Positions 1 through 56,203 of a stretch of 56,203 nt of DNA are shown here, one piece after another. How positions within the stretch are numbered: the first letter of the stretch is position 1; every line of letters starts with the position of its first letter. The translations under genes were made by a program, and so were the position numbers. Source of the DNA: a virus (taxonomy: Duplodnaviria; Heunggongvirae; Uroviricota; Caudoviricetes); the IMG/VR virus record IMGVR_UViG_2778260992_000008, positions 1-56,203 of that record. One strand, given 5' to 3'. The notes below the pieces were generated by a model. The model saw only the letters and a program-made list of their open reading frames with translations. It did no database searches and had not been told where the DNA came from.

Positions 1-234
1 TTACGTTTTATCAGTATCAGAAAGCAAGCCTACTGACTTAAAGAACTGCATTACATCTTGATAACGATATACAGGGCGCGACGTAGTTGATAATTCGTGA
101 AGCGGTTCAGGAAATGGGGTACCTGCCGCTTCCCATTTCATTTTCCATACTCTAAAGGTTGTCCTACTTATTCCGCCAAGCATTTCCCTGATCCGTGCCG
201 TAGTTAATAATAATGTCGCGGTTTTATCCATCAC
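1..234 (-). CDS. AlpA/Xis-family small DNA-binding protein (candidate excisionase or regulator)
   Basis: 77-aa ORF; HTH-like segment LLLTTARIREMLGGISRTTFRVW; last gene of the minus-strand arm. Confidence 0.45.
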   Translation of the reverse strand: MMDKTATLLLTTARIREMLGGISRTTFRVWKMKWEAAGTPFPEPLHELSTTSRPVYRYQDVMQFFKSVGLLSDTDKT

Positions 235-884
235 TCATCCCCGGTATATTTAGTTAGCGGGATATCCCCATTAATAATAAATTTTGCCATACCGCGATAA
301 TCACGCGAGTAGTCATTGTCGTGACCGAAATCAATTTCACTTGCCGCATCGAATCCGATAACGACGTTTGCCAGCGCGAACGCAATTTGTGCCAACGCTT
401 TTTCGCGCGGGTCAACGTGAATCCGGTAAGTGTATTGCGTCCATGCAATCGGTGTTTCTGCCTTACGCTCAAGTTTGCTTTGAGCAATGGCCCACTTGTC
501 ACCGATGAAACGGAACATAACCGTGTCGATTACGCAGCCGCTGGCTAAACCGTGACAATCAAGCCACACGCCGCACGGTGGTTTCTCCCCTACAATCCAT
601 TCCGTTTTCTCCGGTTTCGGATCACAGTCGTGGCGTTCGTCTTCGATCAGTTCATCAATAATTTCGCTTTCTTTATTCATGCCGTCATCATCCGTTTCAG
701 AGTAACGCACAAAGCGCCACGTATTAGCCATCAGCGTATAAGATTCACCGCCTACCTTAGATCCGGCGTAATACTCCGTCCCGAAATCGTAATAACTTAA
801 AAACGTAGTTACTTCAAAAGACGGAATATCGCCACGGAAGCGGTGAACCATTTTACCTATTGCAAAAGGGGTTTTCTTTGTCAT
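231..884 (-). CDS. hypothetical phage protein (217 aa)
   Basis: Long ORF whose stop overlaps the downstream gene start by 4 nt; no motif recognised. Confidence 0.45.
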   Translation of the reverse strand: MTKKTPFAIGKMVHRFRGDIPSFEVTTFLSYYDFGTEYYAGSKVGGESYTLMANTWRFVRYSETDDDGMNKESEIIDELIEDERHDCDPKPEKTEWIVGEKPPCGVWLDCHGLASGCVIDTVMFRFIGDKWAIAQSKLERKAETPIAWTQYTYRIHVDPREKALAQIAFALANVVIGFDAASEIDFGHDNDYSRDYRGMAKFIINGDIPLTKYTGDE

Positions 885-885
885 A

Positions 886-1074
886 TTACGCCACCGTTAC
901 ATTGTCAACCTGAATAAAATATTCAGGGTGGTTTTCTATTTCGTGCTGAAAGTGCGCGTGACACAATCGCCACTCCCGCGCCTGGTTGTGAAAGTAATAA
1001 ACGCATTCGCCATCAACCTTATACAAAATTCCGGTAGGTCTAGCCATATAATAACGCGCCATTATTGCCCCCAA
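886..1074 (-). CDS. hypothetical small Cys/His-containing protein
   Basis: 62-aa ORF packed between neighbouring minus-strand genes. Confidence 0.3.
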   Translation of the reverse strand: MGAIMARYYMARPTGILYKVDGECVYYFHNQAREWRLCHAHFQHEIENHPEYFIQVDNVTVA

Positions 1075-1493
1075 CGTTTTATGAATTCCTCGTTTAATTT
1101 CGTATCACCAGACCATTGAACATCATGTTCAGCACCGAACGAGTAAATCAATTCGATTAGTTCGCTGAATTCTGATTTACTCATCCGGCTTGTAGACGTT
1201 CCCAATACAACGAAGCCGGATTTATCCAGGTTAGGGACGACGCCATATTTCTTAAGCCCGGCAGTGAATACCGCTTTCCAGTCTTCCGGCGACAGCTTCT
1301 TACCGTACCAATTAACCTGATCGCTAATGTCGGTTAACAGCGCCCAAAGCAACGCATTTTGGCTTAGCGAGCGGGTTTTCTCCTGGATGGTAATTATCAG
1401 CGGGCTTTTGCTATCAGGCTGGATCTCTCTTATCTGCCTGATAGCATTTTCTTTCACTGCGTCGTTGACTATCTCAAATCTAATTTGCCTCAT
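1062..1493 (-). CDS. ninB: NinB-family recombination protein
   Basis: 143 aa; close match in order and motifs to lambda NinB (SQNALLWALLTDIS..., VVPNLDKSGFVVLGTSTSRMSKSEF...). Confidence 0.8.
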   Translation of the reverse strand: MRQIRFEIVNDAVKENAIRQIREIQPDSKSPLIITIQEKTRSLSQNALLWALLTDISDQVNWYGKKLSPEDWKAVFTAGLKKYGVVPNLDKSGFVVLGTSTSRMSKSEFSELIELIYSFGAEHDVQWSGDTKLNEEFIKRWGQ

Positions 1494-1687
1494 AATACAC
1501 CGTTGCTATTTTTCCATTGCGCCCGTGCGTACATAATCGCCTGCAAAGAAATTAGCCGCGAGCTTGTCATGAATGCGCCTTTTAAATATTTCATATCAAC
1601 CGTAACGGGCTTATCAGGATCATCGCCGCGCATGTACTCCGCGATAGTGCTTAAGTCTTCCACTGTTAAATCCAATTCCTTGTCCAT
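1490..1687 (-). CDS. hypothetical protein
   Basis: 65-aa ORF, 4-nt overlap with ninB start. Confidence 0.35.
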   Translation of the reverse strand: MDKELDLTVEDLSTIAEYMRGDDPDKPVTVDMKYLKGAFMTSSRLISLQAIMYARAQWKNSNGVL

Positions 1688-1696
1688 AATTCCCCC

Positions 1697-1903
1697 TTAC
1701 ACAATCCGCATTGTGTTTCGTAATTCCCCGCGCAGCGCCCGCAATGCATCGCGCATTGGCACAAAAACCCGGTTAAATTTTACGTGTTTATATTTACGCA
1801 TCAGTGGCGGTGTATACACCATTGCGTCGTATACTTCCCACGGATAATAAACGCGCGTATCGTCAACAAACGTTTCAACTGAATAAAAGATTACACGTCT
1901 CAT
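1697..1903 (-). CDS. hypothetical protein
   Basis: 68-aa ORF in operon context. Confidence 0.35.
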   Translation of the reverse strand: MRRVIFYSVETFVDDTRVYYPWEVYDAMVYTPPLMRKYKHVKFNRVFVPMRDALRALRGELRNTMRIV

Positions 1904-2457
1904 AATTCTAACCCCGTTTCCCCGTTAAGTTTTTCGATCTCAAATACTGGTTTATCCGGTAGTAGGCCGTTATTTTTCCGGTATTCGTTCAGGCGGCTGT
2001 CAAAGTCAAACGCGAGATCATTCGCGTGACCGAAGCGACCAGGTTTAAACAGTGAGTAAAAATTAAGGCCGTGTTTATTGGTATCTATGCAAAGCGTTTC
2101 ATCCAGCACCATTAAACGCAGCGTGCGCGAAAGGTAATTCCACGGAATGCCAGTTTCCGCGCTAATATCTCTCATTCGCTTTCTAACGTTGTAGTCAGTA
2201 AATAACGCGGCTACACGCTCGCGTCGTTGTTCGTATAAATATTTAATTCGATAGCCCAGCAAGCGGCGGCGCGGGCCAAAATATGTATACACCCGCTCAA
2301 CCAGATTAGTGTCGATCAGGTGTTTAACTGTTTCCGGCAAGCATCCGGCTTCGTCGTATTCCGCTGATAATCCTGTTTTCTGGCGTAGCTGGTGCATTGT
2401 TGCGATGCCATCAAGTTCAAGGATATTGATAATTTTTGCTTCAAGTTCAATGCTCAT
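1900..2457 (-). CDS. hypothetical protein downstream of helicase gene
   Basis: ORF 1900-2493; ATG at 2457 preceded by GAGG chosen over the upstream non-ATG start. Confidence 0.4.
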   Translation of the reverse strand: MSIELEAKIINILELDGIATMHQLRQKTGLSAEYDEAGCLPETVKHLIDTNLVERVYTYFGPRRRLLGYRIKYLYEQRRERVAALFTDYNVRKRMRDISAETGIPWNYLSRTLRLMVLDETLCIDTNKHGLNFYSLFKPGRFGHANDLAFDFDSRLNEYRKNNGLLPDKPVFEIEKLNGETGLEL

Positions 2458-2536
2458 TGTTTTTCGCCTCGTTTTAAGCGCGAAAACAGCCACCAGAAAG
2501 CGGTCAACTTTCCGGTAAGCCGTTTGCTCAAGTTAA

Positions 2537-3958
2537 TTAAAAAGATGCGTTGTTCTGGCTGTTTCGTGTGGAGAATCGACTTGCCGCCGGACGTTGTTGC
2601 ATTGACTGAATGCAAGCGGACGCCGCGCGGGCCTGGTCGCATGGGATGATGTTGCCGTTATCGTCAAACCGCTGGTAAACAGTCCCCGTTTTCCCGTGAC
2701 GGTTTTTTGAAACGATGATCTCCATATATTCGCGGGCAACCGATTGTTCGTTGTAGTAGCCGTCGCGGTAGACCATGATGATCCGGTCTGCGTCCTGTTC
2801 AAGATTACCGGAATCACGCAGATCAGAATTGTTCGGGCGCTTGTTCGGTCGTTCCTCAACGCGGCGGGATAATTGCGCCAGCGCCGCCACTGGCACGCGC
2901 AACTCTTTCGCCATCATTTTCAATGACCACGACAATTGCCCTACGGCGAGATCATGACGTTCGGCCTTAGCCAGCTTCATTAACCCGATGTAGTCAATCA
3001 TTACCATCCCCAGGTTAGGATGGTCCTGTTTCATCCGTTCGACGGTGGCGCGTATTTCCTCGACCGTTAACTGCGATGCGTCAACAATCCACACATCGAG
3101 ATCGGCAAGGGCACTCATTCCCTGGGCGACGTGCGCCCAACCTTCGTCATCCAGTTTTACCGGATTACGTAGGCAATCCGTTGATAAGTTCCCAGCGCCA
3201 GCGATAGCACGTTCAGTCATCTGATCGAGCGACATTTCAAGCGTGAACAGCAAAACGCCGACCCGTTGACCTTCGCCGCCAGGGTATGGACGTTCAGCCG
3301 CCGCGCGGGCAATTGCCAACGCTAACGCCGATTTACCAGACCCTGGGCGTCCGGCGATAAGCACCAGATCAGTAGCGTTAATGCCGCCTAACATTTCGTC
3401 GAGTGGTTCGATCCCTGTTTTGATGTTGTCAGAATTAACACCACATTCCATACGTTTGCTTAAGACTTCCGTATATTCCTGTACCGCGTCGCGCAACAGC
3501 ACCGGAATAATCTTGTCTTTCGTTGTCTTTAATTTTGAATAGCGGGAATCAAAATATTTCATCGTCTCCCTGACGGCTTCGAGCGTCCCGGTCTCCAGGT
3601 TGTAGCGGATATCGTCTATCAGTTCCAACATTTGCCGCCGCTGATATTCCTCCTGCAATAGAGCTGCGTACCCCTTAAGGTTGGCAGCAGATGGACACGA
3701 TCGCGCCGTTTGCATTAGCGGGACAAAATTTTCGTTACCGATTTCATCACCGACCATCAGCGCGTCAATAAGGTTTCTGTTTCTGGCTTGCGCCCGGATT
3801 ATCTCAAACGCTCGTTTATATAGTGGAATGGTGAAGACTTCAGGATCGAGCGTAGCAAGAACATCTTGCGCGTTAGGAGTAAGACCGCCCAACAGGAGGC
3901 CACCTATCACAGCCGCCTCCCGTTCCTGGCGTAATGAGTTTATTTGCTCAGTCACCAT
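2537..3958 (-). CDS. replicative DNA helicase, DnaB family
   Basis: 473 aa; Walker A GRPGSGKSALALAIA, DnaB-like N-terminal domain and RecA-like core motifs. Confidence 0.9.
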   Translation of the reverse strand: MVTEQINSLRQEREAAVIGGLLLGGLTPNAQDVLATLDPEVFTIPLYKRAFEIIRAQARNRNLIDALMVGDEIGNENFVPLMQTARSCPSAANLKGYAALLQEEYQRRQMLELIDDIRYNLETGTLEAVRETMKYFDSRYSKLKTTKDKIIPVLLRDAVQEYTEVLSKRMECGVNSDNIKTGIEPLDEMLGGINATDLVLIAGRPGSGKSALALAIARAAAERPYPGGEGQRVGVLLFTLEMSLDQMTERAIAGAGNLSTDCLRNPVKLDDEGWAHVAQGMSALADLDVWIVDASQLTVEEIRATVERMKQDHPNLGMVMIDYIGLMKLAKAERHDLAVGQLSWSLKMMAKELRVPVAALAQLSRRVEERPNKRPNNSDLRDSGNLEQDADRIIMVYRDGYYNEQSVAREYMEIIVSKNRHGKTGTVYQRFDDNGNIIPCDQARAASACIQSMQQRPAASRFSTRNSQNNASF

Positions 3959-3976
3959 TATGGTATTGCCTCCGGT

Positions 3977-5095
3977 TTACAAAATGGAATATTCAGGGTA
4001 ATAAACAAAGCGCCCAATTTCCCCATAATCCGGGCTGTAAATTATTACCGCTGCCAGCCGCCGCGACCGCCAGCCGCCATTTGTTGAATAAGCGTCTTTG
4101 CCCGCTAACGTGCCGTGATGTTCAACGATCCCTAACGATGTTTCTACGACAGATTGATGATGTAGGTGGCCCGTGTGAGCGTAAACCGCCGCCGACTTAC
4201 CGAAATCCTCCCGCCAGTCAGAAACGCAGGCAGCCAACAAATTTTCGGGTTTTTTGATAGTGTGCCCGTGGTGGTAAGCAAGGAATGTTTTTCCGTACTG
4301 TGTGTGGTGAACGATAGCAGGGGATACATCAACCGTCACGCGCGGTTCATCTTCATAAAAAGCCGCCAGCGCCGCACGTAGCCAAATCATCCCCGATTGG
4401 TCGTGGTTGCCGGATAATACCTGGATCTCGACATCCTTATGATTTAGTAACATCTTCCCGACCGCACGCCTGACCGACCGGATCGCCACATAAACAAGTT
4501 TTGCGTAGCGACTATCTTGATCAAGAATATGTCCGCTTGTCGGTGTAACCGGGATCATCCCATCAGAATGGAGTAGATCTCCGCCTAACAGCAAAACAGC
4601 CTTTTCAGACATTGGAGCAGCGCCTACAGCGTAGTCGAAGAAGTCATTTAGCACGCGTTCAGCGATCCCGGTGTCGTAGCTTTCGCCGCATTCCGCCCTA
4701 TGCGCAAGCGCCCCGATATGAAGATCGAATACCGGATAAAGGGCCAGGCTTTTTTGGAAATCAATCTCAGGAACTGGCACAGCCTCCGCGCGGGGTATCT
4801 CTTCCGTGAAAGCATCGCAAGCCGCTTGCATTAGCCTTTCCATTTCGTCTCGATCACGGGCCGTTTTAATCCAGCGCATAATCACATTGCCATCCTTATC
4901 AACGAGCAATGATTCACCGTTAACACCGAAGCCAGGAGCGCGACGCGTGGATATTAAACCGCGCTTCGCCAGCCGTGCGCCCAGGCGTTCGACGTTGCGT
5001 TTTGCCATTCCATATTCTTCGGCTATTTGCTTGTAAGTTTTCCCCTTATTGTATTCAGCGATCAGTTGTTCGTCGCTGATCTTTCTTTGTGACAT
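3977..5095 (-). CDS. HTH-domain protein fused to calcineurin-like metallophosphoesterase
   Basis: N-terminal HTH (KTYKQIAEEYGMAKRNVERL); phosphoesterase motifs FDLHIG, GGDLLHSDG, SGNHDQ, YHHGH, HTGHLHH; sits between replication organiser and helicase. Confidence 0.6.
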   Translation of the reverse strand: MSQRKISDEQLIAEYNKGKTYKQIAEEYGMAKRNVERLGARLAKRGLISTRRAPGFGVNGESLLVDKDGNVIMRWIKTARDRDEMERLMQAACDAFTEEIPRAEAVPVPEIDFQKSLALYPVFDLHIGALAHRAECGESYDTGIAERVLNDFFDYAVGAAPMSEKAVLLLGGDLLHSDGMIPVTPTSGHILDQDSRYAKLVYVAIRSVRRAVGKMLLNHKDVEIQVLSGNHDQSGMIWLRAALAAFYEDEPRVTVDVSPAIVHHTQYGKTFLAYHHGHTIKKPENLLAACVSDWREDFGKSAAVYAHTGHLHHQSVVETSLGIVEHHGTLAGKDAYSTNGGWRSRRLAAVIIYSPDYGEIGRFVYYPEYSIL

Positions 5096-5272
5096 AACGT
5101 TATTCCCTCCGGTTCACGGAATGAGTATTTATTCATAAATAACTATTTTTATTAACATGGATTTTCCGGTGACAAAAAAAGTCATCGGTGATAAATCAAT
5201 AACTTACGCAAATTAAAAATAACTACTTAATAAATAACTAATCGTATACATTATAGTTTACATTTTGTATAT

Positions 5273-6184
5273 TCATTGACAGCAAACAATCTCTTTATAT
5301 GTTTCTTCTACCATGTCGAAAACTTCAGGCCTGTAATAAAAAAATTCTTCGCTACCGCTAAATTTTACAGGAAAGTTAATTTTATAATTGCTAAAAGCCT
5401 TATGCATCGTTCTTTCTAATTCATATATATTTTCGGTTGGTCCATATAGCGTTTTCACGATATGCAAATCAGGAATTATAACGCCTGCTTTATGTGCGCT
5501 TCTTAATACCTGATTTCTTCGCTCGTTCTCCTTAACACTTACACCTATTTTCATTTGTGTAGGTACTTCCAGATCATCAACCATGATGTAAAGTTTTCCG
5601 TGATCGTGGGATAAAAAACCGCGTTTACCGCATTTCGGGCAACCGTGCCCGCATTTAAGGTGACTAGGCTTTGCTAACCACTTGTGATTACAAACTTTAC
5701 AGCGACACAATACCTTCTTCGCATCTCCGGTAATTTTCCCTAAAACTTCAACATCATGATTAGCCTTAACAATATTTGCAACTTGTTCTTTGTGTGTTAA
5801 TGTTGCTTTTAATCTCGCGCATTTCGGGCAACCGTGCCCGCATTTAAGGGCATTAGGTATAGACGACCATTCATGTCTACAAACCTTGCATCGACATAAC
5901 ACTTTCGTTTTGTCTCCTGTTATTTCTCCTGTAACTTCAACATCAGGATTAACCTTAGCAATGGCTACAACCTGTTCTTCGTGTGTTAACTTCGCATTTC
6001 CAGCGCATTTTGGACAACCCTGACCTCGCTTGAGGTTGCAAGGTGTAGGCGACCATTCATGTCTACAAACCTTGCATCTACATGTGACTTTTGTTTTATT
6101 GCCAGTAATTTCCCCGATCACTTCAACATCAGGATTGACGTCAGCAATAACTGCAACCTGTTCTTCGTGTGTTAACTTTCTCAT
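5273..6184 (-). CDS. triple zinc-ribbon repeat protein with C-terminal T5orf172/GIY-YIG-like domain
   Basis: Three ~47-aa repeats (LTHEEQV..NPDVEV.GEITG.KTKV.CRCKVCRHEWS...GCPKC); C-terminal KLYIMVDD...ENIYELERTMH...SGSEEFF; AT-rich; start 6184 chosen (ORF extends to 6226). Confidence 0.55.
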   Translation of the reverse strand: MRKLTHEEQVAVIADVNPDVEVIGEITGNKTKVTCRCKVCRHEWSPTPCNLKRGQGCPKCAGNAKLTHEEQVVAIAKVNPDVEVTGEITGDKTKVLCRCKVCRHEWSSIPNALKCGHGCPKCARLKATLTHKEQVANIVKANHDVEVLGKITGDAKKVLCRCKVCNHKWLAKPSHLKCGHGCPKCGKRGFLSHDHGKLYIMVDDLEVPTQMKIGVSVKENERRNQVLRSAHKAGVIIPDLHIVKTLYGPTENIYELERTMHKAFSNYKINFPVKFSGSEEFFYYRPEVFDMVEETYKEIVCCQ

Positions 6185-6324
6185 CGATCCAACTCCACAA
6201 AACGCACCAGACGCTATACAACGCAAAATTCCACCGCGTAACCCACTTGTAAGGGTGCAGTGTCTTTTTCGCGCCAGAGACGCTATCAGGTGGCTAATTT
6301 TCGATTTTTAAGGTGACAGGGTAG

Positions 6325-6426
6325 TTATGGATTAACTAGCAGATACAAACCGCCGAACAAAGCGACATTAACAGCGATAGCCATCGCGATCGCGAAAGCC
6401 AGGGCGAACATGCGTTTACCGTTCAT
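6325..6426 (-). CDS. small hydrophobic peptide (33 aa)
   Basis: MNGKRMFALAFAIAMAIAVNVALFGGLYLLVNP; RBS AGAGAGGA 8 nt upstream; not in track (<60 aa). Confidence 0.3.
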   Translation of the reverse strand: MNGKRMFALAFAIAMAIAVNVALFGGLYLLVNP

Positions 6427-6558
6427 AGCTAAATCCTCTCTCAATCGCTCTCTAACGAGCTAATCGCAAAAAGGTAAGAAGTGTAGCACCCCATGCGATT
6501 TAGCCCGCTGGTGAGCTTGTTTTGTGGGTAATTTTGGTTCTTTAGTGATGATGGATAG

Positions 6559-7668
6559 TCAAAGAGCGCCAGCGCGTGTATCACGTAGCGTTTTTGGTTT
6601 AAGCAGGAAATCAAGTGTCGCAGTAAAGCCATTGCCGAAGTAAAAATCTGAAGCCGTGTTTTTGAACGCCTCAAAGTAAGCAATAAAGCCAGTGATGCTT
6701 TTGTCTTTCAGGTAGTCAGTGAACGCATAGATCTTGCGTTCCAAATCCCGATCCAGTTCGGCAGGTGGTAACAGGCCGTCGAATGTCTGGTTAAATGCTG
6801 ATACCACGACAGCAGCGTTAACAGTAGCTGTAACTCTTCGCCATTGTTCAGCATCAGCCAGATACCCATCAAACTTAGTTACCCGGCAAATGTTGATAGG
6901 CTTAGGTACTCCACTCCGGCTACGCCATTGCGTTAAAGCCCATTCAATTACTAATGTGATCTCATCCTCCGTATATGCCTTACGTGTTTTTGTTTCTGTC
7001 AGTAGTTCGATGAATGGCTTCGTATCACGACATTTGCATCCTGCTTTTTCGTTGTAGAAAGCTAAGCAACGGTAAGCCGCCTCGCTTATCTGAAAGTCAC
7101 CGTCCTGATTGACCGTTTTTTGTCCATTTTCGCTAATACACGAAGTGTATATATCTTTTTCTATTTCTTCTTCTACTTCTTCTTCTACTTCTAATCCATG
7201 GCTATGACATGGTTGTGCCATGGCTGCATCATGGTTGTGCCATGGTTTTTCTTTTTCTGTATCTTGTGAATTATTTACTTCCACTAAAGGATTATCTAAC
7301 TTTTTATTTTTTTTGACGTTTAGCCTTTTAATTGCTTCCCTAAATTCGCTTTTTGATGAAGCCATTGATTGATCAAGTCTTTTTGCTAACGACAAGCATC
7401 TTACAACGCCATGCGAGCAATCGAACAAGCCAACTTCGATGAAGTATCTCATCATTTCTTCTACACGTTTCGGACTTGATCCGACATTACGGGCAATAAT
7501 TCTTGCGTCGTGTTTTAGTTCGAATGTCAGATTATGTTGATCTACTTCGTAGGCTATTAACTCGATGCAGTACCAATAAAGGCCGTATCCTTCCAGACCA
7601 TAATCAAGCAAAACGTTTTGAAGTTTTTCATCGCGGTTCGCATCGCTATCATGCTTAAACCACTTCAT
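6559..7668 (-). CDS. replication initiation / replisome organiser protein
   Basis: N-terminus MKWFKHDSDANRDEKLQNVLLDYGLEGYGLYWYCIELIA resembles phage replisome-organiser N-terminal domains; strong RBS AGGAGAAAAGCAA-ATG; first gene of minus-strand arm. Confidence 0.7.
   Translation of the reverse strand: MKWFKHDSDANRDEKLQNVLLDYGLEGYGLYWYCIELIAYEVDQHNLTFELKHDARIIARNVGSSPKRVEEMMRYFIEVGLFDCSHGVVRCLSLAKRLDQSMASSKSEFREAIKRLNVKKNKKLDNPLVEVNNSQDTEKEKPWHNHDAAMAQPCHSHGLEVEEEVEEEIEKDIYTSCISENGQKTVNQDGDFQISEAAYRCLAFYNEKAGCKCRDTKPFIELLTETKTRKAYTEDEITLVIEWALTQWRSRSGVPKPINICRVTKFDGYLADAEQWRRVTATVNAAVVVSAFNQTFDGLLPPAELDRDLERKIYAFTDYLKDKSITGFIAYFEAFKNTASDFYFGNGFTATLDFLLKPKTLRDTRAGAL
7160..7330. repeat. iteron-like direct repeats plus AT-rich tract inside the replication gene (candidate origin)
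   Basis: CATGGTTGTGCCATGG at 7208-7223 and 7230-7245; CTTCTTCTACTT x2 upstream; AT-rich run 7246-7330. Confidence 0.45.
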
Positions 7669-7975
7669 TTGCTTTTCTCCTATGGTTAAAATGAACGCGC
7701 GGGCGGGTATCCCATTAGCATTAGATAGCAGTGATTGACCGCTTAACAGATCCCGCCGTTGCGTGATATTTGTTTTTCGCTTCGCAGCGACACCGGGTTT
7801 TTAAAGAGCTTTAAGGTATGCGCCTTTTTGTGCTATTCCCTTATCTTTTTTCTTGCATCCTTGCAAGTCTGGCTTTACCTTGTCTGCAAGTTTACAGAAT
7901 GGCATTTACAGGTCAAGACTTGAAAAATACATTTTGTGACTTGCATCAAACTTTTTGGGGCGATAGGGTAGCGAC

Positions 7976-8623
7976 ATGAAAACAAAATGGTATGACTTAG
8001 CAAAACAACTCATGCGGGCGCAAGGTATGAGCCAGGATTCATTGGCGGACCTGATGGGGATCACGAAAGGCGGCTTATCGCACTGGCTGAACGGTCGCCG
8101 TGAGCCAAATCTTAATGATATTGCGCGGATCATGCGGGCGCTTGGTCGTCGGCAGTTTACGGTCACACATGATGGGATGGTTATTGATGATTCACTTTCT
8201 AATACACTGCCGGGAGCGCCACCGCTCGACGTAGGGCGTTATCCGGTGATTGACTGGAAAGACGCAGGAAACTACATGGAAGAAGCAAAACGCGCATCAT
8301 TACCGCACGTTAACACTAGCGTGATTTGTTCGGATGATAGTTATTGGCTGGTTGCAAAAGGTGAATCGATGAACGCGCCGCAAGGATTGAGCATCCCGGC
8401 GGGAACGATGATACTTGTTGATCCACACGCGCCAGCTATTGACGGCAAACTGGTTATAGCCCAATTGGAGGAAGGGCAAACGCCGACGTTTAAACAGTTG
8501 ATTATTGATGGAGGTCAAAGGCTTTTACGCTCGCTTAATCCGTTGTATCCACCAATCCCGCTAAATCCTGAATCAAAAATTATTGGCGTGGTGGTGGACG
8601 CGAAGATCGTAAACCTGCCATAA
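7976..8623 (+). CDS. cI-like repressor, HTH plus S24 LexA-type peptidase domain
   Basis: N-terminal HTH (SQDSLADLMGITKGGLSHWLNGRR); C-terminal GESM Ser and FKQL Lys dyad; divergent from replication genes. Confidence 0.85.
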   Translation: MKTKWYDLAKQLMRAQGMSQDSLADLMGITKGGLSHWLNGRREPNLNDIARIMRALGRRQFTVTHDGMVIDDSLSNTLPGAPPLDVGRYPVIDWKDAGNYMEEAKRASLPHVNTSVICSDDSYWLVAKGESMNAPQGLSIPAGTMILVDPHAPAIDGKLVIAQLEEGQTPTFKQLIIDGGQRLLRSLNPLYPPIPLNPESKIIGVVVDAKIVNLP

Positions 8624-8628
8624 ACATT

Positions 8629-8653
8629 AGCCGCCGGATGGCGGCTTTTCTTT
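8629..8653 (+). terminator. rho-independent terminator after repressor gene
   Basis: AGCCGCC-GGAT-GGCGGCT hairpin followed by TTTCTTT. Confidence 0.55.
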
Positions 8654-8732
8654 GCCCGGAAAACACCAAAACGTAAACCGAAAACGGGTTTTATCATTTG
8701 AATATCAATGAGATAGAAAATATTTTAAAAAA

Positions 8733-8775
8733 GTATACAAAATGGATTGACTCGACATATCACAGGGCGTATATT
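8733..8775 (+). promoter_or_regulatory. sigma70-like early promoter with upstream ACAAAATGG element
   Basis: TTGACT (8747-8752), 17-nt spacer, TATATT (8770-8775); GTATACAAAATGGA immediately upstream. Confidence 0.55.
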
Positions 8776-9098
8776 GCGAATCAAAGGAAGGAAGCAGGAA
8801 ACAAAAAGCACCTTCCAGGCACTTTAAAAATCAGGCTTAACACCTTGTCAACCGTGGAGTAACTCCCCGATGTGGGACCGAAAGCGGCACTGATAACAAG
8901 GCGCATGGGGTGTTTAAAGCGTTACATCCCCCACGAAACCGCACGCAAGGCGACGAGTCAGATCACTTGGATTGAGTGGTGTCACACCGGAAACGGCGAT
9001 GATTGCGGGATTAGTTGAACGATGTTAAGCCATTCTCTTTAACAATCTGGTCGCTACTGAAATGTAGCAAACATGATTTTAACTAAGGAGAAAAGATT

Positions 9099-9389
9099 AT
9101 GAATGCGAAGATCATTTACGGTAACTGTGAGAGCAAATTAAATGCACGGAAGCGCCGCCGGATGAAGCGGGCAGCCGAACAAGACGAAGGCCCGCACATA
9201 CAGAAGATTGATAAAGTGGAAAAAGCTATTCGCTTTGCAAATGAGGAAAGATGCAAATCAAATAGCGTTAAAGAACGTCGCAAGGGCGCGACAAAATGGT
9301 ATCAGGAAAATGAAAGCGGCAACTACTTCCACGCAACGCAGCCGCGCCAGCTTGGGGAGATCCCGTTAGATAAAGTTCGATACCATTAA
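9099..9389 (+). CDS. hypothetical basic protein (96 aa)
   Basis: Strong RBS AAGGAGAAAAGATT-ATG; first ORF after a ~320-nt leader. Confidence 0.5.
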   Translation: MNAKIIYGNCESKLNARKRRRMKRAAEQDEGPHIQKIDKVEKAIRFANEERCKSNSVKERRKGATKWYQENESGNYFHATQPRQLGEIPLDKVRYH

Positions 9390-9419
9390 TACAAAATGTA
9401 TACAATCGGAGGTGACATT

Positions 9420-9539
9420 ATGGTTATTCAGGCGCTTCAATTCAAACTGGCAGTAGCGGAAATGCTTCACGATGCCGAAATGTGGAGCGCCGCGAATAAA
9501 GCCTTATACGTAGTGTTAACAGCGAAGGAGATTAAATAG
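9420..9539 (+). CDS. small hypothetical protein (39 aa)
   Basis: RBS GGAGGTGA; stop overlaps the GTG start of erf. Confidence 0.3.
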   Translation: MVIQALQFKLAVAEMLHDAEMWSAANKALYVVLTAKEIK

Positions 9540-10174
9540 TGAAAACAGAGTTACACAAAAAGCTGTGGACGATTCAGCAAACGCTGAACGCGCCGAAAAA
9601 TCAGCGTAATAATTTTGGCGGGTATAATTACAGGTCGGCGGAGGATATTCTAGAGGCGGTTAAACCACTGCTTCAAAATATCACGCTGACTGTAAGTGAT
9701 GAAATTGTCCTGATCGGCAATCGCTATTATGTGAAAGCAACTGCAACATTAAGCGACGGTGAAGACGTAATAGCGGTAACTGCTTACGCCAGGGAGGAAG
9801 AAAGCAAGAAGGGTATGGATGCAAGCCAGCTAACAGGAGCGACATCAAGTTACGCGCGAAAATATGCTTTGAACGGCTTATTCTGCATTGATGACGCAAA
9901 AGATCCTGATACTGATGCTTACGCGAAACAGACAAATCAACAGCCGCGACAGCAGAAAAACCCGCCAAAACAACAGCAGCAGAAATCGCCGCCAAATCCT
10001 GATGAAGTATTAGCACGTTTCTGTGATGCAGCAGCAAAAGCGCCGGACGCTAACAAGCTGCGTGAAATATTTGGCAAATGTTGGAAATTACTACCGGAAG
10101 GATCGGAACATCGAATCAAGGCAAAAGATGTTTATGACATCCGGGTCGCAGAACTTAACGGGGAGATGGGTTAA
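9539..10174 (+). CDS. erf: Erf-family ssDNA annealing recombinase
   Basis: LNAPKNQ.N.FG.Y.YRS.EDILE..KPLL and IVLIGNRYYVKATAT...GATSSYARKYALNGLF match P22 Erf; GTG start. Confidence 0.8.
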   Translation: MKTELHKKLWTIQQTLNAPKNQRNNFGGYNYRSAEDILEAVKPLLQNITLTVSDEIVLIGNRYYVKATATLSDGEDVIAVTAYAREEESKKGMDASQLTGATSSYARKYALNGLFCIDDAKDPDTDAYAKQTNQQPRQQKNPPKQQQQKSPPNPDEVLARFCDAAAKAPDANKLREIFGKCWKLLPEGSEHRIKAKDVYDIRVAELNGEMG

Positions 10175-10590
10175 TGAGTTTAAATTCAATTACGCTGGGC
10201 GGGAATATCGGAAATGACATGGAAGTCCGCTACACGCAAAGCGGCAAAGCGATCGGTAGCTTCCCGTTAGCTGTAACGAATGGCTACGGCGATAATAAGC
10301 GGACAATGTGGATCACTTGTCTGGTATTTGGTGAGCGTGCGGAAAAATTAGCGCCGCATATCCGCAAGGGTGGAAAAATAGTGGTAAGCGGTCGCCTGGA
10401 TGTTCGGCAGTTTGACCGGAACGATGGCACGAAGGGGACGGCGGTCGAAGTGGCGGTTAATGAGTTCGAATTCATGAACGTTAACCAACAAGGCCAGCAG
10501 CAAGGCCAGCAGCAGAAAGCGCCGCCGCAGCAGCAGAATAATAACGGGAATAATCCGCCGATGGACTTCGACGACGATATTCCTTTTTAG
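10174..10590 (+). CDS. ssb: single-stranded DNA-binding protein
   Basis: OB-fold N-terminus, Gln/Gly-rich linker, canonical acidic tail PPMDFDDDIPF. Confidence 0.85.
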   Translation: MSLNSITLGGNIGNDMEVRYTQSGKAIGSFPLAVTNGYGDNKRTMWITCLVFGERAEKLAPHIRKGGKIVVSGRLDVRQFDRNDGTKGTAVEVAVNEFEFMNVNQQGQQQGQQQKAPPQQQNNNGNNPPMDFDDDIPF

Positions 10591-10597
10591 AATCAAT

Positions 10598-10885
10598 GTG
10601 TTAGCGATGAGTGATTATCTAAAACCGCCACCGCCACCACGAACAAAAGAGCAAGTATTAAAAGAAGCCCGTGATCAAATCGATCATGGGCTTTTTTTAT
10701 GCGGCACGGCAGCGGATCGGATGGCGAAAAGATTTAGTGACCTGTACGCAAAGCAAATATGGTTCGACAACTGGCAGGCAAGTTTTTACCCACTGCAAAG
10801 AAAACCGGATATGCATTGGCCTGAATATGTCGATCCACGTATGCGCAAATATCGCGGTCGTATGGGCCAGGTTATTAATGATTAA
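10598..10885 (+). CDS. hypothetical protein (Pro-rich N-terminus)
   Basis: ORF in track; non-ATG track start, in-frame ATG at 10607. Confidence 0.3.
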   Translation: MLAMSDYLKPPPPPRTKEQVLKEARDQIDHGLFLCGTAADRMAKRFSDLYAKQIWFDNWQASFYPLQRKPDMHWPEYVDPRMRKYRGRMGQVIND

Positions 10886-10898
10886 TGAGGTGTTAATC

Positions 10899-11150
10899 AT
10901 GACAGCTACAACATTAAGCGAAAATAACGGCAGAGGTTTTCAGAGGACTGCGGAAAGTCTTGATGATAGTGACGTATTTGTTGATTTCGGCGGCGGTAGC
11001 TATGAATTCGAAACATCGGCTGGATGGGTAGATAAATGGCCTTTCCCAACGCGCCAGGAATTAAGCGAACGTAAATCATTTGGCGAAGATGCCGAACGCC
11101 TGGCGAATAATAAATGGCTTGATAAATTCATTACGGAGGGTGGCAAATGA
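10899..11150 (+). CDS. hypothetical protein (83 aa)
   Basis: ATG 10899 with RBS GAGGTG; in frame inside track ORF 10671-11150. Confidence 0.4.
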   Translation: MTATTLSENNGRGFQRTAESLDDSDVFVDFGGGSYEFETSAGWVDKWPFPTRQELSERKSFGEDAERLANNKWLDKFITEGGK

Positions 11151-11260
11151 ATCTCGCAAAAATTGCCGCATTGCTTGCGGCTGTAGCGGTGGCGGTGCTG
11201 TATCTCAGCGTATCGCTTTATATTACGGTGGCGATCATCAAACTGATTACTAATATGTGA
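11147..11260 (+). CDS. small hydrophobic peptide (37 aa)
   Basis: MNLAKIAALLAAVAVAVLYLSVSLYITVAIIKLITNM; ATGA overlap with upstream stop. Confidence 0.3.
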   Translation: MNLAKIAALLAAVAVAVLYLSVSLYITVAIIKLITNM

Positions 11261-11268
11261 GGCTAATT

Positions 11269-11388
11269 ATGAAAGTCGGTAAGGATATTGTAACGGTTGC
11301 GCTTTGCGTTATTTGTTTCCTGTTTACGGTTGTGTTTTGCGGAGCACTGGCGGCGGTGATTGGCTTTATTGGTAAAGGGTGGATGTGA
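11269..11388 (+). CDS. small hydrophobic peptide (39 aa)
   Basis: MKVGKDIVTVALCVICFLFTVVFCGALAAVIGFIGKGWM; RBS GTGAGG. Confidence 0.3.
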   Translation: MKVGKDIVTVALCVICFLFTVVFCGALAAVIGFIGKGWM

Positions 11389-11675
11389 TGATGTTATGGG
11401 ATGCAAAGGCGGGTGATCTCGTTGTCTTGCCCGCATATCGTAGTGACCCTGGCCTGGTCGTGCTAAGTAAACCGGAAGATCAGAACGGGATTGTTGAACG
11501 TCCGGTGCTCGTAAAATACCTCGACGGGACACTAATCAAGCCGCGTTATTTTGATGCGGTCCAGCTTAAAGCGCGTAACGTGAAGTTTAAGCCGTTCCGC
11601 GATTACGCCAACAGATACTGGCGGCACTTGTTTGCCGGACTGAACGGAATGTTCGGGGTATTCTATGAATATTAA
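11388..11675 (+). CDS. hypothetical protein
   Basis: ORF in track; ATG 11388 overlaps upstream stop. Confidence 0.4.
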   Translation: MMLWDAKAGDLVVLPAYRSDPGLVVLSKPEDQNGIVERPVLVKYLDGTLIKPRYFDAVQLKARNVKFKPFRDYANRYWRHLFAGLNGMFGVFYEY

Positions 11676-11850
11676 GAAAGTGAAACACTTGAAAGGCGGT
11701 GAGCGAATAAGGGCGTGGTACGGCTACGAATTCACCGTGACGGCCTTCGATCTGCTGGCTGGCGGTGAGGTGGCTATTTACGATGAAGAATATCAGGAGG
11801 TGGGCCGCTGGCACCTGGAACAATATGTCGAGGTGTTAAATGAAAATTAA
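11665..11850 (+). CDS. hypothetical protein
   Basis: 61-aa ORF, overlapping tandem arrangement. Confidence 0.35.
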   Translation: MNIKKVKHLKGGERIRAWYGYEFTVTAFDLLAGGEVAIYDEEYQEVGRWHLEQYVEVLNEN

Positions 11851-12172
11851 ATTCCATAAAGCATATGATAGCGCGACAAATAAGCTATCACTATTTATCG
11901 AATTCGAACGCCGGATCGTGGTTGTACCTTATTCGCGGCGCTTCAATGACGCTGGCGGGCGGCGACAATTCGCGATCGATATGCTGTTACGCGGCTGCGG
12001 CCTTATGCGCCCGCTATCTGATTTGAAACGAATGATGCCTGGATCGTTCGGTCAGATTGATGAAATAGAAATAAGCCCGGAAGAACTGAAACGGGAGCGT
12101 GATTTATTCCTTTCAAGCGAAGGTATCCCGTTTAATTCAGAAACTGAAATGCGCTGGCATCACCCGTTATAA
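11840..12172 (+). CDS. hypothetical protein
   Basis: 110-aa ORF, overlapping tandem arrangement. Confidence 0.4.
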   Translation: MKIKFHKAYDSATNKLSLFIEFERRIVVVPYSRRFNDAGGRRQFAIDMLLRGCGLMRPLSDLKRMMPGSFGQIDEIEISPEELKRERDLFLSSEGIPFNSETEMRWHHPL

Positions 12173-12183
12173 GGATAAATATC

Positions 12184-12804
12184 ATGAACGACATCAAAAC
12201 AGCTTATTCACTTGGCAGCGAAGGCATGTTAATTACTCGCTACACAGAGGACGCAAGTTTTCACGAAGTGGAAACGAAGGACTATCACGAAGTCATTAAA
12301 GATATGGATGCAGGCGCGTATGACGGCGATTTAAACCTGGCCCTGCAAATTGCTGATCTTGTAATGGATGCGTCGATCCGCGATTACGTGTCTTTAAGCG
12401 CGGAAGAGAAAACATCGGTAGCGCGTTACGTATTCTGCCTCACTTTCGTAAAACGCATGGAAGAGGATTTCGGACGCGTGCCAGTACCGGAAGAACTGGA
12501 CCCGCTCGCATATGGTAGCGCGGTGATTGTCCCACTGGGGGACGGGGTGATGGGTAGCGCTTCGTTGCATACAGTCCGCGAACTGATGCGCACTATCCTT
12601 GAGGCTGGCGTGCTTCAGAAAGCGGTTGAAGATGGACACATCGAGAAAAACGCAAAAGAATTTATGCCGCTTATTTATGGCGAGATGGTCGGTAATGACA
12701 TGCGGGCTAATGATTTTGGCGTCCAGGCGGTGGCCTCAGTGCTGAATGAAGCGCGGAAACGTGCACAGCCAATGCCTCACCCGGAAAAACGTGTACTTCA
12801 TTAA
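12184..12804 (+). CDS. hypothetical protein (206 aa)
   Basis: ORF in track with upstream purine-rich RBS; no motif recognised. Confidence 0.5.
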   Translation: MNDIKTAYSLGSEGMLITRYTEDASFHEVETKDYHEVIKDMDAGAYDGDLNLALQIADLVMDASIRDYVSLSAEEKTSVARYVFCLTFVKRMEEDFGRVPVPEELDPLAYGSAVIVPLGDGVMGSASLHTVRELMRTILEAGVLQKAVEDGHIEKNAKEFMPLIYGEMVGNDMRANDFGVQAVASVLNEARKRAQPMPHPEKRVLH

Positions 12805-12807
12805 TCG

Positions 12808-12823
12808 TGTGACATCGTTCACA
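12808..12823. promoter_or_regulatory. perfect CRP-type palindrome TGTGA-N6-TCACA
   Basis: TGTGACATCGTTCACA; lies ~18 nt upstream of a candidate -35 (TTGTCC 12841-12846). Confidence 0.4.
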
Positions 12824-12903
12824 TAAATATACATTTTGTATTGTCCCGCTGTATCCGTTTTGTAAACTGAAGTTAGAAGGTATACAGAACGGAGGGCGGG
12901 AAG

Positions 12904-13086
12904 ATGACAAACTTTGAACGTAACCACAAAAGCAAAGTAAACCCGCATTTCATCATTGAGCGCACGTTAGGCGGACTATTCGCGATCCTGGTCCCGGCGG
13001 CGGCTGTAATGCTCGTTTACATGGTCATCGACCTGATCATTAAAGCCTTTAATAACGGGATCTGTATGTACGCGGTTTGCTATTAA
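12904..13086 (+). CDS. small membrane protein (60 aa)
   Basis: RBS GGAGGG; hydrophobic core LGGLFAILVPAAAVMLVYMVIDLII. Confidence 0.4.
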   Translation: MTNFERNHKSKVNPHFIIERTLGGLFAILVPAAAVMLVYMVIDLIIKAFNNGICMYAVCY

Positions 13087-13097
13087 CGGGGTGCGAT

Positions 13098-13316
13098 ATG
13101 GAACGGGAAATCATGCTGTATTGTGTCGAAGGTGGCGTAGGTCCGGGCGCTTACGTCGCCGGGCGGAAATATCCAGCAAACGAAGTGCTAAGCCATGAAC
13201 AATGGCGGGAGGACGCTTATCACGTAACTGTATGGGGCGCGGACGTCCAGGGCGTCGAGATGATCGGCATCGAGATGTATTTAGGGCGCTTCGATTACGC
13301 GGTTATGGAGGCTTAA
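13098..13316 (+). CDS. hypothetical protein
   Basis: ATG 13098 with RBS GGGGTG; inside track ORF 13077-13316. Confidence 0.4.
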   Translation: MEREIMLYCVEGGVGPGAYVAGRKYPANEVLSHEQWREDAYHVTVWGADVQGVEMIGIEMYLGRFDYAVMEA

Positions 13317-13318
13317 TC

Positions 13319-13417
13319 ATGTGGCTGATTGATTTAATCCTGGCTTGCTGGTTGATTGTTCTGGTTGGTTTTGTCGGGTATTTCGCTTGGGAAGAGGGAA
13401 AACACAATGGACGCTGA
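13319..13417 (+). CDS. small hydrophobic peptide (32 aa)
   Basis: MWLIDLILACWLIVLVGFVGYFAWEEGKHNGR. Confidence 0.3.
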   Translation: MWLIDLILACWLIVLVGFVGYFAWEEGKHNGR

Positions 13418-13496
13418 AATGATCTTTATGGCTTGTTGCTGTGGGATCGTCGCGGTTGGTCTGTTTCTCCGCTGGGTGATTGAAAAATATTTATGA
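13407..13496 (+). CDS. small Cys-containing hydrophobic peptide (29 aa)
   Basis: MDAEMIFMACCCGIVAVGLFLRWVIEKYL; RBS AGAGGG; overlaps the previous mini-ORF. Confidence 0.25.
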   Translation: MDAEMIFMACCCGIVAVGLFLRWVIEKYL

Positions 13497-13504
13497 GGCT
13501 GAAT

Positions 13505-13699
13505 ATGAAAAAGGTTGGCATCTATACATTGCCGGATAACGCTGAATTGGCCGGGATTGGTTTTCTCGGCTGTTATTACTACAACAGTGTAGGCGATATT
13601 TATCGTGTGCGTTTTGTTAATGGTGTGCAGTATTTTTGCAGATTACCAGACGTTACATTGATCGACCTTATCCGGGAGGTATCGTTACATGCGGTTTAA
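13505..13699 (+). CDS. hypothetical protein
   Basis: ATG 13505 preceded by GAGG; inside track ORF 13493-13699. Confidence 0.4.
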   Translation: MKKVGIYTLPDNAELAGIGFLGCYYYNSVGDIYRVRFVNGVQYFCRLPDVTLIDLIREVSLHAV

Positions 13700-13892
13700 A
13701 CATTACAGAGAATGGAAAATTCCAGAAGCAGCAACAAAGGCCGCACCTGGTAATTTTTCGGGCGTTTATTTTTATATGGATGGCAAATGGTATTTCGGCA
13801 GCAGGCCGGATCACTATTATCAAGAAATGTGTAAGCCTCACGTATGGGATATTAAAGAACGCGTGAAAGGCGGGGTAATTGAGGACGTTTAA
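13689..13892 (+). CDS. hypothetical protein
   Basis: 67-aa ORF, overlapping tandem arrangement. Confidence 0.4.
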   Translation: MRFKHYREWKIPEAATKAAPGNFSGVYFYMDGKWYFGSRPDHYYQEMCKPHVWDIKERVKGGVIEDV

Positions 13893-14114
13893 ATGTTAAG
13901 AGAAGTGTTTCACTTTTTTGGGGCGTGGCTTTTAGCCGCGCTTTTATTTTTCCTGGCGTGCGCCGTTGTTATTGCCGTCCTGATCGTCGGCGCAATGTTT
14001 ATCACATGGTCGCTTCCTGATGTTCAGTCGTGGGCGGAATTGCTTTTGGGTATACGCGTGCTATTCGCTTTTAGTGTTTTCGTGGGTTTTTTCTGGGTGG
14101 CCTCGACTTATTGA
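13893..14114 (+). CDS. small integral membrane protein
   Basis: 73 aa with two long hydrophobic segments. Confidence 0.45.
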   Translation: MLREVFHFFGAWLLAALLFFLACAVVIAVLIVGAMFITWSLPDVQSWAELLLGIRVLFAFSVFVGFFWVASTY

Positions 14115-14133
14115 GATGATCCGTGGTGATTAT

Positions 14134-14367
14134 ATGGCTTTATTCAACCTGTCAGAGCCGCAATTCAACGCCGTAAAAACTGCCGCACGCGCGGCGCTTT
14201 CTGCCTGCAAAGCAGAGGTAGAAAGAAACGGATATAGCGATAAAGCCACGCGGCTGATATTAGATAAGCATTATCGCAAGGTCGCCCCGCTAATCAGTAT
14301 TGAGCGTTTTGTGTGGTTGGTGGGATATCTGAATAACCGCTGGGGAGCAGATCAGGATTATTTCTAA
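14134..14367 (+). CDS. hypothetical protein
   Basis: ATG 14134 with RBS GGTGA (alternative ATG 14116); inside track ORF 14020-14367. Confidence 0.4.
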   Translation: MALFNLSEPQFNAVKTAARAALSACKAEVERNGYSDKATRLILDKHYRKVAPLISIERFVWLVGYLNNRWGADQDYF

Positions 14368-14376
14368 GGGGGCGTA

Positions 14377-14915
14377 ATGAAAAATGATTACGGCGGAAGC
14401 CATACGCCAAAAGAAATAAAGGACTTATGGCAAACGCCAAAACCCGTTTTTAGAGGAATGGATCGTGAATTCGAATTCGTCGCGGATGTGGCGGCAAACA
14501 AGGCAAACGCATTAGTTCCGCGATATATAACCGAAGAGATGGACACACTCCATTATCCGTGGGGAGCGGTAGCAATGCCTGGTGAGTATGTCTGGCTTAA
14601 TCCGCCATATTCGAATCCGGGCCATTCGTAGATAAGGCAGCGATGGAACATCACCGAAATCATATTGGCTGTGTAATGTTGTTGCCCGCTGATATCTCTG
14701 TTAACTGGTTTATGAACGGCCTGGAGACGGCAAGCGAATGTCGCTTAATCACGCGCGGGCGGCTGGCGTTTATTAATGCTGCGACGGGTAAGTCAGCAAG
14801 CGGAAACAATAAAGGGAGCTTGTTCTTGATCTGGCATCCACGGTGCAAACATGAATGTATTTTCACGCAGATAACACGTAAAGAGCTATACGCAAGAGGT
14901 GCAAATAATGACTAA
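14377..14915 (+). pseudogene. phage Dam-type DNA N6-adenine methyltransferase, reading frame disrupted
   Basis: ORF 14377-14631 has WQTP...WLNPPYS then stops; downstream frame 14643-14915 carries the VMLLPADIS...WF segment; a 1-nt frame change near 14610-14630 would join them. Confidence 0.55.
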
Positions 14916-15408
14916 GGCAACAGATTTATTGAGACTTGCGGCGGAAACCATAGAGCAAAGAGGTAAGCAAAACGGATACGACAAAAAAGAGGAAAAATCA
15001 GCGCCAAAAATAGCCGCTATTTACAACGCTAAGAAGGGGGCAAATTTAACCCCGCTTGATGTATGGGATCTACTAATTTGTCTCAAGGAGGCGCGATTAG
15101 AAGCTATTTTGAGCAATAATAGCAATCCGACAGACACGCTAATTGATTTGATTAGCTACAACGCGCTAAAAGCAGAACAAATATTAACGGAGCGGGAGGA
15201 AGAACAAAGAAAGAAACAGGCTGTTTTTGAAATGCCGCTGAATAGTGGATTTATAAAAGATGAAGCTATAACCAGTTGTAAGGGATTGCCGCCTTCTATG
15301 CTTAACCCTCAATGTGGTTGCATTTCAACTCGACTTGATTTGAAGTTTGATAGAGCTGAAGCTATTCGTGATAAGAGGTACGATCCAAATGAAAAGGGTG
15401 GTAATTGA
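14908..15408 (+). CDS. hypothetical protein (166 aa)
   Basis: ATG 14908 with RBS AAGAGGTG; no motif recognised. Confidence 0.45.
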   Translation: MTKATDLLRLAAETIEQRGKQNGYDKKEEKSAPKIAAIYNAKKGANLTPLDVWDLLICLKEARLEAILSNNSNPTDTLIDLISYNALKAEQILTEREEEQRKKQAVFEMPLNSGFIKDEAITSCKGLPPSMLNPQCGCISTRLDLKFDRAEAIRDKRYDPNEKGGN

Positions 15409-15892
15409 CAGGTTATTAGCCTGCGTTTATGTCGCCGTTTTCGTGATCATCAATCTTATTGTTAACCATTGCGGCCCGTGGGTAATTCCGATCACCACGG
15501 TAGCCGCCGTGTGTGTCAATATGATGATCCGTGACTTCCTGTTATATGACGGCGGCCTGAAATGGTCGGCTACCACATGCGCCATAGCTGGCGCGATCAC
15601 GGTGCTGATAAATTACGATGCCGGAATGGTGGCGATTGCGTCATTCGTCGCGGTTGTTTCCGGTGCGCTTATTTCTGGCGGTGTTTACCGGGTATTACCT
15701 GGTGACTTTGATTCTAAACGCTGGCCTGCAAATATAGCGTCCGCCATTGGTGATGCGTTAATTTTCCCCACGCTATCGTTTATGGCGTTTATGCCTGAAA
15801 TATCAGCTATGCAATTCATCTCAAAAATGGCGGCGGTAACGGTGATAACTATCATCATGCGCCGCTATTTCACGTTTGAGGGTAGGGAATGA
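15389..15892 (+). CDS. polytopic membrane protein, YhhQ/VUT-like (possible queuosine-precursor transporter)
   Basis: Several hydrophobic helices; resemblance to YhhQ-family segments judged by eye only. Confidence 0.4.
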   Translation: MKRVVIDRLLACVYVAVFVIINLIVNHCGPWVIPITTVAAVCVNMMIRDFLLYDGGLKWSATTCAIAGAITVLINYDAGMVAIASFVAVVSGALISGGVYRVLPGDFDSKRWPANIASAIGDALIFPTLSFMAFMPEISAMQFISKMAAVTVITIIMRRYFTFEGRE

Positions 15893-16677
15893 GCAGGGCT
15901 AAACATTGGTTAAATAAACAGCTTAGAAATTGGGTGGTGTGGTCGCTGTACGACGGCAGCGGGTACGCTGTTAAAGATTGGGCGGACGCTGGTTATAAAT
16001 GTTATTGCTTTAACTATGACGGCGCTAATCACGGCGATTATGACGGGGTAAAAATAATTCATCCAAATATTGAATATGTCAACGTCTGGATTGATAGCCA
16101 TTTCCTGGTAATGTTCTCCCCTGAATTGTCTGTATATCCAGATCCTGACATTATCCTGGGCTTTCCTCCGTGTGATGATCTTGCTGTGTCCGGCGCTCGT
16201 TGGTTCGCTGATAAGCGGAAGAAAGATCCTTACTTTCAGCAGAAAGCAGCGTACAACGCAAAACTGGTAGAAACGCTGGCGAGTATGTATAACGTCCCGT
16301 GGATGGTGGAAAATCCTGTGGGCGCACTGTCAACGTTATGGCGTAAACCTGATTTTATTTTCAATCCGTGCGCTTACGGTGGCTACCTGCCGGAAGATGA
16401 CAAGCATCCTGCTTTCCCGGAATACATCGCTGCCCGTGACGCCTACACGAAGAAAACTTGTATTTGGTGTGGAAATGGATTTAAGCAGCCGCTATTCCGG
16501 CCTGTATCGATGCCGGATGAATGGGAAGACAGTAAACAGCACGCTAAGTTAGGAGGAAAATCGAAACGCACTAAGATGATCCGCTCACTAACGCCGCGCG
16601 GCTTTGCCCGTGCTGTATTCCTGGCTAACGACCGGGCTATCACGCGGACGACGCTTAACCGTGTTTTACCGGATTGA
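15889..16677 (+). CDS. DNA C5-cytosine methyltransferase-like protein with atypical motif IV
   Basis: Motif I-like LYDGSGY; motif IV-like GFPPCDD (canonical PCQ); motif VI-like MVENPVG; only 262 aa. Confidence 0.45.
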   Translation: MSRAKHWLNKQLRNWVVWSLYDGSGYAVKDWADAGYKCYCFNYDGANHGDYDGVKIIHPNIEYVNVWIDSHFLVMFSPELSVYPDPDIILGFPPCDDLAVSGARWFADKRKKDPYFQQKAAYNAKLVETLASMYNVPWMVENPVGALSTLWRKPDFIFNPCAYGGYLPEDDKHPAFPEYIAARDAYTKKTCIWCGNGFKQPLFRPVSMPDEWEDSKQHAKLGGKSKRTKMIRSLTPRGFARAVFLANDRAITRTTLNRVLPD

Positions 16678-16699
16678 TGTTTACAAAATGGCGTCATTG

Positions 16700-16715
16700 T
16701 GTGATGAAGGTCACA
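16700..16715. promoter_or_regulatory. perfect CRP-type palindrome TGTGA-N6-TCACA
   Basis: TGTGATGAAGGTCACA, ~18 nt upstream of candidate -35 TTGTTC (16733-16738) and -10 TATACT (16755-16760). Confidence 0.4.
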
Positions 16716-16840
16716 TAATGGCGCTTTTTACTTTGTTCGGGTGTATCCATTTTGTATACTGCAATCAAACGAAATGCTCTTTAAAAATCCGGCCCCGCTG
16801 AAATGCGGAAACACATCACCTAACAGAATGAGATCAAATT

Positions 16841-17017
16841 ATGAACGATGACAGGTATGCGTGGCATGACGACTACGAGCGCGAATGCGTAATGCGGGCA
16901 ATGTGCAATTTGTGTAACCCCGACAAAGGAGACTGTAACGAGTGCAACAAATGCGTAGATCATTGGCTAAGGGCCGGAGCCGCCGCAAAGCCGAACGAAA
17001 TAGAAAATCGAAAATAA
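16841..17017 (+). CDS. small Cys-rich protein, NinF-like by position
   Basis: 58 aa with eight Cys (CNLCNPDKGDCNECNKC); immediately upstream of ninG; weak RBS. Confidence 0.35.
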   Translation: MNDDRYAWHDDYERECVMRAMCNLCNPDKGDCNECNKCVDHWLRAGAAAKPNEIENRK

Positions 17018-17031
17018 TTGGGGTGATCTTT

Positions 17032-17646
17032 ATGCAAAATCCCAAAAAACCCATAAGACGCCGTTGCAAGTGCTGCGGCGTTTTTTTTGAGCCTAAATAT
17101 CATAATCAAACGTGGTGCAGCGATGAATGTCTGGAAGAACTGAAGTTTGACCAGCTATGCCGCGACCGTGAAAAGGCTATGAAGGCGATGGAACGGAAGA
17201 AACGCCGCGATAGCCAGCGTGATGAACGCAACAGGAAGCGGAAACAGTTAAATCCGCGCAGTTATTGGTTAAAGCAGGCGCAAAACGTGTTTAACGCATA
17301 TATTCGCGAACGTGACGCAGGACAGCCGTGTATATCTTGCGGGACTTATTATTACGAACAATGCGGAATCGATGCGGGACACTGGCGCACAGTAGCGGCA
17401 GCCGGACACCTTCGCTTTAACGAGGATAACGTAAACCTACAATGCCGACATTGCAATCAGGTATTAGACGGCAATGTTGAGTTATACAGAATAAATTTAA
17501 TAAAAAAAATAGGATTAGAAAGGGTTGAGGCATTAGAAAATAATAACGAGACTCACAAATGGACGATCGAAGAATGCAAAGAAATAATAAATATATATCA
17601 GCGTAAATTAGACACATTAAGGAAGGAGAGAGCGCAATGCGCATGA
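17032..17646 (+). CDS. ninG: NinG/Rap-family recombination protein
   Basis: WLKQAQNVFNAYIRERD...CISCG...GH...LRFNEDNVNLQCRHCN...GN match lambda NinG; start 17032 with RBS GGGGTGA. Confidence 0.75.
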   Translation: MQNPKKPIRRRCKCCGVFFEPKYHNQTWCSDECLEELKFDQLCRDREKAMKAMERKKRRDSQRDERNRKRKQLNPRSYWLKQAQNVFNAYIRERDAGQPCISCGTYYYEQCGIDAGHWRTVAAAGHLRFNEDNVNLQCRHCNQVLDGNVELYRINLIKKIGLERVEALENNNETHKWTIEECKEIINIYQRKLDTLRKERAQCA

Positions 17647-17661
17647 TTGGGAGTGTATTGC

Positions 17662-18138
17662 ATGATGAATTGGCACGAATGGTTTTGTTACGATGGTATT
17701 AACCTGATATGGAAAAAGTCACGCGGTAGAATGAAAGCAGGGAGTATTGCTGGGTGTCCAAATGATACTGGTCGCATACGCGTTAGGCTTTTTGGTAGAT
17801 GGTATAAAGCGCACCGTATTATATGGGAAATGCACAACGGCCCTATCCCGGAAGGATACGAGATAGACCATTTAGATCATGACCCTAGCAATAACAGGCT
17901 TAATAATTTTAGATTGGTATTAGGTAAGGAGAACGCGAAGAATAGACCAAAAAATAAAAATAATACCAGCGGGTATACTGGTATCTCATGGGACAAAGGA
18001 AGGGGTAAATGGTCGGTAACGATAATGGTTAATTATAAAACCATTCATCTAGGTAGATTTGATAATTTAGAGGACGCAATAAAGGCAAGACAAGAAGCTG
18101 AAATTAAATACGGTTTTCATCCAAATCACGGTAAGTAA
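17662..18138 (+). CDS. HNH endonuclease with AP2 DNA-binding domain
   Basis: HRIIWEMHNGPIPEGYEIDHLDHDPSNNRLNN then GYTGISWDKGRGKWSV...HLGRFDNLEDAIKARQEAE; AT-rich insertion between ninG and rusA. Confidence 0.75.
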   Translation: MMNWHEWFCYDGINLIWKKSRGRMKAGSIAGCPNDTGRIRVRLFGRWYKAHRIIWEMHNGPIPEGYEIDHLDHDPSNNRLNNFRLVLGKENAKNRPKNKNNTSGYTGISWDKGRGKWSVTIMVNYKTIHLGRFDNLEDAIKARQEAEIKYGFHPNHGK

Positions 18139-18151
18139 GGAGAAAGGTAGC

Positions 18152-18571
18152 ATGAATGAATATTCTTTTAGTCTGCCTTACCCGCCGTCGAATAACCGAT
18201 ATTACCGACATTCACGCGGTTTTCACTATATCAGCAAGGTTGGAAAAGAATACAGGGAACAGGTAAGAGACATCATCGAGCTATTAAATTTAAATATTAA
18301 CCTACCTTGCCGACTGGCAATTGCCATTTACGCCGCGCCGCCGGATAACCGGATCAGAGATCTGGACAATATCCCTAAATGCCTTTTTGACAGCCTTACT
18401 TATGCCGGATTCTGGAAGGATGACGGGCAAATCGACTCAATAAAAATTGTTCGCTGCCGGAAGGTAAAAGGCGGACGCTTGTTTATTAAGATACGCGAGC
18501 GCGGCGACCTGCTACCGGATATTGACGAATACGCGACGAATATGTGGGGTGACAATGAAAAACGAAATTAA
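18152..18571 (+). CDS. rusA: RusA-family Holliday junction resolvase
   Basis: PPSNNRYY...RDLDNIPKCLFDSLTYAGFWKDDGQI typical of RusA. Confidence 0.75.
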   Translation: MNEYSFSLPYPPSNNRYYRHSRGFHYISKVGKEYREQVRDIIELLNLNINLPCRLAIAIYAAPPDNRIRDLDNIPKCLFDSLTYAGFWKDDGQIDSIKIVRCRKVKGGRLFIKIRERGDLLPDIDEYATNMWGDNEKRN

Positions 18572-18737
18572 AGATCTGCAAATTGATATTCAGCGTGATG
18601 AGCATGATTTAGAAACTGTCAGACAAATCCAGGCTTTTCACATGCGCGAATTGCTCGCATTAAAAGAGCTTGAGAGAAAGTTAGTCCAGGCTATTTCTGA
18701 TCGTAAACAACTGGCGGCGCGTTACGGGGGTAAATAA
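18555..18737 (+). CDS. hypothetical coiled-coil protein (60 aa)
   Basis: ATG 18555 with RBS GGGGTGA; inside track ORF 18522-18737. Confidence 0.4.
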   Translation: MKNEIKDLQIDIQRDEHDLETVRQIQAFHMRELLALKELERKLVQAISDRKQLAARYGGK

Positions 18738-19459
18738 TGAATTTAGAATCCATTCTAAAATTCCACTTCCCCAAATCGCCGCGATTATCAGACGAAAGCC
18801 GGGGCACGTCACCGGATGCGCTTAATACAACGGATGCGCTAACCGCTGCTGGTATGGCGCAATCGCGCGTAGAGCTTGGATATAGCGCTTTTTTAGGAAA
18901 GATGGAACTATCGCAAGCCGAAAAACACAGGGCCGTAGTTTTGCTTACAGAGCGTTTAAGAGCTATGGCAAAAGATTACGAATACGTGATGGAATTAAAT
19001 GAAGAACAACGCAATGATCTTATTATTCTTGTTGCCGTTTTCGCGTTTCGGGATTATTGCCAAAGCGCCGCGACGGAAAAAACTTGTATGGAGTGCGGCG
19101 GATATAAATTTACGTTTGACGACTACGGAGAAAAACACCTTTGCAAAAAATGCAAGGGGCATGGGAAAGTTCGCAATCATTGTAAACAATGCAAGGGGCG
19201 TGGCGAAGTACCGGATAAAGCAGCCAGCGAAGCGGCGGAAATGCCAGTTTTCAAAACGTGCCAGCACTGCGGCGGGCGCGGGTACTCGCGTTTCCCGGTA
19301 GATCTTGTCCGCCAGGCGGTTAATCAGCTTGTTTTCCCGGTAAGCCGATCAACCTGGTGGAAAAAATACCGGGTTTTCTATGAAGACGCCATAGCGGAGC
19401 TATTCAAAGAAGAGGCCCGCGCGGAAAGTGAAATCAAACGAGTGACACGGGGTGATTAA
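18737..19459 (+). CDS. DnaJ-type zinc-finger protein (CxxCxGxG x4), possible late regulator
   Basis: CMECGGYK, CKKCKGHG, CKQCKGRG, CQHCGGRG; downstream of nin/rusA where lambdoid phages often place Q. Confidence 0.4.
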   Translation: MNLESILKFHFPKSPRLSDESRGTSPDALNTTDALTAAGMAQSRVELGYSAFLGKMELSQAEKHRAVVLLTERLRAMAKDYEYVMELNEEQRNDLIILVAVFAFRDYCQSAATEKTCMECGGYKFTFDDYGEKHLCKKCKGHGKVRNHCKQCKGRGEVPDKAASEAAEMPVFKTCQHCGGRGYSRFPVDLVRQAVNQLVFPVSRSTWWKKYRVFYEDAIAELFKEEARAESEIKRVTRGD

Positions 19460-19659
19460 TGGATAAGCTGGAAATAAACGATCAGTTTGTCGTTCTCTTG
19501 TTTGAAGATAAAACAGGCGGCGCATGGTGTAAGAAAGTCACTGGTGCGGAAGCGCGTTTAATATTGGGTATGGCAAGCGCGTTAAATGAAGGCGAATTGC
19601 CTGCCATCCCTATTAAGCCTGTCAAAATTTACAAGCGGGGTGACGATGATGAAGCCTAA
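19459..19659 (+). CDS. hypothetical protein
   Basis: 66-aa ORF, ATGA-type junction with upstream gene. Confidence 0.35.
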   Translation: MDKLEINDQFVVLLFEDKTGGAWCKKVTGAEARLILGMASALNEGELPAIPIKPVKIYKRGDDDEA

Positions 19660-19918
19660 ATTAAAAGAACATCTATTTGCAAAGCTGGTTAATGACCTGA
19701 CATTATCCGCGCGGTTGTGCCGTGATACACAACAATTAAGGGCGTGGATAGCAAGGGATTTAAAAAAATATATTGAGCCTGGCGGGCCAGGTGGCGAAAT
19801 CACGATGGACGAAGCCATCAAGCGCCGGACGGCTGAATGGTCAGTGAGTAACACCGGATTAACCGGATACATTGAAGGATATAACGACTGTTTACAGGAT
19901 CATAATGATGACAAATAA
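19646..19918 (+). CDS. hypothetical protein
   Basis: ATG 19646 with RBS GGGGTGA; inside track ORF 19586-19918. Confidence 0.4.
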   Translation: MMKPKLKEHLFAKLVNDLTLSARLCRDTQQLRAWIARDLKKYIEPGGPGGEITMDEAIKRRTAEWSVSNTGLTGYIEGYNDCLQDHNDDK

Positions 19919-20207
19919 ACACTTACATTTAAATTTAAAAGGGGAATACTTTCACGCTATCCGGGCGGGAAAGAAAGTGGAGGAATACAGGCTTTATAAT
20001 GACTACTGGCGGAAACGCCTGGAAGGGCGGGAATACACAAGATTAATCATCAAATGGGGATACCCGGCTAACGACGAGAAGGAACGAATACTTATTCTTC
20101 CTTATATGGGATACACAATCAAGACAATTCAGCATCCTTTATTTGGCGACGATCCTGTTAAAGTTTTTGCTATCAAATGCGATATTTATTGGCAATATAG
20201 GTTTTAG
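19905..20207 (+). CDS. hypothetical protein
   Basis: ATG 19905 with RBS AGGA; inside track ORF 19872-20207. Confidence 0.35.
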   Translation: MMTNKHLHLNLKGEYFHAIRAGKKVEEYRLYNDYWRKRLEGREYTRLIIKWGYPANDEKERILILPYMGYTIKTIQHPLFGDDPVKVFAIKCDIYWQYRF

Positions 20208-20210
20208 AAT

Positions 20211-20423
20211 ATGAAAAGTAACCGCAAGCGCCTTGTAAGGGCATACGACAAAGCATTAAAGGCTTTTGATGATCTGCGACACAATAAACGCCAGCGCCGT
20301 AAATGGGCGCGAATGCTTGTTAGTGAGTGGCATGATGAGGATTTTTTCCTTGAGGCCAGACACATGACGCAGGATGACGCCGACTTATTAGCTGATGATA
20401 ACGTTTACTATATGATGTGGTGA
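20211..20423 (+). CDS. hypothetical protein
   Basis: 70-aa ORF in tandem array. Confidence 0.35.
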   Translation: MKSNRKRLVRAYDKALKAFDDLRHNKRQRRKWARMLVSEWHDEDFFLEARHMTQDDADLLADDNVYYMMW

Positions 20424-20427
20424 TAAT

Positions 20428-20793
20428 ATGCAAATAATCATTGATTATCTTTGCCATGCTGCAAATACGCTTTTCGGTTTCTATCAACAGCCGTTTCTCA
20501 GAGAATGGGATAACATGTTGAACGATATCCTCGACAAAGGATTAATAATGGAAGTCGGGGAACTAACAATCAAATTTAATTACGAAGGCGAAGAATATGA
20601 TATATGGGTAGGTAACAGATGGTATGCATACGCTCATATTTATTCAATTGGCGGTAAATACATTAAACGAAGTCAAGAATTCAGACCACGCTTCCGCACA
20701 ATGCGCCGCCTGCATGATCTGCATATGAAGTTATTCGAAGATCAGGAAGCACGGGAATTATTCAAAATTTACGGGGATAAATCATGGAGCTAA
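20428..20793 (+). CDS. hypothetical protein
   Basis: 121-aa ORF in tandem array. Confidence 0.4.
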   Translation: MQIIIDYLCHAANTLFGFYQQPFLREWDNMLNDILDKGLIMEVGELTIKFNYEGEEYDIWVGNRWYAYAHIYSIGGKYIKRSQEFRPRFRTMRRLHDLHMKLFEDQEARELFKIYGDKSWS

Positions 20794-21014
20794 AAATCTG
20801 GCAGGCTATCGACGTAGTTGATAACGAATTATCTATGTTCGCCACTGACGGAAAGCGCGTGGTGATCGCTACATGGACGCGTAACCATGATGATATCGCT
20901 TTTCGTCGCAAGGCTGCGGAGTGGCTTTTCTCTGATGGCGGCTACACGATGAACATCGCACAGCTTGCCAGAATGAAGGATGAAAAGCTGGTAGACAGCT
21001 ACACAACTGCATAG
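20784..21014 (+). CDS. hypothetical protein
   Basis: 76-aa ORF overlapping upstream gene end. Confidence 0.35.
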   Translation: MELKIWQAIDVVDNELSMFATDGKRVVIATWTRNHDDIAFRRKAAEWLFSDGGYTMNIAQLARMKDEKLVDSYTTA

Positions 21015-21024
21015 CGGGGGAAAT

Positions 21025-21258
21025 ATGCGTATCTATGAGCACAAGCGGGATAAAACCCGCTTTTTTGTTCGTGCTGGCGTGGCGTACCAGTATCACGACT
21101 GCGGATATATTGAGGCGCTTGCTTACGATCTGGACTTCGAACAAGAAAAAGAATGGTTCGATTTCAAAATTTACCGGAAGCGGAAACCAACGCGCGACGA
21201 GCGCCACGCTATCCGCGATTTTCTAATCAGCATTGACCGCTGGGAGGCAGAGGAATGA
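21025..21258 (+). CDS. hypothetical protein
   Basis: 77-aa ORF in tandem array. Confidence 0.35.
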   Translation: MRIYEHKRDKTRFFVRAGVAYQYHDCGYIEALAYDLDFEQEKEWFDFKIYRKRKPTRDERHAIRDFLISIDRWEAEE

Positions 21259-21548
21259 AAGCAAAGAAAGCAGCAGATCAGAAAGCGTTAGTTATCGCAA
21301 CAACGGATGTATCGTTATTCACGAAGGGAGAAGAAATAGATCTTAAATTGCTTTTTGGCATGTTTGAGCCACACGAAAGGCCGTGGTTTGTTCATGAAGA
21401 TAAACAAGGCAATATGCGCGTTGTAGTGCCGGACAGAAACAGCGACATATTTTTTGCTATTCCAGACCCGTTACATGACGAGGAAATGCTGGCGGTATTG
21501 TTGATCGCTGATGCTGTTACTTACAAGGGAAAGAAATATGAAAGTTAA
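21255..21548 (+). CDS. hypothetical protein
   Basis: 97-aa ORF, 4-nt overlap with upstream gene. Confidence 0.35.
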   Translation: MKAKKAADQKALVIATTDVSLFTKGEEIDLKLLFGMFEPHERPWFVHEDKQGNMRVVVPDRNSDIFFAIPDPLHDEEMLAVLLIADAVTYKGKKYES

Positions 21549-21765
21549 ATTCTTGCACGATCACGGCTACCCGTCATTAAAACGCGTAGTAGGGGAAGTG
21601 GTAGACGTTGTTCACTCTGATGATGTGACCTGCGTCATTTTGGGTAAAGACCTTATTGCTCACGGTGCTGATCAGAATTATATCAATCCGGCGTGGTCGT
21701 ACACGTTCAGTCTTGGGGACTTTGTAGGCGATAAGGGGCGCGGGCTGCAAGTAGTCGAGGGTTAA
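21538..21765 (+). CDS. hypothetical protein
   Basis: ATG 21538 with RBS AGGGA; begins MKVKF like two other array members. Confidence 0.35.
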   Translation: MKVKFLHDHGYPSLKRVVGEVVDVVHSDDVTCVILGKDLIAHGADQNYINPAWSYTFSLGDFVGDKGRGLQVVEG

Positions 21766-21769
21766 TATC

Positions 21770-21985
21770 ATGGATGTTTACGAAGATTTATACCTTCAAA
21801 CAAATACCCGCACTTTTTATTTTTTGAAAAACGGCGTCGTATATCGCAGCGATGATGGGGTAATAATGAAGGAGTGGTTATTTAAACGCAAAGACCTGAT
21901 TGATGACCTGGTTTTTGCCGGGATATTCCGTAAACGTCCGGCTAACCTGGAAGAAGAAATGTTGATCGATGAGGTATTAAAATGA
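21770..21985 (+). CDS. hypothetical protein
   Basis: 71-aa ORF in tandem array. Confidence 0.35.
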   Translation: MDVYEDLYLQTNTRTFYFLKNGVVYRSDDGVIMKEWLFKRKDLIDDLVFAGIFRKRPANLEEEMLIDEVLK

Positions 21986-22233
21986 AAGTGAAAGTGAATT
22001 ATTTCAGGGCAAAAGACAAGGCAACAGGGAAGCGTGTAGCCGTCCTGGTTAATGAGGCCAATTACATGTTTATCCTTCAGCCGTGGTGCATAGCTGATTA
22101 TAACGATGATTATCGACGTCATGCTGCGCGGCGGGCGGTTGGCATGAAAGGCTGGCAACCGCGCGACATGCTTAATTATTGCGATTGGAACCTGATAGCA
22201 AAATATACGGTCGATTATAAAGGGGTTTTCTGA
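21982..22233 (+). CDS. hypothetical protein
   Basis: 83-aa ORF, 4-nt overlap; begins MKVKV. Confidence 0.35.
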   Translation: MKVKVNYFRAKDKATGKRVAVLVNEANYMFILQPWCIADYNDDYRRHAARRAVGMKGWQPRDMLNYCDWNLIAKYTVDYKGVF

Positions 22234-22517
22234 TGGAAAGCTATTTTGATCGGATGTTTTGCCGCACAACTTGTAACGAATACAAATTCACTACGGGCCA
22301 GGCTTACAAAATTCACAGGCTGCGCAATGCGACCACTGATCCGATGGTGTTTATCATGGACGACAACGAAGGCGCGTTTTACCAGGTATTCTACTGCGGT
22401 GATCTTGATTATGCACTGGTGAAAAATATCACCGGACAATGGCTTGCGCAGTTTTCCAGATACCCGGCTGATGTTGACACGAAAAATTATTTAAAGGTGG
22501 CTGATAATGCAAGTTAA
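22233..22517 (+). CDS. hypothetical protein
   Basis: 94-aa ORF, 1-nt overlap with upstream gene. Confidence 0.35.
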   Translation: MESYFDRMFCRTTCNEYKFTTGQAYKIHRLRNATTDPMVFIMDDNEGAFYQVFYCGDLDYALVKNITGQWLAQFSRYPADVDTKNYLKVADNAS

Positions 22518-22719
22518 GTGTTCATATTCAAGCAATGACAGTGTTTTCACTCTTGGGCGTGTTTATGACGTTCATATCGTTTATGGCAATGAAGCACACA
22601 GAGTGAGTGATTGCCTTGCCTTGATTGATAATCATGATGAAATTTGGATATTCAGGCCAACTTATCGGGGTGGCGAAATATCCGGTATTGATTTTTCCGC
22701 CAGCTTCGAGCGTTATTAA
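22507..22719 (+). CDS. hypothetical protein
   Basis: 70-aa ORF; begins MQVKC. Confidence 0.35.
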   Translation: MQVKCSYSSNDSVFTLGRVYDVHIVYGNEAHRVSDCLALIDNHDEIWIFRPTYRGGEISGIDFSASFERY

Positions 22720-22728
22720 GGGGGCGAC

Positions 22729-22944
22729 ATGATTTTAACGTGTCACGGATCTGATCTTGATTGTTTCGAAGACGGTTGCCAGTACGAAGCGGAAAAGCCA
22801 GGTGGATTACCAAAAAACCCGTTTTTAGTCGTTACGGACACTTACGGGCACTTATGGTATGCAGCGCCCAGCAAGGCGCGCGGCTGGTGGTTGATTCAGA
22901 ATGAAGATCGCGCGGTTGTGGTGGCCTTTAGGCAGGATGAATAA
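22729..22944 (+). CDS. hypothetical protein
   Basis: RBS AAGGGGG; 71-aa ORF. Confidence 0.4.
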   Translation: MILTCHGSDLDCFEDGCQYEAEKPGGLPKNPFLVVTDTYGHLWYAAPSKARGWWLIQNEDRAVVVAFRQDE

Positions 22945-22968
22945 AACGTGATCTACCCCGCAAAGTTT

Positions 22969-23008
22969 ACAAAATGGCATTGTTCAGGCAGTGCCATTTT
23001 GTTATAAA
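22969..23008 (+). promoter_or_regulatory. inverted repeat ACAAAATGGCA/TGCCATTTTGT overlapping a sigma70-like promoter
   Basis: 11-nt arms at 22969-22979 and 22992-23002; TTGTTC (22980-22985), 17-nt spacer, TATAAA (23003-23008). Confidence 0.5.
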
Positions 23009-23043
23009 GAAGCTGAAGAGAGAATGATGCGGAGGGTAGAAAA

Positions 23044-23316
23044 ATGAAACGCTGGATTAACGAAGAAACAGAGTCCCGCTTCAATGCAATTTGGGATCTG
23101 ATTGAAAAAGAGGACGGCGTTTCTAGTCCCTACCTGAACAATCTTGAGTTCCACTATGTAGAAGCGATGAACGCAGAGCATGACCACGAAGGCGGTGCTG
23201 ATGAATTCGCTAAAAAATACGGCTTCGATGATGCAAACCATATGATTAACAACGTGGTGATGCAGGCAGAGGAAGACTACGAATGCAAATCACTTGAATT
23301 CGCACGCATGGCATAA
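23044..23316 (+). CDS. hypothetical acidic protein
   Basis: RBS GGAGGG; 90-aa ORF. Confidence 0.4.
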   Translation: MKRWINEETESRFNAIWDLIEKEDGVSSPYLNNLEFHYVEAMNAEHDHEGGADEFAKKYGFDDANHMINNVVMQAEEDYECKSLEFARMA

Positions 23317-23326
23317 GGGGGAAAAC

Positions 23327-23467
23327 ATGAACGCTAACGATAAATATCCGGCCTGGGTCTTTGAACTATACGCCCGCTATTTTGAAGAACTGGCACCAGG
23401 GGAAGAAGCATTGAGCATTGACGAATACGCGGAGTGTTTAGGATTTAAAGGGGGCAAAGAAGAATAA
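23327..23467 (+). CDS. small hypothetical protein (46 aa)
   Basis: RBS AAGGGGGAAAAC-ATG; not in track (<60 aa). Confidence 0.35.
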   Translation: MNANDKYPAWVFELYARYFEELAPGEEALSIDEYAECLGFKGGKEE

Positions 23468-23479
23468 ACACGGGGCCGG

Positions 23480-23761
23480 ATGGCCCCCATAAGGAGTGAA
23501 GCAGTGGTTGTTATCAGACTATGGCGCGGTAATAGCAAGTTAGACGGCGAATACAGCCGCGTTGTTGAAGTCGTCAATCTTAAACGGTTTTACGAACTGG
23601 CATACAGCGAAAAACGGGAGAGTGTTTATTTGGACGAATCAATCCCAACGTGGCGCAAGGTAGCAGGTTTGCAGTCGCTGGTTAAACATGGGTTTTGGAC
23701 TGACCATAACACCCTGGAAGATGCAGAACTGGTAAAAACATTCTATGTGGAAGGAGAATAA
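23480..23761 (+). CDS. hypothetical protein
   Basis: 93-aa ORF in tandem array. Confidence 0.35.
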   Translation: MAPIRSEAVVVIRLWRGNSKLDGEYSRVVEVVNLKRFYELAYSEKRESVYLDESIPTWRKVAGLQSLVKHGFWTDHNTLEDAELVKTFYVEGE

Positions 23762-23764
23762 ACA

Positions 23765-24085
23765 ATGGCTAAATTCATCATCATTAAAGTTATGCGCGGC
23801 ACTTTCCCGAACGACGAAAAAGCGTATGGCCCGTTCGCAGGCAAGCCGGGCGCTATCTTCCATGTTGAAACTGAGGAAGGGAAAGCGACATACATTCCGG
23901 TAAGCGAGCCGCCATTCGAAGTGGCACATCTGGAAGAACCGAACAGGATTAAAGCGTTTGTTTGCCTGTCACTGATGATGGGTAACGTGCTCGATAATCC
24001 GGTTGATCTTGAAAACGGGGAACAAGTAGCAGAGTTCCGCATGACTCCAAACGAAGATGGAAACGCAGAAATTGAACGTTTATAA
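23765..24085 (+). CDS. hypothetical protein
   Basis: 106-aa ORF; RBS GGAAGGAG upstream. Confidence 0.4.
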   Translation: MAKFIIIKVMRGTFPNDEKAYGPFAGKPGAIFHVETEEGKATYIPVSEPPFEVAHLEEPNRIKAFVCLSLMMGNVLDNPVDLENGEQVAEFRMTPNEDGNAEIERL

Positions 24086-24308
24086 AATCCGCTGCAAAGG
24101 CAGTTATGACGGATTCACCACGGGGAGCGAATACTTGGGCCATATTGGGTATGGCCCTTTCGGCAACCTGGGGATGAATACGATCGACGATGACGGCGAC
24201 GAGCGAACGTTGGATCTTGATTCTGATGACTTCGAATACATTCCGCCAGTTACCCACTACGCCGTTGATTGTTTCCTGGACGAACAAGAAGACGAGGACG
24301 ACGACTAA
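24057..24308 (+). CDS. hypothetical acidic protein
   Basis: 83-aa ORF with strongly acidic C-terminus. Confidence 0.35.
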   Translation: METQKLNVYKIRCKGSYDGFTTGSEYLGHIGYGPFGNLGMNTIDDDGDERTLDLDSDDFEYIPPVTHYAVDCFLDEQEDEDDD

Positions 24309-24439
24309 TGGACGAATGGTATCAAAATTTACTTATTCTATTCCTTGCTGAAAATTGGGCCTTATTCGAACGCTTTTGTGAACAGCACGGCGAAGACCCT
24401 GAGGATATTTATCACGATCTTGGGGGTGAGGATGATTGA
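24308..24439 (+). CDS. small hypothetical protein (43 aa)
   Basis: ATG overlaps upstream stop (TAATG). Confidence 0.25.
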   Translation: MDEWYQNLLILFLAENWALFERFCEQHGEDPEDIYHDLGGEDD

Positions 24440-24632
24440 GTGTCTTATAGCTGTGATTGTTCTCATTTATATCGCTGGCGCTGGCCTGATGGCTTGTTTT
24501 ATCAAATATAACGATCTCGACCCTAGAAGTTTTGAGATTATTTTCTGGCCTGTAGTGGTGTTTATCGCTTACGTCGAGGCCACGCACGCACAGATCAAAA
24601 GAGCTATTAAGGAGCGTAAAAATGGGAAATAG
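24432..24632 (+). CDS. small membrane protein
   Basis: ATG 24432 with RBS GGGGGTGAGG; two hydrophobic helices. Confidence 0.4.
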   Translation: MIECLIAVIVLIYIAGAGLMACFIKYNDLDPRSFEIIFWPVVVFIAYVEATHAQIKRAIKERKNGK

Positions 24633-24819
24633 CGACCATGAATATGATGGCGTTTATCAGTCATTGGCTACGCGAGCTTATTACCGCCTCGAAGGTGAAC
24701 ACGTTTTGATGCGACTTGGTAGTCTTGATCGGTGGCATGAGCCATTTTTACCTATGACAGCGAAAGAAGTTATCACGATGGTTAATCACAGATACTGGCG
24801 CAAGGTTGGTGATTTGTAA
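24622..24819 (+). CDS. hypothetical protein
   Basis: 65-aa ORF, last gene before terminator. Confidence 0.35.
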   Translation: MGNSDHEYDGVYQSLATRAYYRLEGEHVLMRLGSLDRWHEPFLPMTAKEVITMVNHRYWRKVGDL

Positions 24820-24882
24820 CCATAATCGCGCATAAAAAACAAATAGATTAAAATATTTCCTAACAATGCGAAATTGTATTCA

Positions 24883-24905
24883 CCCGGCATCGCGCCGGGT
24901 TTTTT
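24883..24905 (+). terminator. rho-independent terminator upstream of lysis cassette
   Basis: CCCGGC-ATCGC-GCCGGG hairpin followed by TTTTTT. Confidence 0.6.
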
Positions 24906-24925
24906 GCTTTGTTGGAGGTAAATCT

Positions 24926-25126
24926 ATGTTCGACAAAATACGGGAGGCGTGCGCGTATGTGACCGGGGCCGTAACTGCTTTTTTCGGCGCGATAACCATC
25001 AATGACGTTGCCGTCTTTGTGGGTATCTTATCAACCATAGGCACATTTGCCGTTAATTATTACTTCAAATCACAGGAGAACAAGCGAGCGCAAGAGGAAC
25101 ACGACGCGCGAATGGGGAATAAGTAA
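24926..25126 (+). CDS. holin (66 aa)
   Basis: RBS GGAGG; two hydrophobic helices and charged C-terminus; directly precedes endolysin. Confidence 0.5.
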
Positions 25127-25127
25127 C

Positions 25128-25619
25128 ATGATTAGCCAATCGCTGAAGAATAAAATTATTGCTGCGGCGGCTGGTGGGGCGATCGCTATTGCGGCGGTGA
25201 TGGTTAAACCATTAGAGGGCGTGGAGTACGATCCCTATCGTGATGTTATCGGTGTATGGACCGTTTGTTATGGTCACACCGGAAAAGACATCATGCTGGG
25301 TAAGACTTACACGCAATCAGAATGCGATGCTTTGTTAAACAAAGATCTCCACAAAACCGCAAAAGCGATTGACCCATATATTAAAGTCGAAATATCAGAT
25401 TTTACCCGCGCGGCGCTTTATTCATTCGCCTATAACGTAGGCGCTACCAACTTCAAAACATCAACCTTATTAAAACTACTCAACGATGGCAAGAAATCCG
25501 AAGCGTGCGCCCAGCTTAAACGCTGGATATATGCTGGTGGTCAAAAATGGCAAGGTTTAATCAACCGCCGTGATGTTGAATATGCCGTTTGTGAATGGGG
25601 GGAAACGTGGACAAGATAA
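25128..25619 (+). CDS. SAR endolysin, T4-type lysozyme family
   Basis: N-terminal signal-arrest-release helix [17 protein letters not shown] followed by [23 protein letters not shown] catalytic region. Confidence 0.75.
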
Positions 25620-26077
25620 AGGCGTTAATCATCGCCGTGATTGTTTGCATTGTTGCCGGACTCACCGCCGCGCTTTGTTACTACCAGTCAACCATAAACA
25701 CGCTACAGACTGAACTAACGACAACTCAAGGCGCATTAAAAACGGCAAGTAACACTATCCAGCAAATGAAGGATCGAAACGCCGAACTGTCAAAACTTGA
25801 TAAGAGGTATCACGATGAAATTAAAGCTATCAGGTCCGATATTGCCGATCTGCGCAGCGGTATTGATAGCGGCGCTATCAGGTTGCACGTCAACGCAATA
25901 CCCGTGCGAGTGCCCGACACCACCGGAACCGCCAGCAGCATTGATGGAGCCGCCTGTAGACTCACTTCCGACGCTGAATCGGCTTATCTATCCCTCAGAG
26001 AACAACTAAAAGAGAAAGACGCGAAGATTACCGGATTACAGAGCTACATCAAAACGCAGTGCTTACGCAAAGAATAA
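25595..26077 (+). CDS. i-spanin (Rz-like)
   Basis: N-terminal TM helix then coiled-coil periplasmic region; overlaps endolysin end (GTG at 25607 is an alternative start). Confidence 0.6.
25815..26009 (+). CDS. o-spanin (Rz1-like lipoprotein) nested in +1 frame of i-spanin
   Basis: Lipobox LSGC after signal [20 protein letters not shown]; Pro-rich mature part. Confidence 0.6.
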   Translation: MKLKLSGPILPICAAVLIAALSGCTSTQYPCECPTPPEPPAALMEPPVDSLPTLNRLIYPSENN

Positions 26078-26345
26078 CAGCGCGTGGACGTGTCGCCGTT
26101 TCCGCCAGCCAGCCATAACCGGGTCAATCCTTCCCGCGAGCGACGGCGGAATAGTCAAAAACACGTAATGCCGGATCATCCATCCCATTAACAGGTCGGC
26201 GCTACCTGGGCAGAAGAAAGTGCCATTCACCAATTTTATAAAATTCTGGAAACGGTACTGATGAAGCGCCGTTTTCAGTGTTTTATGTCATTCCTGCCGC
26301 TGTATAAACAGGAAGTAAAAGTAAACCAGACAGGAGATTATTCTG

Positions 26346-26888
26346 ATGGCTAAGGGTAAAGGCTTGAAATTGCCTCATTTCAAAGTACCGCTCTTTGAGC
26401 ATACAACAGTCTTCTTTTGCCCGACCCGCGAAATCTTCTATGAATTTTGCGAGCGTGCACATATTCCAATCGAACCTGATTTCGAACTGGCTGGCGGCCT
26501 GACTTTAACCTGTACAGGTGAGAACGGCGGCAATTTCTATGTTGTAGCTGTATTCGATCATGAGATGGGTACGCTAGTTCATGAATGCGCCCATAGTACA
26601 TTCCATGTATTAAGTGACGTGGGCGTACTGGCGACCACTGACGCAACTCATCCGGCGAATGAAACCTACGCCTACATGATTGGGCGCATGTTTGACACTT
26701 TCTTCCCGATCCTGGCTGAATCAAACGAAGCGGAAGTGGCAGCACAACAGGCGGCGGAAGTGGTAGAGCAAGCGTTAGAACAGGCAGAACAGCCGAAGGA
26801 AGAAGAAAAACCCGCGAAGAAAGGGAAACGTAAGCCGAAGGCAAAAGAAGCGCTTGTACCGCGCGTAATGAGCTTTAGACGGGGGTGA
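26346..26888 (+). CDS. hypothetical protein with HExxH motif and Lys/Glu-rich tail
   Basis: RBS CAGGAG; LVHECAHSTFH; C-terminus EEKPAKKGKRKPKAKE. Confidence 0.45.
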   Translation: MAKGKGLKLPHFKVPLFEHTTVFFCPTREIFYEFCERAHIPIEPDFELAGGLTLTCTGENGGNFYVVAVFDHEMGTLVHECAHSTFHVLSDVGVLATTDATHPANETYAYMIGRMFDTFFPILAESNEAEVAAQQAAEVVEQALEQAEQPKEEEKPAKKGKRKPKAKEALVPRVMSFRRG

Positions 26889-26890
26889 TC

Positions 26891-26962
26891 ATGGGCGACT
26901 TTCTGTTACTAATAGTTTTGTTATTTACTGGCCTTGCATTGCTCGATGTTATAACGAGGTAA
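26891..26962 (+). CDS. mini-ORF 1 of 7, single-helix hydrophobic peptide (23 aa)
   Basis: MGDFLLLIVLLFTGLALLDVITR; RBS GGGGGTGA. Confidence 0.35.
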   Translation: MGDFLLLIVLLFTGLALLDVITR

Positions 26963-26965
26963 CAT

Positions 26966-27061
26966 ATGGATGAGTGCATCATTGCCGGATTAATCGGAAT
27001 ATCTGTATTTCTGGTGGGCTTTGTTATTGCCGTGCTGATAACAGTAAAGAGTAAATTATGA
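26966..27061 (+). CDS. mini-ORF 2 of 7, hydrophobic peptide (31 aa)
   Basis: MDECIIAGLIGISVFLVGFVIAVLITVKSKL; RBS GAGGTAA. Confidence 0.35.
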   Translation: MDECIIAGLIGISVFLVGFVIAVLITVKSKL

Positions 27062-27132
27062 ACGCTTACGATCTCATCTGGTTGTTGGTGCTCATCGTAG
27101 GTATTGGCGTGAATATCTATAGATTATGGTGA
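27058..27132 (+). CDS. mini-ORF 3 of 7, hydrophobic peptide (24 aa)
   Basis: MNAYDLIWLLVLIVGIGVNIYRLW; ATGA overlap with mini-ORF 2. Confidence 0.35.
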   Translation: MNAYDLIWLLVLIVGIGVNIYRLW

Positions 27133-27136
27133 CGCA

Positions 27137-27211
27137 ATGGAGTTTTACGAAATTATAGCATGTGTAGCCTTTGCCTTTGTCCTGTATTTCTGGTGGAAGA
27201 ATGTTGTATAG
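27137..27211 (+). CDS. mini-ORF 4 of 7, hydrophobic peptide (24 aa)
   Basis: MEFYEIIACVAFAFVLYFWWKNVV; RBS GGTGA. Confidence 0.35.
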   Translation: MEFYEIIACVAFAFVLYFWWKNVV

Positions 27212-27219
27212 GTGAAAGC

Positions 27220-27300
27220 ATGAACGCATACGAAATGCTATTGCTGGTGGCTGTTATTGCAGTTATTGCCGTTGATTTTTATCGAGGGTTAAAAAGATGA
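27220..27300 (+). CDS. mini-ORF 5 of 7, hydrophobic peptide (26 aa)
   Basis: MNAYEMLLLVAVIAVIAVDFYRGLKR; RBS AGGTGA; paralog of mini-ORF 3. Confidence 0.35.
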   Translation: MNAYEMLLLVAVIAVIAVDFYRGLKR

Positions 27301-27365
27301 GAGAGTCAGATTTTATCTATATGGTTTTAGCTATTGTCTTTATCGCCCTGGCTTTCGCAATTTAG
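27297..27365 (+). CDS. mini-ORF 6 of 7, hydrophobic peptide (22 aa)
   Basis: MRESDFIYMVLAIVFIALAFAI; ATGA overlap with mini-ORF 5. Confidence 0.3.
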   Translation: MRESDFIYMVLAIVFIALAFAI

Positions 27366-27377
27366 CAGGAATAAGCA

Positions 27378-27461
27378 ATGAAAGAGCTATTCGACTGGTT
27401 GGAAGTATTAACATACTGCGCAAGTTTTGTAGCTTGCGTATATATCATCAATAGATATTGA
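27378..27461 (+). CDS. mini-ORF 7 of 7, hydrophobic peptide (27 aa)
   Basis: MKELFDWLEVLTYCASFVACVYIINRY; RBS AGGA. Confidence 0.35.
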   Translation: MKELFDWLEVLTYCASFVACVYIINRY

Positions 27462-27472
27462 GAGGTGACATT

Positions 27473-27958
27473 ATGGCCCGCACTAAAAAGGCAAAGGCTG
27501 ACGATAAAAAGCCAGCCGCTAAAAAGGTGGGCCGTCCGCATGGATATACCGAAGAGAAAGCATTAGAGATCTGCGAACTGGTAGCGGATGGTCAGAGTAT
27601 TAACAAAATATCGAAAATGCCTGGGATGCCGAACCGTTCAACGATTCTCAAATGGTTTCGGGACGTGCCGGAGTTTTCCACCATGTACGCGCGAGCAAAG
27701 GAAATAGGCTTTGAAGTATTGGCAGATGAAATCATCGATCTGGCTGATGCCGAAGTAAACACGGATAAAGACCAGTTGCGCCGCCATCAACTGATGATTG
27801 ATACCCGTAAATGGCTACTGGCAAAACTGCAACCGCGCAAATATGGTGAGCGCGTCACACAGGAGATCGTTGGTAACAAGGAGGAAGCGCCCGTCCAGAT
27901 TGAAGTCACGAAAGAAGAGATCGCCCGCATCGTCCAGGAAGTAGAAGATGAGGTGTGA
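27473..27958 (+). CDS. terminase small subunit
   Basis: RBS GAGAGGTGA; basic N-terminus with HTH (GQSINKISKMPGMPNRSTILKWF); directly upstream of large terminase. Confidence 0.6.
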   Translation: MARTKKAKADDKKPAAKKVGRPHGYTEEKALEICELVADGQSINKISKMPGMPNRSTILKWFRDVPEFSTMYARAKEIGFEVLADEIIDLADAEVNTDKDQLRRHQLMIDTRKWLLAKLQPRKYGERVTQEIVGNKEEAPVQIEVTKEEIARIVQEVEDEV

Positions 27959-27960
27959 TT

Positions 27961-29433
27961 ATGTTGACCATCAAAGAAAAGGTTATTCAGTCAAAATGCG
28001 AAAAAGATGGCCTGTTCTTCAACCGTTATTTCTACAAGCAGGCAAACGGTACGAAGATGTTAATATCAGGCCATCAAGTAGCCATCCATGATGCGCTACA
28101 ACGTGTTATTAATGGTGAAATTACCCGCCTCATCATTAACATCCCCCCAGGGTATGGTAAAACCGCGATCGCAACAATCAATATGATGGCGCGGTCCCTC
28201 GCAATAAGTCCCCGCACACGATTTCTTCACGTTTCCTATTCCGACAACCTTGCGTTACTCAATTCCTCGACAGTCAGAAACATGATTTGCTCGCAGGAGT
28301 ACCAGAAATTATGGCCCATGAAGATCCGTAATGACGCCAATTCTAAATCAATGTGGTGGACAGAACATGGCGGCGGGGTATATGCCGCATCATCACACGG
28401 TCAGATTACGGGTTTTCGTGCTGGTTACATGGAGCCAGGCTTTAACGGCGCGATGATTATCGACGACCCATTAAAGCCCGCTGACGCTTACTCTGATGTG
28501 ATGCGGGATAAAGTTAACACCAACTACAACGATACGCTTGCTTCACGTCTGGCTGTGCAAACAACGCCAGTCATCGTCATTATGCAGCGCATCCACTACG
28601 ATGATTTGTCCGGCTACCTGTTACGTGGCGGTAGTGGTGAGAAATGGCATCACCTTTGCCTGCCAGTGAAGATCGACAACAGTCTTGACTATTGGGATCT
28701 GTACCCGGAAAACGAATTCGCTATTCCTGTTCCTCACAACCTGCCGGACGGCTGGCTATGGTTGCATAAGCATAGTGATAAAGATGAATCAACTCTTAAA
28801 TCACATCGCCGAACATTCGAAGCTCAATATATGCAGCGTCCGCGCAAGTTCGATCAAGAGGGCGCATTGTGGTCGGAAGCAATGATAACCGCCGCGCACA
28901 GAATGCAGATAACGCAGGACAGGATCCGCACGGTGATAGCAATCGACCCGGCAACAACATCATCGGAAGCGTCGGACGAAACCGGGATCGTGGCGTGTTC
29001 CGCTTATGGTGGCGGCAAGTGCGCTCAGTATTCTGTAGACGGTGACTACTCAGGCCGCATGTCTCCTAACGAATGGGCGCAAGCCTCAATGAACGCTTAC
29101 AACATCCATGAAGCTGACGCGATAGTTATCGAAACCAACCAGGGCGGCGAAATGGCAGAGGCCACGCTACGTAACGCCGGATTCAAAGGCCGCATTGTTA
29201 AGGTGCACGCAAGCAAGGGTAAATTCGCCCGCGCCGAGCCAATATCAGCACTGTATGCACAAGGAAGGGTGGCCCACACAGGCAGCCTGTACATGCTGGA
29301 AAATCAAATGATGGAATACGTGCCAGCTACCGCCAAAAAATCCCCGGACCGACTCGACGCTATGGTGTGGGGCATCACTGAATTGAGTCAGCCTCAAGCT
29401 ATGGGCCTTATGTTACCGAAGCGCCTACGCTGA
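27961..29433 (+). CDS. terminase large subunit
   Basis: Walker A-like PPGYGKT, ATPase core and C-terminal nuclease-like region (IVIETNQGGEM); start ATG 27961 after GAGGTG. Confidence 0.85.
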   Translation: MLTIKEKVIQSKCEKDGLFFNRYFYKQANGTKMLISGHQVAIHDALQRVINGEITRLIINIPPGYGKTAIATINMMARSLAISPRTRFLHVSYSDNLALLNSSTVRNMICSQEYQKLWPMKIRNDANSKSMWWTEHGGGVYAASSHGQITGFRAGYMEPGFNGAMIIDDPLKPADAYSDVMRDKVNTNYNDTLASRLAVQTTPVIVIMQRIHYDDLSGYLLRGGSGEKWHHLCLPVKIDNSLDYWDLYPENEFAIPVPHNLPDGWLWLHKHSDKDESTLKSHRRTFEAQYMQRPRKFDQEGALWSEAMITAAHRMQITQDRIRTVIAIDPATTSSEASDETGIVACSAYGGGKCAQYSVDGDYSGRMSPNEWAQASMNAYNIHEADAIVIETNQGGEMAEATLRNAGFKGRIVKVHASKGKFARAEPISALYAQGRVAHTGSLYMLENQMMEYVPATAKKSPDRLDAMVWGITELSQPQAMGLMLPKRLR

Positions 29434-29517
29434 TTTTGAAATCTGCCTCACAATCCCTCACGAATTTTTCTATTTTTCGCGTAGCGACGCGTAAACGTGT
29501 ATTCAGGAGTAAACATT

Positions 29518-30891
29518 ATGCCTTCAAACCTTGAACTGGCGGTCAATGCTGCATTATCACAACGTCATGCGGCAATGGTCCGCTATGCTGCCGCTAACCC
29601 ATTCTCAATGGGTATTGATGCGAAACGTAACGCAGCATGGAGTGAATACGGATTCAAAGAAGAAATCACCTACACCGATTTATATAAGCTGTATCGTCGC
29701 GGTGGTATCGCTCACGGGGCCATCGAAAAGATAATTACCACTTGCTGGCGCACATCCCCGGTTATCATCGAGGGGACGGAAGATGAACGCGCCGAAAAGG
29801 AAACGCCCTGGGAAAAGGCGATTAAAAAGCAATTTGATAATCGTTTTTGGCGCACTATCTCAGAATGCGACCGTCGCCGCCTCATCGGTCGTTATGCCGG
29901 ACTATTAATCCACGTCAAAGATAACCAACCGTGGGATAAGCCCGTAACTAAGGGAACAGCGATCGAGAAGTTTACGCCTGTGTGGGCTGGCGCACTGACG
30001 CCGAAAGACTTCGAAGAGGATCCAGATAAACCGAACTATGGTCTGCCGACCTGGTGGGAGTACAAAGAACGCATCAACGGGAAGACCGTAGACCGGAAGA
30101 TCCACGCGGACCGGGTTTTCATCTTCGGTGACTATTCTGAAGACGCCATAGCCTTTCTTGAGCCGTCCTATAACGCCTTCGTTTCACTGGAGAAGGTGGA
30201 AGGGGGTAGCGGTGAGTCATTCCTTAAAAACGCAGCGCGTCAACTGGCTATCTCATTCGATAAGGAAATTGATTTTCGGTCCCTGGCTGCGACCTACGAT
30301 TGCGACGTTACGGAACTGCGCGAGAAGTTCAACGAGGCCACCGCTGAAATTAACAAGGGCAATGACGTGATGATGGCGTTACAAGGCGCTACCGTAAGCC
30401 CATTGGTCACAGCAGTAGCCGATCCCTCGGCAACCTATGACGTCAACCTGCAAACCGCCGCCGCTGGTATTGATATTCCTACTCGCATCCTCGTTGGGAA
30501 CCAGCAAGGTGAGCGCGCATCAACCGAAGATCTCCGCTACTTCAATAATCGCTGTATGACTCGACGCGAGGAAATCGGCGGTGAACTGGAAGACCTTTTC
30601 CGCAAACTGGCAGATCTTCGTCTGATTGCAATGCCTGCCGATATATCAGTGATATGGGACGACCTTAACGCCATGACTAAGGCCGAAATGCTGGAAGCGG
30701 CCCATAAGATGGCGCAAATCAATCAGGCGTGTTTAGCCACCGGGGAGCAAATATTCGACGGTGAAGAAATCCGCGAAGCTGCCGGATATGAAGGCCCGAC
30801 GCAGGAAGTGGAGCTGGAAGAAGAGGAAGACGAGGATGAAGATAAAGAAAATAATCAAAAAGATACCGCCGTCCGCAATAATGCCAAATAA
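29518..30891 (+). CDS. portal protein
   Basis: ~460-aa protein directly after terminase with acidic C-terminus; start ATG 29518 after AGGAG. Confidence 0.6.
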   Translation: MPSNLELAVNAALSQRHAAMVRYAAANPFSMGIDAKRNAAWSEYGFKEEITYTDLYKLYRRGGIAHGAIEKIITTCWRTSPVIIEGTEDERAEKETPWEKAIKKQFDNRFWRTISECDRRRLIGRYAGLLIHVKDNQPWDKPVTKGTAIEKFTPVWAGALTPKDFEEDPDKPNYGLPTWWEYKERINGKTVDRKIHADRVFIFGDYSEDAIAFLEPSYNAFVSLEKVEGGSGESFLKNAARQLAISFDKEIDFRSLAATYDCDVTELREKFNEATAEINKGNDVMMALQGATVSPLVTAVADPSATYDVNLQTAAAGIDIPTRILVGNQQGERASTEDLRYFNNRCMTRREEIGGELEDLFRKLADLRLIAMPADISVIWDDLNAMTKAEMLEAAHKMAQINQACLATGEQIFDGEEIREAAGYEGPTQEVELEEEEDEDEDKENNQKDTAVRNNAK

Positions 30892-31777
30892 CACCGAAGA
30901 CCCGACCATGACAGGTAAGTTACGGTCGGGGGCTGATAAGCGGTTTAAAGCGTGCTTAAAGAAAGTGGCGCAACCTTATATCGACATCCTGGACAAGATA
31001 CCCGCGCAAAAGTCACTGAATAAGAAATACACCTTTCAGATATACATGGATGAACTGCAAACATTGCTTGATGATGCTGGTCGAATGATTGATGAGATAT
31101 TCGAGCTATCTGATCCTGATTCATTCTGGTTTTGGCAAAACTATGTGAAGGCCGCTTATCAGCGCGGGACATCTCAAGAACACGCTAACCTGGCTAACCA
31201 GTCGGTCACATATGCCAGGGCTTATCCTGAAGTAGCGGACGTGTTAGCCAGTACACCTTATCGCACCAGGCTTGCACTGGTCCGCACCCGTGTCTTTGAA
31301 GAAATGCGCGGCCTCACTGCGCAGATCAAAAAGGATATGGCCCGCCGATTAACCGAAGGAATGGCCCGTGGTTTAAATCCGCTTGAAATAGCCCGCACGC
31401 TGGAGCAGGAAACAAAATTGCCGCTATACAGGTGCAAACGTATTGCCCGAACGGAAATATGCACAGCGTTGCGCACGGCGCGTATGGATGAGGCCGAAGC
31501 GGCGATAGAAGAATTCAATCTGCGCACTAAGCAATTGCATATTTCGGCATTATCACCAACAACCAGGCTATCACACGCGCGGCGGCACGGGAACACCTAC
31601 ACCATAGACGAGCAAAGGAAGTGGTGGAGTGAATCGCCCAACTCGATTAACTGCAAATGCACCACGATTACCGTATTGGTGGATGAAAACGGTAAGATAT
31701 TAAACAAACGAATCGAACAACGGGCGCAAGAAAATTACAAGGTGGCGCACGCTAAATATGGTAATGATTGGGAGTAA
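30881..31777 (+). CDS. head morphogenesis protein, Mu F / SPP1 gp7-like
   Basis: KRIARTEICTALRTARMDEA motif; ATG 30881 overlaps portal stop. Confidence 0.6.
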   Translation: MPNNTEDPTMTGKLRSGADKRFKACLKKVAQPYIDILDKIPAQKSLNKKYTFQIYMDELQTLLDDAGRMIDEIFELSDPDSFWFWQNYVKAAYQRGTSQEHANLANQSVTYARAYPEVADVLASTPYRTRLALVRTRVFEEMRGLTAQIKKDMARRLTEGMARGLNPLEIARTLEQETKLPLYRCKRIARTEICTALRTARMDEAEAAIEEFNLRTKQLHISALSPTTRLSHARRHGNTYTIDEQRKWWSESPNSINCKCTTITVLVDENGKILNKRIEQRAQENYKVAHAKYGNDWE

Positions 31778-33051
31778 AGACCGTGAATAAAGAATTAATT
31801 CAGGTTAATACCAAATTAACCGCTAATACCATCCGCCGGGAAACATACAACGGGCGGGAACATATTGTCGTCCCGTCCTACACATTACCCTTTAACATCG
31901 TTATGAATCGGGAATATTACCCGGAAGCTGAAATTATCGCTAATTACCAGTCACTGGAGGGCACACTCGCCCCGCTTGGTCATCCTACCGTAGACGGTAA
32001 ATTTGTTTCCGCATTTAGCCCGGAGGGATTAAACACGGGTTTTTGTGGAGCATGGAATAGAAACGTGGAATTACGCGGCAATCGTGTTTATGTGGAAAAA
32101 TGGGTGGACGTGGAAACCGCCAGCCATTCAGAGCAGGGCCGGGAATTATTAACCCGACTGGAAGCGCTGGAGAAAGGCGAAAGCAAGGATCCGATCTGGT
32201 CTTCCGTCGCTGTATATCGTCAACGTATGCCAGCTACTGAAGAGATGAAAGCCCAGGGTGCGGATCACGTAGTGAAAATTATGTCAATTGACCATGACGC
32301 TATTTTACTGCATGAACCGCCCGCCGCATCACCAGAGCAGGGCGTTGGCCTGATGGTTAACACCGACCAGGCGAAACCGTTAATGACGGTGGCGATGAAA
32401 GAAAATAGCTATCGCACCCTTGAAAAACAATTAACCGACGCGGCGCGGGAATTGTTCCCTGATGCCGATTATGTGTATGTGGTGGACTTCACTGATAAAG
32501 AAGTGACGATCGCTACTAATACTGAAAGTGCTCAAGTTTGCGCATATGAAAAACAGGCTGATAAAATTATTCTCAATAATGGCGAACTGCAAACTAACGA
32601 GGATTCCAAATCCTGGTTCGCTCAATTCGCTGAACATCTATCTGATTTATTCATCCTGAAAGAAAAAATCCAGGCCAATAAGAAAGAGGAAACCGACATG
32701 CCTTTGACCAAAGAAGAACGCGCCGATCTGGTAAAAGAAATTAACGAAGGTTTAGCCGCTAATATCGCTAATGCAGTAGCTGAAGCATTAAAACCAGTAC
32801 AGGCAAGCGTAGAAGAATTGCAGACCAACCAGAAAGCAATTAAAGAAGAAATTGCAGCAAACGCAGATAAAGAAGTCGAAGCAAAACGCGCCGCAGTAGC
32901 AAAAGTCCACGGCGAAATTGTTGCTAATGATTTGGGTCGTGAAGCATTAGAAGAAATGTTTAAAAACCTGGGCAAAGCCGCGCCGCTGGCAACCAATGCC
33001 GCCGAAGAAGGCAAAAAAGGCGAAGTGCCAGACTTTAACACTTATTTCTAA
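31768..33051 (+). CDS. capsid scaffolding protein (possibly with N-terminal protease-like domain)
   Basis: 427 aa; C-terminal half Ala/Glu/Lys-rich; positioned between MuF-like and capsid genes. Confidence 0.45.
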   Translation: MGVKTVNKELIQVNTKLTANTIRRETYNGREHIVVPSYTLPFNIVMNREYYPEAEIIANYQSLEGTLAPLGHPTVDGKFVSAFSPEGLNTGFCGAWNRNVELRGNRVYVEKWVDVETASHSEQGRELLTRLEALEKGESKDPIWSSVAVYRQRMPATEEMKAQGADHVVKIMSIDHDAILLHEPPAASPEQGVGLMVNTDQAKPLMTVAMKENSYRTLEKQLTDAARELFPDADYVYVVDFTDKEVTIATNTESAQVCAYEKQADKIILNNGELQTNEDSKSWFAQFAEHLSDLFILKEKIQANKKEETDMPLTKEERADLVKEINEGLAANIANAVAEALKPVQASVEELQTNQKAIKEEIAANADKEVEAKRAAVAKVHGEIVANDLGREALEEMFKNLGKAAPLATNAAEEGKKGEVPDFNTYF

Positions 33052-33067
33052 TTAAGAGGGGATCACA

Positions 33068-33439
33068 ATGTTTCGTTTTCGTCGTGTAAATATTGACGGT
33101 AAATCTATTACCGAAACCTACGCAGCAGGCGAGGAAGTTTTGCCGGGTAAACTGGTTTCCCTGGTTGATGGCGTGTTTATGAACGCTACCGACGCAACAG
33201 GTCGCCTGTATATCGTTAACCCTGCATATCATGAAGGTAAGGGTATTGGCGATGCTATCGCAGCAGGTGAAACCGTTGTAGCTGACTACGTGGAAGAAGG
33301 GCGTGAATTCGCCATGCGTCTTGATGCTGGTAAATACGTGAAAGACCAGGCTATCAAGCTGGGCGATGTAACCGTCGCATTCTGCCAGGAAAACGTCACC
33401 TTAGAAGACGTTGATTTTGTCCGCGTCCGCGTCGCTTAA
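33068..33439 (+). CDS. head structural/decoration-like protein
   Basis: 123-aa ORF with RBS AGAGGGG immediately upstream of major capsid gene. Confidence 0.35.
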   Translation: MFRFRRVNIDGKSITETYAAGEEVLPGKLVSLVDGVFMNATDATGRLYIVNPAYHEGKGIGDAIAAGETVVADYVEEGREFAMRLDAGKYVKDQAIKLGDVTVAFCQENVTLEDVDFVRVRVA

Positions 33440-33457
33440 TTTTAGAAGGGGAAAAAC

Positions 33458-34507
33458 ATGTACTTTACCAAAGAAAATTTAGCCGCTAATAGCCGCCTTC
33501 AGGCACATTGGGCTGAACTGTGGGCGCAACGTAACATTTACAACAACCAGCACAACGCCATGATTGCAGCCAATAAGGCAAACATGACCACTGAAATGCT
33601 GGCATGTAACGCCGTTGGCGGCTTCGAGAAGGAATTCTGGAAAGAAATTGATAACCAGATCATCGAACTGAACACCGAAGAGATCGGTATCGAGATCGTA
33701 AACGACTTGATGGCTGTACAAACCGTGCTACCTATCGGTAAAACTCTGAAAATGTATAGCGTCGCTGGCGATATCAACGATGAAGTGGTCATGTCTATGG
33801 ACGGTCAAGTTCCGCATGGCTTCGACCACACTGAATACGGTAGCGATGGCGACCCGATCCCGATGTTCGCAGCGGGTTACGGTGTTAACTGGCGTCACGC
33901 CGCTGGCCTGAATACCGTAGGTATCGACCTTGCACTGGACAGCCAGCGCCTGAAACTGAAAAAATTCAACAAAGCACGCGTAGATTTCTACCTGAACGGG
34001 AATGAACGCATGGTTGTTGACGGTCATAAAGCAATGGGTCTGAAAAACCACAAAAACACCCAACAACTAACCCTGACCATTGACCTGACTACCGCAGGCT
34101 TTGAAGAAATTATCGATTTCTTCACCGTTGGCGAGTTCGGCGTACTGGCACGCAATAACTTTGTTGCTAAGTATGATCGTCTGTGGGTATCCCCTGAAAT
34201 TATGGCTAACCTGGCCCGTCCGCACATCGTTAACGGCGCGATCGTTGGTAGTGTCCTGGATATCATCAAACCGTTTGCTCCGGTTGGTGAAATTACCCAA
34301 ACCTTCGCCCTGAAAGGCAACGAAATCCTGGGTTATCAACGTCGCAAAGATGTAGTCACCCCACTGATTGGTATGACTACTGGTGTTGTGCCGCTGCCGC
34401 GCATGATGCCGACCGACAACTACAACTTCCGCATTATGTCGGCTGAAGGTTTACAAATCACTTCCGACATGCTGGGCCGTTCCGGTGTCGTTTACGGTCA
34501 CGATTAA
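33458..34507 (+). CDS. major capsid protein
   Basis: 349 aa; RBS AGAAGGGGAAAAAC-ATG; followed by a strong terminator. Confidence 0.6.
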   Translation: MYFTKENLAANSRLQAHWAELWAQRNIYNNQHNAMIAANKANMTTEMLACNAVGGFEKEFWKEIDNQIIELNTEEIGIEIVNDLMAVQTVLPIGKTLKMYSVAGDINDEVVMSMDGQVPHGFDHTEYGSDGDPIPMFAAGYGVNWRHAAGLNTVGIDLALDSQRLKLKKFNKARVDFYLNGNERMVVDGHKAMGLKNHKNTQQLTLTIDLTTAGFEEIIDFFTVGEFGVLARNNFVAKYDRLWVSPEIMANLARPHIVNGAIVGSVLDIIKPFAPVGEITQTFALKGNEILGYQRRKDVVTPLIGMTTGVVPLPRMMPTDNYNFRIMSAEGLQITSDMLGRSGVVYGHD

Positions 34508-34527
34508 TCTAAATGTTTCCTGTAACT

Positions 34528-34555
34528 CCCCGGCGCGATGCCGGGGATTTTTTTT
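34528..34555 (+). terminator. rho-independent terminator after major capsid gene
   Basis: CCCCGGC-GCGAT-GCCGGGG hairpin followed by T8. Confidence 0.7.
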
Positions 34556-34573
34556 GTATGTGGAGCAAGCAAA

Positions 34574-34960
34574 ATGGTTACTACTGAACAGGCGCGGGAC
34601 TATCTCGACAGCCAGGGGATAGAGTTACCCGACATCATTCTGGATTTGATGGTGGAGCAAGCAAATAGCGTTAATGAATGTCTTGATGCTAACTATCCGG
34701 CCTCCACTGCAACGCTAATACAACTTTATCTGATCGGCCTGTTAGGACTCACGCAGGCGAATAAATATATTTCCTCACAGACAGGTCCGAACGGTGCAAA
34801 CCAGTCCTACCGCTATGTCGATTTCAACAAGAAACTGAAAGCGGCGCGGACGTTGCTTTATTCCGTTGATAAGCACCATTGCACGGCTGAACTGATTCCG
34901 GCAGATCCTGAAGCCACCGCGCACGCCGGGATCTGGATTGGTAAAAGCGGGAGGTTGTAA
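34574..34960 (+). CDS. head-tail connector/adaptor protein
   Basis: Position after capsid gene; ATG 34574 with RBS TGGAG. Confidence 0.4.
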   Translation: MVTTEQARDYLDSQGIELPDIILDLMVEQANSVNECLDANYPASTATLIQLYLIGLLGLTQANKYISSQTGPNGANQSYRYVDFNKKLKAARTLLYSVDKHHCTAELIPADPEATAHAGIWIGKSGRL

Positions 34961-34962
34961 CC

Positions 34963-35148
34963 ATGTGGAACGACCTAACGTTACCGGATCCGGTATTACC
35001 GAAGCCATTTACCCGTGTGTGGGTGAAGACTGACACCGGGCGACAGGTTGCCGCCTATCTCAATGATACTGGTCAATGGGTAATTCTTTGCCCGCGCGTG
35101 GCGAAAACCCATCCAAAAATCATCAAGTGGAGTTACGGTTATGAGTAA
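34963..35148 (+). CDS. hypothetical small protein
   Basis: 61-aa ORF in head-tail joining block. Confidence 0.35.
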   Translation: MWNDLTLPDPVLPKPFTRVWVKTDTGRQVAAYLNDTGQWVILCPRVAKTHPKIIKWSYGYE

Positions 35149-35527
35149 GATTGCCCGATTCAGTTACAAGGCATTAGCCACTATTTACCCCGTAACGTAT
35201 GACGACTGGAACAATTCGAAGGTATACGGGCAACCTTACCTGATTGATTGCGCCTGGACGGCGACGGAAGGTAAAGACGAAGACGAGCGCGGGAGTGAAA
35301 CCGATGTTAGTTACGTCATATTTACCGAACTGCTTTACAACCTGCAACCAGTGGAGCGCCCCCGGAAAGGGTGGATGATTGCCCCAGGTGATACCACGGC
35401 TTTTTCTGATCCGCTTGAGGCTGGCGCGAATGAGATCTCCGGTGTGGTTGAATGGGACATGAGCATGTTTAACGACACGCCGGATTATAAAATCATTACA
35501 GGTAATAGCGTGCAAAGTAAATATTAA
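35141..35527 (+). CDS. head-tail joining / head closure protein
   Basis: 128-aa ORF by position; overlapping starts. Confidence 0.35.
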   Translation: MSKIARFSYKALATIYPVTYDDWNNSKVYGQPYLIDCAWTATEGKDEDERGSETDVSYVIFTELLYNLQPVERPRKGWMIAPGDTTAFSDPLEAGANEISGVVEWDMSMFNDTPDYKIITGNSVQSKY

Positions 35528-35538
35528 AGGGGTTTTCT

Positions 35539-35973
35539 ATGCCTATTAAGGGTGTTAAGCGTGTACGCGAGCGTATAAAGCAAGAATTAAAAGAGATAGC
35601 CGATAAGAAGACCGCCAGTGTTTTATGGCGTGTTGGCATGATTGGCGGCGGATATGCGGCATTATTAACGCCAGTGGACACCAGTTTTCTAATTAATAGC
35701 CAATATCAGGAAATTGATAACACGCCAACCGGAATGCAATTGCGCCTGGGATATACGGCACGCTATGCGGAATGGGTGCATGATATGCCGGGTAAATTAA
35801 AAGGCCAACCGCGCGAAAACTTCGGGCGCACTAGTGACGGGGTGGAGTTCGGCGGCGGCACGGGGAATGGTGAATATTGGGATCCAAACGCGGAGCCGGA
35901 ATTCTTGCGCAAAGGTATTGACGAAAACTTAGGAGAAATTACGCGAGAGATTGAGCGAGGTTATCAAATATGA
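35539..35973 (+). CDS. HK97 gp10-like tail component
   Basis: GYAALLTPVDTSFL...YAEWVHDMPG...GEYWDPNAEPEFLRKG resembles HK97 gp10 family. Confidence 0.5.
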   Translation: MPIKGVKRVRERIKQELKEIADKKTASVLWRVGMIGGGYAALLTPVDTSFLINSQYQEIDNTPTGMQLRLGYTARYAEWVHDMPGKLKGQPRENFGRTSDGVEFGGGTGNGEYWDPNAEPEFLRKGIDENLGEITREIERGYQI

Positions 35974-36356
35974 AACGCAGCGAAGTCTACGACAATATAA
36001 GAGATTGGATTCAATCCCACGGCTATGATGAAGGTTATATCTTACAGGCCCGTTTCTGGAATGAGCGACCGGATACAAACAATGATCGTTATATCGTGAT
36101 CCAGCAAAACGGCGGCGCGGCGGGGGAAGAAGCTATCACCCGCGATTATTTCCGCATCCTGGTTATTTCCTCTCGCAATGATAAAAATATCAGTGAAGTG
36201 GAAGATCTTGCCGATGCTATCCGGCAAAGTATGTTAACTGAATTTAAAACTGATAAAATTGTTCACATGAAACCAACTGGCGCTATTCCGGCGATCATGA
36301 CGAAGGAAGGGCGCTATATATTCACAGTAGCTTTCCAAGCCATAATATCTAGATAA
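35970..36356 (+). CDS. tail completion / terminator-like protein
   Basis: 128-aa ORF immediately upstream of major tail gene. Confidence 0.35.
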   Translation: MKRSEVYDNIRDWIQSHGYDEGYILQARFWNERPDTNNDRYIVIQQNGGAAGEEAITRDYFRILVISSRNDKNISEVEDLADAIRQSMLTEFKTDKIVHMKPTGAIPAIMTKEGRYIFTVAFQAIISR

Positions 36357-36369
36357 GAGGTAAAAGAAT

Positions 36370-36876
36370 ATGTCTACAACTTGCCAGAAAGGCGCATTCA
36401 CAGGGCGCGACGTCGCGGTGTTTTACGCTATTGCTTGCCCTAACGCGAAGCCAGCGGATGAAGATTATTTAGAGCTTGGCATGATGCGTGCTAAAACGCT
36501 TTCCGTCGAATGGGAAACCGCAGACGCCACCGCTGACAAATCCGCTGATTACACCAAAGAATCACTGGTAACTTACAAATCTGTTTCTTTCTCCGGTGAT
36601 GGCGTATCCCGTACCGAAGAAATCTATAATCAGAAGGCATTGAAACGCCATACCATCAATCCAGGTGAAGCCACTGGCGGACAGCCTTATGTATGGTTGA
36701 AAATTGTTTCCCCGATGGACGTAACAGAGGGACCATTCCTTTGCACCAACTTTGAAGAAGACGATCCACACGATGACGTTTGCACCTGGTCGATCGAATG
36801 TTCCAGCGCCGGACAAGTCACCTCCGATGACCTCCCGGCGGAAGAAGTCGCCGAAGACGGAGTTCCTACTGAATAA
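36370..36876 (+). CDS. major tail protein
   Basis: 168 aa; RBS AGAGGTAAAAGAAT-ATG; followed by terminator and chaperone/tape-measure genes. Confidence 0.55.
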   Translation: MSTTCQKGAFTGRDVAVFYAIACPNAKPADEDYLELGMMRAKTLSVEWETADATADKSADYTKESLVTYKSVSFSGDGVSRTEEIYNQKALKRHTINPGEATGGQPYVWLKIVSPMDVTEGPFLCTNFEEDDPHDDVCTWSIECSSAGQVTSDDLPAEEVAEDGVPTE

Positions 36877-36884
36877 CATTTAAT

Positions 36885-36909
36885 GGGGCCATCCGGCCCC
36901 TTTTCTTTT
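36885..36909 (+). terminator. rho-independent terminator/attenuator after major tail gene
   Basis: GGGGCC-ATCC-GGCCCC hairpin followed by TTTTCTTTT. Confidence 0.6.
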
Positions 36910-36915
36910 AGGGTG

Positions 36916-37602
36916 ATGATTATGATTCATGTTCGTACCGGACAATTTGAAATTAAGGTTGATGGTCACGCATATATATTTAATCCATCCTTTGCAGCTA
37001 TGGCGCGAATCGGTGATGATTCCGAACTGGTGCGCTACTTTGCCATTGTTCATGGTGGAAGGTATCCGAAAATCTTCCCTATCGATCCAGACCTTCGCAA
37101 ACGGGTTTTAGCGCGGTGTTATGGTGAACTGGTGCAGACGGCTATTCACATTCTGAAATCATGCGCAGAAAGCGAAATAGGGCCGCTGGTGGGCGAGTGT
37201 AGATTTACTCCGGCGGGCAAATTACGGTTGCGCCCTGGCTTGCTGCCAACTCAGGACGTCATCACGCTGGCGCAACATTGCATGTACCACGGTTTAATCG
37301 GTGACATCCCCGGTAACAAACAACAAACTGATAAGCAGGAAGGGGAATATAAATCAACGTTCGATGTTCTTGATTACGTTTATTCCGCCGTTGCTCATCT
37401 TGGACTATCTGAATCAGAGGCGTGGGCCATGACCATGACCGGATATAGGGCCGCTGTACGCGCTAAAACGCCGCCAGAAGCGAAAAACGAGAAAAGACGA
37501 CCAGATGCCGCCATAGATAAAAAGGCTTATGACGATGGGATGCAGGCCGCAAGAAAGGCACTGGAAAGAATGAAAAAATTAAAACAGAAAAAAGCCCGGT
37601 AG
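36916..37602 (+). CDS. tail assembly chaperone (putative)
   Basis: Position between major tail and tape-measure genes; ATG 36916 (track ORF begins 36883 inside the hairpin). Confidence 0.4.
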   Translation: MIMIHVRTGQFEIKVDGHAYIFNPSFAAMARIGDDSELVRYFAIVHGGRYPKIFPIDPDLRKRVLARCYGELVQTAIHILKSCAESEIGPLVGECRFTPAGKLRLRPGLLPTQDVITLAQHCMYHGLIGDIPGNKQQTDKQEGEYKSTFDVLDYVYSAVAHLGLSESEAWAMTMTGYRAAVRAKTPPEAKNEKRRPDAAIDKKAYDDGMQAARKALERMKKLKQKKAR

Positions 37603-37614
37603 TTCCGGGCTTTT
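37593..37614. terminator. bidirectional hairpin terminator
   Basis: AGCCCGG-TAGTT-CCGGGCT with T-runs on both strands; sits between convergent genes. Confidence 0.55.
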
Positions 37615-37616
37615 GT

Positions 37617-38228
37617 TTAGTTCCAGTGGCAAGCATTTTTCACTTTGTTGATATGTTTTTCTAAGCCTTCGATGTTGAATGTTGCTTTTTCGATATAGCC
37701 CGCTTCCGGCAATGTTTCGATAATGAATTGTTTCTCGTTAAGCATTTTTTTAATCATCGGGATGGCTTTTTTGCCGTTCCATAATCCCAGGGCTTTATAG
37801 TTAGTTGCCCGTTGCCATTCTGCTTTCACCGCTTTATGTTCCCCGATCCGGTAGGTAACTTGGGTGGTATCGCCAGCATCCGCAATCATGTTATGCCAGG
37901 CTACAAACATTTTTGTTGTATTGGCTTTGCATTCGATAACTAATACCGGTTTATTTTTCTCTTTTGCTTTCAGTGCCGGGAAATCATCAAGCTGACCGTT
38001 AAATTTTACCGCTTTGACATGTAGCTGTACATTGGGTGTATCGTGCATATCGTCCTTACCTTCCCACACGGCCCACTGTTTCCCAATGTTATCCCGTTCC
38101 ATTTCTTGATGTTTTTCAGCTATTTCTTTTTCAAATTGTTTAATATTTTCAAGGCTTTTTGCTTGTTGTTCGCAACCAACCAGCCCAACCAGCGCCGCCA
38201 TTATTGCCACTTTCGCTAACCGTTTCAT
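37617..38228 (-). CDS. lipoprotein (accessory gene, opposite strand, inside tail module)
   Basis: Signal peptide plus lipobox MKRLAKVAIMAALVGLVGC; ATG 38228 with GGGG RBS; own promoter and terminator. Confidence 0.6.
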   Translation of the reverse strand: MKRLAKVAIMAALVGLVGCEQQAKSLENIKQFEKEIAEKHQEMERDNIGKQWAVWEGKDDMHDTPNVQLHVKAVKFNGQLDDFPALKAKEKNKPVLVIECKANTTKMFVAWHNMIADAGDTTQVTYRIGEHKAVKAEWQRATNYKALGLWNGKKAIPMIKKMLNEKQFIIETLPEAGYIEKATFNIEGLEKHINKVKNACHWN

Positions 38229-38276
38229 AAAACACCCCGTTTGCCTTGAATTACTAACCACTTCCTATAGCTTCTT

Positions 38277-38316
38277 TATACAAAATGGAGTCGTTAAAGC
38301 AAATCCATTTTGTATA
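38277..38316. promoter_or_regulatory. perfect inverted repeat TATACAAAATGGA-N14-TCCATTTTGTATA with divergent promoter elements
   Basis: 13-nt arms at 38277-38289 and 38304-38316; TATAAA-like hexamers at both ends, one per strand. Confidence 0.55.
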
Positions 38317-38354
38317 AAATAGTTACACAGATCACAAAAACGGAGATCAACGCT

Positions 38355-41237
38355 ATGGCTAAAAATGTAGGCGCGATTGAATACACGGTCGACGCCAAAA
38401 CCGGGTCGCTACTGGTTGCACAGAAAGAAGTAGACAAAGCAACCGGAGCGATGGAAAAAGACCTGCAACGGGTAGACACCGCCGCTGATAAGGTGAGTAA
38501 ATCCCTGGCTGGCTTATCCACGGTCGCCCGTGCGGTTGGCGCGGCACTGGTGACAAGAAAGATCATTGACTACGCCAACGCCTGGCAAGAAGTAAACAAT
38601 AAGCTGGTTAACTCCGTCCGGTCAAATGAATCACTGGAAGAAGTTACAAACCGGGTTTTTAAAGCCGCACAGAAATCAATGTCACCACTGGACGCCACCG
38701 CCGCGCTTTACTCCAAATTGGAACGCGCAACGCGTGACAGTGGACTAAGCGGGCGTGACCTGGCAAGCATCGTGGAAACGATTAACAAATCCTTTCAGGT
38801 GTCCGGTGCATCCGCAAGCGAAATGGAAGGCGGGATCAGACAATTGGCCCAGGCTTTGGGGTCTGGTGAATTGCGCGGCGATGAATTTAATAGCGTAATG
38901 GAGAACGCGCCACGCCTGGCGGAAGGTATCGCAAAATCAATGGGCGTATCCAGTACCGCATTACGTGAAATGGCGAAGGATGGCAAGATCACGAAAGATA
39001 TAATTATCGCAGCGGTCCGGGCGATGAAGTCCGAAGTCGATAAAGAATTCAGCAATATGGCGATCACCATGTCGGACGCCTTCACCGTCGCCACCAACAA
39101 CGCGACTAAGTATTTCGGTGAAAACTCCGTGATCCGTAGCGGGATTAACGCGTTTAACAGCACGCTGATTACCCTATCTGAAAACCTGGACGTTGTAACC
39201 GCCTCAGCCATCGCGCTTGGTGCTGTAATGGGTGGTCGGGCGTTGGGTGGCATTATCCAGGCAACGGCGGAAAACATCCGGCTGGCAGCCGCCAACCAGA
39301 AAGCAGCACAGGCCGCCGCGCAGCAGGCAGCAGCAGAAGCCAACCTGGCACGCCAGCAGCTACACACAGCCGCCGCCGGACTTAAAGCAGCATTGCAGGC
39401 AGAAGGGGAGGCCCGCGCCCACTACCAGGCCGCGCAGGGTACAAACGCCCACACCGCCGCGCTTGCTCGTCTCCGTGTAGCGCAAGCGCAAACCGCCGCC
39501 GCTTACACGGCTATGCGCACCGCTGCCACCACGGCTAACGCGGCAATCGTTGCTTCCGGTACAGCAGCAAAAGCCGCCAGTATCGGGATGCGGATCTTTA
39601 ATGGCGCGTTAGGGTTACTTGGTGGCCCCGCTGGCGCAATCATGACCGCCGCTATTTGCTTGGGTACGCTTATCCTTAACATGGAAAGCACCGAAGAGAA
39701 AGCCGCCAACGCAAAAGCCAAAATCGACGAATTGGCTATGTCGTTCGACGATATGAGCAAAAATGAACTGGAAGCGGCCTTAATTGAGATAAACAAACAA
39801 CTCAAAGACATTGAGGAAAACGCCCGGAAGGCAAAAGCCGAACTGGATCGTATGGTGAAAAACCGCGCTATCCTGGAAAAATTAGCACAGAGTGAGGATC
39901 CAGAAATTGCCGGGCCTGCAAAGGCGGCGTTAGGCATTGCCGATGACAATATGAAAACCTTAGAGGGTAAGGTTGACACAGCTAATAAAAACCTTGAAAA
40001 AGCCAACGAGAAAGCCGACGAAGCAAAAGCCCGCATTAATGGTACATACGTTCCGCCGAAACCTACCGGAACAGGAAGCGGCAGCGGTGGCAGCGGTGGC
40101 AAGGACGGGAAGGGCAAGAAACCGAAAAAATCTGATTGGGATAAGTTAGGCGATGAAGGCTTAAATATTTCCGACCAGTACAACAAAGACGCCGCCGCAA
40201 TGCGTAAACTTGGCGAAGAACAAAAAGCCCTGGATGCAGCGTACAAGCAAGGGAAGATCACTTATCTGGAATATACAGCCGCGAAGGAGGGCGCAAGCAA
40301 GGCACTGGCTGACACGCTGAAACAGTTACGCGAGGAAGAACAGCAAGCCAAATGGGACAGCCTTGTCTCTGATGAAGACAAGAAAAAAGGCCAGGTAGAC
40401 CCTATTCAGCAGTTGCAAAATGAATGGACTATCAGAAAGCAAATGCTCACTGATTTAGGCGCTACACAGGCCCAATTAAAAATGGAAGAGTTAGCCTATG
40501 AACAACAGCTAACCGCGCTCAAATGGGAACAATGGCAGGCACAAAGCGACACTAACGCGCTTATTGGTGATTGCGTCAACGGTTTAACAAGCGGCATGGG
40601 TAACGCCATTACCGGATTAGTCAATGGCACGCAATCCCTTAGCGAGATGTTTGCTAACCTGGGTAGTAACATCCTCGGCACGGTAGGTAACCGCTTATCT
40701 CAGATTGCAGCAAACTGGATAGCCGATCAGATCATGATGGAAAGCCAGAGCAAGGCAGCGCAAGCCAGTACCACGGCGGGCGCGGTAGCGGCGCAAGGTC
40801 AGATCGCAGCGGCAGCGGCCCCGGCAGCGGCGGCAACGGCGGCTTCAACTGGCGGTAGCTGGGCGGCGGCTGGTGCGGCGGCATTATCTGCGATCATGAC
40901 GCTGGCGACATCCATTTTTGGCGGCGGGCGTTATCATGGGGGTAGCGTAACTGGTGGCAACCTATACCGCGTGGGTGAGCATAACAAGCCAGAATTATTT
41001 CAGGCCACTAACGGGCGGCAATACATGATCCCCGGCGAAAACGGTCGCGTGGTAAGCAATAGCGCGATGGGTGGCGGCGGCATCAATATGCCTGTTAACA
41101 TCACAGTAAACACGACAAATGGTTTTGGCGAAGAAGACAGCAAGCGCCTACAACAGACAATCGAGAATACGGCAATGGGGATTATCAGGCGCGAAAGCCA
41201 ACGCCCTGGAGGCATGATCCAACCGCGCAAAAAATAA
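38355..41237 (+). CDS. tail tape measure protein
   Basis: ~960 aa, Ala-rich coiled-coil with Gly-rich C-terminal segment; ATG 38355 with RBS GGAG. Confidence 0.85.
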   Translation: MAKNVGAIEYTVDAKTGSLLVAQKEVDKATGAMEKDLQRVDTAADKVSKSLAGLSTVARAVGAALVTRKIIDYANAWQEVNNKLVNSVRSNESLEEVTNRVFKAAQKSMSPLDATAALYSKLERATRDSGLSGRDLASIVETINKSFQVSGASASEMEGGIRQLAQALGSGELRGDEFNSVMENAPRLAEGIAKSMGVSSTALREMAKDGKITKDIIIAAVRAMKSEVDKEFSNMAITMSDAFTVATNNATKYFGENSVIRSGINAFNSTLITLSENLDVVTASAIALGAVMGGRALGGIIQATAENIRLAAANQKAAQAAAQQAAAEANLARQQLHTAAAGLKAALQAEGEARAHYQAAQGTNAHTAALARLRVAQAQTAAAYTAMRTAATTANAAIVASGTAAKAASIGMRIFNGALGLLGGPAGAIMTAAICLGTLILNMESTEEKAANAKAKIDELAMSFDDMSKNELEAALIEINKQLKDIEENARKAKAELDRMVKNRAILEKLAQSEDPEIAGPAKAALGIADDNMKTLEGKVDTANKNLEKANEKADEAKARINGTYVPPKPTGTGSGSGGSGGKDGKGKKPKKSDWDKLGDEGLNISDQYNKDAAAMRKLGEEQKALDAAYKQGKITYLEYTAAKEGASKALADTLKQLREEEQQAKWDSLVSDEDKKKGQVDPIQQLQNEWTIRKQMLTDLGATQAQLKMEELAYEQQLTALKWEQWQAQSDTNALIGDCVNGLTSGMGNAITGLVNGTQSLSEMFANLGSNILGTVGNRLSQIAANWIADQIMMESQSKAAQASTTAGAVAAQGQIAAAAAPAAAATAASTGGSWAAAGAAALSAIMTLATSIFGGGRYHGGSVTGGNLYRVGEHNKPELFQATNGRQYMIPGENGRVVSNSAMGGGGINMPVNITVNTTNGFGEEDSKRLQQTIENTAMGIIRRESQRPGGMIQPRKK

Positions 41238-41242
41238 AATAA

Positions 41243-41270
41243 CCCCCGGCGAAAGCTGGGGGTTTTCTTT
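41243..41270. terminator. bidirectional hairpin terminator after tape measure gene
   Basis: CCCCCGGC-GAAA-GCTGGGGG followed by TTTTCTTT; T-rich on the opposite strand too. Confidence 0.6.
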
Positions 41271-41448
41271 ATTCAACTTCGTCATTTTTAAATTCGTTGT
41301 TTACATAAAGCTGTAATGCGCTTATCAGTTCGGCGGCTTGCTTTTTGTCTATGACGATTAATTCGCAGTCACTTTCAAGCCATAATCTTTCGTCATATTC
41401 AATGCTAAGATTAATCCGCCGACAACCTTCCGTTTCATGAATAATCAT
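41269..41448 (-). CDS. small acidic protein (59 aa)
   Basis: MIIHETEGCRRINLSIEYDERLWLESDCELIVIDKKQAAELISALQLYVNNEFKNDEVE; RBS GGGGGAAATA; ends at the bidirectional terminator. Confidence 0.35.
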   Translation of the reverse strand: MIIHETEGCRRINLSIEYDERLWLESDCELIVIDKKQAAELISALQLYVNNEFKNDEVE

Positions 41449-41539
41449 TATTTCCCCCTATAATCGACCATTCCGCGCAATATATCCCCTTCCGAAAATT
41501 ACCAACCAAATATTCCAGATCTCCCGCCATGTAAATTTA

Positions 41540-41689
41540 TCATCTTCCATATCTCACCCCATCGCGCTTATAAGGCTTGTTATCAGCAAACGGGATTAAC
41601 GCATCGTTTGCCACCTGGCGATTAAACCAATCTTTCAGGACAACCAGGGAAAACCGGATGCCGTAGCTATGTAATTCGTGCCATTTCAT
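41540..41689 (-). CDS. small hypothetical protein (49 aa)
   Basis: ATG overlaps stop of upstream 84-aa gene (ATGA). Confidence 0.25.
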   Translation of the reverse strand: MKWHELHSYGIRFSLVVLKDWFNRQVANDALIPFADNKPYKRDGVRYGR

Positions 41690-41940
41690 TTATGACACCC
41701 CCGCACGCCGCATAATTCATTGTATTTATGATGCTCAACAATCAACCAAACTTTTAGATCCTGGCTGTAAAGCCGCCAATCAGGGTTGATATCGAATTTA
41801 AAACCATAACCATCTCGTAACTTTTTGGGGTGGGCTTCTTTATTTAGGAAAGCATTTAATAAAGCCTTACCCTTTTTGATGATCCGGTCCTGCGCGTTTT
41901 TTTGTGCTTTCAAATTTTTATCAATCGCTACCAGTTTCAT
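41686..41940 (-). CDS. hypothetical basic protein (84 aa)
   Basis: ORF in track; second gene of a tightly packed minus-strand cassette. Confidence 0.45.
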   Translation of the reverse strand: MKLVAIDKNLKAQKNAQDRIIKKGKALLNAFLNKEAHPKKLRDGYGFKFDINPDWRLYSQDLKVWLIVEHHKYNELCGVRGCHK

Positions 41941-41958
41941 AGCCCACCCCCATCATCC

Positions 41959-42126
41959 TTAGTTGACCGCTTTCAGGTAAAAATCCCGGTATTCGTTTTC
42001 CTTCACGTTCATGTAGAATTGGCCCATTTTAAATGCATCGTCGAAGCCTTTAACGATCGCCACTTCCACTTGTTCGAATGCGTCGTTAAGCATCACGACC
42101 GCGTAGTGTTTATCGTTGCGTTTCAT
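41959..42126 (-). CDS. small hypothetical protein (55 aa)
   Basis: ATG 42126 preceded by AAGGAGG; track ORF 41959-42201 begins further upstream. Confidence 0.4.
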   Translation of the reverse strand: MKRNDKHYAVVMLNDAFEQVEVAIVKGFDDAFKMGQFYMNVKENEYRDFYLKAVN

Positions 42127-42295
42127 CTTGGGCCTCCTTTGTTGGTACTGCTTTTCTTCTTGCTTTCTGTATACATCTTGTTGCGTCCTGTGTGAAGCCA
42201 TTTTGTAAACTGGTTATAATTCTTGTGATGAAGTTCTCATTTTTCGCGTAGAAGCGCGTAAAGATGTACACAAAATGTAACTTATAGGGGGAATT

Positions 42296-42649
42296 ATGCC
42301 GGAAGTGTTTACCTGGACGCCGCAGCGTAGCTACAGCGTAACCAGGGAGCCGAACGTTTCAGTTATTAAGCTGGGTGATGGTTATGAACAAAGGCAGACA
42401 AAAGGGATTAACCCTTTGCTTGATAGCTATAGCCTTGTCTTTAAGGGTACAAGCGCCGGATGCGGTGACGCTGGCAATCCAGCGATCCAGGCGGAGGCGT
42501 TTTTACGGGCGCGCGGCGCGGTCGAGGCGTTTTACTGGACGCCATCAATGGATGGGGAGCAAAGGCTTTTTGTCTGCCGAAAATGGAACATGACAAAGGA
42601 TGGCCCTGTGTTCACGCTAACCGCGACGTTTGAGCAAGTGATGAATTAA
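42296..42649 (+). CDS. minor tail protein M (lambda gpM-like)
   Basis: GDGYEQRQ...YSLVFKG...EAFLRARGAVEAFYWTP...FTLTATFEQVMN parallels lambda M. Confidence 0.8.
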   Translation: MPEVFTWTPQRSYSVTREPNVSVIKLGDGYEQRQTKGINPLLDSYSLVFKGTSAGCGDAGNPAIQAEAFLRARGAVEAFYWTPSMDGEQRLFVCRKWNMTKDGPVFTLTATFEQVMN

Positions 42650-42659
42650 AGGGGGCAAT

Positions 42660-42845
42660 ATGTACGGGATGTGCGTTAAGACTGGCGATGAATCATTTAC
42701 GCTATTCGAAGACTATCAGATCGATAATCTCACGGTGATGAGTGATAAAGGGGATATCTGGTATTTGCATGACTACGGCGACGGGTATGTGGGATGCAGA
42801 TCTTACGAAGGGAAGGAATATTTATTCTTGATTGAGGGCGTTTAA
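42660..42845 (+). CDS. hypothetical small protein
   Basis: 61-aa ORF with RBS AAGGGGG. Confidence 0.4.
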   Translation: MYGMCVKTGDESFTLFEDYQIDNLTVMSDKGDIWYLHDYGDGYVGCRSYEGKEYLFLIEGV

Positions 42846-42846
42846 T

Positions 42847-42933
42847 ATGCTGGTTGATGGCTTAGTAATGGTATTTATTATCGCGGTAAGTATGGCTATT
42901 TTTTACGAAATCGATAGTCGGAACGACAAATAA
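42847..42933 (+). CDS. small hydrophobic peptide (28 aa)
   Basis: MLVDGLVMVFIIAVSMAIFYEIDSRNDK; ends just before terminator. Confidence 0.3.
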   Translation: MLVDGLVMVFIIAVSMAIFYEIDSRNDK

Positions 42934-42940
42934 AATAACA

Positions 42941-42961
42941 CCCCGCCGAAGCGGGGTTTTT
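42941..42961. terminator. bidirectional hairpin terminator
   Basis: CCCCGC-CGAA-GCGGGG followed by TTTTTCG; between convergent plus and minus genes. Confidence 0.6.
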
Positions 42962-42965
42962 CGTG

Positions 42966-43103
42966 TTAGAAGTTCATGTGCATCAAGCCCATTGGGTGAG
43001 CGTGCGCCATGTTCTCAGCTATTGCGCACCAATCCCAATCCGCAGCGTGCACGCCAAATACTATCAAGCCCATTGCGATTAGCGCTAAAACTTCGATTTT
43101 CAT
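42966..43103 (-). CDS. small secreted His/Met-rich peptide (45 aa)
   Basis: MKIEVLALIAMGLIVFGVHA signal-like N-terminus then ADWDWCAIAENMAHAHPMGLMHMNF; RBS GGGGTGAACC. Confidence 0.35.
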   Translation of the reverse strand: MKIEVLALIAMGLIVFGVHAADWDWCAIAENMAHAHPMGLMHMNF

Positions 43104-43114
43104 GGTTCACCCCA

Positions 43115-43186
43115 TTAATTCAGAAAGGCATAAACGATGGCAATCGCGCCAGCCACTACCAAAACATTTTCGATTACTTCATCCAT
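43115..43186 (-). CDS. small hydrophobic peptide (23 aa)
   Basis: MDEVIENVLVVAGAIAIVYAFLN; RBS GGCGGTGA. Confidence 0.3.
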   Translation of the reverse strand: MDEVIENVLVVAGAIAIVYAFLN

Positions 43187-43195
43187 AATCACCGC

Positions 43196-43444
43196 CTATA
43201 AGTTATCACGCAGATAATTAACGCCCTTGTCAGTGACGAATGAATGATTAACCTGGTTTTCATCCGTCATAATAATGAATAACTTTTCCTGTAAGTATTT
43301 TGCTTTTGGGTACAGCGTTAAACAGACCTGATACAGTATCCCGCGCTCAATCAGCAAATCAATAAATTCGTGCTCATGATAACCGATGAGACGGGCGGCC
43401 TGTTTCAACGTGTACACATAATCACCGTGATTGCGCCGCCCCAT
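43196..43444 (-). CDS. hypothetical protein (82 aa), possibly DNA-binding
   Basis: ORF in track; YTLKQAARLIGYHEHEFIDLLIERGIL has HTH-like character. Confidence 0.4.
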   Translation of the reverse strand: MGRRNHGDYVYTLKQAARLIGYHEHEFIDLLIERGILYQVCLTLYPKAKYLQEKLFIIMTDENQVNHSFVTDKGVNYLRDNL

Positions 43445-43452
43445 GTTGCCGC

Positions 43453-43806
43453 CTATTTATCAAAGCAACTTAAATTATCGATACAGAAGTCTTTAGCAGC
43501 ATTTTCGTATTCGCGTTTTGCTTCAGGATCGTCAGCCGGGAAGCCTTTTGCGTGGATTTCACCAGGGCAAGACTGATCCATAGAGTCTGCAAATTCAACA
43601 TTGACGTTAAAGTTAATATCTTTCGGGTTCATATCTTCCACCTTCTCGGCTATTTGTACCGGAGTTATTTTGAATTCCCTGGCGCGCCCGAAGAAGCGAA
43701 CAAGTTTTTCTCCTTCCTCGACTGCCATTTCGTAACTGTCATGTAAGCCGTAACCTTCCCAATCCTTACTGCCTGCCATCCATACATCGAGACGGTATTT
43801 TTGCAT
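43453..43806 (-). CDS. hypothetical acidic protein (117 aa)
   Basis: ATG 43806 four nt after upstream stop; track ORF extends to 43860. Confidence 0.4.
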   Translation of the reverse strand: MQKYRLDVWMAGSKDWEGYGLHDSYEMAVEEGEKLVRFFGRAREFKITPVQIAEKVEDMNPKDINFNVNVEFADSMDQSCPGEIHAKGFPADDPEAKREYENAAKDFCIDNLSCFDK

Positions 43807-43807
43807 T

Positions 43808-43975
43808 TTACTGATCCCCGCTTTTAATCGGTTTAATCCGGTAGCCCAGGACGCGATCATCTTTTTCCGATAGGTCGAGGGCCGTTTCTAGGGCGTCGCC
43901 AGGGTTATCGAATTCAGCCTCGATATCACGCCCGTTACTCATGAATAAGGTCAGTCGCCATAGTTTATCGTTCAT
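43808..43975 (-). CDS. small hypothetical acidic protein (55 aa)
   Basis: MNDKLWRLTLFMSNGRDIEAEFDNPGDALETALDLSEKDDRVLGYRIKPIKSGDQ; RBS AAGGGCGCGGG; first gene downstream of minus-strand promoter. Confidence 0.35.
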   Translation of the reverse strand: MNDKLWRLTLFMSNGRDIEAEFDNPGDALETALDLSEKDDRVLGYRIKPIKSGDQ

Positions 43976-44023
43976 CCCGCGCCCTTTTGTGCCATTTTGT
44001 TAACTGTGCTTCCGTTTGAGTAA

Positions 44024-44061
44024 AATATACATATTGTACAAACCGCGATCAATCCATTTTG
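44024..44061 (-). promoter_or_regulatory. sigma70-like promoter for minus-strand cassette, with upstream CAAAATGGA element
   Basis: On minus strand: CCAAAATGGA-TTGATC-N17-TATATT; same layout as the promoter at 8733-8775. Confidence 0.5.
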
Positions 44062-44106
44062 GTATGATTTGGCGTGACGCAGATCACAAAATCAGAAGGT
44101 GAGAAA

Positions 44107-44811
44107 ATGCGCAATATACCGACAGAGATGATTATTGATTCCGTGGACGCTGGCGTGGGCGCGGTGATTGACTTGTTCGAATTGGACTTGTCGCCCCTGG
44201 GTGGGGAAGTTATCCGCTTCCATTCTGGCACGAATGGTTATTACGGTGATGTAATTTGGAAAGGGATTGCATACAACAGCTACCCGATCGAGGTTAGCGG
44301 CTTTGAGATGAAAAACGAGGGCGTTTATTCGCGGCCCCAAATGGCGGTCGCCAATATGGGCGGCCTTGTTACCGGAATGAACAACGATTACAACGACCTG
44401 GTAGGAATGAAGGTAACGCGCCGCCAGGTGGCGGTAAAGTACCTGGACGCTGTTAACTTCCCTAACGGCAATCCCGATGCAGATCCATCTATCGAGGCCG
44501 TATCGGTTTACGTTGTCGAGGCAATGAGCGAAGAAACCGCCGACCAGGTGCAATATGAACTGGCAACGCCGATTGATGCAGATAAGGCCATCATCCCAGG
44601 GCGCACCATCCTTGCGGACGTTTGCCAATGGCAATACAAAGGCGATGGATGCGGCTACGCTGGCGGGCCAGTTGCCACCGACAAAGACACACCGACCAAT
44701 GACCCGACGCTGGACAAATGCAGCCACCGCCTAAGCGGTTGTCGCTTGCGTTTCCCGCGCCCAAATCCGCTACCGATTTCGTGCTTTCCTGGTTCGGGTA
44801 AGGTGAGCTAA
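44107..44811 (+). CDS. minor tail protein L (lambda gpL-like)
   Basis: GFE.NG....RP...V.N..G.VTGM and CQWQYKGDGCGYAG match lambda L; ATG 44107 with RBS AAGGTGAG. Confidence 0.85.
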   Translation: MRNIPTEMIIDSVDAGVGAVIDLFELDLSPLGGEVIRFHSGTNGYYGDVIWKGIAYNSYPIEVSGFEMKNEGVYSRPQMAVANMGGLVTGMNNDYNDLVGMKVTRRQVAVKYLDAVNFPNGNPDADPSIEAVSVYVVEAMSEETADQVQYELATPIDADKAIIPGRTILADVCQWQYKGDGCGYAGGPVATDKDTPTNDPTLDKCSHRLSGCRLRFPRPNPLPISCFPGSGKVS

Positions 44812-44813
44812 TT

Positions 44814-45545
44814 ATGGCGCTTGAAGATGAAATGTTTTGCTATGCCGCCGCTCGACCGTTTGAGGAAGTTTGCGGACTGGTGATAAATAACGAGCGTTTT
44901 TATCCGTGCAAGAACGTGTCTGAAACGCCGTGTAACAGTTTCAAGATTTCGCCGGACGATTACATCAAAGCGGACGGAATGGGCGCTATAACCGCCGTTT
45001 TCCACTCTCACGTTGATGATATTCCGGTATTGTCGGCACTGGATCGACAACAGCAGGTTATTTCCGGGCTACCGTGGTTTTTATATTCCGATGGCAAGAT
45101 CAGAAAATTCCGTCCGGTGGCGCACCTGTTAGGCCGAAAGTTCATACACGGAACGACTGACTGTTACACGCTTTTCCGGGACGCTTATCACCTTTGCGGT
45201 GTGGATCTGCCGGACTTCGAGCGCCTTGATGGGTGGTGGCTACGTGGTGAAAACCTGTATTTAAAAAACTTGCCTTTAAACGGGTTTTTCCAGGTTGACG
45301 CGCAAAACATCCAGCCGGGCGACGTGATCATCAGGCAACCATTTAAAGGCGCGGATCCGTGTCATGCGATGGTTTACCTGGGGAATAACACGGTTTTGCA
45401 TCATGACCATGCCGGACTATTGAGCCGCCGCGAGCAAATGCGGCCCGCGTATGTTCGACAAACGCATTCAATATGGAGATCTGACAAATGCTCAAATTTA
45501 GATTTACGGGCAATCTTCGAAGATATTACAGCAAAGTGTGTTTAA
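44814..45545 (+). CDS. tail tip assembly protein K (JAMM/MPN plus NlpC/P60-like domains)
   Basis: FHSHVDD metal-binding motif; C-terminal Cys/His region (TTDCYTLFRDAYH...); lambda K position. Confidence 0.8.
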   Translation: MALEDEMFCYAAARPFEEVCGLVINNERFYPCKNVSETPCNSFKISPDDYIKADGMGAITAVFHSHVDDIPVLSALDRQQQVISGLPWFLYSDGKIRKFRPVAHLLGRKFIHGTTDCYTLFRDAYHLCGVDLPDFERLDGWWLRGENLYLKNLPLNGFFQVDAQNIQPGDVIIRQPFKGADPCHAMVYLGNNTVLHHDHAGLLSRREQMRPAYVRQTHSIWRSDKCSNLDLRAIFEDITAKCV

Positions 45546-46018
45546 ACGTTGATACGCCCGCGCAAGGGCTTCGCTTATTGACCGCACAGAATAAGGAATT
45601 TAAGCGAGCGTTTTTAAGTACACCATTGCGCTTACGAATTGCCGGGAGGGATTACAACGAAGAAACCGCACCCGCCGCCGTTAATAACAAATATCCAGAC
45701 GGAACAACCATCATTATTGCCCCGGTGGTTGAAGGTGGTTTAACCGGGATCGGGTTAGCTGGTTGGATCTTAATTGGGATTTCAGTAGTTAGCGTGGCGT
45801 TTTCTATTTTCATGTCACTGAACATGAAAACGAAAACATCAGCCGAAAGCGCACAGGATAACAGCATAACGAATAACACTTACACCAGTGTAGAAAACAG
45901 AGTAGGCCAGGGCCGACCTGTTCCGATCTTATTGGGTGAAATGAAAATAGGTTCGAATGTTGGTTCTTTGGGTATTGACACAACCAATAATAAAGACGCC
46001 TTAGACGTTGTAAGTTAA
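45488..46018 (+). CDS. tail assembly protein I (lambda gpI-like)
   Basis: Overlaps K end as in lambda; hydrophobic middle segment; PILLGEMKIGSNV like lambda YGEMRVGS. Confidence 0.7.
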   Translation: MLKFRFTGNLRRYYSKVCLNVDTPAQGLRLLTAQNKEFKRAFLSTPLRLRIAGRDYNEETAPAAVNNKYPDGTTIIIAPVVEGGLTGIGLAGWILIGISVVSVAFSIFMSLNMKTKTSAESAQDNSITNNTYTSVENRVGQGRPVPILLGEMKIGSNVGSLGIDTTNNKDALDVVS

Positions 46019-46030
46019 TAGGGGGTTACT

Positions 46031-49000
46031 ATGGGCGGCGGTGGTGGTAAAACAAAAACACCTGAATTATTGAATGATAACTTATATCATAAACAGTTTT
46101 ATCGCGTGCTGGATATATTAAGCGAAGGACCGATTTATGGTCCCGTTAATACGACCGCGCCGTTAAACTGCGTGATGTTGAATGATACACCTATAACCGA
46201 TGAAGTGGGAAATACCAGTATTCCGGGCGTTAGTGTCGCCTGGCGGCCTGGTACGCTCGACCAATCCCCGATTAATGGTTTTAATGCCATCGAATCGACG
46301 GTAATGGTTAACGCAAAAGTAACGCATGACACCCCACTGGTTAGGACGGTATCAGACCCGAACGTGACGCGCGTCCGGTTAAATATTGGCGTGGACTCAC
46401 TAGTGGAAAGCGACAGTGAATCTAATCAGCACAATACAACGGTTATAATGGCGATCGACGTTAAGCCTTCGTCATCGTCTACCTGGTCGGCGGTTAAAGC
46501 CGTTTCTATCACTGGTAAAATTAGCGGCGAATATCTGGAATCACACATCATTGACGCGCCAAGTGAAAGCCCGTTTGATATTCGCGTCCGGCGCGTCACC
46601 GCTGACAGTGTAAGCGACTTATTGCAGAATGATACCCGCTGGAATAGCTACAGTGAGATCATCGACGATAACCTGGCTTACCCTTACACAGCCGTAGCAG
46701 GTGCGGTAATTGACCATGACCAGTACGCTGACACACCCACCCGCACTTATCATCTGCGCGGCCTGATTGTTGATGTACCGGATAACTACGACCCGGAAAC
46801 GCGTACTTATTCCGGTTTATGGCTGGGTGGCTTTAAAAAGGCGTACACCAATAACCCCGCGTGGTTGTTCCGCTACCTGATCAAAAACGACCGTTTCGGC
46901 CTTGCTCGACAGGCTGGTTATATTGATGTTGACGATGGCGCTTTATACACGCTTTCACAATATTGCGATCAGTTGGTTGATGATGGCTACGGCGGAAAAG
47001 AGCCACGCCTTACCCTTAACGCCTATATCACCGAACAAAAAAGCGCCCGTGATTTACTGGATAACATCGCCGGAATGTTCCGTGGCATCGCATTATGGGA
47101 CGGGCAGCGCCTTACCGTGATGATTGATGCGCCGCAAGACCCGATTGCAACCATCACAAACGCAAACGTCGTTGATGGCGCTTTCACCCGTTCAAGCATC
47201 GCCCGTGCCGAACGTTACAACGCGGTTGTTGTGTCCTGGACCGACCCGGAAAACGGCTGGGAGCAAACAAAAGAGTATGTATCAGATGATGAACTGATCG
47301 CCCGTGACGGTTACAACGAAACCACGCTGGAGGCGTTCGGATGCACATCACGCGGGCAAGCATACCGCGCGGGCAAATGGCTGATAGAAACAGCAAAACG
47401 CGAGCCGTCAAAATTCACGTTTAAAATGGCCCGTGACGCGATTCACTTTACGCCAGGGGATATCATCGAGATCCTCGACAATAACCGCGCGGGCGCTCGT
47501 TTAGGCGGTCGTATCGTGGCGAACAATGGCAAGGTGATAACGGTCGATAAGGTTGATTCAGAATACATTACCGCAGGTGACACCATCAGCTTACTCGATA
47601 GCGATGGCAAATTTAAAAAGCACCAGATTACCGGGGTGAATGGAAATGAGATCACCTTAGCGGCGGCCCCGGCATGGATACGCAACGGGACCGTTTTCGC
47701 TGTATCCACTGAAGCAGCAAAACCCGTTTTGTGTCGGATCACCAGTGTAGCCGAAACTGAAAATAACAGCGTGTACACCATCGAGGCCGCGCAGCACGAC
47801 CCAAATAAACAGGCGGTAGTCGATGAAGGCACAATCTTCGAAATCAGCAGCGACACGCTAAATCACTTCCGCGTGCCGAACATCGAAAATTTGAAAGTGG
47901 TAAACGTTGGATCAGAGACAGTTCAATGCCGCGCCACCTGGGAGACACAGACAACAACGCGTAGCCTGACTTTTGAGATCCGCATATACAACGCAGACGG
48001 GCGCGTGGTGGCAAGCTACGAAACGCAGAATTACCGATATGAATTTTTCGGCCTTGAATGCGGGAATTACTCGTTGGGCGTGCGCGGGCGTAATGATGCT
48101 GGCATGAAGGGTGCGGAAACGCTGGTAGATCTCATCGTTGGAGCGCCAGCCGCGCCGACTGGTGTTAATTGGGTGCCAGGTGTTTTCCAGGCAACCGTCT
48201 ACCCGATCAACAGCACCACACTAACGACCGATACCACTTACGAATTTTATTATGCCGGGGAAAACCAGATCACTGACTTCAGCCAGGTAACAACATCAGC
48301 GCAATTCACCGGGCGCGGGTATCAATGGACCTTCGGCGGGATGGCAACGGGGCACACGTATTACGTTTACGTGCGCACAAAAAACGCTTTCGGTGTATCT
48401 GACTTTATCGAAGCCAGCGGTAAACCTTCCGAAAACTTCGAAGAAATCACGGATGCCGTGCTGAATGAAGTTATGGAAGGCGAACAATTCCAGAACATGA
48501 TCAAGGACTCCATAGACGAAGTAACAGGCGGTTTAATGGGTGACGTGGAAGAACTGAAACAAACCACGGTAGACATTGACCAGGCTGTTACCGATCTGAA
48601 GGAATCAACCGCCGATCTGGAAGAACGTGTAAAAAACAATGAGGACGGAATTGGGGAGCACGAAAGCCAGATTAACGAAATCAGCGTAGAATTGACGGAG
48701 CAGGAAAACGAGCTAATGCAGACCCGCGCCAGCCTGCAAAACGCAGCCATTGCGCTTATGAATAACTCATTAGCCAACACCAGCACCCGCACCACGTTAA
48801 CGGCGCAATATAAGAGCCAGAAAGCGGAAACGAAAGCAGAAATTGAGCGCATTGATTCAGTTATTGCTACAGAGAAGGAGGCGACCGCGCAGGCGCTTAC
48901 CACGCTTGAAAGCAAGGTGAATGACGAAATCAGCGCCAACTTAACCGAAATGCAGCAGACGATCGCAACGCTGGAGGAATCGACAAGCCAATCAATCGAA

Positions 49001-50005
49001 AAACTGGAAAGCCAGGTAAACGAGGATATCCAGGCCAGCTTAACGGAGATTAACCAGACAATCACCAATCTGGAATCATCCACGGCTGAATCCATTAATA
49101 ACCTTGAAGCGAAAGTAGACGGCGATATCTCATCAGCGATCAGCAGTATGGATCAGGCATTAGCTACGCATGAACAAGCCAACGCTACACAGTTTGCCAG
49201 CCTGCAATCTCAGATTGATGAGAATGAAGCGGCAATCACTGAAACTAATCAGACGATTGCAACCAATGAGCAAGCGACCGCGCAGAAGCTGGAGCAATTG
49301 CAAGCCCAAATCGATGATGATGTGTCGGCAGCCATTACCGAAATGCAAACGGCACTTGCTACCCACGAAAAGGCCAACGCTACACAGTTTGCGGAGATTA
49401 GCGCATCACTGGAAGCAAACGAAGCAACGATCACGGAGTGGGGCGAAGCGTTTACATCTTACAAGGAATCAACCGCCACGCAGATCGAAAGCATCACGGC
49501 CTCAATCGACGGGCAATCGGTATCAATCGAAGAAAACAAAACCGCAATTGCCGGTATTGAAACAGATATGTCGGCAACGTGGAGCATTAAGATCGCTACT
49601 GACAATAACGGCATGAAGTATGCGTCCGGGATTTCGTTAGGTATGACCGGATCAGGAAGTAGCACACAATCACAATGCATTTTCCTTGTTGACCGCTTTG
49701 TGCTAATGACGGCGGCAAACGGCACATATACGACACCTTTCTATGTTACAAACGGTGCAATGTATGTGCGCGAAGCGTTTATTAAAGACGCATCAATCAC
49801 TAACGCGAAAATTGGATCTTACATCCAGTCCAATAACTATGTTTCCGGTAGCACTGGCTGGAAGCTGGATAAATCCGGTACATTCGAAAACTATGGCGCG
49901 GTGAGTGGTGAAGGCGCAATGAAATTAACAAATACCACTATTTCAGTAAAAGACGGTAACGGCGTTTTACGCGTCCAAATTGGGCGGATTACCGGATCAT
50001 GGTAG
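46031..50005 (+). CDS. host specificity / central tail fibre protein J
   Basis: 1324 aa; conserved gpJ N-terminal region; quasi-repetitive coiled-coil region ~48500-49500. Confidence 0.85.
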   Translation: MGGGGGKTKTPELLNDNLYHKQFYRVLDILSEGPIYGPVNTTAPLNCVMLNDTPITDEVGNTSIPGVSVAWRPGTLDQSPINGFNAIESTVMVNAKVTHDTPLVRTVSDPNVTRVRLNIGVDSLVESDSESNQHNTTVIMAIDVKPSSSSTWSAVKAVSITGKISGEYLESHIIDAPSESPFDIRVRRVTADSVSDLLQNDTRWNSYSEIIDDNLAYPYTAVAGAVIDHDQYADTPTRTYHLRGLIVDVPDNYDPETRTYSGLWLGGFKKAYTNNPAWLFRYLIKNDRFGLARQAGYIDVDDGALYTLSQYCDQLVDDGYGGKEPRLTLNAYITEQKSARDLLDNIAGMFRGIALWDGQRLTVMIDAPQDPIATITNANVVDGAFTRSSIARAERYNAVVVSWTDPENGWEQTKEYVSDDELIARDGYNETTLEAFGCTSRGQAYRAGKWLIETAKREPSKFTFKMARDAIHFTPGDIIEILDNNRAGARLGGRIVANNGKVITVDKVDSEYITAGDTISLLDSDGKFKKHQITGVNGNEITLAAAPAWIRNGTVFAVSTEAAKPVLCRITSVAETENNSVYTIEAAQHDPNKQAVVDEGTIFEISSDTLNHFRVPNIENLKVVNVGSETVQCRATWETQTTTRSLTFEIRIYNADGRVVASYETQNYRYEFFGLECGNYSLGVRGRNDAGMKGAETLVDLIVGAPAAPTGVNWVPGVFQATVYPINSTTLTTDTTYEFYYAGENQITDFSQVTTSAQFTGRGYQWTFGGMATGHTYYVYVRTKNAFGVSDFIEASGKPSENFEEITDAVLNEVMEGEQFQNMIKDSIDEVTGGLMGDVEELKQTTVDIDQAVTDLKESTADLEERVKNNEDGIGEHESQINEISVELTEQENELMQTRASLQNAAIALMNNSLANTSTRTTLTAQYKSQKAETKAEIERIDSVIATEKEATAQALTTLESKVNDEISANLTEMQQTIATLEESTSQSIEKLESQVNEDIQASLTEINQTITNLESSTAESINNLEAKVDGDISSAISSMDQALATHEQANATQFASLQSQIDENEAAITETNQTIATNEQATAQKLEQLQAQIDDDVSAAITEMQTALATHEKANATQFAEISASLEANEATITEWGEAFTSYKESTATQIESITASIDGQSVSIEENKTAIAGIETDMSATWSIKIATDNNGMKYASGISLGMTGSGSSTQSQCIFLVDRFVLMTAANGTYTTPFYVTNGAMYVREAFIKDASITNAKIGSYIQSNNYVSGSTGWKLDKSGTFENYGAVSGEGAMKLTNTTISVKDGNGVLRVQIGRITGSW

Positions 50006-50011
50006 AATTAA

Positions 50012-50040
50012 GGGGCCGACTTGTTCGGCCTCAGTTTTAT
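50012..50040 (+). terminator. weak hairpin terminator after J
   Basis: GGCCGA-CTTGT-TCGGCC followed by TCAGTTTTA. Confidence 0.35.
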
Positions 50041-50055
50041 TAAGGAGGTGCAATT

Positions 50056-50367
50056 ATGGCTACTTTCGGCGTAGCAACCTGGGACGCCAGCGGCAAAGCT
50101 AACAACTACGGGATCAAACCTTCAGTCGTGGTTGGTTATATTTCCCTATCCTCCGGGCAAGTATCCGGCACGTATACTTTTACAGTGCCGACCGGATGTA
50201 AATTATCCTACGGTATGACACTTGATTATGGCACAACGTCAACGACGCGCAGAAAGATCACTATTTCGGGTGGTACTGTTTCCATTTCCTCAGCAGGAAA
50301 CACGGTAGGCGCTAATATATGGCCCGCGTCACAGTGTGAAATTGTTATATTTGCGGAGGTGGCTTAA
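50056..50367 (+). CDS. hypothetical tail-associated protein (MATFG paralog 1)
   Basis: 103 aa; RBS AAGGAGGTG; begins MATFGVATWDASG. Confidence 0.45.
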   Translation: MATFGVATWDASGKANNYGIKPSVVVGYISLSSGQVSGTYTFTVPTGCKLSYGMTLDYGTTSTTRRKITISGGTVSISSAGNTVGANIWPASQCEIVIFAEVA

Positions 50368-50960
50368 TGGCAACCTTCGGAGCTTATTTGAGATTAAGTA
50401 ACGGGAATATTTTCGTTACACCGGAAGCGACGCCGCTTTGCTTATATAAACGGGTGGCATTAACATCATCGAATCAAACCGTCGCCGTGCCACCCGGAAA
50501 ACCCGTGATGGTATTTGTGAAAAGCACTACCGCCGCCGCTGTATTAGCTTATAGAAATAGTTCATCGACTTTACTGATCGGTGCTGGTTCGGGGTATGCG
50601 TATATTTTCAGTATTTTCCCGCCATCGCTGCCGAAATGGGGAATGGCTATCTGGAACGCTTCCGGGGAACTGGTGCTAACTAATGAATCAAGAATATTAA
50701 CAGACCTTGTAACCGTGGGGACAGCAGGATCAAGTGGCGGGATTTATATAGACCAGACGTTATCCGGTTCTTATGCTATTTGCCCCCAATTGTTAGGGGC
50801 GCTCGTTGGACAGGGTAGTGCCTCCATTTATGCGGCGGCTTATTACAACGGAAGCACGACCAGAATTTACGGTATCCAGGCGGGTAGCGTATATGCACCA
50901 ACTGGCTATATCAACCACGGGAACGCTATCACCGCCATTAAAACCGACGCCTATGATTAA
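50367..50960 (+). CDS. hypothetical tail-associated protein (MATFG paralog 2)
   Basis: 197 aa; ATGA overlap; begins MATFGAYL and shares WNASGE with paralog 1. Confidence 0.45.
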   Translation: MATFGAYLRLSNGNIFVTPEATPLCLYKRVALTSSNQTVAVPPGKPVMVFVKSTTAAAVLAYRNSSSTLLIGAGSGYAYIFSIFPPSLPKWGMAIWNASGELVLTNESRILTDLVTVGTAGSSGGIYIDQTLSGSYAICPQLLGALVGQGSASIYAAAYYNGSTTRIYGIQAGSVYAPTGYINHGNAITAIKTDAYD

Positions 50961-51196
50961 TTCAGTTCCGGGCAATCCGTTTTCTTGAAGTGGTCAACGC
51001 TTACCCATTGAAAATTAAACGGATACCCGGCCTTAACCATTTTATGACCGCCAACATCCGCGACACCGAAGACTGCAACCGCATATTCATTACCGCCAGT
51101 TTGATAAATTGCCGTGCATTCACGTTTAGGCATGTCAGCGCAACCAACCAGACCAGCAACCATTGCAACGATAGCGATATTTTTTAAGCCTTTCAT
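50957..51196 (-). CDS. Cor-like lipoprotein (candidate superinfection exclusion)
   Basis: Signal plus lipobox MKGLKNIAIVAMVAGLVGC; ATG 51196 with RBS GGAGGG; between J and side tail fibre, where cor sits in lambdoid phages. Confidence 0.45.
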   Translation of the reverse strand: MKGLKNIAIVAMVAGLVGCADMPKRECTAIYQTGGNEYAVAVFGVADVGGHKMVKAGYPFNFQWVSVDHFKKTDCPELN

Positions 51197-51355
51197 TGTC
51201 TTACCCTCCGTTGTTTCGTTGGTTGTAGTATCCACAAACTGTATTTTCTCAACATTGATATAAATCAACAAATACATTTTGTATAAACCAAAAATGTAAC
51301 ATAGATCACAAAATGGTAGAATTATTCCGTTAATTAACATAATGGAGTCATTGCA

Positions 51356-54300
51356 ATGATCTACACCATTGGAAATATTGCCGTATCCGGTAACACGCTG
51401 ACCGGGACGGGCACAAATTTTAAAGCACCCTTATCTATGATCCGCGTAGGGTGCACCGTTATTGTAAAAAGCGACCCTATCCAGATCTTTTCCATCACTG
51501 AAATTGTCAGTGAAACGGAATTATCTGTGACCCCGGCAGCATCACCGGATATTCCGGCGGGTACTGCTTACAGTATTTTATTGTGTGATTCGATCTCAGT
51601 TGATGGGCTGGCGCAAGACGTAGCGGAAGCATTACGGTATTTTACCGGGCAAGAGTCAGAGATCTATGCTGCCGTTGAATACTGGAAAAATTATGGTGAT
51701 GCCGCGCAGGTGGAAGCATTGTTAACCGCTATCCAGGCGGAAACAGCGCAATCAACCGCCAACGCCGCAGCCACCGCCGCAGACGTTGAAACAACCGCCG
51801 CAGCACTGAATGAAGCTGTAGCAGCAAAAGACGCAGCGGAAGCAGCAGCCGCCAACGCAGAGCAGCAGGCCGCCACCGCCACCACGCAGGCGACTACCGC
51901 TACCGAACAAGCTACCGCCGCAGCGGAAGCAGCAGCAGAAGCAAAAGATCATCGTGGCACGGCTTACATCTGGATGAATGAGGCTATCAGCCAGGCGACA
52001 ACGGCTACCGAGCAAGCGACCATCGCTACCGAAAAAGCAACGGCAGCGACCGATGCCGCCACCGCCGCACAGGAAGCACTGACGCTTACCCAGGAAGCCC
52101 GCGACACTGCCACCCAACAGGCAACCATCGCTACCGAACAGGCCACTATCGCTACTGACGCCGCCAACGCCGCCGAAACAAGCGCCGCCAACGTCGCAGC
52201 AGACGAACAAGAAATTGCAGCCAATGCAGCCGCAGCAGCAGAAGCAGCCACCGCCGCCGCATTATCAGAAGCTAATGCGAAAACTTACGCGGAGCAAGCA
52301 AAAGCACTATCAGAAGACTCATTATCCCTTATCGGCTTGGGCGCTGATCGCCGTGATTGGCCCGATTGCACGACTGATCCATCAGCCTATATTGGCTTTG
52401 TTCGTCTGGAAGAAGCCACCGCGACGGGTTTCCCGTCTATCGCTTCCGGTGAAGTCTACCTGGTAGGCTGGCTGGCACGCGGTGACGGCCTGTTCATCAA
52501 TGGTTGTTTCGTAGGTACGAATACTCGCTCGCTCTACACCTACATGTATAACAATGCCGATGGGACTTACGGCTGGACCCGTCACGCCCGGAAGGACGAA
52601 GTAAGTCGCTTTGTTCAGCGCGGCGGTGAATCGGAGGTGTACAGTGGCGATGGTCGTAAATATTTTTTCATAAACAACATGGACGGGACTTATCATTGGG
52701 GGGCTTACGATACAAGTACGGGGCAAACCGTTCCGTTACAAGTATCTTGCGGCGGTACAGGTGGGCGTAATGCCGGACAAGCCCGCACCAGCTTACAGGT
52801 GATGTACGAACAAAAAACTGACCTCGGAGATACGGATCTAAACACCCTGACTGGTGAGTATTCCGGTTTCTATCGCCAGAAAACCAACGCAAAAGCCACC
52901 ACTGAACATAATTACCCGTGCAACTATGCGGGCGCGCTTGTCGTGCTGGGGAATAGTGCTAATAGTGATTCGGGATGTACGCAAATTTATTACCCCTATA
53001 ACTATAGTGATTTGTATTATACCCGTTGGTGTAATGGTTCTGATCTTAATTGGTCCGACTGGTGCGAGCATCGCGGCTACTGGACAATCCTTAATAACAT
53101 TGGCTTAGGTGCATCACCTCGCCATTGTAATGATCTCACGGGTGATCCATTCTCTTATATTGGCTTCTTACGCCTGACTCCGGCGGGGACCACTGGCTAT
53201 CCTGACGTCGCAACAGAAGCGGGCGAGGGCGCTTTGAGTGGTTACATCTGCCGTAACGATGGTGAACCTTCATACTCCGGCTTATTTGTCGGTGCTACGA
53301 CTGGCGCGGCCTACACCTACCGCTATAGCTTAGGTGGTGGCGTTCAATGGCAAAGAATTCCGCGAGCTAATGACTTAAGCCGTTTTGTGCAAAACGACTC
53401 AACAACGCGCATGTATGGCCCGACAGGCGATCGCTTCTTTGAGATCCACACCAACGGTAATTGGGGTGTTTACAGTACCGCTGATTCCGCGTGGATACCG
53501 TTAGGTATTGCACAGGGCGGCACAGGTGCAACAGACGCAGCCACGGCCCGCACTAATTTAGGGTTAGGCACTACAAACGATGTGCAGCATCAGAATCTGA
53601 CGCTGACCCGTACAAGCGACGGGACAGATGGTTGGGTAGCTGGTGGTATGACCAAATCTAAACTTTTAGGTACTGACGGCACTGTACGCGCCGAGGGCTG
53701 GATGTATGCAGAATGCAACGCAAGTAGCCCAACGCAAATGACCTTTGCCATCCATTCAGCGACCGAAGGCTACAAATATTTGTCTTTCAATACGAAAGGC
53801 CAGATCCTGGCTGAAACGGCTATTTTCCGTTCAACCTACGTTAACCCGTTGGTTATTGAAAGCACTACCCCGACAGTCAGCTTTAACGAAACCGACCGCC
53901 CGGATGGCGCACCTTATTACAACTTTATTGCCGATGGCGGCAACTGGCGTATTCAGAAAAACGGCGACGGGTATGATGGTGAATATGTAATAAGTTATGA
54001 CTATAAACTCAACGAGATTCAAGTACCTAACTTGCTTGCTACGGCTATCCAGAAACCTTTAAACCTCGATCAGACCAAAACAAATCTGCAAATCCCTTAC
54101 ACCGGGGTGAGCCATTGGACCGACTACAACGCCCCGGAAGGCGCGGAAGCAACCAAATACTATCCGGTTATTATTTCTCAACCGTCATACTTCAACGGTG
54201 ATTTCTTTGTCGAAGTCGCTATGCGCACACGCTCAATACAGGGCGCTGAAGAACCTAACTGTAACGCCATTCACCTATGGATGCGTGATGGTGGCTGGTC

Positions 54301-56203
54301 TGATATGGGTCAAGGTTGTTTCGGTCATTATTGCGCTTACGCTTCCAACGAAGTAGCTATCCTTTGTGTGCGCGGTACTGACAAAGGCCAATATCCACAC
54401 AATGCAATCTATGTTCGCGGTGACGCTTTCCCTATTCGTCTTGCCGCCACGGTTGGCTGCACTGTAACAATACCTACAGCAGACTGGAAACCTTCAACCG
54501 CAAGCGATAGCCCGACTTATAAATGGGGTATCACTGATTCCGCCGATGGCCTTGATCTCGATACCTATGGTATCGCGGGTAACTTGCTTGATTTCACGCA
54601 TGGTAAAAGCGGTTTTTATTCTGACAAGCAATTCCGTCATGCTAATGGCGATGGCTATCTTTATAACCACATGACGGTTGGCGCTCTCAATATAACATCC
54701 ACGGAAGCGTTTAACTTCCGTGGCACGTCTAACTTTTACGGGACCGTTAATTGTGGTTATGGCTATTATTCTGTAAGCGATGATGTAACGAAATGCGCAT
54801 ACTATTCACGCCTGATTGACTCATCAGGGAACATTCTCGGACAAGGTGAATTCCGCGTAGGAGAATACGCCGCGCAAATTGTTGTACGCGATCTCACAGA
54901 TACCGCCGCGCATAAATTCTTTAACTTCAACAAAGACGGCACATTCCATGCGCCTAACGGTTGCGTTACCCACACTGGCGCGGACTGGAGCGGGCACACA
55001 TCCGATAACATAAACAAATTTAAGCCTATTGCTGGCAGCACTAACGGGCCATCAGATCCGACCGTTTTTGGTGGTTTCCATGTTAGTTTCAGCGGTAACT
55101 ATGCTACCCAATTTGCTGGGCGTTTATCCCAATTTTGGGCCAGAAGCATTGAAGCGGGAGTAGATCAAGGCTGGAAACGCTTATTGACTACAGATGACTT
55201 AAGCGCATCCACTGATTTAACAGTCAACAGCCTGACCACTACAACAGCCGTTAGATCTGGTGGTGGCGATCTGCATATTCTCGGTGATACCGCATACCGT
55301 GAAGCGATGAATTGCGGCCTTACTGGTTATGACTCCACCGGACAGAATATGAGCTGGTATCTCGGCACATATAAGAGCCAGGAATATAAAGTTTACTTCG
55401 AAGACTATTTAGGTTCCGAAGGTATCGAGCTTAACGGTGATAATGGTTCCGTTAAATTGTACACTGGCGGCCTGGCGACAGGAACACCAGCAGAGCTTAC
55501 GCTTTATGATAACCAGTGTTTATCAACTGTAAACTATACCATCAAACCCGCTTCGTCCTCATGGGATAGATATTTCACAATGGAAAATAGCGGCACAGCT
55601 TACCATAACGGCACTTATCAATTTTGGGGTAATGCTGTTTATGATGGTAGTAACATTACAGGTGATCGCTATAGTGTCTTTGAATGGAAGTTAGACACTG
55701 GTTATTTAGCCTATTTGGAACGTTCAGCCGATGGTTCTCAGAAGCTACAGGTTAACGGCGGCATACATTGCACAGCAGTTACTCAGTCCTCCGACCGTGA
55801 TTTGAAGGACAATATCGAGGTTATACCGGACGCCACCGCCGCGATCCGCAAGATGAACGGCTATACCTACACTCTGAAAGAAAACGGCCTACCTTACGCC
55901 GGGATTATCGCACAGGAAGCAATGGAGGCCATCCCGGAAGCGGTAGGATCTTTCATGTGGGAAGGTGAAGAACTGGAAGGCCCGACACAGGACGGTCGCG
56001 AACTACGCGAAACGGCACGTTACCTCAATGTTGACTATGCCGCCGTGACTGGTTTACTTGTTCAGGTGGCACGCGAAACAGATGATCGCGTTACCGCGCT
56101 GGAAGAAGAAAACGCCAGCTTACGCGCGAACATTGCTGTTATGGATGAACGCATCACAAAACTTGAAGCACTGGTCCAGCAGTTGACCGGAAGCGAAGAA
56201 TAA
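51356..56203 (+). CDS. side tail fibre protein with C-terminal intramolecular chaperone (S74-like) domain
   Basis: 1615 aa; Ala/Thr-rich repeats ~51700-52300; duplicated ~150-aa domain; C-terminal SSDRDLKDNIEVIPDATAAIRKMNGYTYTL; stop at window end. Confidence 0.75.
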   Translation: MIYTIGNIAVSGNTLTGTGTNFKAPLSMIRVGCTVIVKSDPIQIFSITEIVSETELSVTPAASPDIPAGTAYSILLCDSISVDGLAQDVAEALRYFTGQESEIYAAVEYWKNYGDAAQVEALLTAIQAETAQSTANAAATAADVETTAAALNEAVAAKDAAEAAAANAEQQAATATTQATTATEQATAAAEAAAEAKDHRGTAYIWMNEAISQATTATEQATIATEKATAATDAATAAQEALTLTQEARDTATQQATIATEQATIATDAANAAETSAANVAADEQEIAANAAAAAEAATAAALSEANAKTYAEQAKALSEDSLSLIGLGADRRDWPDCTTDPSAYIGFVRLEEATATGFPSIASGEVYLVGWLARGDGLFINGCFVGTNTRSLYTYMYNNADGTYGWTRHARKDEVSRFVQRGGESEVYSGDGRKYFFINNMDGTYHWGAYDTSTGQTVPLQVSCGGTGGRNAGQARTSLQVMYEQKTDLGDTDLNTLTGEYSGFYRQKTNAKATTEHNYPCNYAGALVVLGNSANSDSGCTQIYYPYNYSDLYYTRWCNGSDLNWSDWCEHRGYWTILNNIGLGASPRHCNDLTGDPFSYIGFLRLTPAGTTGYPDVATEAGEGALSGYICRNDGEPSYSGLFVGATTGAAYTYRYSLGGGVQWQRIPRANDLSRFVQNDSTTRMYGPTGDRFFEIHTNGNWGVYSTADSAWIPLGIAQGGTGATDAATARTNLGLGTTNDVQHQNLTLTRTSDGTDGWVAGGMTKSKLLGTDGTVRAEGWMYAECNASSPTQMTFAIHSATEGYKYLSFNTKGQILAETAIFRSTYVNPLVIESTTPTVSFNETDRPDGAPYYNFIADGGNWRIQKNGDGYDGEYVISYDYKLNEIQVPNLLATAIQKPLNLDQTKTNLQIPYTGVSHWTDYNAPEGAEATKYYPVIISQPSYFNGDFFVEVAMRTRSIQGAEEPNCNAIHLWMRDGGWSDMGQGCFGHYCAYASNEVAILCVRGTDKGQYPHNAIYVRGDAFPIRLAATVGCTVTIPTADWKPSTASDSPTYKWGITDSADGLDLDTYGIAGNLLDFTHGKSGFYSDKQFRHANGDGYLYNHMTVGALNITSTEAFNFRGTSNFYGTVNCGYGYYSVSDDVTKCAYYSRLIDSSGNILGQGEFRVGEYAAQIVVRDLTDTAAHKFFNFNKDGTFHAPNGCVTHTGADWSGHTSDNINKFKPIAGSTNGPSDPTVFGGFHVSFSGNYATQFAGRLSQFWARSIEAGVDQGWKRLLTTDDLSASTDLTVNSLTTTTAVRSGGGDLHILGDTAYREAMNCGLTGYDSTGQNMSWYLGTYKSQEYKVYFEDYLGSEGIELNGDNGSVKLYTGGLATGTPAELTLYDNQCLSTVNYTIKPASSSWDRYFTMENSGTAYHNGTYQFWGNAVYDGSNITGDRYSVFEWKLDTGYLAYLERSADGSQKLQVNGGIHCTAVTQSSDRDLKDNIEVIPDATAAIRKMNGYTYTLKENGLPYAGIIAQEAMEAIPEAVGSFMWEGEELEGPTQDGRELRETARYLNVDYAAVTGLLVQVARETDDRVTALEEENASLRANIAVMDERITKLEALVQQLTGSEE

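What the first reader, a model, noticed from the sequence alone, without database searches (positions are those of the whole stretch)
3977..5095. HTH-metallophosphoesterase fusion in the helicase-loader position
Between the replication organiser and the DnaB-family helicase, where lambdoid phages usually have a P-type or DnaC-type loader, lies a 372-aa protein. It has an N-terminal HTH and a complete calcineurin-like phosphoesterase motif set (DxH, GDxxHSDG, GNHD, HH, GHxHH). The 4-nt gap to the helicase gene suggests coupled expression. This is an unusual replication-module composition.
Basis: partly seen in the sequence, partly recalled or inferred. Interest (0 to 1): 0.6.

Follow-up and report, generated by a model that had tools for sequence, protein, structure and literature searches.

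The report
Phage T1-type HTH-phosphoesterase beside helicase
The gene is real and encodes a DNA-binding domain fused to a metal-dependent phosphoesterase. It belongs to a very common, already annotated but untested phage family (phage T1 gene 16 type), and nothing indicates that it loads the neighbouring helicase.

Summary
The 372-aa ORF at 3977-5095 (-) exists. It has an N-terminal three-helix HTH and a complete, strongly conserved metallophosphoesterase (MPE) motif set. Two details of the finding are wrong. The gap to the helicase gene is 18 nt with its own Shine-Dalgarno, not 4 nt. A homing-endonuclease gene (5273-6226) lies between the initiator and this gene.

The window is an mEp021-like (mEpimmI) temperate coliphage. 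The protein matches PHROG 704 ('DNA repair exonuclease') over its full length and is 56% identical to phage T1 ORF16. Relatives occur in more than 2,000 deposited phage genomes and about 4,450 50%-identity clusters.

Outside the mEp021 lineage the gene is not next to a DnaB helicase. It sits at the end of early DNA/nucleotide-metabolism (nin-like) regions, often just before the lysis genes.

The helicase is 58% identical to P22 gp12. The initiator keeps the gp18-type C-terminal domain. P22-type modules have no gene between 18 and 12.

MPE alleles (62% vs 98% identity) swap independently of the helicase.

Best reading: an HTH-tethered, Mre11/SbcD-like Mn-dependent nuclease/phosphodiesterase of phage DNA metabolism, co-expressed with the helicase. 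The activity is inferred, not shown. This is an ordinary member of a known but uncharacterised family.

The parts
3977..5095 (-). HTH-metallophosphoesterase gene (372 aa; stop codon 3977-3979); member of PHROG 704 / phage T1 ORF16 family
   Evidence: ORF. phrog_704 E 5e-141 over residues 4-368. 56% identical to T1 ST16. 90-94% identical to mEp013 and MagusPhagus genes.
4961..5095 (-). N-terminal three-helix HTH domain (aa 1-45), sigma-70 region 4 / GerE-like
   Evidence: AF2 helices 8-16, 21-28, 32-44. Weak hits to sigma70-ECF, IS630 HTH and IscR. Family members hit Sigma70_r4_2 (11/70), HTH_8 (9), GerE (5). Absent in the Campylobacter phage homologue.
4796..4924 (-). Beta-hairpin plus long helix (aa 58-100) linking the HTH to the catalytic core; contains conserved G69 and W75
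   Evidence: AF2 secondary structure. G69 and W75 are 93% conserved in 147 representatives.
3980..4768 (-). Metallophosphoesterase catalytic core (aa 110-372). Motifs: D124xH126, G172D173xxH176xD178, G229N230H231D232, H276, G309H310xH312. Also a family-specific conserved loop 178-196 (T184, L191, D192, D194, R196).
3959..3976 (-). 18-nt spacer between the MPE stop and the helicase ATG, carrying a GGAGG Shine-Dalgarno
   Evidence: Sequence. The same spacer length occurs in 37 of 42 related loci.
2537..3958 (-). P22 gp12-type DnaB-family replicative helicase (473 aa)
   Evidence: Pfam DnaB_C 8.8e-76 and DnaB N-terminal. 58% identical to ST104/P22 gene 12 product.
5096..5272 (-). AT-rich intergenic spacer upstream of the MPE gene, with GGAGG before the ATG
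   Evidence: Sequence. No strong promoter or terminator call on the minus strand.
5273..6226 (-). Mobile homing-endonuclease-like gene (three treble-clef zinc-finger repeats plus T5orf172/GIY-YIG-like domain) inserted between initiator and MPE gene
   Evidence: Pfam DUF4379 x3, CapR, T5orf172. phrog_681 endonuclease. 3 x 176-nt direct repeats. Absent or replaced in MagusPhagus, mEp013 and prophage relatives.
6559..7668 (-). Replication initiator (369 aa): Lin1244_N N-terminal domain plus C-terminal domain homologous to P22 gp18 / O-like initiators
   Evidence: Pfam Lin1244_N. phrog_428 and phrog_345. Residues 246-367 align to gp18 139-265, E 1e-10.
7154..7265 (.). Iteron-like 11-nt repeats (CCATGGyTnnn / CATGGTTGTG) and flanking purine/pyrimidine-biased repeats inside the initiator gene: candidate origin
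   Evidence: Repeat families D2 and D4. By analogy with ori iterons inside lambda O and P22/L gene 18 (bioRxiv 10.1101/2020.10.05.325894).

Best explanation
The gene encodes a stand-alone, DNA-tethered binuclear metallophosphoesterase. An N-terminal sigma-4/GerE-like HTH holds a compact Mn2+/Fe-type phosphoesterase core on DNA. That core has an intact active site and is most similar in fold and motif II (GDxxH) to Mre11/SbcD/PolD-DP1 nucleases.

I infer that it hydrolyses phosphodiester bonds in DNA, by end resection or by cutting single strands or structured DNA. I also infer that it serves phage DNA metabolism, for example by making or cleaning ends for the Erf/SSB/NinB/NinG recombination-dependent phase of replication.

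In this phage lineage the gene is transcribed in the early replication operon just upstream of a P22 gp12-type helicase and translated from its own ribosome-binding site. The helicase is most likely recruited directly by the gp18-like C-terminal domain of the initiator, as in P22, not by this protein.

Shown here: the ORF, domain architecture, conserved catalytic residues, MPE fold, family membership (PHROG 704 / T1 ORF16), gene contexts and allele reassortment.

Inferred: nucleic acid as substrate, the role of the HTH, and the biological process.
For: Family and architecture:
- Full-length match to phrog_704.
- 56% identity to T1 ST16.
- 2,046 phage records with a homologue.
- 4,451 cluster representatives at E<=1e-3.

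Active enzyme:
- All metal-ligand and catalytic residues are 95-100% conserved in 147 representatives and invariant in a 26-67% identity alignment.

Fold:
- The Foldseek top hits are Mre11-DNA complexes.
- The only MPE hits of the family profile in PDB sequences are T. maritima Mre11/SbcD, and they are weak (E 0.26-0.6).
- The motif II His (H176) typical of Mre11 is 96% conserved.

DNA link:
- The fused HTH is present in about 95% of representatives.

Context:
- The gene is always among early DNA genes. T1-like phages: helicase, VRR-NUC, Dam, MPE. ST44-like phages: DUF3987 helicase, MPE, primase, SF2 helicase, RecE-like exonuclease, Erf, SSB. Campylobacter phage: next to DNA ligase. Marine lambdoid-like contigs: NinG ... 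MPE ... Q, holin.
- It is a persistent core gene in 508 of 522 Drexlerviridae (PMC13164509).
- It is a frequent neighbour of homing endonucleases, as conserved DNA-metabolism genes usually are.

Against a loader role:
- P22-type 18/12 modules lack any such gene.
- The MPE is adjacent to DnaB only in the mEp021 lineage.
- A prophage with a 97.9% identical helicase has a 61.9% identical MPE.
Against: - No member of the family has been tested biochemically or genetically, as far as the searchable literature shows.
- The motif III to IV spacing (45 residues) is like that of the small YfcE/MJ0936-type enzymes rather than Mre11.
- There is no Mre11 capping domain, and no Rad50/SbcC partner in the window.
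- Profile comparison with E. coli SbcD found only the GNHD segment.
- The AF2 model is of moderate quality (pLDDT 75). The conserved loops 131-140, 178-194 and 332-344, probably substrate-binding, are unresolved.
- Several recurrent neighbours are nucleotide-metabolism genes (dNMP kinase, PNKP-type phosphatase, DUF5664/MazZ-N protein). These would fit a small-molecule substrate equally well.
- Within the mEp021 lineage the gene is never lost and always stays directly upstream of the helicase (42/42). A lineage-specific functional coupling therefore cannot be excluded.
Confidence: 0.5

Rival explanations
1. Helicase loader or loading accessory. The HTH-MPE protein binds the phage DnaB-type helicase and/or the origin and is needed to place the helicase on DNA, filling the role of lambda P or DnaC in this module.
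For: The gene is immediately upstream of the helicase with an 18-nt spacer in the same operon. This adjacency is kept in 42/42 relatives, even when the MPE allele, the helicase (55.6% identity in L017) or the initiator type is exchanged. No DnaC or lambda P homologue is found anywhere in the window or in the annotated relative.
Against: The helicase is 58% identical to P22 gp12, and the initiator shares the gp18 C-terminal domain. P22-type modules work with genes 18 and 12 alone (bioRxiv 10.1101/2020.10.05.325894). The family is adjacent to DnaB in only 38 of 309 surveyed loci, all of one lineage. It is core in phages whose replication genes include no DnaB-type helicase (T1-like, Dhillonvirus). 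A 62%-identical allele serves with a 98%-identical helicase. There is no AAA+ or lambda P-like region. Strict conservation of the catalytic site points to an enzyme.
Confidence: 0.07
2. Nucleotide or end-healing phosphoesterase. The enzyme acts on small phosphodiesters or on 3'-phosphate / 2',3'-cyclic phosphate ends (as the MPE domain of bacterial Pnkp does) and belongs to phage nucleotide-pool or nucleic-acid-repair metabolism rather than being a nuclease.
Against: A fused DNA-binding HTH is not expected for a soluble small-molecule enzyme. The best structural and profile hits are nucleases. The window phage has no PNK, ligase or dNMP kinase next to the gene.
Confidence: 0.2
3. Regulator or protein phosphatase of the nin region. 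The HTH acts as a transcription factor or autoregulator, and the MPE domain is a sensor or a protein phosphatase. This would be a positional analogue of lambda NinI (the Ser/Thr phosphatase encoded just before Q).
For: In many lambdoid-like contigs the gene lies between NinG and the Q antiterminator/holin, the position of ninI in lambda. The HTH resembles sigma region 4 / LuxR-type regulators.
Confidence: 0.08
4. Counter-defence enzyme that destroys a host immune signal (cyclic or linear nucleotide second messengers) or host DNA.
For: Metallophosphoesterases include cyclic-nucleotide phosphodiesterases (Rv0805, CpdA-like hits). The gene is expressed early.
Against: Core, near-universal presence within whole phage families (508/522 Drexlerviridae, PMC13164509) and retention in 42/42 relatives are unlike patchy accessory anti-defence genes. 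There is no PADLOC-related match. The HTH fusion is unexplained.
Confidence: 0.07

Closest known systems
PHROG 704 'DNA repair exonuclease' = phage T1 ORF16 (ST16) family ('putative phosphoesterase' of Drexlerviridae, Dhillonvirus, Kagunavirus, Jerseyvirus and others)
   Same: Full-length homology: E 5e-141 to the PHROG profile and 56% identity to T1 ST16. Same HTH + hairpin/helix + MPE architecture, same invariant motifs, same length of about 370-380 aa.
   Different: The genomic position differs. In T1-like phages the gene closes the helicase/VRR-NUC/Dam operon just before the lysis cassette. Here it sits between the initiator and a P22-type DnaB helicase of a temperate phage (vs 1). No member has a demonstrated activity.
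Mre11 / SbcD nucleases (and the PolD DP1 proofreading exonuclease)
   Different: No capping domain and no Rad50/SbcC-binding region. No Rad50/SbcC gene in the phage. Shorter motif III-IV spacing. A family-specific conserved loop at 178-196. An N-terminal HTH instead. Sequence-profile similarity is marginal.
P22 / lambdoid two-gene replication modules (gene 18 initiator + gene 12 DnaB-type helicase)
   Same: The helicase is 58% identical to gp12. The initiator C-terminal domain is homologous to gp18. There are iteron-like repeats inside the initiator gene. NinB and NinG lie downstream, and an Erf/SSB/Abc2 recombination set is present.
   Different: P22-type phages have nothing between 18 and 12. 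Here a homing endonuclease gene and the MPE gene are interposed, and the initiator N-terminal domain is of the Lin1244 type.
Lambda P and DnaC/DnaI helicase loaders
   Same: Only the position upstream of, or next to, a DnaB-family helicase gene in an early replication operon.
   Different: No homology, no AAA+ domain and a catalytic phosphoesterase core. Lambda P and DnaC act on the host DnaB, whereas this phage brings its own gp12-type helicase.
Lambda NinI (orf221) Ser/Thr protein phosphatase
   Same: Also a metallophosphoesterase encoded in the delayed-early (nin) region of a lambdoid phage. In many distant relatives the HTH-MPE gene occupies the ninI-like position before Q.
   Different: A different MPE subfamily (PPP type, GDxxDRG/GNHE, 221 aa, no HTH). 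No detectable sequence similarity. Structural similarity is much lower.

Membership tests
Calcineurin-like metallophosphoesterase superfamily | Ordered motif set DxH / GD / GNH(D/E) / H / GHxH providing the ligands of a binuclear metal centre | tested here: met
   D124, H126, D173, N230, H231, H276, H310 and H312 are present. They are 95-100% conserved in 147 cluster representatives.
Calcineurin-like metallophosphoesterase superfamily | Alpha-beta-beta-alpha sandwich fold | tested here: met
Calcineurin-like metallophosphoesterase superfamily | Match to the Pfam Metallophos / Metallophos_2 profiles | tested here: inconclusive
   The window protein has no hit at E<=0.01. 17 and 10 of 70 family representatives hit the two profiles, with best E 2.7e-5.
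PHROG 704 / phage T1 ORF16 family | Full-length profile match and shared HTH-MPE architecture | tested here: met
   phrog_704 E 5.1e-141, residues 4-368 on profile positions 2-387 of 390. 56% identity to T1 ST16 over 375 residues.
Mre11 / SbcD nucleases | Nuclease-domain fold closest to Mre11/SbcD | tested here: inconclusive
Mre11 / SbcD nucleases | C-terminal capping domain and Rad50/SbcC-binding helices | tested here: not met
   The protein ends with the MPE core (strands up to residue 365). Only about 190 of 362 Mre11 residues align.
Mre11 / SbcD nucleases | Partner SMC-like ATPase (Rad50/SbcC) encoded alongside | tested here: not met
   No SbcC-like ORF in the six-frame translation of the window. 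None is annotated in MagusPhagus.
Mre11 / SbcD nucleases | Detectable sequence-profile homology | tested here: inconclusive
   The family profile against PDB sequences hits T. maritima Mre11/SbcD at E 0.26-0.6 only. hhalign against E. coli SbcD aligns 16 columns at probability 2%.
Mre11 / SbcD nucleases | Mn2+-dependent exo/endonuclease activity on DNA | not testable with these tools
   Needs purified protein.
Replicative helicase loaders (DnaC/DnaI AAA+ type, lambda P type) | Homology to DnaC/DnaI (AAA+ with Walker motifs) or to lambda P | tested here: not met
   No such Pfam, NCBIfam or PHROG match. phmmer with E. coli DnaC and lambda P finds nothing in this ORF, even with filters off.
Replicative helicase loaders (DnaC/DnaI AAA+ type, lambda P type) | Consistent co-occurrence with a DnaB-family helicase across the family | tested here: not met
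   DnaB lies within 1.5 kb in 38 of 309 loci, all mEp021-like. It is absent from T1-like and Dhillonvirus contexts.
Replicative helicase loaders (DnaC/DnaI AAA+ type, lambda P type) | Co-variation with the cognate helicase | tested here: not met
   L011: helicase 97.9% identical, MPE 61.9%. L017: helicase 55.6%, MPE 71.1%. Four IMG/VR loci carry helicases at least 93% identical with MPE alleles of 62-66%.
Replicative helicase loaders (DnaC/DnaI AAA+ type, lambda P type) | Physical binding to the helicase and stimulation of loading | not testable with these tools
   No multimer prediction or biochemistry was available.
PPP-type protein phosphatases (lambda NinI) | GDxxDRG and GNHE motifs and PPP fold | tested here: not met

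The most novel reading that the evidence does not exclude
In the mEp021/mEpimmI lineage the T1-type HTH-phosphoesterase has been recruited as an obligatory enzymatic partner of the P22-type initiator/helicase pair. It might, for example, nick or process origin DNA, or remove a block, so that the phage DnaB can be loaded. That would be a nuclease-assisted route to helicase loading with no known precedent among lambdoid phages. Support comes from its invariant position directly upstream of the helicase in 42/42 relatives despite allele, helicase and initiator exchanges, and from the absence of any recognisable loader.
Probability: 0.06. Interest if true: 0.8.

Novelty: new member of a known kind. 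Interest (0 to 1): 0.25.

Why it matters
For this finding little changes. The gene is one more copy of a family that annotation pipelines already label 'DNA repair exonuclease / putative phosphoesterase'. The replication module is explained by the P22 paradigm without a loader.

The wider point is that this family is very large: about 4,450 50%-identity clusters, more than 2,000 isolated phages, and core status in Drexlerviridae including the classical phage T1. It keeps an intact active site and still has no tested function. A simple biochemical and genetic study in T1 or mEp021 would annotate thousands of phage genes. It would also show whether phages use a Rad50-independent, HTH-tethered Mre11-like nuclease.

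Tried and rejected
1. Pfam and NCBIfam on the window protein gave no domain hit. Family-level scanning was needed.
2. phmmer against PDB sequences gave only insignificant HTH hits.
3. A second homologous-protein run with a divergent alignment returned the same close relatives because of the word-index cap, so it added no diversity.
4. The search for related loci with the divergent alignment A1 failed because no stretch was conserved enough. It was replaced by four single-protein scans.
5. hhalign of the family profile against single E. coli SbcD was uninformative: 16 columns, probability 2%. Planned comparisons with CpdA and LpxH (loci fetched) were therefore dropped.
6. The AFDB50 fold library was unavailable. 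BFVD returned only uncharacterised homologues.
7. Literature searches for a characterised member, a loader role or defence-escape mutations found nothing relevant. The mEpimmI genome paper does not discuss the gene.
8. The promoter/terminator scan of 1-9000 gave nothing above the shuffled expectation near the gene.
9. PADLOC gave no defence-family match.
10. A packaging-nuclease idea (position near the lysis/terminase junction in some phages) was considered. It was dropped because the position relative to terminase is not consistent across clades.
Full report
**What is there.**

The window is a temperate coliphage of the mEp021 / mEpimmI group. Region 2500-7700 is 90% identical to Escherichia phage MagusPhagus and 84-85% identical to mEp013, mEp515, mEp554, mEp044 and mEp021. 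The group is described in PMC11893012, which does not discuss this gene.

On the minus strand the early operon reads as follows:
- Initiator, 6559-7668: Lin1244_N domain plus an O/gp18-like C-terminal domain.
- A homing-endonuclease-like gene, 5273-6226: three treble-clef zinc-finger repeats plus T5orf172.
- A 177-nt AT-rich spacer.
- The target ORF, 3977-5095 (372 aa).
- An 18-nt spacer.
- A DnaB-family helicase, 2537-3958.
- A winged-helix protein in the lambda ren position, 1900-2493.
- Small ORFs, then NinB, 1062-1493.

The divergent plus strand carries a cI-like repressor, then Erf and SSB.

**Checking the observation.**

Motifs:
- In an 8-sequence alignment spanning 26-67% identity, D124, H126, G172, D173, G229, N230, H231, H276, G309, H310 and H312 are invariant.
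- In 147 representatives of 50%-identity clusters the metal-ligand and catalytic positions are 95-100% conserved.

Fold:
- An AlphaFold2 model (34-sequence alignment, pLDDT 75, pTM 0.67) shows three N-terminal helices, a beta-hairpin plus a long helix, and an MPE sandwich.
- Foldseek puts Mre11-DNA complexes first.

Profile searches:
- The window protein itself gives no Pfam hit.
- Of 70 diverse family members, 17 hit Metallophos and 10 hit Metallophos_2. Many hit Sigma70_r4_2, GerE, HTH_8 or HTH_23 at the N-terminus.

Two details are wrong:
- The distance to the helicase ATG is 18 nt and includes a separate GGAGG.
- The gene does not directly follow the initiator.

**What family it belongs to.**

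- The protein matches phrog_704 ('DNA repair exonuclease') end to end, E 5e-141.
- tblastn finds homologues in 2,046 deposited phage genomes, 1,957 of them over at least 80% of the length. These include Drexlerviridae (T1, Tls, Webervirus), Dhillonvirus, Kagunavirus, Jerseyvirus, K1H-like phages, and Vibrio, Rhodobacter, Sulfitobacter, Synechococcus, Flavobacterium and Campylobacter phages.
- An exhaustive HMMER search counts 4,451 cluster representatives at E<=1e-3 and 972 at E<=1e-30.
- Phage T1 ORF16 (ST16) is 56% identical over the full length.
- A 2026 pangenome study found the 'DNA repair exonuclease' gene persistent in 508 of 522 Drexlerviridae, directly before the lysis cassette (PMC13164509).
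- I found no paper reporting an activity or phenotype.
- BFVD structural neighbours are all uncharacterised.

**Is it in a loader slot?**

Four lines of evidence say no.

1. *The helicase type.* The helicase is 58% identical to the P22-type gene 12 product. Residues 246-367 of the initiator are homologous to the C-terminal domain of gp18, E 1e-10. In ST104/P22-type phages gene 18 abuts gene 12 with nothing between. Those modules consist of just these two genes, with the origin iterons inside gene 18 (bioRxiv 10.1101/2020.10.05.325894). That gp12 is a DnaB analogue is attributed there to Wickner 1984. The window also has iteron-like 11-nt repeats inside its initiator gene, at 7196-7250.

2. *Distribution.*
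   - In T1-like phages the gene follows SF2 helicase, VRR-NUC and Dam and precedes the lysis genes.
   - In Dhillonvirus it follows the lysis genes at the genome end.
   - In Jerseyvirus it lies between tail genes and an HNH gene.
   - In Salmonella phage ST44 it sits between a DUF3987 helicase and a primase.
   - I surveyed 309 IMG/VR loci retrieved with four divergent family members. A DnaB homologue lies within 1.5 kb in 38 loci, all mEp021-like. None of the 229 loci from the Dhillonvirus, Vibrio-phage and Rhodobacter-phage scans has one that close, and 21 of them have one within 6 kb.
   - Clustering the neighbours and annotating them shows a lambda-like delayed-early ('nin') context: NinG, antiterminator Q, lambda S-type holin, lysozyme, HNH endonucleases, dNMP kinase, a PNKP-type HAD phosphatase and a PF18909 protein.

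3. *No co-variation.* A prophage with a 97.9%-identical helicase carries a 61.9%-identical MPE. Another has a 55.6% helicase and a 71.1% MPE. Four IMG/VR relatives with helicases at least 93% identical carry MPE alleles of 62-66%.

4. *An active enzyme.* Loaders are adaptors or AAA+ proteins. This protein has neither feature and keeps a perfect hydrolase site.

**What speaks for some coupling.**

- Within the lineage the arrangement is fixed. All 42 IMG/VR loci with a helicase at least 92% identical have the MPE gene directly upstream, usually with the same 18-nt spacer. In three loci, and in mEp021 itself, an HNH homing endonuclease gene lies between.
- The slot survives exchange of the initiator type (HTH_36-type or other), of the upstream accessory gene (Rha/ANT or homing endonuclease) and of the helicase.
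- No DnaC, lambda P or DnaT homologue is detectable anywhere in the window. None is annotated in MagusPhagus.
- I therefore keep a small probability for a lineage-specific accessory role.

**Most likely mechanism.**

The evidence combines an intact binuclear-metal site, best matches to Mre11/SbcD/DP1, the Mre11-like His in motif II, a fused HTH, and constant company of replication, recombination and nucleotide genes. This points to a DNA-tethered Mn-dependent nuclease/phosphodiesterase acting in phage DNA metabolism.

In this phage, Erf, SSB, Abc2, NinB and NinG are present. A role in preparing or cleaning DNA ends for recombination-dependent replication is therefore plausible.

This is an inference. 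The structural preference for nucleases over small generic phosphodiesterases is slight. There is no capping domain or Rad50/SbcC partner. The conserved loops that probably hold the substrate are poorly modelled. A nucleotide or end-healing substrate is the main rival. Regulator/protein-phosphatase and counter-defence readings are less likely.

**Verdict.**

The gene is a new copy of a known, very widespread, annotation-level family. Its placement next to the helicase is a lineage peculiarity of mEp021-like phages grafted onto a P22-type initiator/helicase pair. Interest is low to moderate. The real open question is the untested function of the whole T1-ORF16 family.

Noticed in passing
window 7154-7265 (inside the initiator gene 6559-7668): Iteron-like repeats: CCATGGCTATGACATGGTTGTG is repeated with an 11/22-nt period, flanked by TCTTTTTCTATTTCTT-type repeats. 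The position, in the linker of the initiator gene, matches where lambda and P22/L carry their origins, so this is a candidate ori.
   Followed up: partly
window 5273-6226 (-): 317-aa gene made of three 176-189-nt tandem repeats, each a treble-clef zinc-finger module (DUF4379/CapR), plus a T5orf172/MUG113 nuclease-like domain. It is absent from MagusPhagus and mEp013. Other relatives have a larger zinc-ribbon protein, a Rha/ANT gene or small ORFs at this position. It behaves as a mobile homing endonuclease cassette.
   Followed up: partly
L011, L337, L360, L365, L368 vs window 2537-5095: MPE alleles of only 62-66% identity sit next to helicases that are 93-98% identical. Four of these five divergent alleles come with an HNH gene inserted between MPE and helicase. 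This suggests homing-endonuclease-driven co-conversion as the cause of the mosaicism.
   Followed up: partly
window 3959-3985 and 5096-5125 (-): Both the MPE gene and the helicase gene are preceded by nearly the same ribosome-binding context: (G)T(G/A)AACCGGAGG(G/C)AATA(A/C)C, then the ATG 6-7 nt further.
   Followed up: no
IMG/VR loci L105-L333 (e.g. L207 5501-5932): In 51 loci from three divergent clades the MPE gene lies within three genes of a ~144-aa protein matching PF18909 (N-terminal domain of dATP/dGTP diphosphohydrolase, DUF5664); in 30 of them the two genes are adjacent. This is the most recurrent cross-clade neighbour and a possible functional partner. It is absent from the window.
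   Followed up: partly
window 1900-2493 (-): 197-aa winged-helix protein directly downstream of the helicase, in the position of lambda ren. It has weak PHROG hits to a MarR-family regulator and to the Ren-like exclusion protein, and is conserved (175-185 aa) in all relatives examined.
   Followed up: no
window 9539-10590 (+) and MagusPhagus 52105-53456: P22-like recombination set on the opposite arm: Erf and SSB, with an Abc2 anti-RecBCD gene annotated in the closest relative. NinB (1062-1493) and a NinG homologue lie elsewhere. No lambda Exo/RecE-type exonuclease was seen next to Erf.
   Followed up: no
L009 5001-5954 (Campylobacter phage CPX): The Campylobacter myovirus homologue lacks the whole N-terminal HTH region and lies directly after a T4 gp30-type DNA ligase gene. 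This shows that the HTH is an accessory module of the family.
   Followed up: no

What the first reader, a model, noticed from the sequence alone, without database searches (positions are those of the whole stretch)
5273..6426. AT-rich insertion encoding a triple zinc-ribbon / T5orf172-like protein and a small membrane peptide
The protein has three near-identical ~47-aa CxxC...CxxC modules (also seen as ~141-bp DNA tandem repeats) fused to a T5orf172/GIY-YIG-like C-terminal domain. It is followed upstream by a 33-codon hydrophobic ORF and sits in an AT-rich island interrupting the replication operon. This pattern is typical of mobile, nuclease-like selfish elements.
Basis: partly seen in the sequence, partly recalled or inferred. 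Interest (0 to 1): 0.55.

Follow-up and report, generated by a model that had tools for sequence, protein, structure and literature searches.

The report
Zinc-finger homing-endonuclease gene cassette in phage
This is a free-standing homing-endonuclease-type gene (three zinc-finger DNA-binding modules fused to a T5orf172/GIY-YIG nuclease domain) in a variable slot of a temperate coliphage's replication operon; it is a well-supported but ordinary new member of a recently described class.

Summary
The gene is real: window 5273-6184 (minus strand), 303 aa. It has three tandem zinc-binding modules and a C-terminal T5orf172 domain. The repeat period is 186 bp / 62 aa, not 141 bp / 47 aa, and the modules are 55-71% identical, not near-identical.

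The window is an mEp021-like (mEpimmI) coliphage. In relatives the same slot is empty (MagusPhagus, mEp010), holds 1- or 6-module alleles of this gene (mEp013, mEp021), or holds unrelated Bro-N/Rha/ANT/DUF559 genes. The cassette is essentially just the ORF, about 5273-6210.

The 33-codon membrane ORF is present in every relative, including the empty-site ones, so it is backbone and not part of the insertion. The AT-richest 119-bp spacer (5137-5255) also occurs beside a different cargo gene.

This architecture has been described for ICP1 and other phages (Netter 2021; Barth 2021, 2023). Verdict: new member of a known kind. Nuclease activity and homing are inferred, not shown. Interest is low to moderate.

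The parts
5273..6184 (-). ORF of the T5orf172-type homing-endonuclease-like protein (303 aa; ATG at 6184-6182, TGA at 5275-5273)
   Evidence: Homologues start at the same Met. PHROG 681 'endonuclease' matches at 1e-54. There are 728 homologous protein clusters.
5993..6184 (-). Zn module 1 (residues 1-64; CRCKVC...CPKC)
   Evidence: Pfam DUF4379/CapR, TRF period 186, module dissection.
5801..5992 (-). Zn module 2 (residues 65-128)
   Evidence: It is 71% identical to module 1.
5615..5800 (-). Zn module 3 (residues 129-190)
   Evidence: It is 55-62% identical to modules 1 and 2, and about 70% identical to the last module of the Vequintavirus homologue.
5276..5614 (-). T5orf172 / GIY-YIG-like nuclease domain (residues 191-303). 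Family-invariant residues are G196, Y199, K212, G214, R222, E257, H261 and E280.
6193..6210 (-). Leader of the cassette with the Shine-Dalgarno GGAG (6196-6193). Homology to empty-site relatives ends between 6211 and 6210.
   Evidence: Junction alignments and coordinates. The RBS segment GCGTTTT(G/A)(T/C)GGAG is shared by all cargo types and by the empty site, so the boundary is ambiguous by about 15 nt.
5256..5278 (-). Right end of the cassette: the stop codon plus the conserved post-stop motif CAATGAATATACAAAATGTAAAC. This resembles the empty-site sequence AATAAATATACATTCTGTAAAC.
5137..5255 (-). AT-rich 119-bp spacer (GC about 0.23). It is NOT part of the nuclease cassette but a separate backbone indel, followed at 5112-5136 by a second imperfect copy of the post-stop motif.
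   Evidence: It is absent from mEp013, mEp021 and 9 of the 12 HEG-bearing E. coli records. It is present in LP-26-E1-261 and MLI107, and in M15 next to a DUF559 cargo. There is no Rfam hit and no stable RNA structure (z = -0.39).
6325..6426 (-). 33-codon single-helix membrane ORF. It is a backbone gene and NOT part of the cassette.
   Evidence: It is present and annotated in all seven related phages regardless of cargo, and is 33/33 identical in the empty-site phage MagusPhagus.

Best explanation
Window 5273-6184 encodes a free-standing homing-endonuclease-type protein of the T5orf172 branch of the GIY-YIG superfamily.

Proposed mechanism:
1. Three tandem treble-clef Zn modules (CapR/DUF4379 type, 'beads on a string') read a DNA sequence. 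A handful of hypervariable residues per module probably set the specificity.
2. The C-terminal T5orf172 domain cuts nearby DNA, using the Arg222/Glu257 active site.
3. In mixed infections, or in a superinfected lysogen, the enzyme cuts related mEp021-like genomes that lack the gene or carry a sensitive flank.
4. Recombinational repair then copies the cassette and adjacent DNA into the cut genome. This keeps the gene in a one-ORF slot between a small membrane ORF and the metallophosphoesterase/helicase genes of the replication operon.

Shown here: the domain architecture, the fold, conservation of the catalytic residues, the presence/absence polymorphism with ORF-precise junctions, and related copies at classic homing-endonuclease sites in unrelated phages.

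Inferred only: DNA binding by these modules, cleavage, the target, and homing.
For: Architecture and fold:
- Pfam finds DUF4379 x3, CapR x3 and T5orf172 above their cut-offs. PHROG 681 'endonuclease' matches at 1e-54.
- It matches 184 viral T5orf172-type models, including ICP1 ORF88 = Odn (E 1e-6).
- Odn is an experimentally shown T5orf172 nuclease that is dead as E180A (PMC8263062). hhalign puts E180 opposite E257 and R148 opposite R222. Both are invariant in 38 homologues.

Selection:
- dN/dS of the nuclease domain is 0.22-0.25, so it is under purifying selection.

Polymorphism of the slot:
- The slot is empty in MagusPhagus and mEp010.
- It holds a 1-module allele in mEp013 and a 6-module allele in mEp021.
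- It holds other cargo in mEp515, mEp554 and mEp044.
- In complete E. coli genomes, 12 records carry the gene, 7 are empty and 8 carry other cargo.

Signs of mobility:
- Synonymous divergence of the nuclease domain (dS 0.43-0.48) is lower than that of the adjacent backbone gene for the same genome pairs (0.58-1.05).
- The cassette sits at a mosaic boundary. The left flank is closest to MagusPhagus (95%) and the right flank to LP-26 (91%).
- A 48%-identical homologue lies directly downstream of an intron-split nrdD in Vequintavirus WalterGehring. Its last Zn module plus nuclease domain are about 70% identical to the window's.
- Frameshifted or truncated alleles exist (P0134, P0143, P0144), as expected for a homing-endonuclease life cycle.

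Literature:
- This architecture, and its position next to replisome genes, is described for T5orf172 homing endonuclease genes in PMC10448857.
- The four Cys of the CapR module are needed for DNA binding (PMC8096241).
Against: - There is no biochemical or genetic test of cleavage or homing for this protein or for any mEp021-group allele.
- The same slot holds non-nuclease cargo (Bro-N+ANT, Rha+ANT). Ordinary recombination at the conserved flanks could therefore produce the polymorphism without any nuclease.
- In 5426 complete E. coli genomes the nuclease domain is found only in this one slot (12 of 12). There is no sign of spread to new sites within prophages.
- No HEG-specific co-conversion signature is visible in the immediate flanks.
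- Alleles in the same slot differ strongly in module number (1, 3, 6) and in the presumed specificity residues. That is odd if all of them target one site.
- The hhalign match to Odn is weak taken alone (E 0.0015, probability 17%).
- The dS comparison rests on only 113 AT-rich codons.
Confidence: 0.55

Rival explanations
1. It is a domesticated or 'weaponised' nuclease rather than a purely selfish homing gene. The protein would use the same biochemistry (Zn-module targeting plus T5orf172 cleavage) to attack competitors, such as co-infecting phages, resident prophages or satellites. The slot would then be a competition / counter-defence hotspot. This would resemble ICP1 Odn.
For: - Odn shows that T5orf172 nucleases can be redirected against a parasite (PMC8263062).
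- Barth et al. propose the same for coliphage RepA_N-T5orf172 proteins.
- The Zn modules are the fastest-evolving part of the protein. Hypervariable positions have dN/dS 0.66 against 0.09 for the framework, and copy number ranges from 1 to 6. This looks like an arms race, and is not what one fixed homing site would predict.
- The alternative cargo in the slot is Bro-N/Rha/ANT antirepressor-like genes and Bro-N/DUF559 nucleases. These are typical conflict genes.
- The gene never leaves this slot in E. coli genomes.
Against: - No candidate target element was identified.
- PADLOC gives only marginal hits (0.0013).
- There is no RepA_N or other borrowed specificity domain.
- Degenerate, frameshifted alleles fit a selfish gene better than a beneficial one.
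- The Vequintavirus homologue sits at a textbook homing-endonuclease site.
Confidence: 0.27
2. It is a non-catalytic DNA-binding regulator. [quoted passage not shown]
For: - CapR, which is made of the same kind of Zn module, is a transcriptional repressor (PMC8096241).
- UniProt names the domain 'T5 Orf172 DNA-binding'.
- The gene lies inside the early replication operon, next to the initiator and its candidate origin repeats.
Against: - CapR lacks the T5orf172 domain.
- Here the domain is retained under purifying selection, and the Arg and Glu aligned with Odn's catalytic residues are invariant.
- The fold matches active GIY-YIG nucleases.
- The gene is dispensable, since the slot is empty in viable phages.
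Confidence: 0.1
3. It is an ancestral backbone gene of the replication module that has simply been lost or replaced in some lineages. On this reading there was no insertion and no mobility.
For: - The gene is found at one locus only.
- Divergence among alleles (about 73-88% nt identity) is of the same order as that of the backbone.
- The boundaries coincide with the ORF ends, as expected for deletion or replacement by recombination.
Against: - dS of the nuclease domain is lower than dS of the neighbouring gene.
- Close homologues occur in unrelated virulent phages, next to nrdD.
- GC content is 8-12 points below that of the neighbouring genes.
- The flanks on either side have different closest relatives.
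- The family as a whole belongs to a class with documented mobility features.
Confidence: 0.08

Closest known systems
T5orf172 homing endonuclease genes with repeated CapR/DUF723/DUF4379 Zn-finger DNA-binding domains (ICP1 gp165, gp174 and others; Barth, Dunham & Seed 2023, PMC10448857; Netter et al. 2021, PMC8096241)
   Same: - N-terminal tandem Zn-finger modules followed by a C-terminal T5orf172 domain.
- Variable module number through recombination between repeats.
- Position next to essential (replisome) genes and at boundaries of genetic exchange.
- Presence/absence polymorphism among related phages.
   Different: - The host here is a temperate, Nus-dependent mEp021-like coliphage, not a virulent vibriophage.
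- Sequence similarity to ICP1 gp121-type proteins is marginal (BLASTP E 0.05-0.25).
- Here the gene shares its slot with Bro-N/Rha/ANT cassettes.
- Homing has not been shown experimentally for either.
ICP1 Odn (gp88), an origin-directed T5orf172 nuclease (Barth et al. 2021, PMC8263062)
   Same: - The T5orf172 catalytic domain (Foldseek E 1e-6).
- The catalytic Glu and Arg align with E257 and R222.
   Different: - Odn targets DNA through a RepA_N domain borrowed from its satellite. The window protein uses three Zn modules and has no RepA_N domain.
- Odn's anti-satellite role is shown. No target is known here.
PLE CapR, a capsid-operon repressor
   Same: The same kind of four-Cys Zn module (Pfam CapR, 3e-16, three copies). 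The four Cys are required for DNA binding in CapR.
   Different: CapR has a single module and no nuclease domain, and acts as a repressor encoded by a satellite.
Classical GIY-YIG homing endonucleases (I-TevI; T4 Seg proteins)
   Same: - Modular 'beads on a string' design.
- Free-standing intergenic position next to essential genes.
   Different: - The domain order is reversed: the nuclease is C-terminal here.
- The second motif is KIG rather than YIG.
- The DNA-binding part is a Zn-module array rather than Zn finger + minor-groove helix + HTH.
mEp021_12 (AXN54131, 'putative zinc-ribbon domain-containing protein'), mEp013_12, and Vequintavirus bas51_0186 ('putative homing endonuclease')
   Same: - mEp021_12 and mEp013_12 are direct alleles in the same slot. 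Their nuclease domains are 87-88% identical to the window's at nucleotide level.
- bas51_0186 shares the last Zn module plus the nuclease domain at about 70% aa identity.
   Different: - Module number is 6 and 1 respectively, against 3 here.
- bas51_0186 sits downstream of nrdD in a virulent 140-kb phage, and its first modules are a different subtype.

Membership tests
T5orf172 domain family (PF10544; GIY-YIG clan) | Match to the Pfam profile above the gathering score | tested here: met
   22.9 bits for the full protein and 25.2 bits for the isolated domain, against a cut-off of 20. MUG113 scores 22.7 / 25.6 against 22.3.
T5orf172 domain family (PF10544; GIY-YIG clan) | GIY-YIG alpha/beta fold (three-stranded sheet flanked by helices) | tested here: met
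   [not shown]
T5orf172 domain family (PF10544; GIY-YIG clan) | Catalytic Arg and Glu retained | tested here: met
   hhalign against Odn aligns R148 with R222 and E180 with E257 (weak alone, E 0.0015). Both residues are invariant in 38 homologues.
T5orf172 domain family (PF10544; GIY-YIG clan) | Metal-dependent DNA cleavage | not testable with these tools
   This needs purified protein and an E257A control.
T5orf172 homing endonuclease genes with Zn-finger arrays (Barth et al. 2023) | One or more CapR/DUF723/DUF4379 Zn-finger modules N-terminal to the nuclease domain | tested here: met
   Three modules. DUF4379 2e-17 and CapR 3e-16; DUF723 is sub-threshold. The pattern is CxCxxC-16-CxxC.
T5orf172 homing endonuclease genes with Zn-finger arrays (Barth et al. 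2023) | Free-standing gene next to essential genes, polymorphic among close relatives | tested here: met
   The gene lies between the initiator/membrane ORF and the phosphoesterase/DnaB genes. The slot is empty, holds 1-, 3- or 6-module alleles, or holds other cargo.
T5orf172 homing endonuclease genes with Zn-finger arrays (Barth et al. 2023) | Cleaves the cognate HEG-less allele and is inherited above input ratio (homing) | not testable with these tools
   There is only indirect support: lower dS than the flanks, a mosaic boundary and decayed alleles.
Classical GIY-YIG homing endonucleases (I-TevI / Seg type) | Canonical GIY...YIG tyrosines and an N-terminal catalytic domain | tested here: not met
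   The first Tyr is present (LY199I). The second motif is K212-I-G, and the nuclease domain is C-terminal. The protein is therefore filed under the T5orf172 branch, not the I-TevI type.
CapR-like domesticated repressors | Zn module(s) without a nuclease domain | tested here: not met
   An intact, conserved T5orf172 domain is present.
Odn-like anti-satellite nucleases | RepA_N (replication-initiator-derived) targeting domain fused to T5orf172 | tested here: not met
   There is no RepA_N hit in Pfam at E<=1. The N-terminus consists entirely of Zn modules.
Known anti-phage defence systems (PADLOC) | Significant match to a defence-system protein model | tested here: not met
   The best hit is PDC-S57 at E 0.0013, 16 bits, covering only the T5orf172 region.

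The most novel reading that the evidence does not exclude
The 62-aa Zn modules may form a programmable, TALE- or C2H2-like DNA-reading array.
- Across 359 unique modules the framework is nearly invariant.
- About 12 positions are hypervariable (module positions 24-28, 38, 42-44, 46-47, 50 and 52, with up to 3.5 bits of entropy).
- The hypervariable positions cluster around the short helix between the two Zn knuckles.
- Arrays expand and contract between 1 and 6 modules.

If each module reads a few base pairs through these residues, this family would carry a simple recognition code. That code would let the nuclease retarget quickly in phage-phage or phage-satellite arms races, and it could be engineered.
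Probability: 0.15. Interest if true: 0.65.

Novelty: new member of a known kind. Interest (0 to 1): 0.3.

Why it matters
This extends the recently defined class of T5orf172 homing endonucleases with Zn-finger arrays from virulent phages (ICP1, T5-like, rV5-like) to a prevalent group of temperate gut coliphages (mEpimmI). The published description of that group does not mention homing endonucleases.

The locus is a compact natural experiment. One ORF-sized slot in the replication operon is found empty, with 1-, 3- or 6-module alleles, or with Bro-N/Rha/ANT/DUF559 genes, in phages that are already cultured. This makes homing, marker exclusion and the specificity contribution of individual Zn modules directly testable in E. 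coli K-12.

For annotation, the gene should be called a putative T5orf172-family homing endonuclease rather than 'zinc-ribbon domain-containing protein'.

Tried and rejected
- **Full-length model against PDB.** Foldseek gave only weak hits (Slx1 E 0.23, DUF4379 mitoribosomal proteins), because the protein is multi-domain with pTM 0.41. I re-modelled the C-terminal domain alone.
- **Sequence search of PDB.** Nothing significant.
- **Membership in a defence system.** PADLOC hits were marginal. NCBIfam gave nothing meaningful.
- **Direct BLASTP to ICP1 gp121-type homing endonuclease.** Only marginal.
- **The AT-rich spacer as a functional RNA, terminator or promoter.** No Rfam hit, fold z-score -0.39, and promoter-like sites no more frequent than in shuffles (3 against 3.9). 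A small hairpin with one apparently compensatory change between the window and LP-26 is too weak to claim.
- **The spacer as part of the nuclease cassette.** Rejected, because it also flanks a DUF559 cargo in E. coli M15.
- **The membrane ORF as part of the insertion.** Rejected.
- **141-bp / 47-aa periodicity.** Rejected.
- **Paralogues elsewhere in the window.** None (tblastn).
- **A co-conversion or target-immunity signature in the flanks of HEG+ against HEG- alleles.** No consistent discriminating pattern in the seven phages. I did not extend this to all E. coli prophage loci.
- **My first guess at the catalytic Glu.** I took it to be in 'GSEEFF'. The Odn alignment corrected this to E257 in 'YELERTMH'.
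- **The 51-aa ORF annotated at the empty sites.** It merely spans the junction and overlaps the next gene's start, so it is probably not a gene.
Full report
**1. What is in the sequence**

On the minus strand of the window lies an early operon. In order it contains:
- an O-like replication initiator (6559-7668; Lin1244_N, PHROG 'replication initiation');
- a 33-codon hydrophobic ORF (6325-6426);
- the ORF in question (stop at 5273);
- a metallophosphoesterase with an N-terminal HTH (3977-5095; PHROG 704 'DNA repair exonuclease');
- a DnaB-type helicase (2537-3958).

A LexA/cI-type repressor reads divergently at 7976-8623.

The mechanical ORF starts at TTG 6226. All homologues begin MRKLTHEEQ, which corresponds to ATG 6184 preceded by GGAG. 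The gene is therefore 5273-6184, encoding 303 aa.

**2. Checking the observation**

Tandem Repeats Finder reports one array at 5629-6176, with period 186 bp, 2.9 copies, 76% matches and score 543. Self-BLAST gives E 1e-77.

- The modules are 62-64 aa long, not 47 aa.
- They are 55-71% identical at protein level.
- Each carries CxCxxC-16-CxxC.

Pfam calls three DUF4379 'treble clef' copies (2e-17) and three CapR-homology copies (3e-16). It also calls a C-terminal T5orf172 domain (22.9 bits; 25.2 when scanned alone; cut-off 20) and MUG113.

GC content is 0.396 for the ORF, 0.351 for its nuclease part and 0.26 for the 3' intergenic stretch. The window average is 0.474 and the neighbouring genes are 0.51-0.52.

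**3. The nuclease domain**

No solved structure is detectable by sequence. The full-length AF2 model (pLDDT 86, pTM 0.41) behaves as beads on a string and gave only weak Foldseek hits.

The isolated C-terminal domain models well (pLDDT 91, pTM 0.81).

- Against viral models it has 184 hits at E<=1e-3. Most are annotated T5orf172, Hef-like or CapR-domain proteins, and they include ICP1 ORF88 (E 1e-6).
- ORF88 is Odn, a T5orf172 nuclease whose in vitro and in vivo activity is abolished by E180A (PMC8263062).
- A profile alignment places Odn E180 opposite E257 (YELE*RTMH) and Odn R148 opposite R222. Both are invariant across 38 homologues, as are G196, Y199, K212, G214, H261 and E280.
- dN/dS of this domain is 0.22-0.25.

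The active site therefore looks intact and is under purifying selection.

**4. The locus in relatives**

The window belongs to the mEp021-like (mEpimmI) temperate coliphages, at about 85% nucleotide identity (the group is described in PMC11893012).

The stretch between the membrane ORF and the phosphoesterase gene varies among relatives:
- it is empty in MagusPhagus and mEp010;
- it holds a 178-aa one-module allele in mEp013;
- it holds a 495-aa six-module allele in mEp021;
- it holds a Bro-N+ANT gene in mEp515 and mEp554;
- it holds Rha+ANT plus Bro-N+DUF559-like genes in mEp044.

Among complete E. coli genomes, 35 carry this prophage region:
- 12 records have the Zn-ribbon gene (two pairs look like duplicate assemblies);
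- 7 are empty;
- 8 hold Rha, BRO, Ant, DUF559 or other genes;
- 8 match only partially.

Junction alignments show that homology to the empty sites stops at 6211|6210. It resumes, allowing for the spacer discussed below, just after the stop codon. All cargo types reuse the same ribosome-binding segment (GCGTTTTxxGGAG) and the same post-stop motif (ATATACAxxxTGTAAAC). The cassette is thus essentially one ORF, about 5273-6210.

**5. What does not belong to it**

The 33-aa membrane ORF is present in every relative whatever the cargo. It is 33/33 identical in the empty-site phage MagusPhagus, so it is backbone.

The AT-richest stretch is a 119-bp spacer (5137-5255), bracketed by two imperfect copies of the post-stop motif (5256-5278 and 5112-5136).
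- It is missing from mEp013, mEp021 and most HEG-bearing prophages.
- It is present in LP-26-E1-261 and MLI107.
- It is also present in E. coli M15, where the cargo is a 351-aa DUF559 nuclease. There, homology begins immediately after that gene's stop codon.
- It has no Rfam match, no stable fold (z = -0.39) and no above-chance promoter or terminator signal.

It is an independent indel of unknown role.

**6. Signs of mobility**

- *Lower synonymous divergence.* dS of the nuclease domain between the window and mEp013, mEp021 and LP-26 is 0.43-0.48. The adjacent phosphoesterase gene gives 0.80, 0.95 and 0.62 for the same pairs. The nuclease domain therefore looks younger than its surroundings. 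The caveat is that it has only 113 AT-rich codons.
- *Mosaic boundary.* The left flank is closest to MagusPhagus (membrane ORF 95%) and the right flank to LP-26 (91%). This is the pattern named in the title of PMC10448857.
- *Homologues in unrelated phages.* Virulent rV5-like phages (Vequintavirus) carry homologues with 68-73% nucleotide identity over part of the gene. In WalterGehring the 330-aa gene sits just downstream of an intron-split nrdD, which is a classic homing-endonuclease position. It shares its last Zn module plus nuclease domain at about 70% aa identity.
- *Decayed alleles.* Frameshifted or truncated alleles occur in the protein database (P0134, P0143, P0144, and 103-aa nuclease-only calls).

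Against this, within complete E. coli genomes the nuclease domain is found only in this one slot (12 of 12). I also saw no co-conversion signature in the flanks.

**7. The DNA-binding array**

In 145 homologues the module count ranges from 0 to 6, with a mode of 3. The last two modules of mEp021 are nearly identical, which points to a recent duplication.

Across 359 unique modules the framework is almost fixed (LTHEEQVAAIAKVNPxVEVLGEI...KVLCRCKVC.HEW...P..LK.G.GCPKC). Positions 24-28, 38, 42-44, 46-47, 50 and 52 reach 2.3-3.5 bits of entropy. Several of them flank the short helix between the two Zn knuckles seen in the model.

Between the window and LP-26 these positions show dN/dS 0.66, against 0.09 for the framework. 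This test is partly circular, because the positions were chosen for their variability.

I read them as specificity residues. In CapR the four Cys are needed for DNA binding (PMC8096241), but binding by the modules here is inferred.

**8. Mechanism and rivals**

The best-supported reading is a free-standing T5orf172-family homing endonuclease (confidence 0.55):
1. The Zn array binds a sequence in related genomes.
2. The GIY-YIG-type domain cuts nearby.
3. Repair from the HEG+ genome copies the cassette.

The main rival (0.27) is that the same enzyme serves the phage as a weapon against competitors, as Odn does. Three things favour it: the fast-evolving array, the conflict-type genes that alternate in the slot, and the fact that very different arrays occupy one site.

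A non-catalytic regulator (0.10) and a purely ancestral gene (0.08) are less likely, for the reasons listed under the rival explanations.

**9. Comparison with what is known**

The architecture, repeat dynamics and genomic placement match the T5orf172 homing endonuclease genes with CapR/DUF723/DUF4379 arrays described for ICP1 and other phages (PMC8096241, PMC8263062, PMC10448857).

- It is not an I-TevI-type enzyme. The domain order is reversed and the second motif is KIG rather than YIG.
- It is not a CapR-type repressor, because the nuclease domain is present.
- It is not Odn-like in its targeting, because it has no RepA_N domain.

GenBank already lists the mEp021 allele as a 'zinc-ribbon domain-containing protein', and NCBI names some alleles 'GIY-YIG nuclease family protein'. 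It is a new member of a known kind.

What is modestly new is its occurrence in a temperate coliphage group, in a slot shared with Bro/Rha/ANT cassettes, together with the sharply localised hypervariability of the modules.

**10. Verdict**

The feature is real and correctly sensed as a mobile, nuclease-type gene. Interest is 0.30.

Noticed in passing
window 7154-7247 (inside the O-like initiator gene 6559-7668, minus strand): There are tandem DNA repeats here: CCATGGTTGTG-type with period 11/22 (x4.7) and a period-12 repeat (x3.2). They lie in the acidic/His-rich linker of the initiator. By analogy with lambda O, this is a candidate replication origin (iterons), about 1 kb from the nuclease cassette.
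   Followed up: no
window 3958-3977; compare L003:2481-2984, L004:281-835, L007:945-1535: mEp021, mEp515 and mEp010 carry an HNH 'homing endonuclease' gene between the phosphoesterase and DnaB genes. The window, mEp013, mEp044, mEp554 and MagusPhagus do not; in the window there is an 18-bp gap. This is a second, independent endonuclease polymorphism in the same operon.
   Followed up: partly
window 5137-5255 (with imperfect direct repeats at 5256-5278 and 5112-5136): This is a 119-bp spacer with 23% GC. It is present in only a few relatives and is independent of the cargo type, since it also occurs beside a DUF559 nuclease in E. coli M15. It has no Rfam hit and no stable fold. A short hairpin (5166-5190) shows one apparently compensatory change against LP-26. 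Its role is unknown.
   Followed up: partly
L004:1938-2681, L006:2016-2759, L005:2030-3384, L011:1174-2229: The same one-ORF slot holds other cargo in relatives: Bro-N+ANT, Rha+ANT, Bro-N+DUF559-like and a 351-aa DUF559 protein. All are spliced in at the same ribosome-binding segment and post-stop motif. The DUF559 fusions look like a second nuclease-type cassette family.
   Followed up: partly
window 6325-6426: This is a 33-aa single-helix membrane peptide (MNGKRMFALAFAIAMAIAVNVALFGGLYLLVNP). It is conserved in all mEp021-group phages between the initiator and the variable slot. It has no family match, and its function is unknown.
   Followed up: partly
window 3977-5095: The gene downstream of the slot encodes a 372-aa protein that matches PHROG 704 'DNA repair exonuclease' at 5e-141. 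RefSeq calls it a metallophosphoesterase. It has a weak N-terminal HTH signal. Its first roughly 100 nt in the window differ from all relatives by several mostly synonymous changes. I could not tell whether that reflects a conversion tract or target-site immunity.
   Followed up: no
L003:4138-5625 (mEp021_12): Modules 5 and 6 of the six-module allele are almost identical in protein sequence. This indicates a very recent tandem duplication within the array.
   Followed up: no

What the first reader, a model, noticed from the sequence alone, without database searches (positions are those of the whole stretch)
7160..7330. Candidate replication origin inside the replication-organiser gene
Two exact 16-bp direct repeats CATGGTTGTGCCATGG (7208-7223, 7230-7245), flanked by CTTCTTCTACTT repeats, are followed by an AT-rich tract (7246-7330) inside the coding sequence. 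This resembles the lambda ori arrangement of iterons plus an AT-rich region within gene O.
Basis: partly seen in the sequence, partly recalled or inferred. Interest (0 to 1): 0.5.

Follow-up and report, generated by a model that had tools for sequence, protein, structure and literature searches.

The report
Replication origin inside phage initiator gene
A short array of protein-binding repeats next to easily melted DNA, hidden inside the coding sequence of a coliphage's replication-initiator gene, is very probably the phage's replication origin. It is built like the classic lambda origin but belongs to an unrelated and unstudied initiator family.

Summary
The two exact 16-mers belong to an array of five CCATG cores spaced exactly 11 bp apart (7196-7245). 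The array is unique in the window and lies in the linker-coding part of a 369-aa initiator gene (6559-7668, minus strand; Pfam Lin1244_N). AT-rich DNA flanks it on both sides.

The window is an mEp021-like (mEpimmI) coliphage. Relatives carry one of three N-terminal domain types, and each type has its own phased repeats at the same spot. The repeats stay with the N-domain when the C-terminal part is exchanged. They fall in different reading frames, and they depart from consensus exactly where the consensus would create a stop codon.

Most of 22 distant Lin1244_N genes from many phyla show the same module: phased repeats, often TCATGA, followed by a purine-rich AT tract. The order repeats, purine tract, palindrome matches lambda ori.

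So the lambda-like origin reading is supported.

Nothing has been tested experimentally. This is a new member of a known kind.

The parts
6559..7668 (-). Replication initiator gene, 369 aa. It has an N-terminal Lin1244_N domain, a disordered linker that carries the origin signals, and a C-terminal 'O-like' region.
   Evidence: ORF. Pfam PF14297 E=5.6e-11 for aa 3-85. PHROG hits for the C-terminal part are annotated 'replication initiation protein' and 'replication initiation O-like' (phrog_428 E=5e-22, phrog_345 E=1e-19). AlphaFold gives pLDDT 22-32 for the linker, about aa 121-190.
7354..7668 (-). Coding region of the N-terminal domain (aa 1-105), predicted winged helix-turn-helix. This is the presumed iteron-binding domain.
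   Evidence: AlphaFold model built on a 68-sequence alignment: pLDDT 71-94 for aa 11-90, with helices 55-62 and 66-78 followed by a beta-hairpin at 83-90. The listed Foldseek PDB hits are mostly winged-helix regulators (Crp/NtcA, MarR, CodY), but they are weak (E>=0.013, TM about 0.45). The domain type changes together with the repeat type.
7196..7245 (.). Iteron array of five hexamer cores, one per helical turn. In gene sense they read CCATGG, CCATGA, CCATGG, CCATGT, CCATGG, at + strand 7240-7245, 7229-7234, 7218-7223, 7207-7212 and 7196-7201. Three of the five are perfect palindromes.
   Evidence: Zero variable columns among four type-A sequences. Successive units fall in different reading frames.
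7151..7195 (.). AT-rich tract that is purine-rich on the coding strand (gene sense ATTAGAAGTAGAAGAAGAAGTAGAAGAAGAAATAGAAAAAGATAT). Preferred candidate for the DNA-unwinding element.
   Evidence: It holds the only 40-nt stretch in the window with at least 90% purine/pyrimidine, and the 40-bp window starting at 7148 is tenth in the list of least stable non-overlapping windows of the 56 kb. An equivalent tract follows the repeats in most distant family members and stays AT-rich in GC-rich genomes. It occupies the same position as the AAAAGAAAAAAGAAAAGATTATT tract of lambda ori.
7136..7150 (.). Palindrome ATACAC-GAA-GTGTAT directly after the purine tract.
   Evidence: Read. It is present in most relatives of all three types. 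In L047-L049 a different inverted repeat, GCGCAA-AA-TTGCGC, takes its place, and it is absent in L006, L016 and L046. Lambda has an inverted repeat in the same relative position.
7246..7330 (.). Alternative or additional unwinding region.
   Evidence: GC 0.23-0.28. The 80-bp window starting at 7253 is fourth in the list of least stable non-overlapping windows. It is less general than the purine tract: there is no comparable AT-rich tract upstream of the repeats in type C phages or in L018 and L024.
2537..3958 (-). DnaB-type replicative helicase gene of the same leftward early operon. Presumed partner recruited to the opened origin.
   Evidence: Pfam DnaB_C E=8.8e-76 and DnaB N-terminal domain E=9e-12.
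7889..7916 (-). Promoter-like site (TTGACC-16-TAAACT) upstream of the initiator gene, in the divergent region facing the cI-like repressor gene. Transcription from it would pass through the origin.
   Evidence: Consensus match only. The repressor at 7976-8623 has HTH_3 plus Peptidase_S24 domains.

Best explanation
The 50-bp array at 7196-7245, together with its AT-rich flanks, is the phage's origin of bidirectional (theta) replication. It is embedded in the linker-coding part of the initiator gene, as in lambda.

Proposed mechanism:
1. The initiator's N-terminal winged-helix domain, probably as dimers, binds the five palindromic CCATG-type cores. These lie one helical turn apart, so all sit on one face of the DNA.
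2. The resulting nucleoprotein complex bends and strains the DNA.
3. An adjacent AT-rich tract opens. The most likely one is the 45-bp purine/pyrimidine-asymmetric tract at 7151-7195, with 7246-7330 as an alternative.
4. The C-terminal domain helps to load the phage's own DnaB-type helicase (2537-3958).
5. Early transcription from the promoter region facing the repressor gene runs through the site.

Shown here: the anatomy; selection acting at the DNA level; co-inheritance of repeat type with N-domain type; conservation of the module across the protein family.

Inferred: protein binding, unwinding, helicase recruitment, and origin activity itself.
For: 1. The array is real, unique and helically phased.

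2. It is a DNA-level signal, not a protein repeat. Units 11 or 22 nt apart fall in different reading frames and encode PWHNHD / AAMAQP / CHSHG.

3. There is a stop-codon conflict.
   - In type B relatives, the TCATGA sites at 11-nt steps are exact in two frames. In the frame where TGA would be a stop, the site differs by one base, and by a different base in different relatives: TCAGGA, TCAAGA, TCATGT, TCATGG.
   - The window's fourth site is CCATGT where its 22-bp partner is CCATGA.
   - The distant locus L021 shows the same thing.

4. Conservation.
   - Type A: 0 of 52 array columns vary among four sequences, against 29 of 315 in the N-domain and 30 of 72 just downstream.
   - Type B: cores 1, 2 and 4 are invariant in nine sequences, while the adjacent coding DNA has up to 13 variable sites per 44 nt. 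They are also intact in three further relatives.

5. Specificity module. Three N-domain types have three repeat types at the same position. The repeat type stays with the N-domain when the C-terminal part is recombined (L049 against the window; L046-L048 against L002).

6. The small HTH gene upstream in relatives is not the binder. It is absent from the window and from L049, and its subtypes are shuffled relative to repeat types A and B.

7. Family-wide pattern in 22 non-redundant distant loci from many phyla. The best 7-mer just before a purine tract has 3.7 copies, against 2.55 in 440 control segments (p=7e-9). Of 60 spacings, 47 are 10/11/21/22/32/33 nt, against 94 of 680 in controls (Fisher p=9e-26).

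8. The purine tract keeps GC 0.34-0.41 in loci of GC 0.54-0.62.

9. Both flanks of the array include some of the least stable DNA in the window.

10. Element order matches lambda ori (architecture described in PMC7466680) and SPP1 oriL inside gene 38 (PMC6316719).

11. The N-domain models as a winged helix. The linker is predicted to be disordered, so it is free to carry DNA signals. A DnaB-type helicase lies in the same operon.
Against: - There is no experimental datum for this phage group. The one genome paper never uses the word 'iteron' and describes no origin in the passages shown.
- Co-variation of repeats with the N-domain is also what simple physical linkage would give.
- The purine tract also encodes an acidic/basic linker (EVEEEVEEEIEK), so part of its conservation may be at the protein level.
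- The wHTH assignment rests on a medium-confidence model and weak fold matches (E>=0.013).
- About 5 of the 22 non-redundant distant loci (L020, L022, L029, L033 and, less clearly, L027; L034/L035 duplicate L033) show no convincing array at the expected place.
- The palindrome is missing in some relatives.
- Which flank opens is not determined.
- The cumulative GC-skew minimum lies in the 6-8 kb bin, but it coincides with the switch in transcription direction and so does not discriminate.
Confidence: 0.75

Rival explanations
1. The repeats are binding sites for the initiator or another regulator, but they serve regulation rather than origin firing. Examples would be a roadblock or autoregulation of the initiator gene, or control of downstream early genes. 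The real origin would then lie elsewhere.
For: Phased palindromic sites inside a transcribed gene could act as a roadblock. Iteron-binding Rep proteins of plasmids also autoregulate (established knowledge). No replication data exist.
Against: - The sites always sit next to a strand-asymmetric AT-rich tract, which is unnecessary for a roadblock.
- The element order copies a proven origin.
- No second copy of the array exists anywhere in the 56 kb that could serve as the 'real' origin for the same protein.
Confidence: 0.1
2. The origin is elsewhere in the genome, for example the very AT-rich intergenic region at 5096-5272. The repeats in the gene would then be incidental.
For: 5096-5272 holds the least stable 80-bp window of the whole sequence (start 5192). 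It contains loose AGTTATT-type repeats.
Against: - That intergenic region goes with a variable cassette, the zinc-ribbon/T5orf172 gene at 5273-6226. The space is only 33 nt in mEp021, and the cassette is absent in MagusPhagus. It is therefore not a conserved feature of the phage group.
- The array inside the gene is conserved across the group and across the protein family.
Confidence: 0.07
3. The repeats are a by-product of slippage or recombination in a low-complexity, disordered linker at a mosaic junction, with no function at the DNA level.
For: The linker is predicted to be disordered. The purine tract varies by 6-nt indels among relatives. Recombination junctions lie right after it.
Against: - Slippage gives tandem copies. 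It does not give 11- and 21-nt helical phasing maintained across phyla.
- It does not explain zero variation in the array amid variable flanks.
- It does not explain one-base departures confined to the frame where the consensus would be a stop codon.
Confidence: 0.05
4. The palindromic repeats act as RNA or DNA hairpins. An example would be an intrinsic terminator for + strand (antisense) transcription: hairpin at 7228-7246 followed by TTTTTCTTTTT.
For: The terminator-like site was found by the scan. The + strand RNA of 7190-7262 folds at -21.5 kcal/mol with z=-2.1.
Against: - The large ORFs with recognisable domains or annotated homologues from 231 to 7668 are on the minus strand, so no + strand transcription unit is evident upstream.
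- The stem has only 3 G-C pairs.
- Type B and type C arrays are not followed by a comparable hairpin plus T-run.
- There is no Rfam match.
- Hairpin potential is an automatic consequence of palindromic cores.
Confidence: 0.03

Closest known systems
Lambda ori inside gene O (lambdoid phages, including Stx phages)
   Same: - The origin lies in the middle of the initiator gene, between the parts coding for the N- and C-terminal domains.
- There are several directly repeated sites, each with internal dyad symmetry.
- In the direction of the gene, these are followed by an AT-rich tract that is purine-rich on the coding strand, then by an inverted repeat (PMC7466680).
- Repeat type travels with the N-terminal domain.
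- Early transcription runs through the site.
   Different: - The initiator N-domain is Lin1244_N (PF14297), not Phage_rep_O. There is no detectable homology to lambda O (hhalign probability 0.3%).
- The sites are short 6-bp cores at 11-bp steps rather than 18-19-bp iterons about 20-24 bp apart.
- A second AT-rich tract lies on the other side of the array.
- The phage carries its own DnaB-type helicase instead of a P-type loader for the host DnaB.
P22 ori in gene 18, with the phage helicase gene 12 (recalled from the literature, not checked here)
   Same: An initiator gene containing the origin, combined with a phage-encoded DnaB-type helicase in the same early operon.
   Different: No sequence relationship was tested. 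The P22 initiator belongs to another family.
SPP1 oriL inside gene 38
   Same: Direct repeats bound by the origin-binding protein, plus an AT-rich unwinding element, positioned within the initiator's own gene. The helicase is of the DnaB family (PMC6316719).
   Different: SPP1 has a second origin (oriR) elsewhere and a separate helicase loader, gp39. No second copy of the array was found in this window, and no loader gene was recognised.
mEp021-type initiators of the same phage group (HTH_36 N-domain, annotated 'DNA replication protein O')
   Same: - The C-terminal 176 residues are shared at 88% identity.
- The gene position is the same.
- The purine/AT tract and the palindrome are the same.
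   Different: - The N-terminal domain is different (PF13730).
- The repeats are different: four 22/23-bp units GGTAGTGNCACAGAGNCACC.
Iteron-type plasmid origins (RepA/pi-type winged-helix initiators)
   Same: Winged-helix initiator, phased direct repeats, adjacent AT-rich unwinding element.
   Different: Plasmid iterons lie outside the rep gene and are usually accompanied by DnaA boxes. Here the array is inside the gene, and neither of the window's two DnaA-box matches (32,091 and 53,386) lies near it.

Membership tests
Lambda-type origin embedded in the initiator gene (architecture class) | Three or more directly repeated sites inside the initiator ORF, between the N- and C-domain coding parts | tested here: met
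   Five phased cores at 7196-7245, corresponding to aa 141-158 of 369.
Lambda-type origin embedded in the initiator gene (architecture class) | Adjacent AT-rich, easily melted tract | tested here: met
   Each flank contains one of the 12 least stable non-overlapping 40-bp windows of the 56 kb. 7152-7193 is uniquely strand-asymmetric.
Lambda-type origin embedded in the initiator gene (architecture class) | Repeat sequence changes together with the initiator's DNA-binding domain and is kept at the DNA level | tested here: met
   Three domain types go with three repeat types. The repeats stay with the N-domain across recombinant C-terminal parts. The array does not vary among relatives of the same type. 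The sites avoid stop codons by one-base departures. Caveat: physical linkage alone could give the co-variation.
Lambda-type origin embedded in the initiator gene (architecture class) | The initiator binds the repeats and the fragment supports initiator-dependent replication | not testable with these tools
   Needs EMSA or footprinting and an ori-plasmid or marker-frequency experiment.
Lambda O protein family (Pfam Phage_rep_O, PF04492) | Sequence homology of the N-terminal origin-binding domain to lambda O | tested here: not met
   Pfam reports only Lin1244_N for the window protein. hhalign against lambda O gives probability 0.3%. Only the C-terminal half matches PHROG families annotated 'O-like'.
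Lin1244/Lin1753-like proteins (Pfam PF14297, formerly DUF4373) | N-terminal domain scoring above the Pfam gathering threshold | tested here: met
   43.5 bits against a cut-off of 25, aa 3-85. The invariant MKWFKHD start is shared with 23 homologues from other loci.
Iteron plasmid origins | Iterons outside the rep gene, with DnaA box(es) in the origin | tested here: not met
   The array is inside the gene. The only two TTWTNCACA matches in the window lie at 32,091 and 53,386.
mEpimmI (mEp021-like) coliphages | Genome-wide nucleotide similarity and shared gene order around the cI-like repressor | tested here: met
   84-86% identity over 72-84% of a 24-kb query to MagusPhagus and the mEp phages. 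The order repressor, initiator, helicase is the same.

The most novel reading that the evidence does not exclude
The Lin1244_N (DUF4373) domain marks a pan-bacterial family of phage and prophage initiators. Their genes almost always carry their own origin in the linker. That origin is a helically phased array of short palindromic cores, very often TCATGA, followed by a purine-rich unwinding tract.

Because the array must also be translated, the reading frame shapes origin architecture. Many steps are 21 nt (two helical turns, seven codons). Where the consensus would give an in-frame TGA, the site departs from it by one base.

If true, this gives a rule for predicting the origin, and probably the binding specificity, of thousands of uncharacterised phages from sequence alone.
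Probability: 0.55. Interest if true: 0.6.

Novelty: new member of a known kind. Interest (0 to 1): 0.45.

Why it matters
- It gives the first concrete, testable origin for the mEpimmI (mEp021-like) coliphages. [quoted passage not shown]
- It gives a function and a likely DNA target to the Lin1244_N/DUF4373 domain. No paper in the searched library discusses this domain in connection with replication.
- The overlap of an initiator-binding array with a coding sequence, with visible stop-codon avoidance, is a clean natural example of dual coding. It could be used to predict origins and replication-specificity groups in phage and prophage genomes.
- Practically, the 7100-7350 fragment plus the initiator is a candidate minimal replicon, and a candidate target for origin-derived interference with phage replication.

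Tried and rejected
- **Homology to lambda O.** hhalign of the initiator alignment against lambda O gave probability 0.3%, so membership in the O family was rejected.
- **Solved structures by sequence.** A single-sequence search and a 24-sequence N-domain profile found nothing significant (best E=0.27-0.95).
- **Full-length AlphaFold model.** It was poor (mean pLDDT 52). Its Foldseek search gave nothing usable for the C-terminal domain (best E=0.75).
- **NCBIfam.** No family for the initiator.
- **DnaA boxes.** Only two in the window, both far away.
- **Rfam.** No match at 6300-8100.
- **Small upstream HTH_36 protein as the iteron binder.** Rejected. It is absent from the window and from L049, and its subtypes do not follow the repeat types.
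- **AT-rich intergenic region 5096-5272 as the origin.** Rejected because it is not conserved in mEp021 or MagusPhagus.
- **Cumulative GC skew.** The minimum is in the 6-8 kb bin, but it is confounded by the switch in transcription direction.
- **Literature.** A search for DUF4373/Lin1244/PF14297 found no paper on replication. A search for lactococcal-phage examples gave nothing directly usable.

Full report
**What is there**

They are part of a larger, more regular structure. Five CATGG cores start at 7197, 7208, 7219, 7230 and 7241, one every 11 bp. Read as hexamers on the gene's strand they are CCATGG, CCATGA, CCATGG, CCATGT, CCATGG. The phased pattern does not occur in any of 100 shuffles of the window, and there is no other copy in the 56 kb.

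The array lies inside a 369-codon ORF on the minus strand (6559-7668). The N-terminus of this ORF is a Lin1244_N domain (Pfam PF14297, E=5.6e-11). Its C-terminal half matches PHROG families annotated as replication initiation proteins.

The DNA is AT-rich on both sides of the array. The 'CTTCTTCTACTT' side, 7151-7195, has GC about 0.28 and contains the only 40-nt stretch in the window that is at least 90% purine on one strand. Each flank contains one of the twelve least stable non-overlapping 40-bp windows of the whole sequence. Next to the purine tract is the palindrome ATACAC-GAA-GTGTAT (7136-7150).

**Context**

The window is a relative of the mEp021-like (mEpimmI) coliphages. It shares 84-86% identity over most of a 24-kb query.

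The initiator gene is the first gene of the leftward early operon. It faces a cI-like repressor gene with HTH_3 and Peptidase_S24 domains (7976-8623). A DnaB-type helicase lies further down the operon (2537-3958). ERF and SSB genes are on the other side.

**A signal in the DNA, not in the protein**

Units 11 or 22 nt apart cannot be in the same reading frame. The array is translated as PWHNHD-AAMAQP-CHSHG. AlphaFold predicts this part of the protein, about aa 121-190, to be disordered.

Relatives fall into three types.

| Type | Loci | Repeats |
|---|---|---|
| A | window, L008, L009, L049 | the array described above |
| B | MagusPhagus, mEp515, seven E. coli prophages, three metagenomic contigs | related Lin1244_N domain (about 80% protein identity overall); four GGTCATGA sites at 11-bp steps at the same place |
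| C | mEp021, mEp044, mEp010, mEp554, mEp013 | unrelated HTH_36 N-domain; four 22/23-bp repeats GGTAGTGNCACAGAGNCACC; same C-terminal 176 residues (88% identity) |

- Within type A, the 52-nt array has no variable column, while 29 of 315 N-domain columns and 30 of 72 columns just downstream vary.
- Within type B, cores 1, 2 and 4 are invariant in nine sequences, while neighbouring coding DNA shows up to 13 variable sites per 44 nt. They are also intact in three further relatives.
- The repeat type follows the N-domain when the rest of the gene is exchanged by recombination: L049 has the type A domain and array on a different middle segment, and L046-L048 do the same for type B.

**The stop-codon conflict**

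At 11-nt steps a site passes through all three reading frames. In one frame TCATGA would read TCA-TGA, which is a stop.

- Exactly at that position the third type B site departs from the consensus by one base. Different relatives use different bases: TCAGGA, TCAAGA, TCATGT, TCATGG.
- The window's fourth site is CCATGT, where the equivalent site of the previous 22-bp unit is CCATGA.
- A distant Sulfurovum locus (L021) shows the same one-base departure in the same frame.
- Several distant arrays move in 21-nt steps, which are two helical turns and seven codons. This avoids the problem.

This is what one expects if the site sequence is selected as DNA and yields only where translation forbids it.

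**Generality**

A scan of one genome per species found 28 loci with Lin1244_N homologues (27-85% identity over the matched part of the N-domain). They come from Vibrio, Cellvibrionaceae, Sulfurovum, Helicobacteraceae, spirochaetes, Planctomycetota, Microbacteriaceae, candidate phyla and others.

- In most of them the strongest local direct-repeat signal of the roughly 3-kb locus lies 260-640 nt into the gene, just after the N-domain.
- The repeats are short words at 10/11/21/22-nt spacing, very often with the core (A/G)TCATGA(C/T). They are followed immediately by a purine-rich tract such as AGAAGAGAATAGAAAAGA.
- Against 440 control segments from the same loci, copy number is higher (3.7 against 2.55, p=7e-9). 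Helical-phase spacings are 47 of 60 against 94 of 680 (p=9e-26).
- The purine tract keeps GC 0.34-0.41 even in loci of GC 0.54-0.62, using codons such as AGA, GAA and TTA. This argues that its composition is selected as DNA as well as protein.
- About five loci show no convincing array.

**Comparison with known origins**

I fetched lambda ori. In the direction of gene O it reads as follows: four dyad-symmetric iterons, then ACAAAAGAAAAAAGAAAAGATTATT (AT-rich, purine-rich on the coding strand), then an inverted repeat.

The window, in the direction of its gene, reads: five dyad-symmetric cores, then GAAGTAGAAGAAGAAGTAGAAGAAGAAATAGAAAAAGATATAT, then an inverted repeat. The architecture and even the order are the same.

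[quoted passage not shown] SPP1 oriL likewise consists of direct repeats plus an AT-rich unwinding element inside gene 38 (PMC6316719).

The proteins are not detectably related in their DNA-binding domains. This is therefore the same kind of device in a different initiator family. With a 68-sequence alignment the N-domain models as a winged helix-turn-helix (pLDDT 71-94 for aa 11-90). Its listed fold matches are mostly winged-helix regulators, many of which bind palindromic sites as dimers, but the matches are weak (E>=0.013). I use them only for fold class.

**Mechanism proposed**

1. Dimers of the N-domain occupy the five cores on one face of the helix.
2. The complex destabilises an adjacent AT-rich tract.
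3. The C-terminal domain recruits the phage DnaB-type helicase.
4. Early transcription crosses the site.

I prefer 7151-7195 as the tract that opens. It is the one conserved across all three local types and across the family. It is strand-asymmetric, and it occupies the position of lambda's unwinding element. All four steps are inferred.

**Rivals**

- A purely regulatory role for the sites does not explain the invariably adjacent unwinding-type tract.
- An origin elsewhere, such as the very AT-rich 5096-5272 spacer, is not conserved in relatives.
- Slippage in a low-complexity linker does not explain the phasing, the lack of variation in the array or the stop-codon avoidance.
- A + strand terminator-like hairpin at 7228-7246 has no transcription unit to terminate and is not shared by types B and C.
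- The small HTH_36 protein encoded upstream in relatives cannot be the binder. The window and L049 lack the gene, and its subtypes do not follow repeat types A and B.

**Novelty and verdict**

The kind of element, an origin embedded in the initiator gene, is textbook. What is new is the instance.

- No origin is described for the mEpimmI phages in the passages of their genome paper shown, which never uses the word 'iteron'.
- No origin feature is annotated in the public records I fetched.
- No paper in the searched library links DUF4373/Lin1244 to replication.

I rate it a new member of a known kind with moderate interest. The family-wide module and the dual-coding signature are the most interesting by-products. 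Confidence that this is the origin is about 0.75. Confidence that 7151-7195 is the element that opens is about 0.55.

Noticed in passing
window 7669-7975; compare L001 4175-4420, L002 4216-4470, L008 1256-1510, L049 897-1200: All other relatives examined, apart from L049, carry a small HTH_36 gene (80-123 aa, annotated MarR-like or 'replication initiation protein') between the repressor gene and the initiator gene. The window lacks it cleanly: the small gene's ribosome-binding site (CATAGGAG) is joined directly to the initiator start. One metagenomic relative (L049) has the same short arrangement. The small protein comes in at least two subtypes that are shuffled relative to initiator types A and B. 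Its role, perhaps Cro-like, is unknown.
   Followed up: partly
window 5096-5272 and 5273-6226 (minus strand): The least stable 80 bp of the whole window lie in the spacer after a gene with three zinc-ribbon (DUF4379/CapR) repeats plus a T5orf172 domain. The spacer holds several AGTTATT-type words. This slot downstream of the initiator is variable in relatives (antirepressor, other zinc-ribbon proteins, or nothing), which suggests a mobile or moron-like cassette.
   Followed up: partly
L021 nt 424, L031 nt 448, L032 nt 448, L036 nt 427 (gene coordinates): In four distant Lin1244_N genes the last site before the purine tract is the same variant, (A/C/T)(A/T)GTCATGC(A/T)AG. It is in a frame where TCATGA would be allowed, so this promoter-distal site may have a distinct role, for example as the boundary of the unwinding element.
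   Followed up: no
L047-L049, just after the purine tract (gene nt about 505-530): A recombinant middle segment replaces the ATACACTTCGTGTAT palindrome with another inverted repeat, GCGCAA-AA-TTGCGC, at the same relative position. L006, L016 and L046 have none. So a palindrome after the AT-rich tract is frequent but not obligatory.
   Followed up: partly
window 7228-7256 (+ strand): A terminator-like hairpin plus T-run is formed by the last repeat and the start of the AT-rich tract, antisense to the initiator gene. There is no obvious + strand transcript to terminate.
   Followed up: partly
window 8010-8026 and 8130-8146: A 17-nt direct repeat, TCATGCGGGCGC(AA/TT)GGT, lies 120 nt apart inside the cI-like repressor gene (encoding LMRAQG and IMRALG). 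It may be chance or an internal duplication of the HTH region.
   Followed up: no
proteins P0131 and P0167: Some short metagenomic proteins combine Lin1244_N with T5orf172 (PF10544) or HNH (PF01844/PF14279) nuclease domains. The domain is therefore also used outside the initiator architecture.
   Followed up: no
window, whole length: Cumulative GC skew has its minimum in the 6-8 kb bin, near both the candidate origin and the point where transcription diverges. The two causes cannot be separated from sequence alone.
   Followed up: partly

Follow-up and report, generated by a model that had tools for sequence, protein, structure and literature searches.

In genetic switches of the lambda type, Cro is regarded as an integral component, one half of the whole. 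What, then, controls the replication operon of a phage in which a cI-like repressor gene diverges from the replication genes and no Cro can be recognised between them? Such a layout had been proposed in a sequence-only reading of the 56-kb stretch of phage DNA analysed here (referred to as the window), and all of its coordinates were verified: the cI-like gene on the plus strand and the replication gene on the minus strand diverge across a gap of 307 bp, exactly at 7669-7975 (Table 1). The window has an HTH and S24 repressor, which carries the PHROG label 'transcriptional repressor' and diverges from an early lytic promoter, as expected for a lambda-type switch; the small second repressor (Cro) that should open the divergent early operon is missing, and the first gene of the operon is the replication initiator gene (rep). 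Two explanations had been offered, namely a very small or non-canonical Cro, or direct repression of the replication operon by the repressor. The second fits best, and we consider it reasonably probable that the immunity region 7669-7975 is a lambda-type switch without the Cro arm, in which direct repression by cI would be followed by N-type antitermination.

Table 1. Coordinates of features in and around the immunity region of the window
Feature	Position	Strand	Details
Replication initiator gene (rep)	6559-7668	-	369 aa; Lin1244_N (Pfam); contains repeats at 7150-7260
Deletion junction	7666-7681	-	RBS AGGAG 7681-7677 and spacer, now fused to rep ATG 7668-7666
Imperfect hairpin, ~70 nt	7695-7764	-	between nutL and RBS; inverted repeat, present in fold
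nutL	7778-7809	-	boxA GCTCTTTAAAAA 7809-7798; boxB hairpin CGCTGCGAAGCG 7789-7778
34-codon ORF, not a gene	7801-7905	-	no Pfam match; ORF broken in most relatives
Early promoter P_E	7889-7916	-	-35 TTGACC 7916-7911, 16-nt spacer, -10 TAAACT 7894-7889
Operator-like dyad O_A	7892-7904	-	TGCCATTCTGTAA; overlaps P_E spacer and -10
Operator-like dyad O_B	7927-7939	+	ATACATTTTGTGA; centre at -43 of predicted cI start
'CRP-like' TGTGA-N6-TCAAA	7935-7950	+	O_B right half overlapping cI promoter -35
P_RM-like cI promoter	7941-7969	+	-35 TTGCAT 7941-7946, 17-nt spacer, -10 TAGGGT 7964-7969
cI-like repressor gene	7976-8623	+	215 aa; HTH_3 and Peptidase_S24 (Pfam)
Weak candidate dyad O_C	7980-7992		inside first cI codons
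Other early promoter, for Gp17	8747-8775		
nutR1	9034-9067	+	boxA/boxB, resembles nutL
Gp17 homologue, N-like antiterminator	9099-9389	+	PHROG 'anti-termination protein N-like', 1.2e-8
nutR2	16775-16808	+	boxA/boxB, resembles nutL

The window is a member of the mEpimmI (mEp021-like) group of temperate coliphages. Seven phage isolates (mEp021, mEp010, mEp013, mEp044, mEp515, mEp554 and MagusPhagus) match the region with about 86-91% identity, their intergenic regions being about 90-91% identical to that of the window, and matching prophages occur in 35 out of the 5,426 complete genomes of E. coli. The window repressor shows 91-93% identity to the repressors of mEp515 and mEp021 and 100% identity to those of several group prophages in E. 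coli. The mEpimmI phages have been characterised as Nus-dependent, non-lambdoid phages that form a single immunity group and are as frequent in the human gut as lambdoid phages; their CI-like repressor is functional, they encode the N-like antiterminator Gp17 and three nut sites are present, and the function of Rep021, the repressor homologue of mEp021, has been demonstrated (PMC11893012). In this paper, by Negrete-Mendez et al. (2025), neither Cro and gp14 nor operators and promoters are mentioned. The window exhibits the common CI-like repressor, the Gp17 homologue, and nutL, nutR1 and nutR2 at conserved positions. The core synteny is preserved as well: 34 of 39 tested proteins of the STEC308 prophage are encoded full-length and in order in the window, including every tested replication, lysis, packaging, head and tail gene. 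No match was obtained for the winged-helix gene discussed below, one accessory gene and the integrase (which falls off the window), and the tape-measure and Dam-like genes gave partial matches, the latter being frameshifted in the window. Thus the isolates and the window are alike in the repressor, the intergenic region, nutL, Gp17 and synteny, but each isolate has an 81-84-aa winged-helix gene (gp14 in mEp021, gp17 in mEp515) between the leader and rep, which the window lacks.

The absence of a recognisable Cro, claimed earlier for the gap, was found to extend across the entire 56-kb window. A profile HMM built from the Cro partners in outgroup contexts of the same cI family, compared with all six frames of the window, matched only the HTH of cI itself, which was again the sole match in tblastn searches with the sister-clade Cro, and the Pfam analysis of 67 early-region ORFs revealed no HTH_3/Cro family among the best 25 of 46 matched families. 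Neither tblastn nor the HMM detected a remnant of cro in the window, and a Cro relocated to another part of it was rejected on the same grounds, the cI HTH alone being found. The outgroups, defined as the genomic contexts of homologues of the window repressor, are of a different kind: all four encode a divergent classical HTH_3 Cro of 74-81 aa at about 92-124 bp from cI, compared to which the 307-bp gap of the window is unusually long. The nearest cI outside the group is that of the sister clade (loci L064-L067), which is 56% identical overall and contains an 18-aa stretch of the HTH_3 domain, GITKGGLSHWLNGRREPN, identical to that of the window; this stretch is taken as including the DNA-reading helix. 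The sister clade resembles the window in the syntenic order of the DnaB helicase, the 370-aa gene, the N-like gene, erf and ssb, and in a homologous operator region and early promoter with the same operator-like dyads, but differs in having a 75-aa HTH_3 Cro 124 bp from cI with a lambda-like nut site after it, and in the lack of the long leader. There, cro is followed by boxA CGCTCTTTAACAA and boxB ATTGCTGAAAAGCAAT and then by the replication genes, i.e. the order is that of lambda PR-cro-nutR. The operator region of the sister clade can be aligned with that of the window from the cI start to about the +1 position of P_E, and the two diverge beyond. In three further outgroups (Citrobacter, Serratia and a metagenome phage), cI has an HTH_3 partner of 74-81 aa at a distance of about 100 bp, and the Serratia and metagenome-phage contexts also carry a CP76 (cII-type) gene. 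Since the outgroups keep cro and no remnant of it is found in the window, the loss of cro is best regarded as a derived state shared by the immunity modules of the entire mEpimmI group. This absence is new for the published group, as it was not noted in PMC11893012, and it is broader than the original observation on one locus: the loss spans the entire group, within which the window represents a minority variant with a further deletion.

The gap can be divided into a lambda-like operator/promoter part of ~93 bp (7883-7975) and a predicted leader of ~213 bp (7669-7882). The early promoter P_E was identified by the promoter scan, its hexamers are conserved and its spacer is variable across 13 distinct sequences, and it is homologous to the promoter ahead of cro in the sister clade; its +1 is predicted to lie near 7882. 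For cI, a P_RM-like promoter is found, with a sister-clade counterpart in the same place (TTGAAT-17-TAGGAT-6 nt-ATG) whose spacer is unrelated. The cI promoter is predicted to be weak and activator-dependent, with its +1 at the A of the ATG at 7976, and would give a leaderless cI mRNA. In lambda, P_RM is a weak, activator-dependent promoter that gives leaderless cI mRNA, and it is activated by cI from the position equivalent to the -43 of O_B. The scan itself had predicted another cI promoter, TTTACA-17-TACATT (7905-7933); it was discarded, since the sister clade conserves TTGCAT and TAGGGT but not the -10 of this candidate.

The two promoters are accompanied by 13-bp dyads of the ATACA-TTT-TGTAT type, O_A and O_B, which are most likely operators of the repressor. 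Of 13 distinct intergenic sequences, 12 have O_A without any change, and its sister-clade equivalent is TACCAATTCGTAA; O_B, with the sister-clade counterpart CGCCATTTTGTGA, includes ACATTTTGT together with the TGTGA of the 'CRP-like' site, and abuts the -35 of the cI promoter. Both are imperfect (6/10 dyad positions in O_A and 8/10 in O_B), and with the weak O_C the window has two plausible dyads and one weak one, as compared with three clear dyads in the outgroups (three of the form ATACA-N3-YGTAT in each of the Serratia and metagenome-phage operator regions). An operator search based on 6+6 palindromes yielded CTTGCA/TGCAAG-type repeats in the gap, which are absent from the other early promoters and from the outgroups, and was abandoned. 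The ACATTTTGT element turned out to be a part of a 13-mer, CCATTTTGTAWAC, of which the window has 9 copies if up to one mismatch is allowed, as compared to roughly 0.07 expected from simple base odds. Strong copies of this type number about 15 in the window and are essentially all intergenic; in the annotated isolate mEp021, with 87.7% coding DNA, 13 of the 19 copies fall between genes, at syntenic positions. The dispersed copies are found in both orientations, often as inverted pairs or as perfect dyads (ATACATTTTGTAT at 12829 and 51272, ATACAAAATGTAT at 9389); other dispersed copies lie, for example, at 16745 and 38276-38317. Only the T-tract version of the dyad is enriched in the window: the pattern with a free 3-nt spacer and two mismatches was found 29 times against 25.6 expected, i.e. 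without excess. The interpretation of the 13-mer as a plain sigma-70 promoter was discarded, since a usable -35 is present at P_E only and the element is therefore not simply a promoter. The ~15 conserved intergenic copies are located at early promoters and at the junctions of reverse-oriented accessory clusters in the late region, and we put forward only as a tentative suggestion that they would be bound by the repressor. In any case, concrete candidates for the promoters and operators of the group can now be named from the sequence comparisons.

The remaining part of the gap (7669-7882) is predicted to be transcribed as an untranslated leader comprising nutL, a hairpin and the ribosome-binding site. 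nutL lies 74-105 nt downstream of the predicted P_E start and exhibits the expected features of a nut site, i.e. a CGCTCTTTAACAA-like boxA and a short boxB hairpin with a purine-rich loop (CGC-UGCGAA-GCG), separated by an 8-nt spacer and located on the transcribed strand after an early promoter. The Gp17 homologue of the window shows a weak Pfam match to N_peptide and is 97.9% identical to the STEC308 prophage protein. Antitermination by Gp17 was reportedly also treated by Valencia-Toxqui et al. in 2023. In mEp021, nutL is located upstream of the repressor gene, antitermination is Gp17-dependent, and the antiterminator function of Gp17 has been demonstrated (PMC11893012). The hairpin that follows nutL has a conserved basal stem and an apical part that is variable in locus L022. 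It was rejected as an intrinsic terminator, as its U-tract is offset and unconserved (TCATTTT vs TCACTCT) and the terminator scan was negative. The predicted fold of the whole leader is not more stable than those of shuffled sequences (z = -0.29), so that no global leader structure is claimed, and a search of 7500-9200 against Rfam (E <= 1) revealed no known RNA family.

A cI-repressed P_E followed by a nut-bearing leader suggests that the replication operon is gated by cI and then by N-type antitermination, with no need to invoke Cro. According to this model, cI would bind O_A, over the -10 and spacer of P_E, and repress the early promoter, and from O_B it would probably stimulate its own leaderless transcript. 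If repression failed or had not yet been set, strong leftward transcription from P_E would proceed into the leader, where Gp17, made from its own early promoter, would load at nutL together with the host Nus factors and render the RNA polymerase resistant to termination; the antiterminated transcription would then allow expression of Rep, the 372-aa protein and the DnaB helicase, without Cro being involved. A cI promoter inactive in the absence of cI would also lessen the need for a Cro-type shut-off. As a separate observation, the window contains antirepressor-type morons, for instance a gene with a KilAC domain at 43199-43444.

All annotated relatives possess a 78-85-aa HTH gene between the conserved gap and rep, and it is this winged-helix gene that the window has lost. 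Alignments revealed that the deletion runs exactly from the ATG of the winged-helix gene to the ATG of rep, so that rep now sits on the ribosome-binding site and spacer of the missing gene. Among the relatives that keep the gene, E. coli O157:H7 LSU61 is the closest to the window (about 96% identity in Rep), and there both endpoints of the deletion read ATGA, i.e. they share a 4-bp microhomology. A relocated copy was looked for with an HMM of the gene in all six frames of the window, with zero matches. All seven phage isolates carry the gene, as do, among the contigs with the nutL leader, 37 of 38 from IMG/VR and all 17 from metagenomes (one of the latter copies being truncated and one elongated); in the complete E. 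coli genomes it is annotated wherever a match covers this position. The junction of the window is absent from all 34 complete genomes with a match, and a 28-mer across this junction found no match in the 5,426 complete E. coli genomes or in the viral, IMG/VR and metagenome collections. Among E. coli assemblies, the exact 369-aa Rep was found on 24 contigs (and the exact cI on 94), and all 10 of the exact-Rep loci listed have the gene-less layout of the window. Across the window-type loci listed, the block of rep plus gap shows 0-10 differences in 1,418 nt, and the flanks diverge at at least 3 different points, with differing neighbour genes. At least 24 contigs of E. coli share this deletion, and they represent several mosaic backgrounds; GCA_032761715.1 and GCA_018683215.1 are examples of window-type lysogens. 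Moreover, an HTH_36-type Rep directly follows the leader in L037, and L018 and L080 carry truncated winged-helix copies; the gene has been lost or truncated independently several times. Its deletion in the window is a second loss, later than that of cro.

Could the winged-helix protein be what replaced Cro? The gene occupies the position of cro, encodes a protein with a winged-helix fold and is the first of the early operon, and a functional Cro analogue lost from the window would make the latter a natural 'cro-deletion' prophage, locked in or crippled and inherited mainly vertically. Its retention in more than 95% of the sampled genomes, including all 7 plaque-forming isolates, suggests that the gene is under selection and that a regulatory, Cro-like role could remain, and the absence of the window junction from the isolates, IMG/VR, metagenomes and the 5,426 complete E. 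coli genomes may mark a crippled prophage, as may the frameshift in the Dam-like gene. The affinities of the protein, however, lie elsewhere. Pfam assigns it to HTH_36, with weak similarity to DnaD_N and Phage_rep_O, and the three types of winged-helix protein found in the group matched solely PHROGs labelled 'replication initiation protein', 'O-like' or 'DnaD-like' (4617, 270, 1032, 8540 or 391, at profile positions about 1-72) and no transcription-regulation family. From its first residue onwards, type 1 can be aligned colinearly with the beginning of the group's HTH_36-type Rep (BLASTP 8e-15), and in tblastn searches of 50,697 phage genomes the matches fell where Stx and lambdoid phages encode the N-termini of their O proteins. 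Rep, too, is mosaic, composed of a Lin1244_N or HTH_36 N-terminal domain, a variable linker and a conserved C-terminal part of ~170 aa. Hence, on the sequence comparisons, the winged-helix gene is identified as a stand-alone copy of the N-terminal domain of an O-like initiator. Furthermore, an identical cI and a gap of 93-100% identity are paired with three winged-helix types that share only 29-44% identity and that track the type of rep, which assigns the gene to the replication module rather than to the immunity module; a Cro analogue would have to serve the same cI and operators from three such divergent families. The repeated independent loss or truncation speaks against this role too, as does the location of the gene behind nutL and the long leader, where the protein would not be made immediately. 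Finally, the window-type loci occur in at least 3 mosaic backgrounds with intact genes, and the variant is presumably viable. We consider a Cro-like function of this protein unlikely, if still worth keeping in mind. The annotation of mEp021 gp14 as a 'MarR-like regulator' can be corrected accordingly: the protein resembles an initiator N-terminal domain, and it is probably not a component of immunity and has been lost repeatedly.

A direct repression of P_E by cI leaves the 'CRP-like' element next to the cI promoter to be explained. The sequence-only reading had noted ACATTTTGT and a CRP-like pair of half-sites at 7935-7950; ACATTTTGT is located at 7929-7937 and TGTGA-N6-TCAAA at 7935-7950 on the plus strand. 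Or perhaps the element is a genuine CRP-cAMP site that couples the transcription of cI to host physiology? The element agrees with the CRP consensus at 9 of 10 core positions, shows conservation among the group members, and belongs to a set of 6 CRP-like dyads in the window, as compared to 1.45 expected from shuffled sequences; most of the other matches, however, adjoin copies of the O_B-type dyad, and the first half of the element is itself part of this genome-wide dyad. Its second half coincides with the -35 region, the sister clade having TCAAT instead of TCAAA, and relative to the predicted cI start it is centred near -33.5, which differs from the positions of CRP activation (-41.5 or -61.5; CRP sites may otherwise be placed so as to occlude). 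The pair is better explained as the O_B dyad together with the -35 hexamer of the cI promoter, a role of CRP being less economical, and we regard the latter as improbable.

The least viable explanation is a very small or non-canonical Cro hidden in the gap: its sole minus-strand ORF, as had been reported, is the ATG-initiated one at 7801-7905 on the correct strand (34 codons; about 35 in the earlier reading), but it exhibits neither a profile-detectable HTH nor any other Pfam match nor conservation, being intact in only two (L014 and L017) of 12 distinct relatives, with the start codon absent in three and in-frame stops or frameshifts in most of the others, and with 1-bp indels interrupting the stretch in the alignments, and its ATG (7905) lies upstream of the conserved P_E -10 (7889-7894) and of the predicted +1, while the only ATG of the predicted leader opens 5 codons, so that a Cro encoded in this or another short frame can practically be dismissed.

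If the single-repressor reading of the immunity region is true, the sister clade with cro and the mEpimmI phages without it constitute a natural experiment on the need for Cro: as the closest relatives keep cro beside a homologous operator region, its dispensability is directly testable. One may even speculate that mEpimmI represents a natural lambda-like, N/Nus-dependent temperate family with a single-repressor switch that lacks Cro and a repressor with genome-wide reach via the ~15 dyads, a proposal of which we are far from confident.

Among known systems, lambda provides the closest comparison. The window resembles it in the HTH and LexA-like S24 repressor, the divergent promoters sharing (putative) operators, a weak cI promoter that has a candidate operator near -42/-43 and is predicted to yield a leaderless transcript, the arginine-rich N-like antiterminator acting at boxA/boxB, the replication genes downstream of the early promoter, and the position of the recombination genes erf and ssb, which follow the N-like gene. 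It differs in the lack of cro, in the presence of a nut site in a 213-nt leader before the first gene rather than after cro, in having two clear candidate operators instead of three evenly spaced ones, and in possessing three nut sites and a Lin1244_N-type initiator. The mEpimmI phages differ from lambda also in that the Ala-Gly cleavage site is missing from the published repressor and that the lysogens are not UV-inducible (PMC11893012). They have kept the repressor, the divergent promoters and the N/nut antitermination while lacking cro, the nut site having moved into the long leader. A single repressor without Cro is found as well in mycobacteriophage L5, where gp71 acts with asymmetric stoperators oriented with transcription. 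The window shares with L5 this general arrangement and the many ~13-bp repressor-type sites in intergenic DNA (putative here), but asymmetric, transcription-oriented sites within transcription units are not found in it; its best copies are dyads and occur in both orientations, and the phage family is unrelated. The leader itself has its best parallel in that of the lambda N gene, in which nutL is followed by an RNase III-sensitive hairpin before the ribosome-binding site of N. Both leaders comprise a promoter, about 70-100 nt, boxA/boxB, a large hairpin and a ribosome-binding site, and both are roughly 215-220 nt long, but that of the window precedes the replication genes and not the gene of the antiterminator.

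A 13-bp element, CCATTTTGTAWAC, recurs in the window in about 15 strong intergenic copies (see the table), the best of which are the perfect dyads ATACATTTTGTAT, while some copies form inverted pairs of the type ACAAAATGG-N16-CCATTTTGT. The copies are placed at the early promoters and at the late-region junctions of accessory-gene clusters in reverse orientation, and mEp021, an annotated phage isolate of the same group, carries copies at syntenic positions. In phages with homologous repressors the operator regions are filled with dyads related to this element. The copies may be regarded as candidate repressor sites with a genome-wide reach. The third nut site, nutR2, is preceded by a promoter-like element of its own (TTGTTC-16-TATACT), which is overlapped by a perfect copy of the 13-mer; thus, nutR2 may belong to a third early transcription unit under repressor control.

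Coordinates of the features in the window
Feature	Position	Strand
13-bp element copies	3975, 5258, 8733, 9389, 12829-12892, 16679-16759, 22965-23006, 38276-38317, 42198-42278, 43992, 51272-51316	
Promoter-like element before nutR2	16734-16760	
nutR2 boxA	16775-16787	
nutR2 boxB	16795-16808	
197-aa protein	1900-2493	-
Tandem repeats in rep	7150-7260	
47-aa ORF	9396-9539	+
Dam-like methyltransferase	14377-14915	
Frameshift in Dam-like gene	near 14616-14622	

Four Logan assemblies (SRR23253275, ERR15663680, SRR16327198 and ERR9714990; L064-L067) represent a sister clade of the mEp021-like phages that is apparently undescribed and whose repressor is identical to that of the window over an 18-aa stretch of the HTH domain. 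This clade possesses a classical HTH_3 Cro, followed by a lambda-like nut site after cro; no close match to this Cro was found in 50,697 deposited phage genomes. The small winged-helix gene, which is the first gene of the operon in nearly all mEpimmI genomes and is deleted in the window, has been lost or truncated independently in three relatives: in IMGVR_UViG_3300045988_060283 the leader is fused directly to an HTH_36-type Rep, and shortened versions of 30 and 50 codons are present in L018 and L080, respectively.

At its distal end, the replication operon encodes a 197-aa protein that is conserved among relatives, exhibits a weak winged helix at its N-terminus and hits the PHROG 'MarR family regulator' (2e-7); this protein is possibly a further regulator. 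Just 3' of the N-like antiterminator gene, a 47-aa ORF weakly resembles lambda Kil, with a Pfam E-value of 3e-4 that falls short of the curated cut-off. Elsewhere, the coding sequence of a Dam-like DNA adenine methyltransferase is interrupted by a frameshift that leaves the N-terminal 82 aa in frame 1 and the remainder in frame 3; the gene could be a pseudogene, or the frameshift could reflect a sequencing error.

Short tandem repeats (CATGGTTGTGCCATGG and CTTCTTCTACTTC, two copies each) are found inside rep, in the region coding for the variable linker of the initiator. Since the lambda O gene carries its origin iterons at the matching position, these repeats may, by analogy, mark a candidate replication origin.
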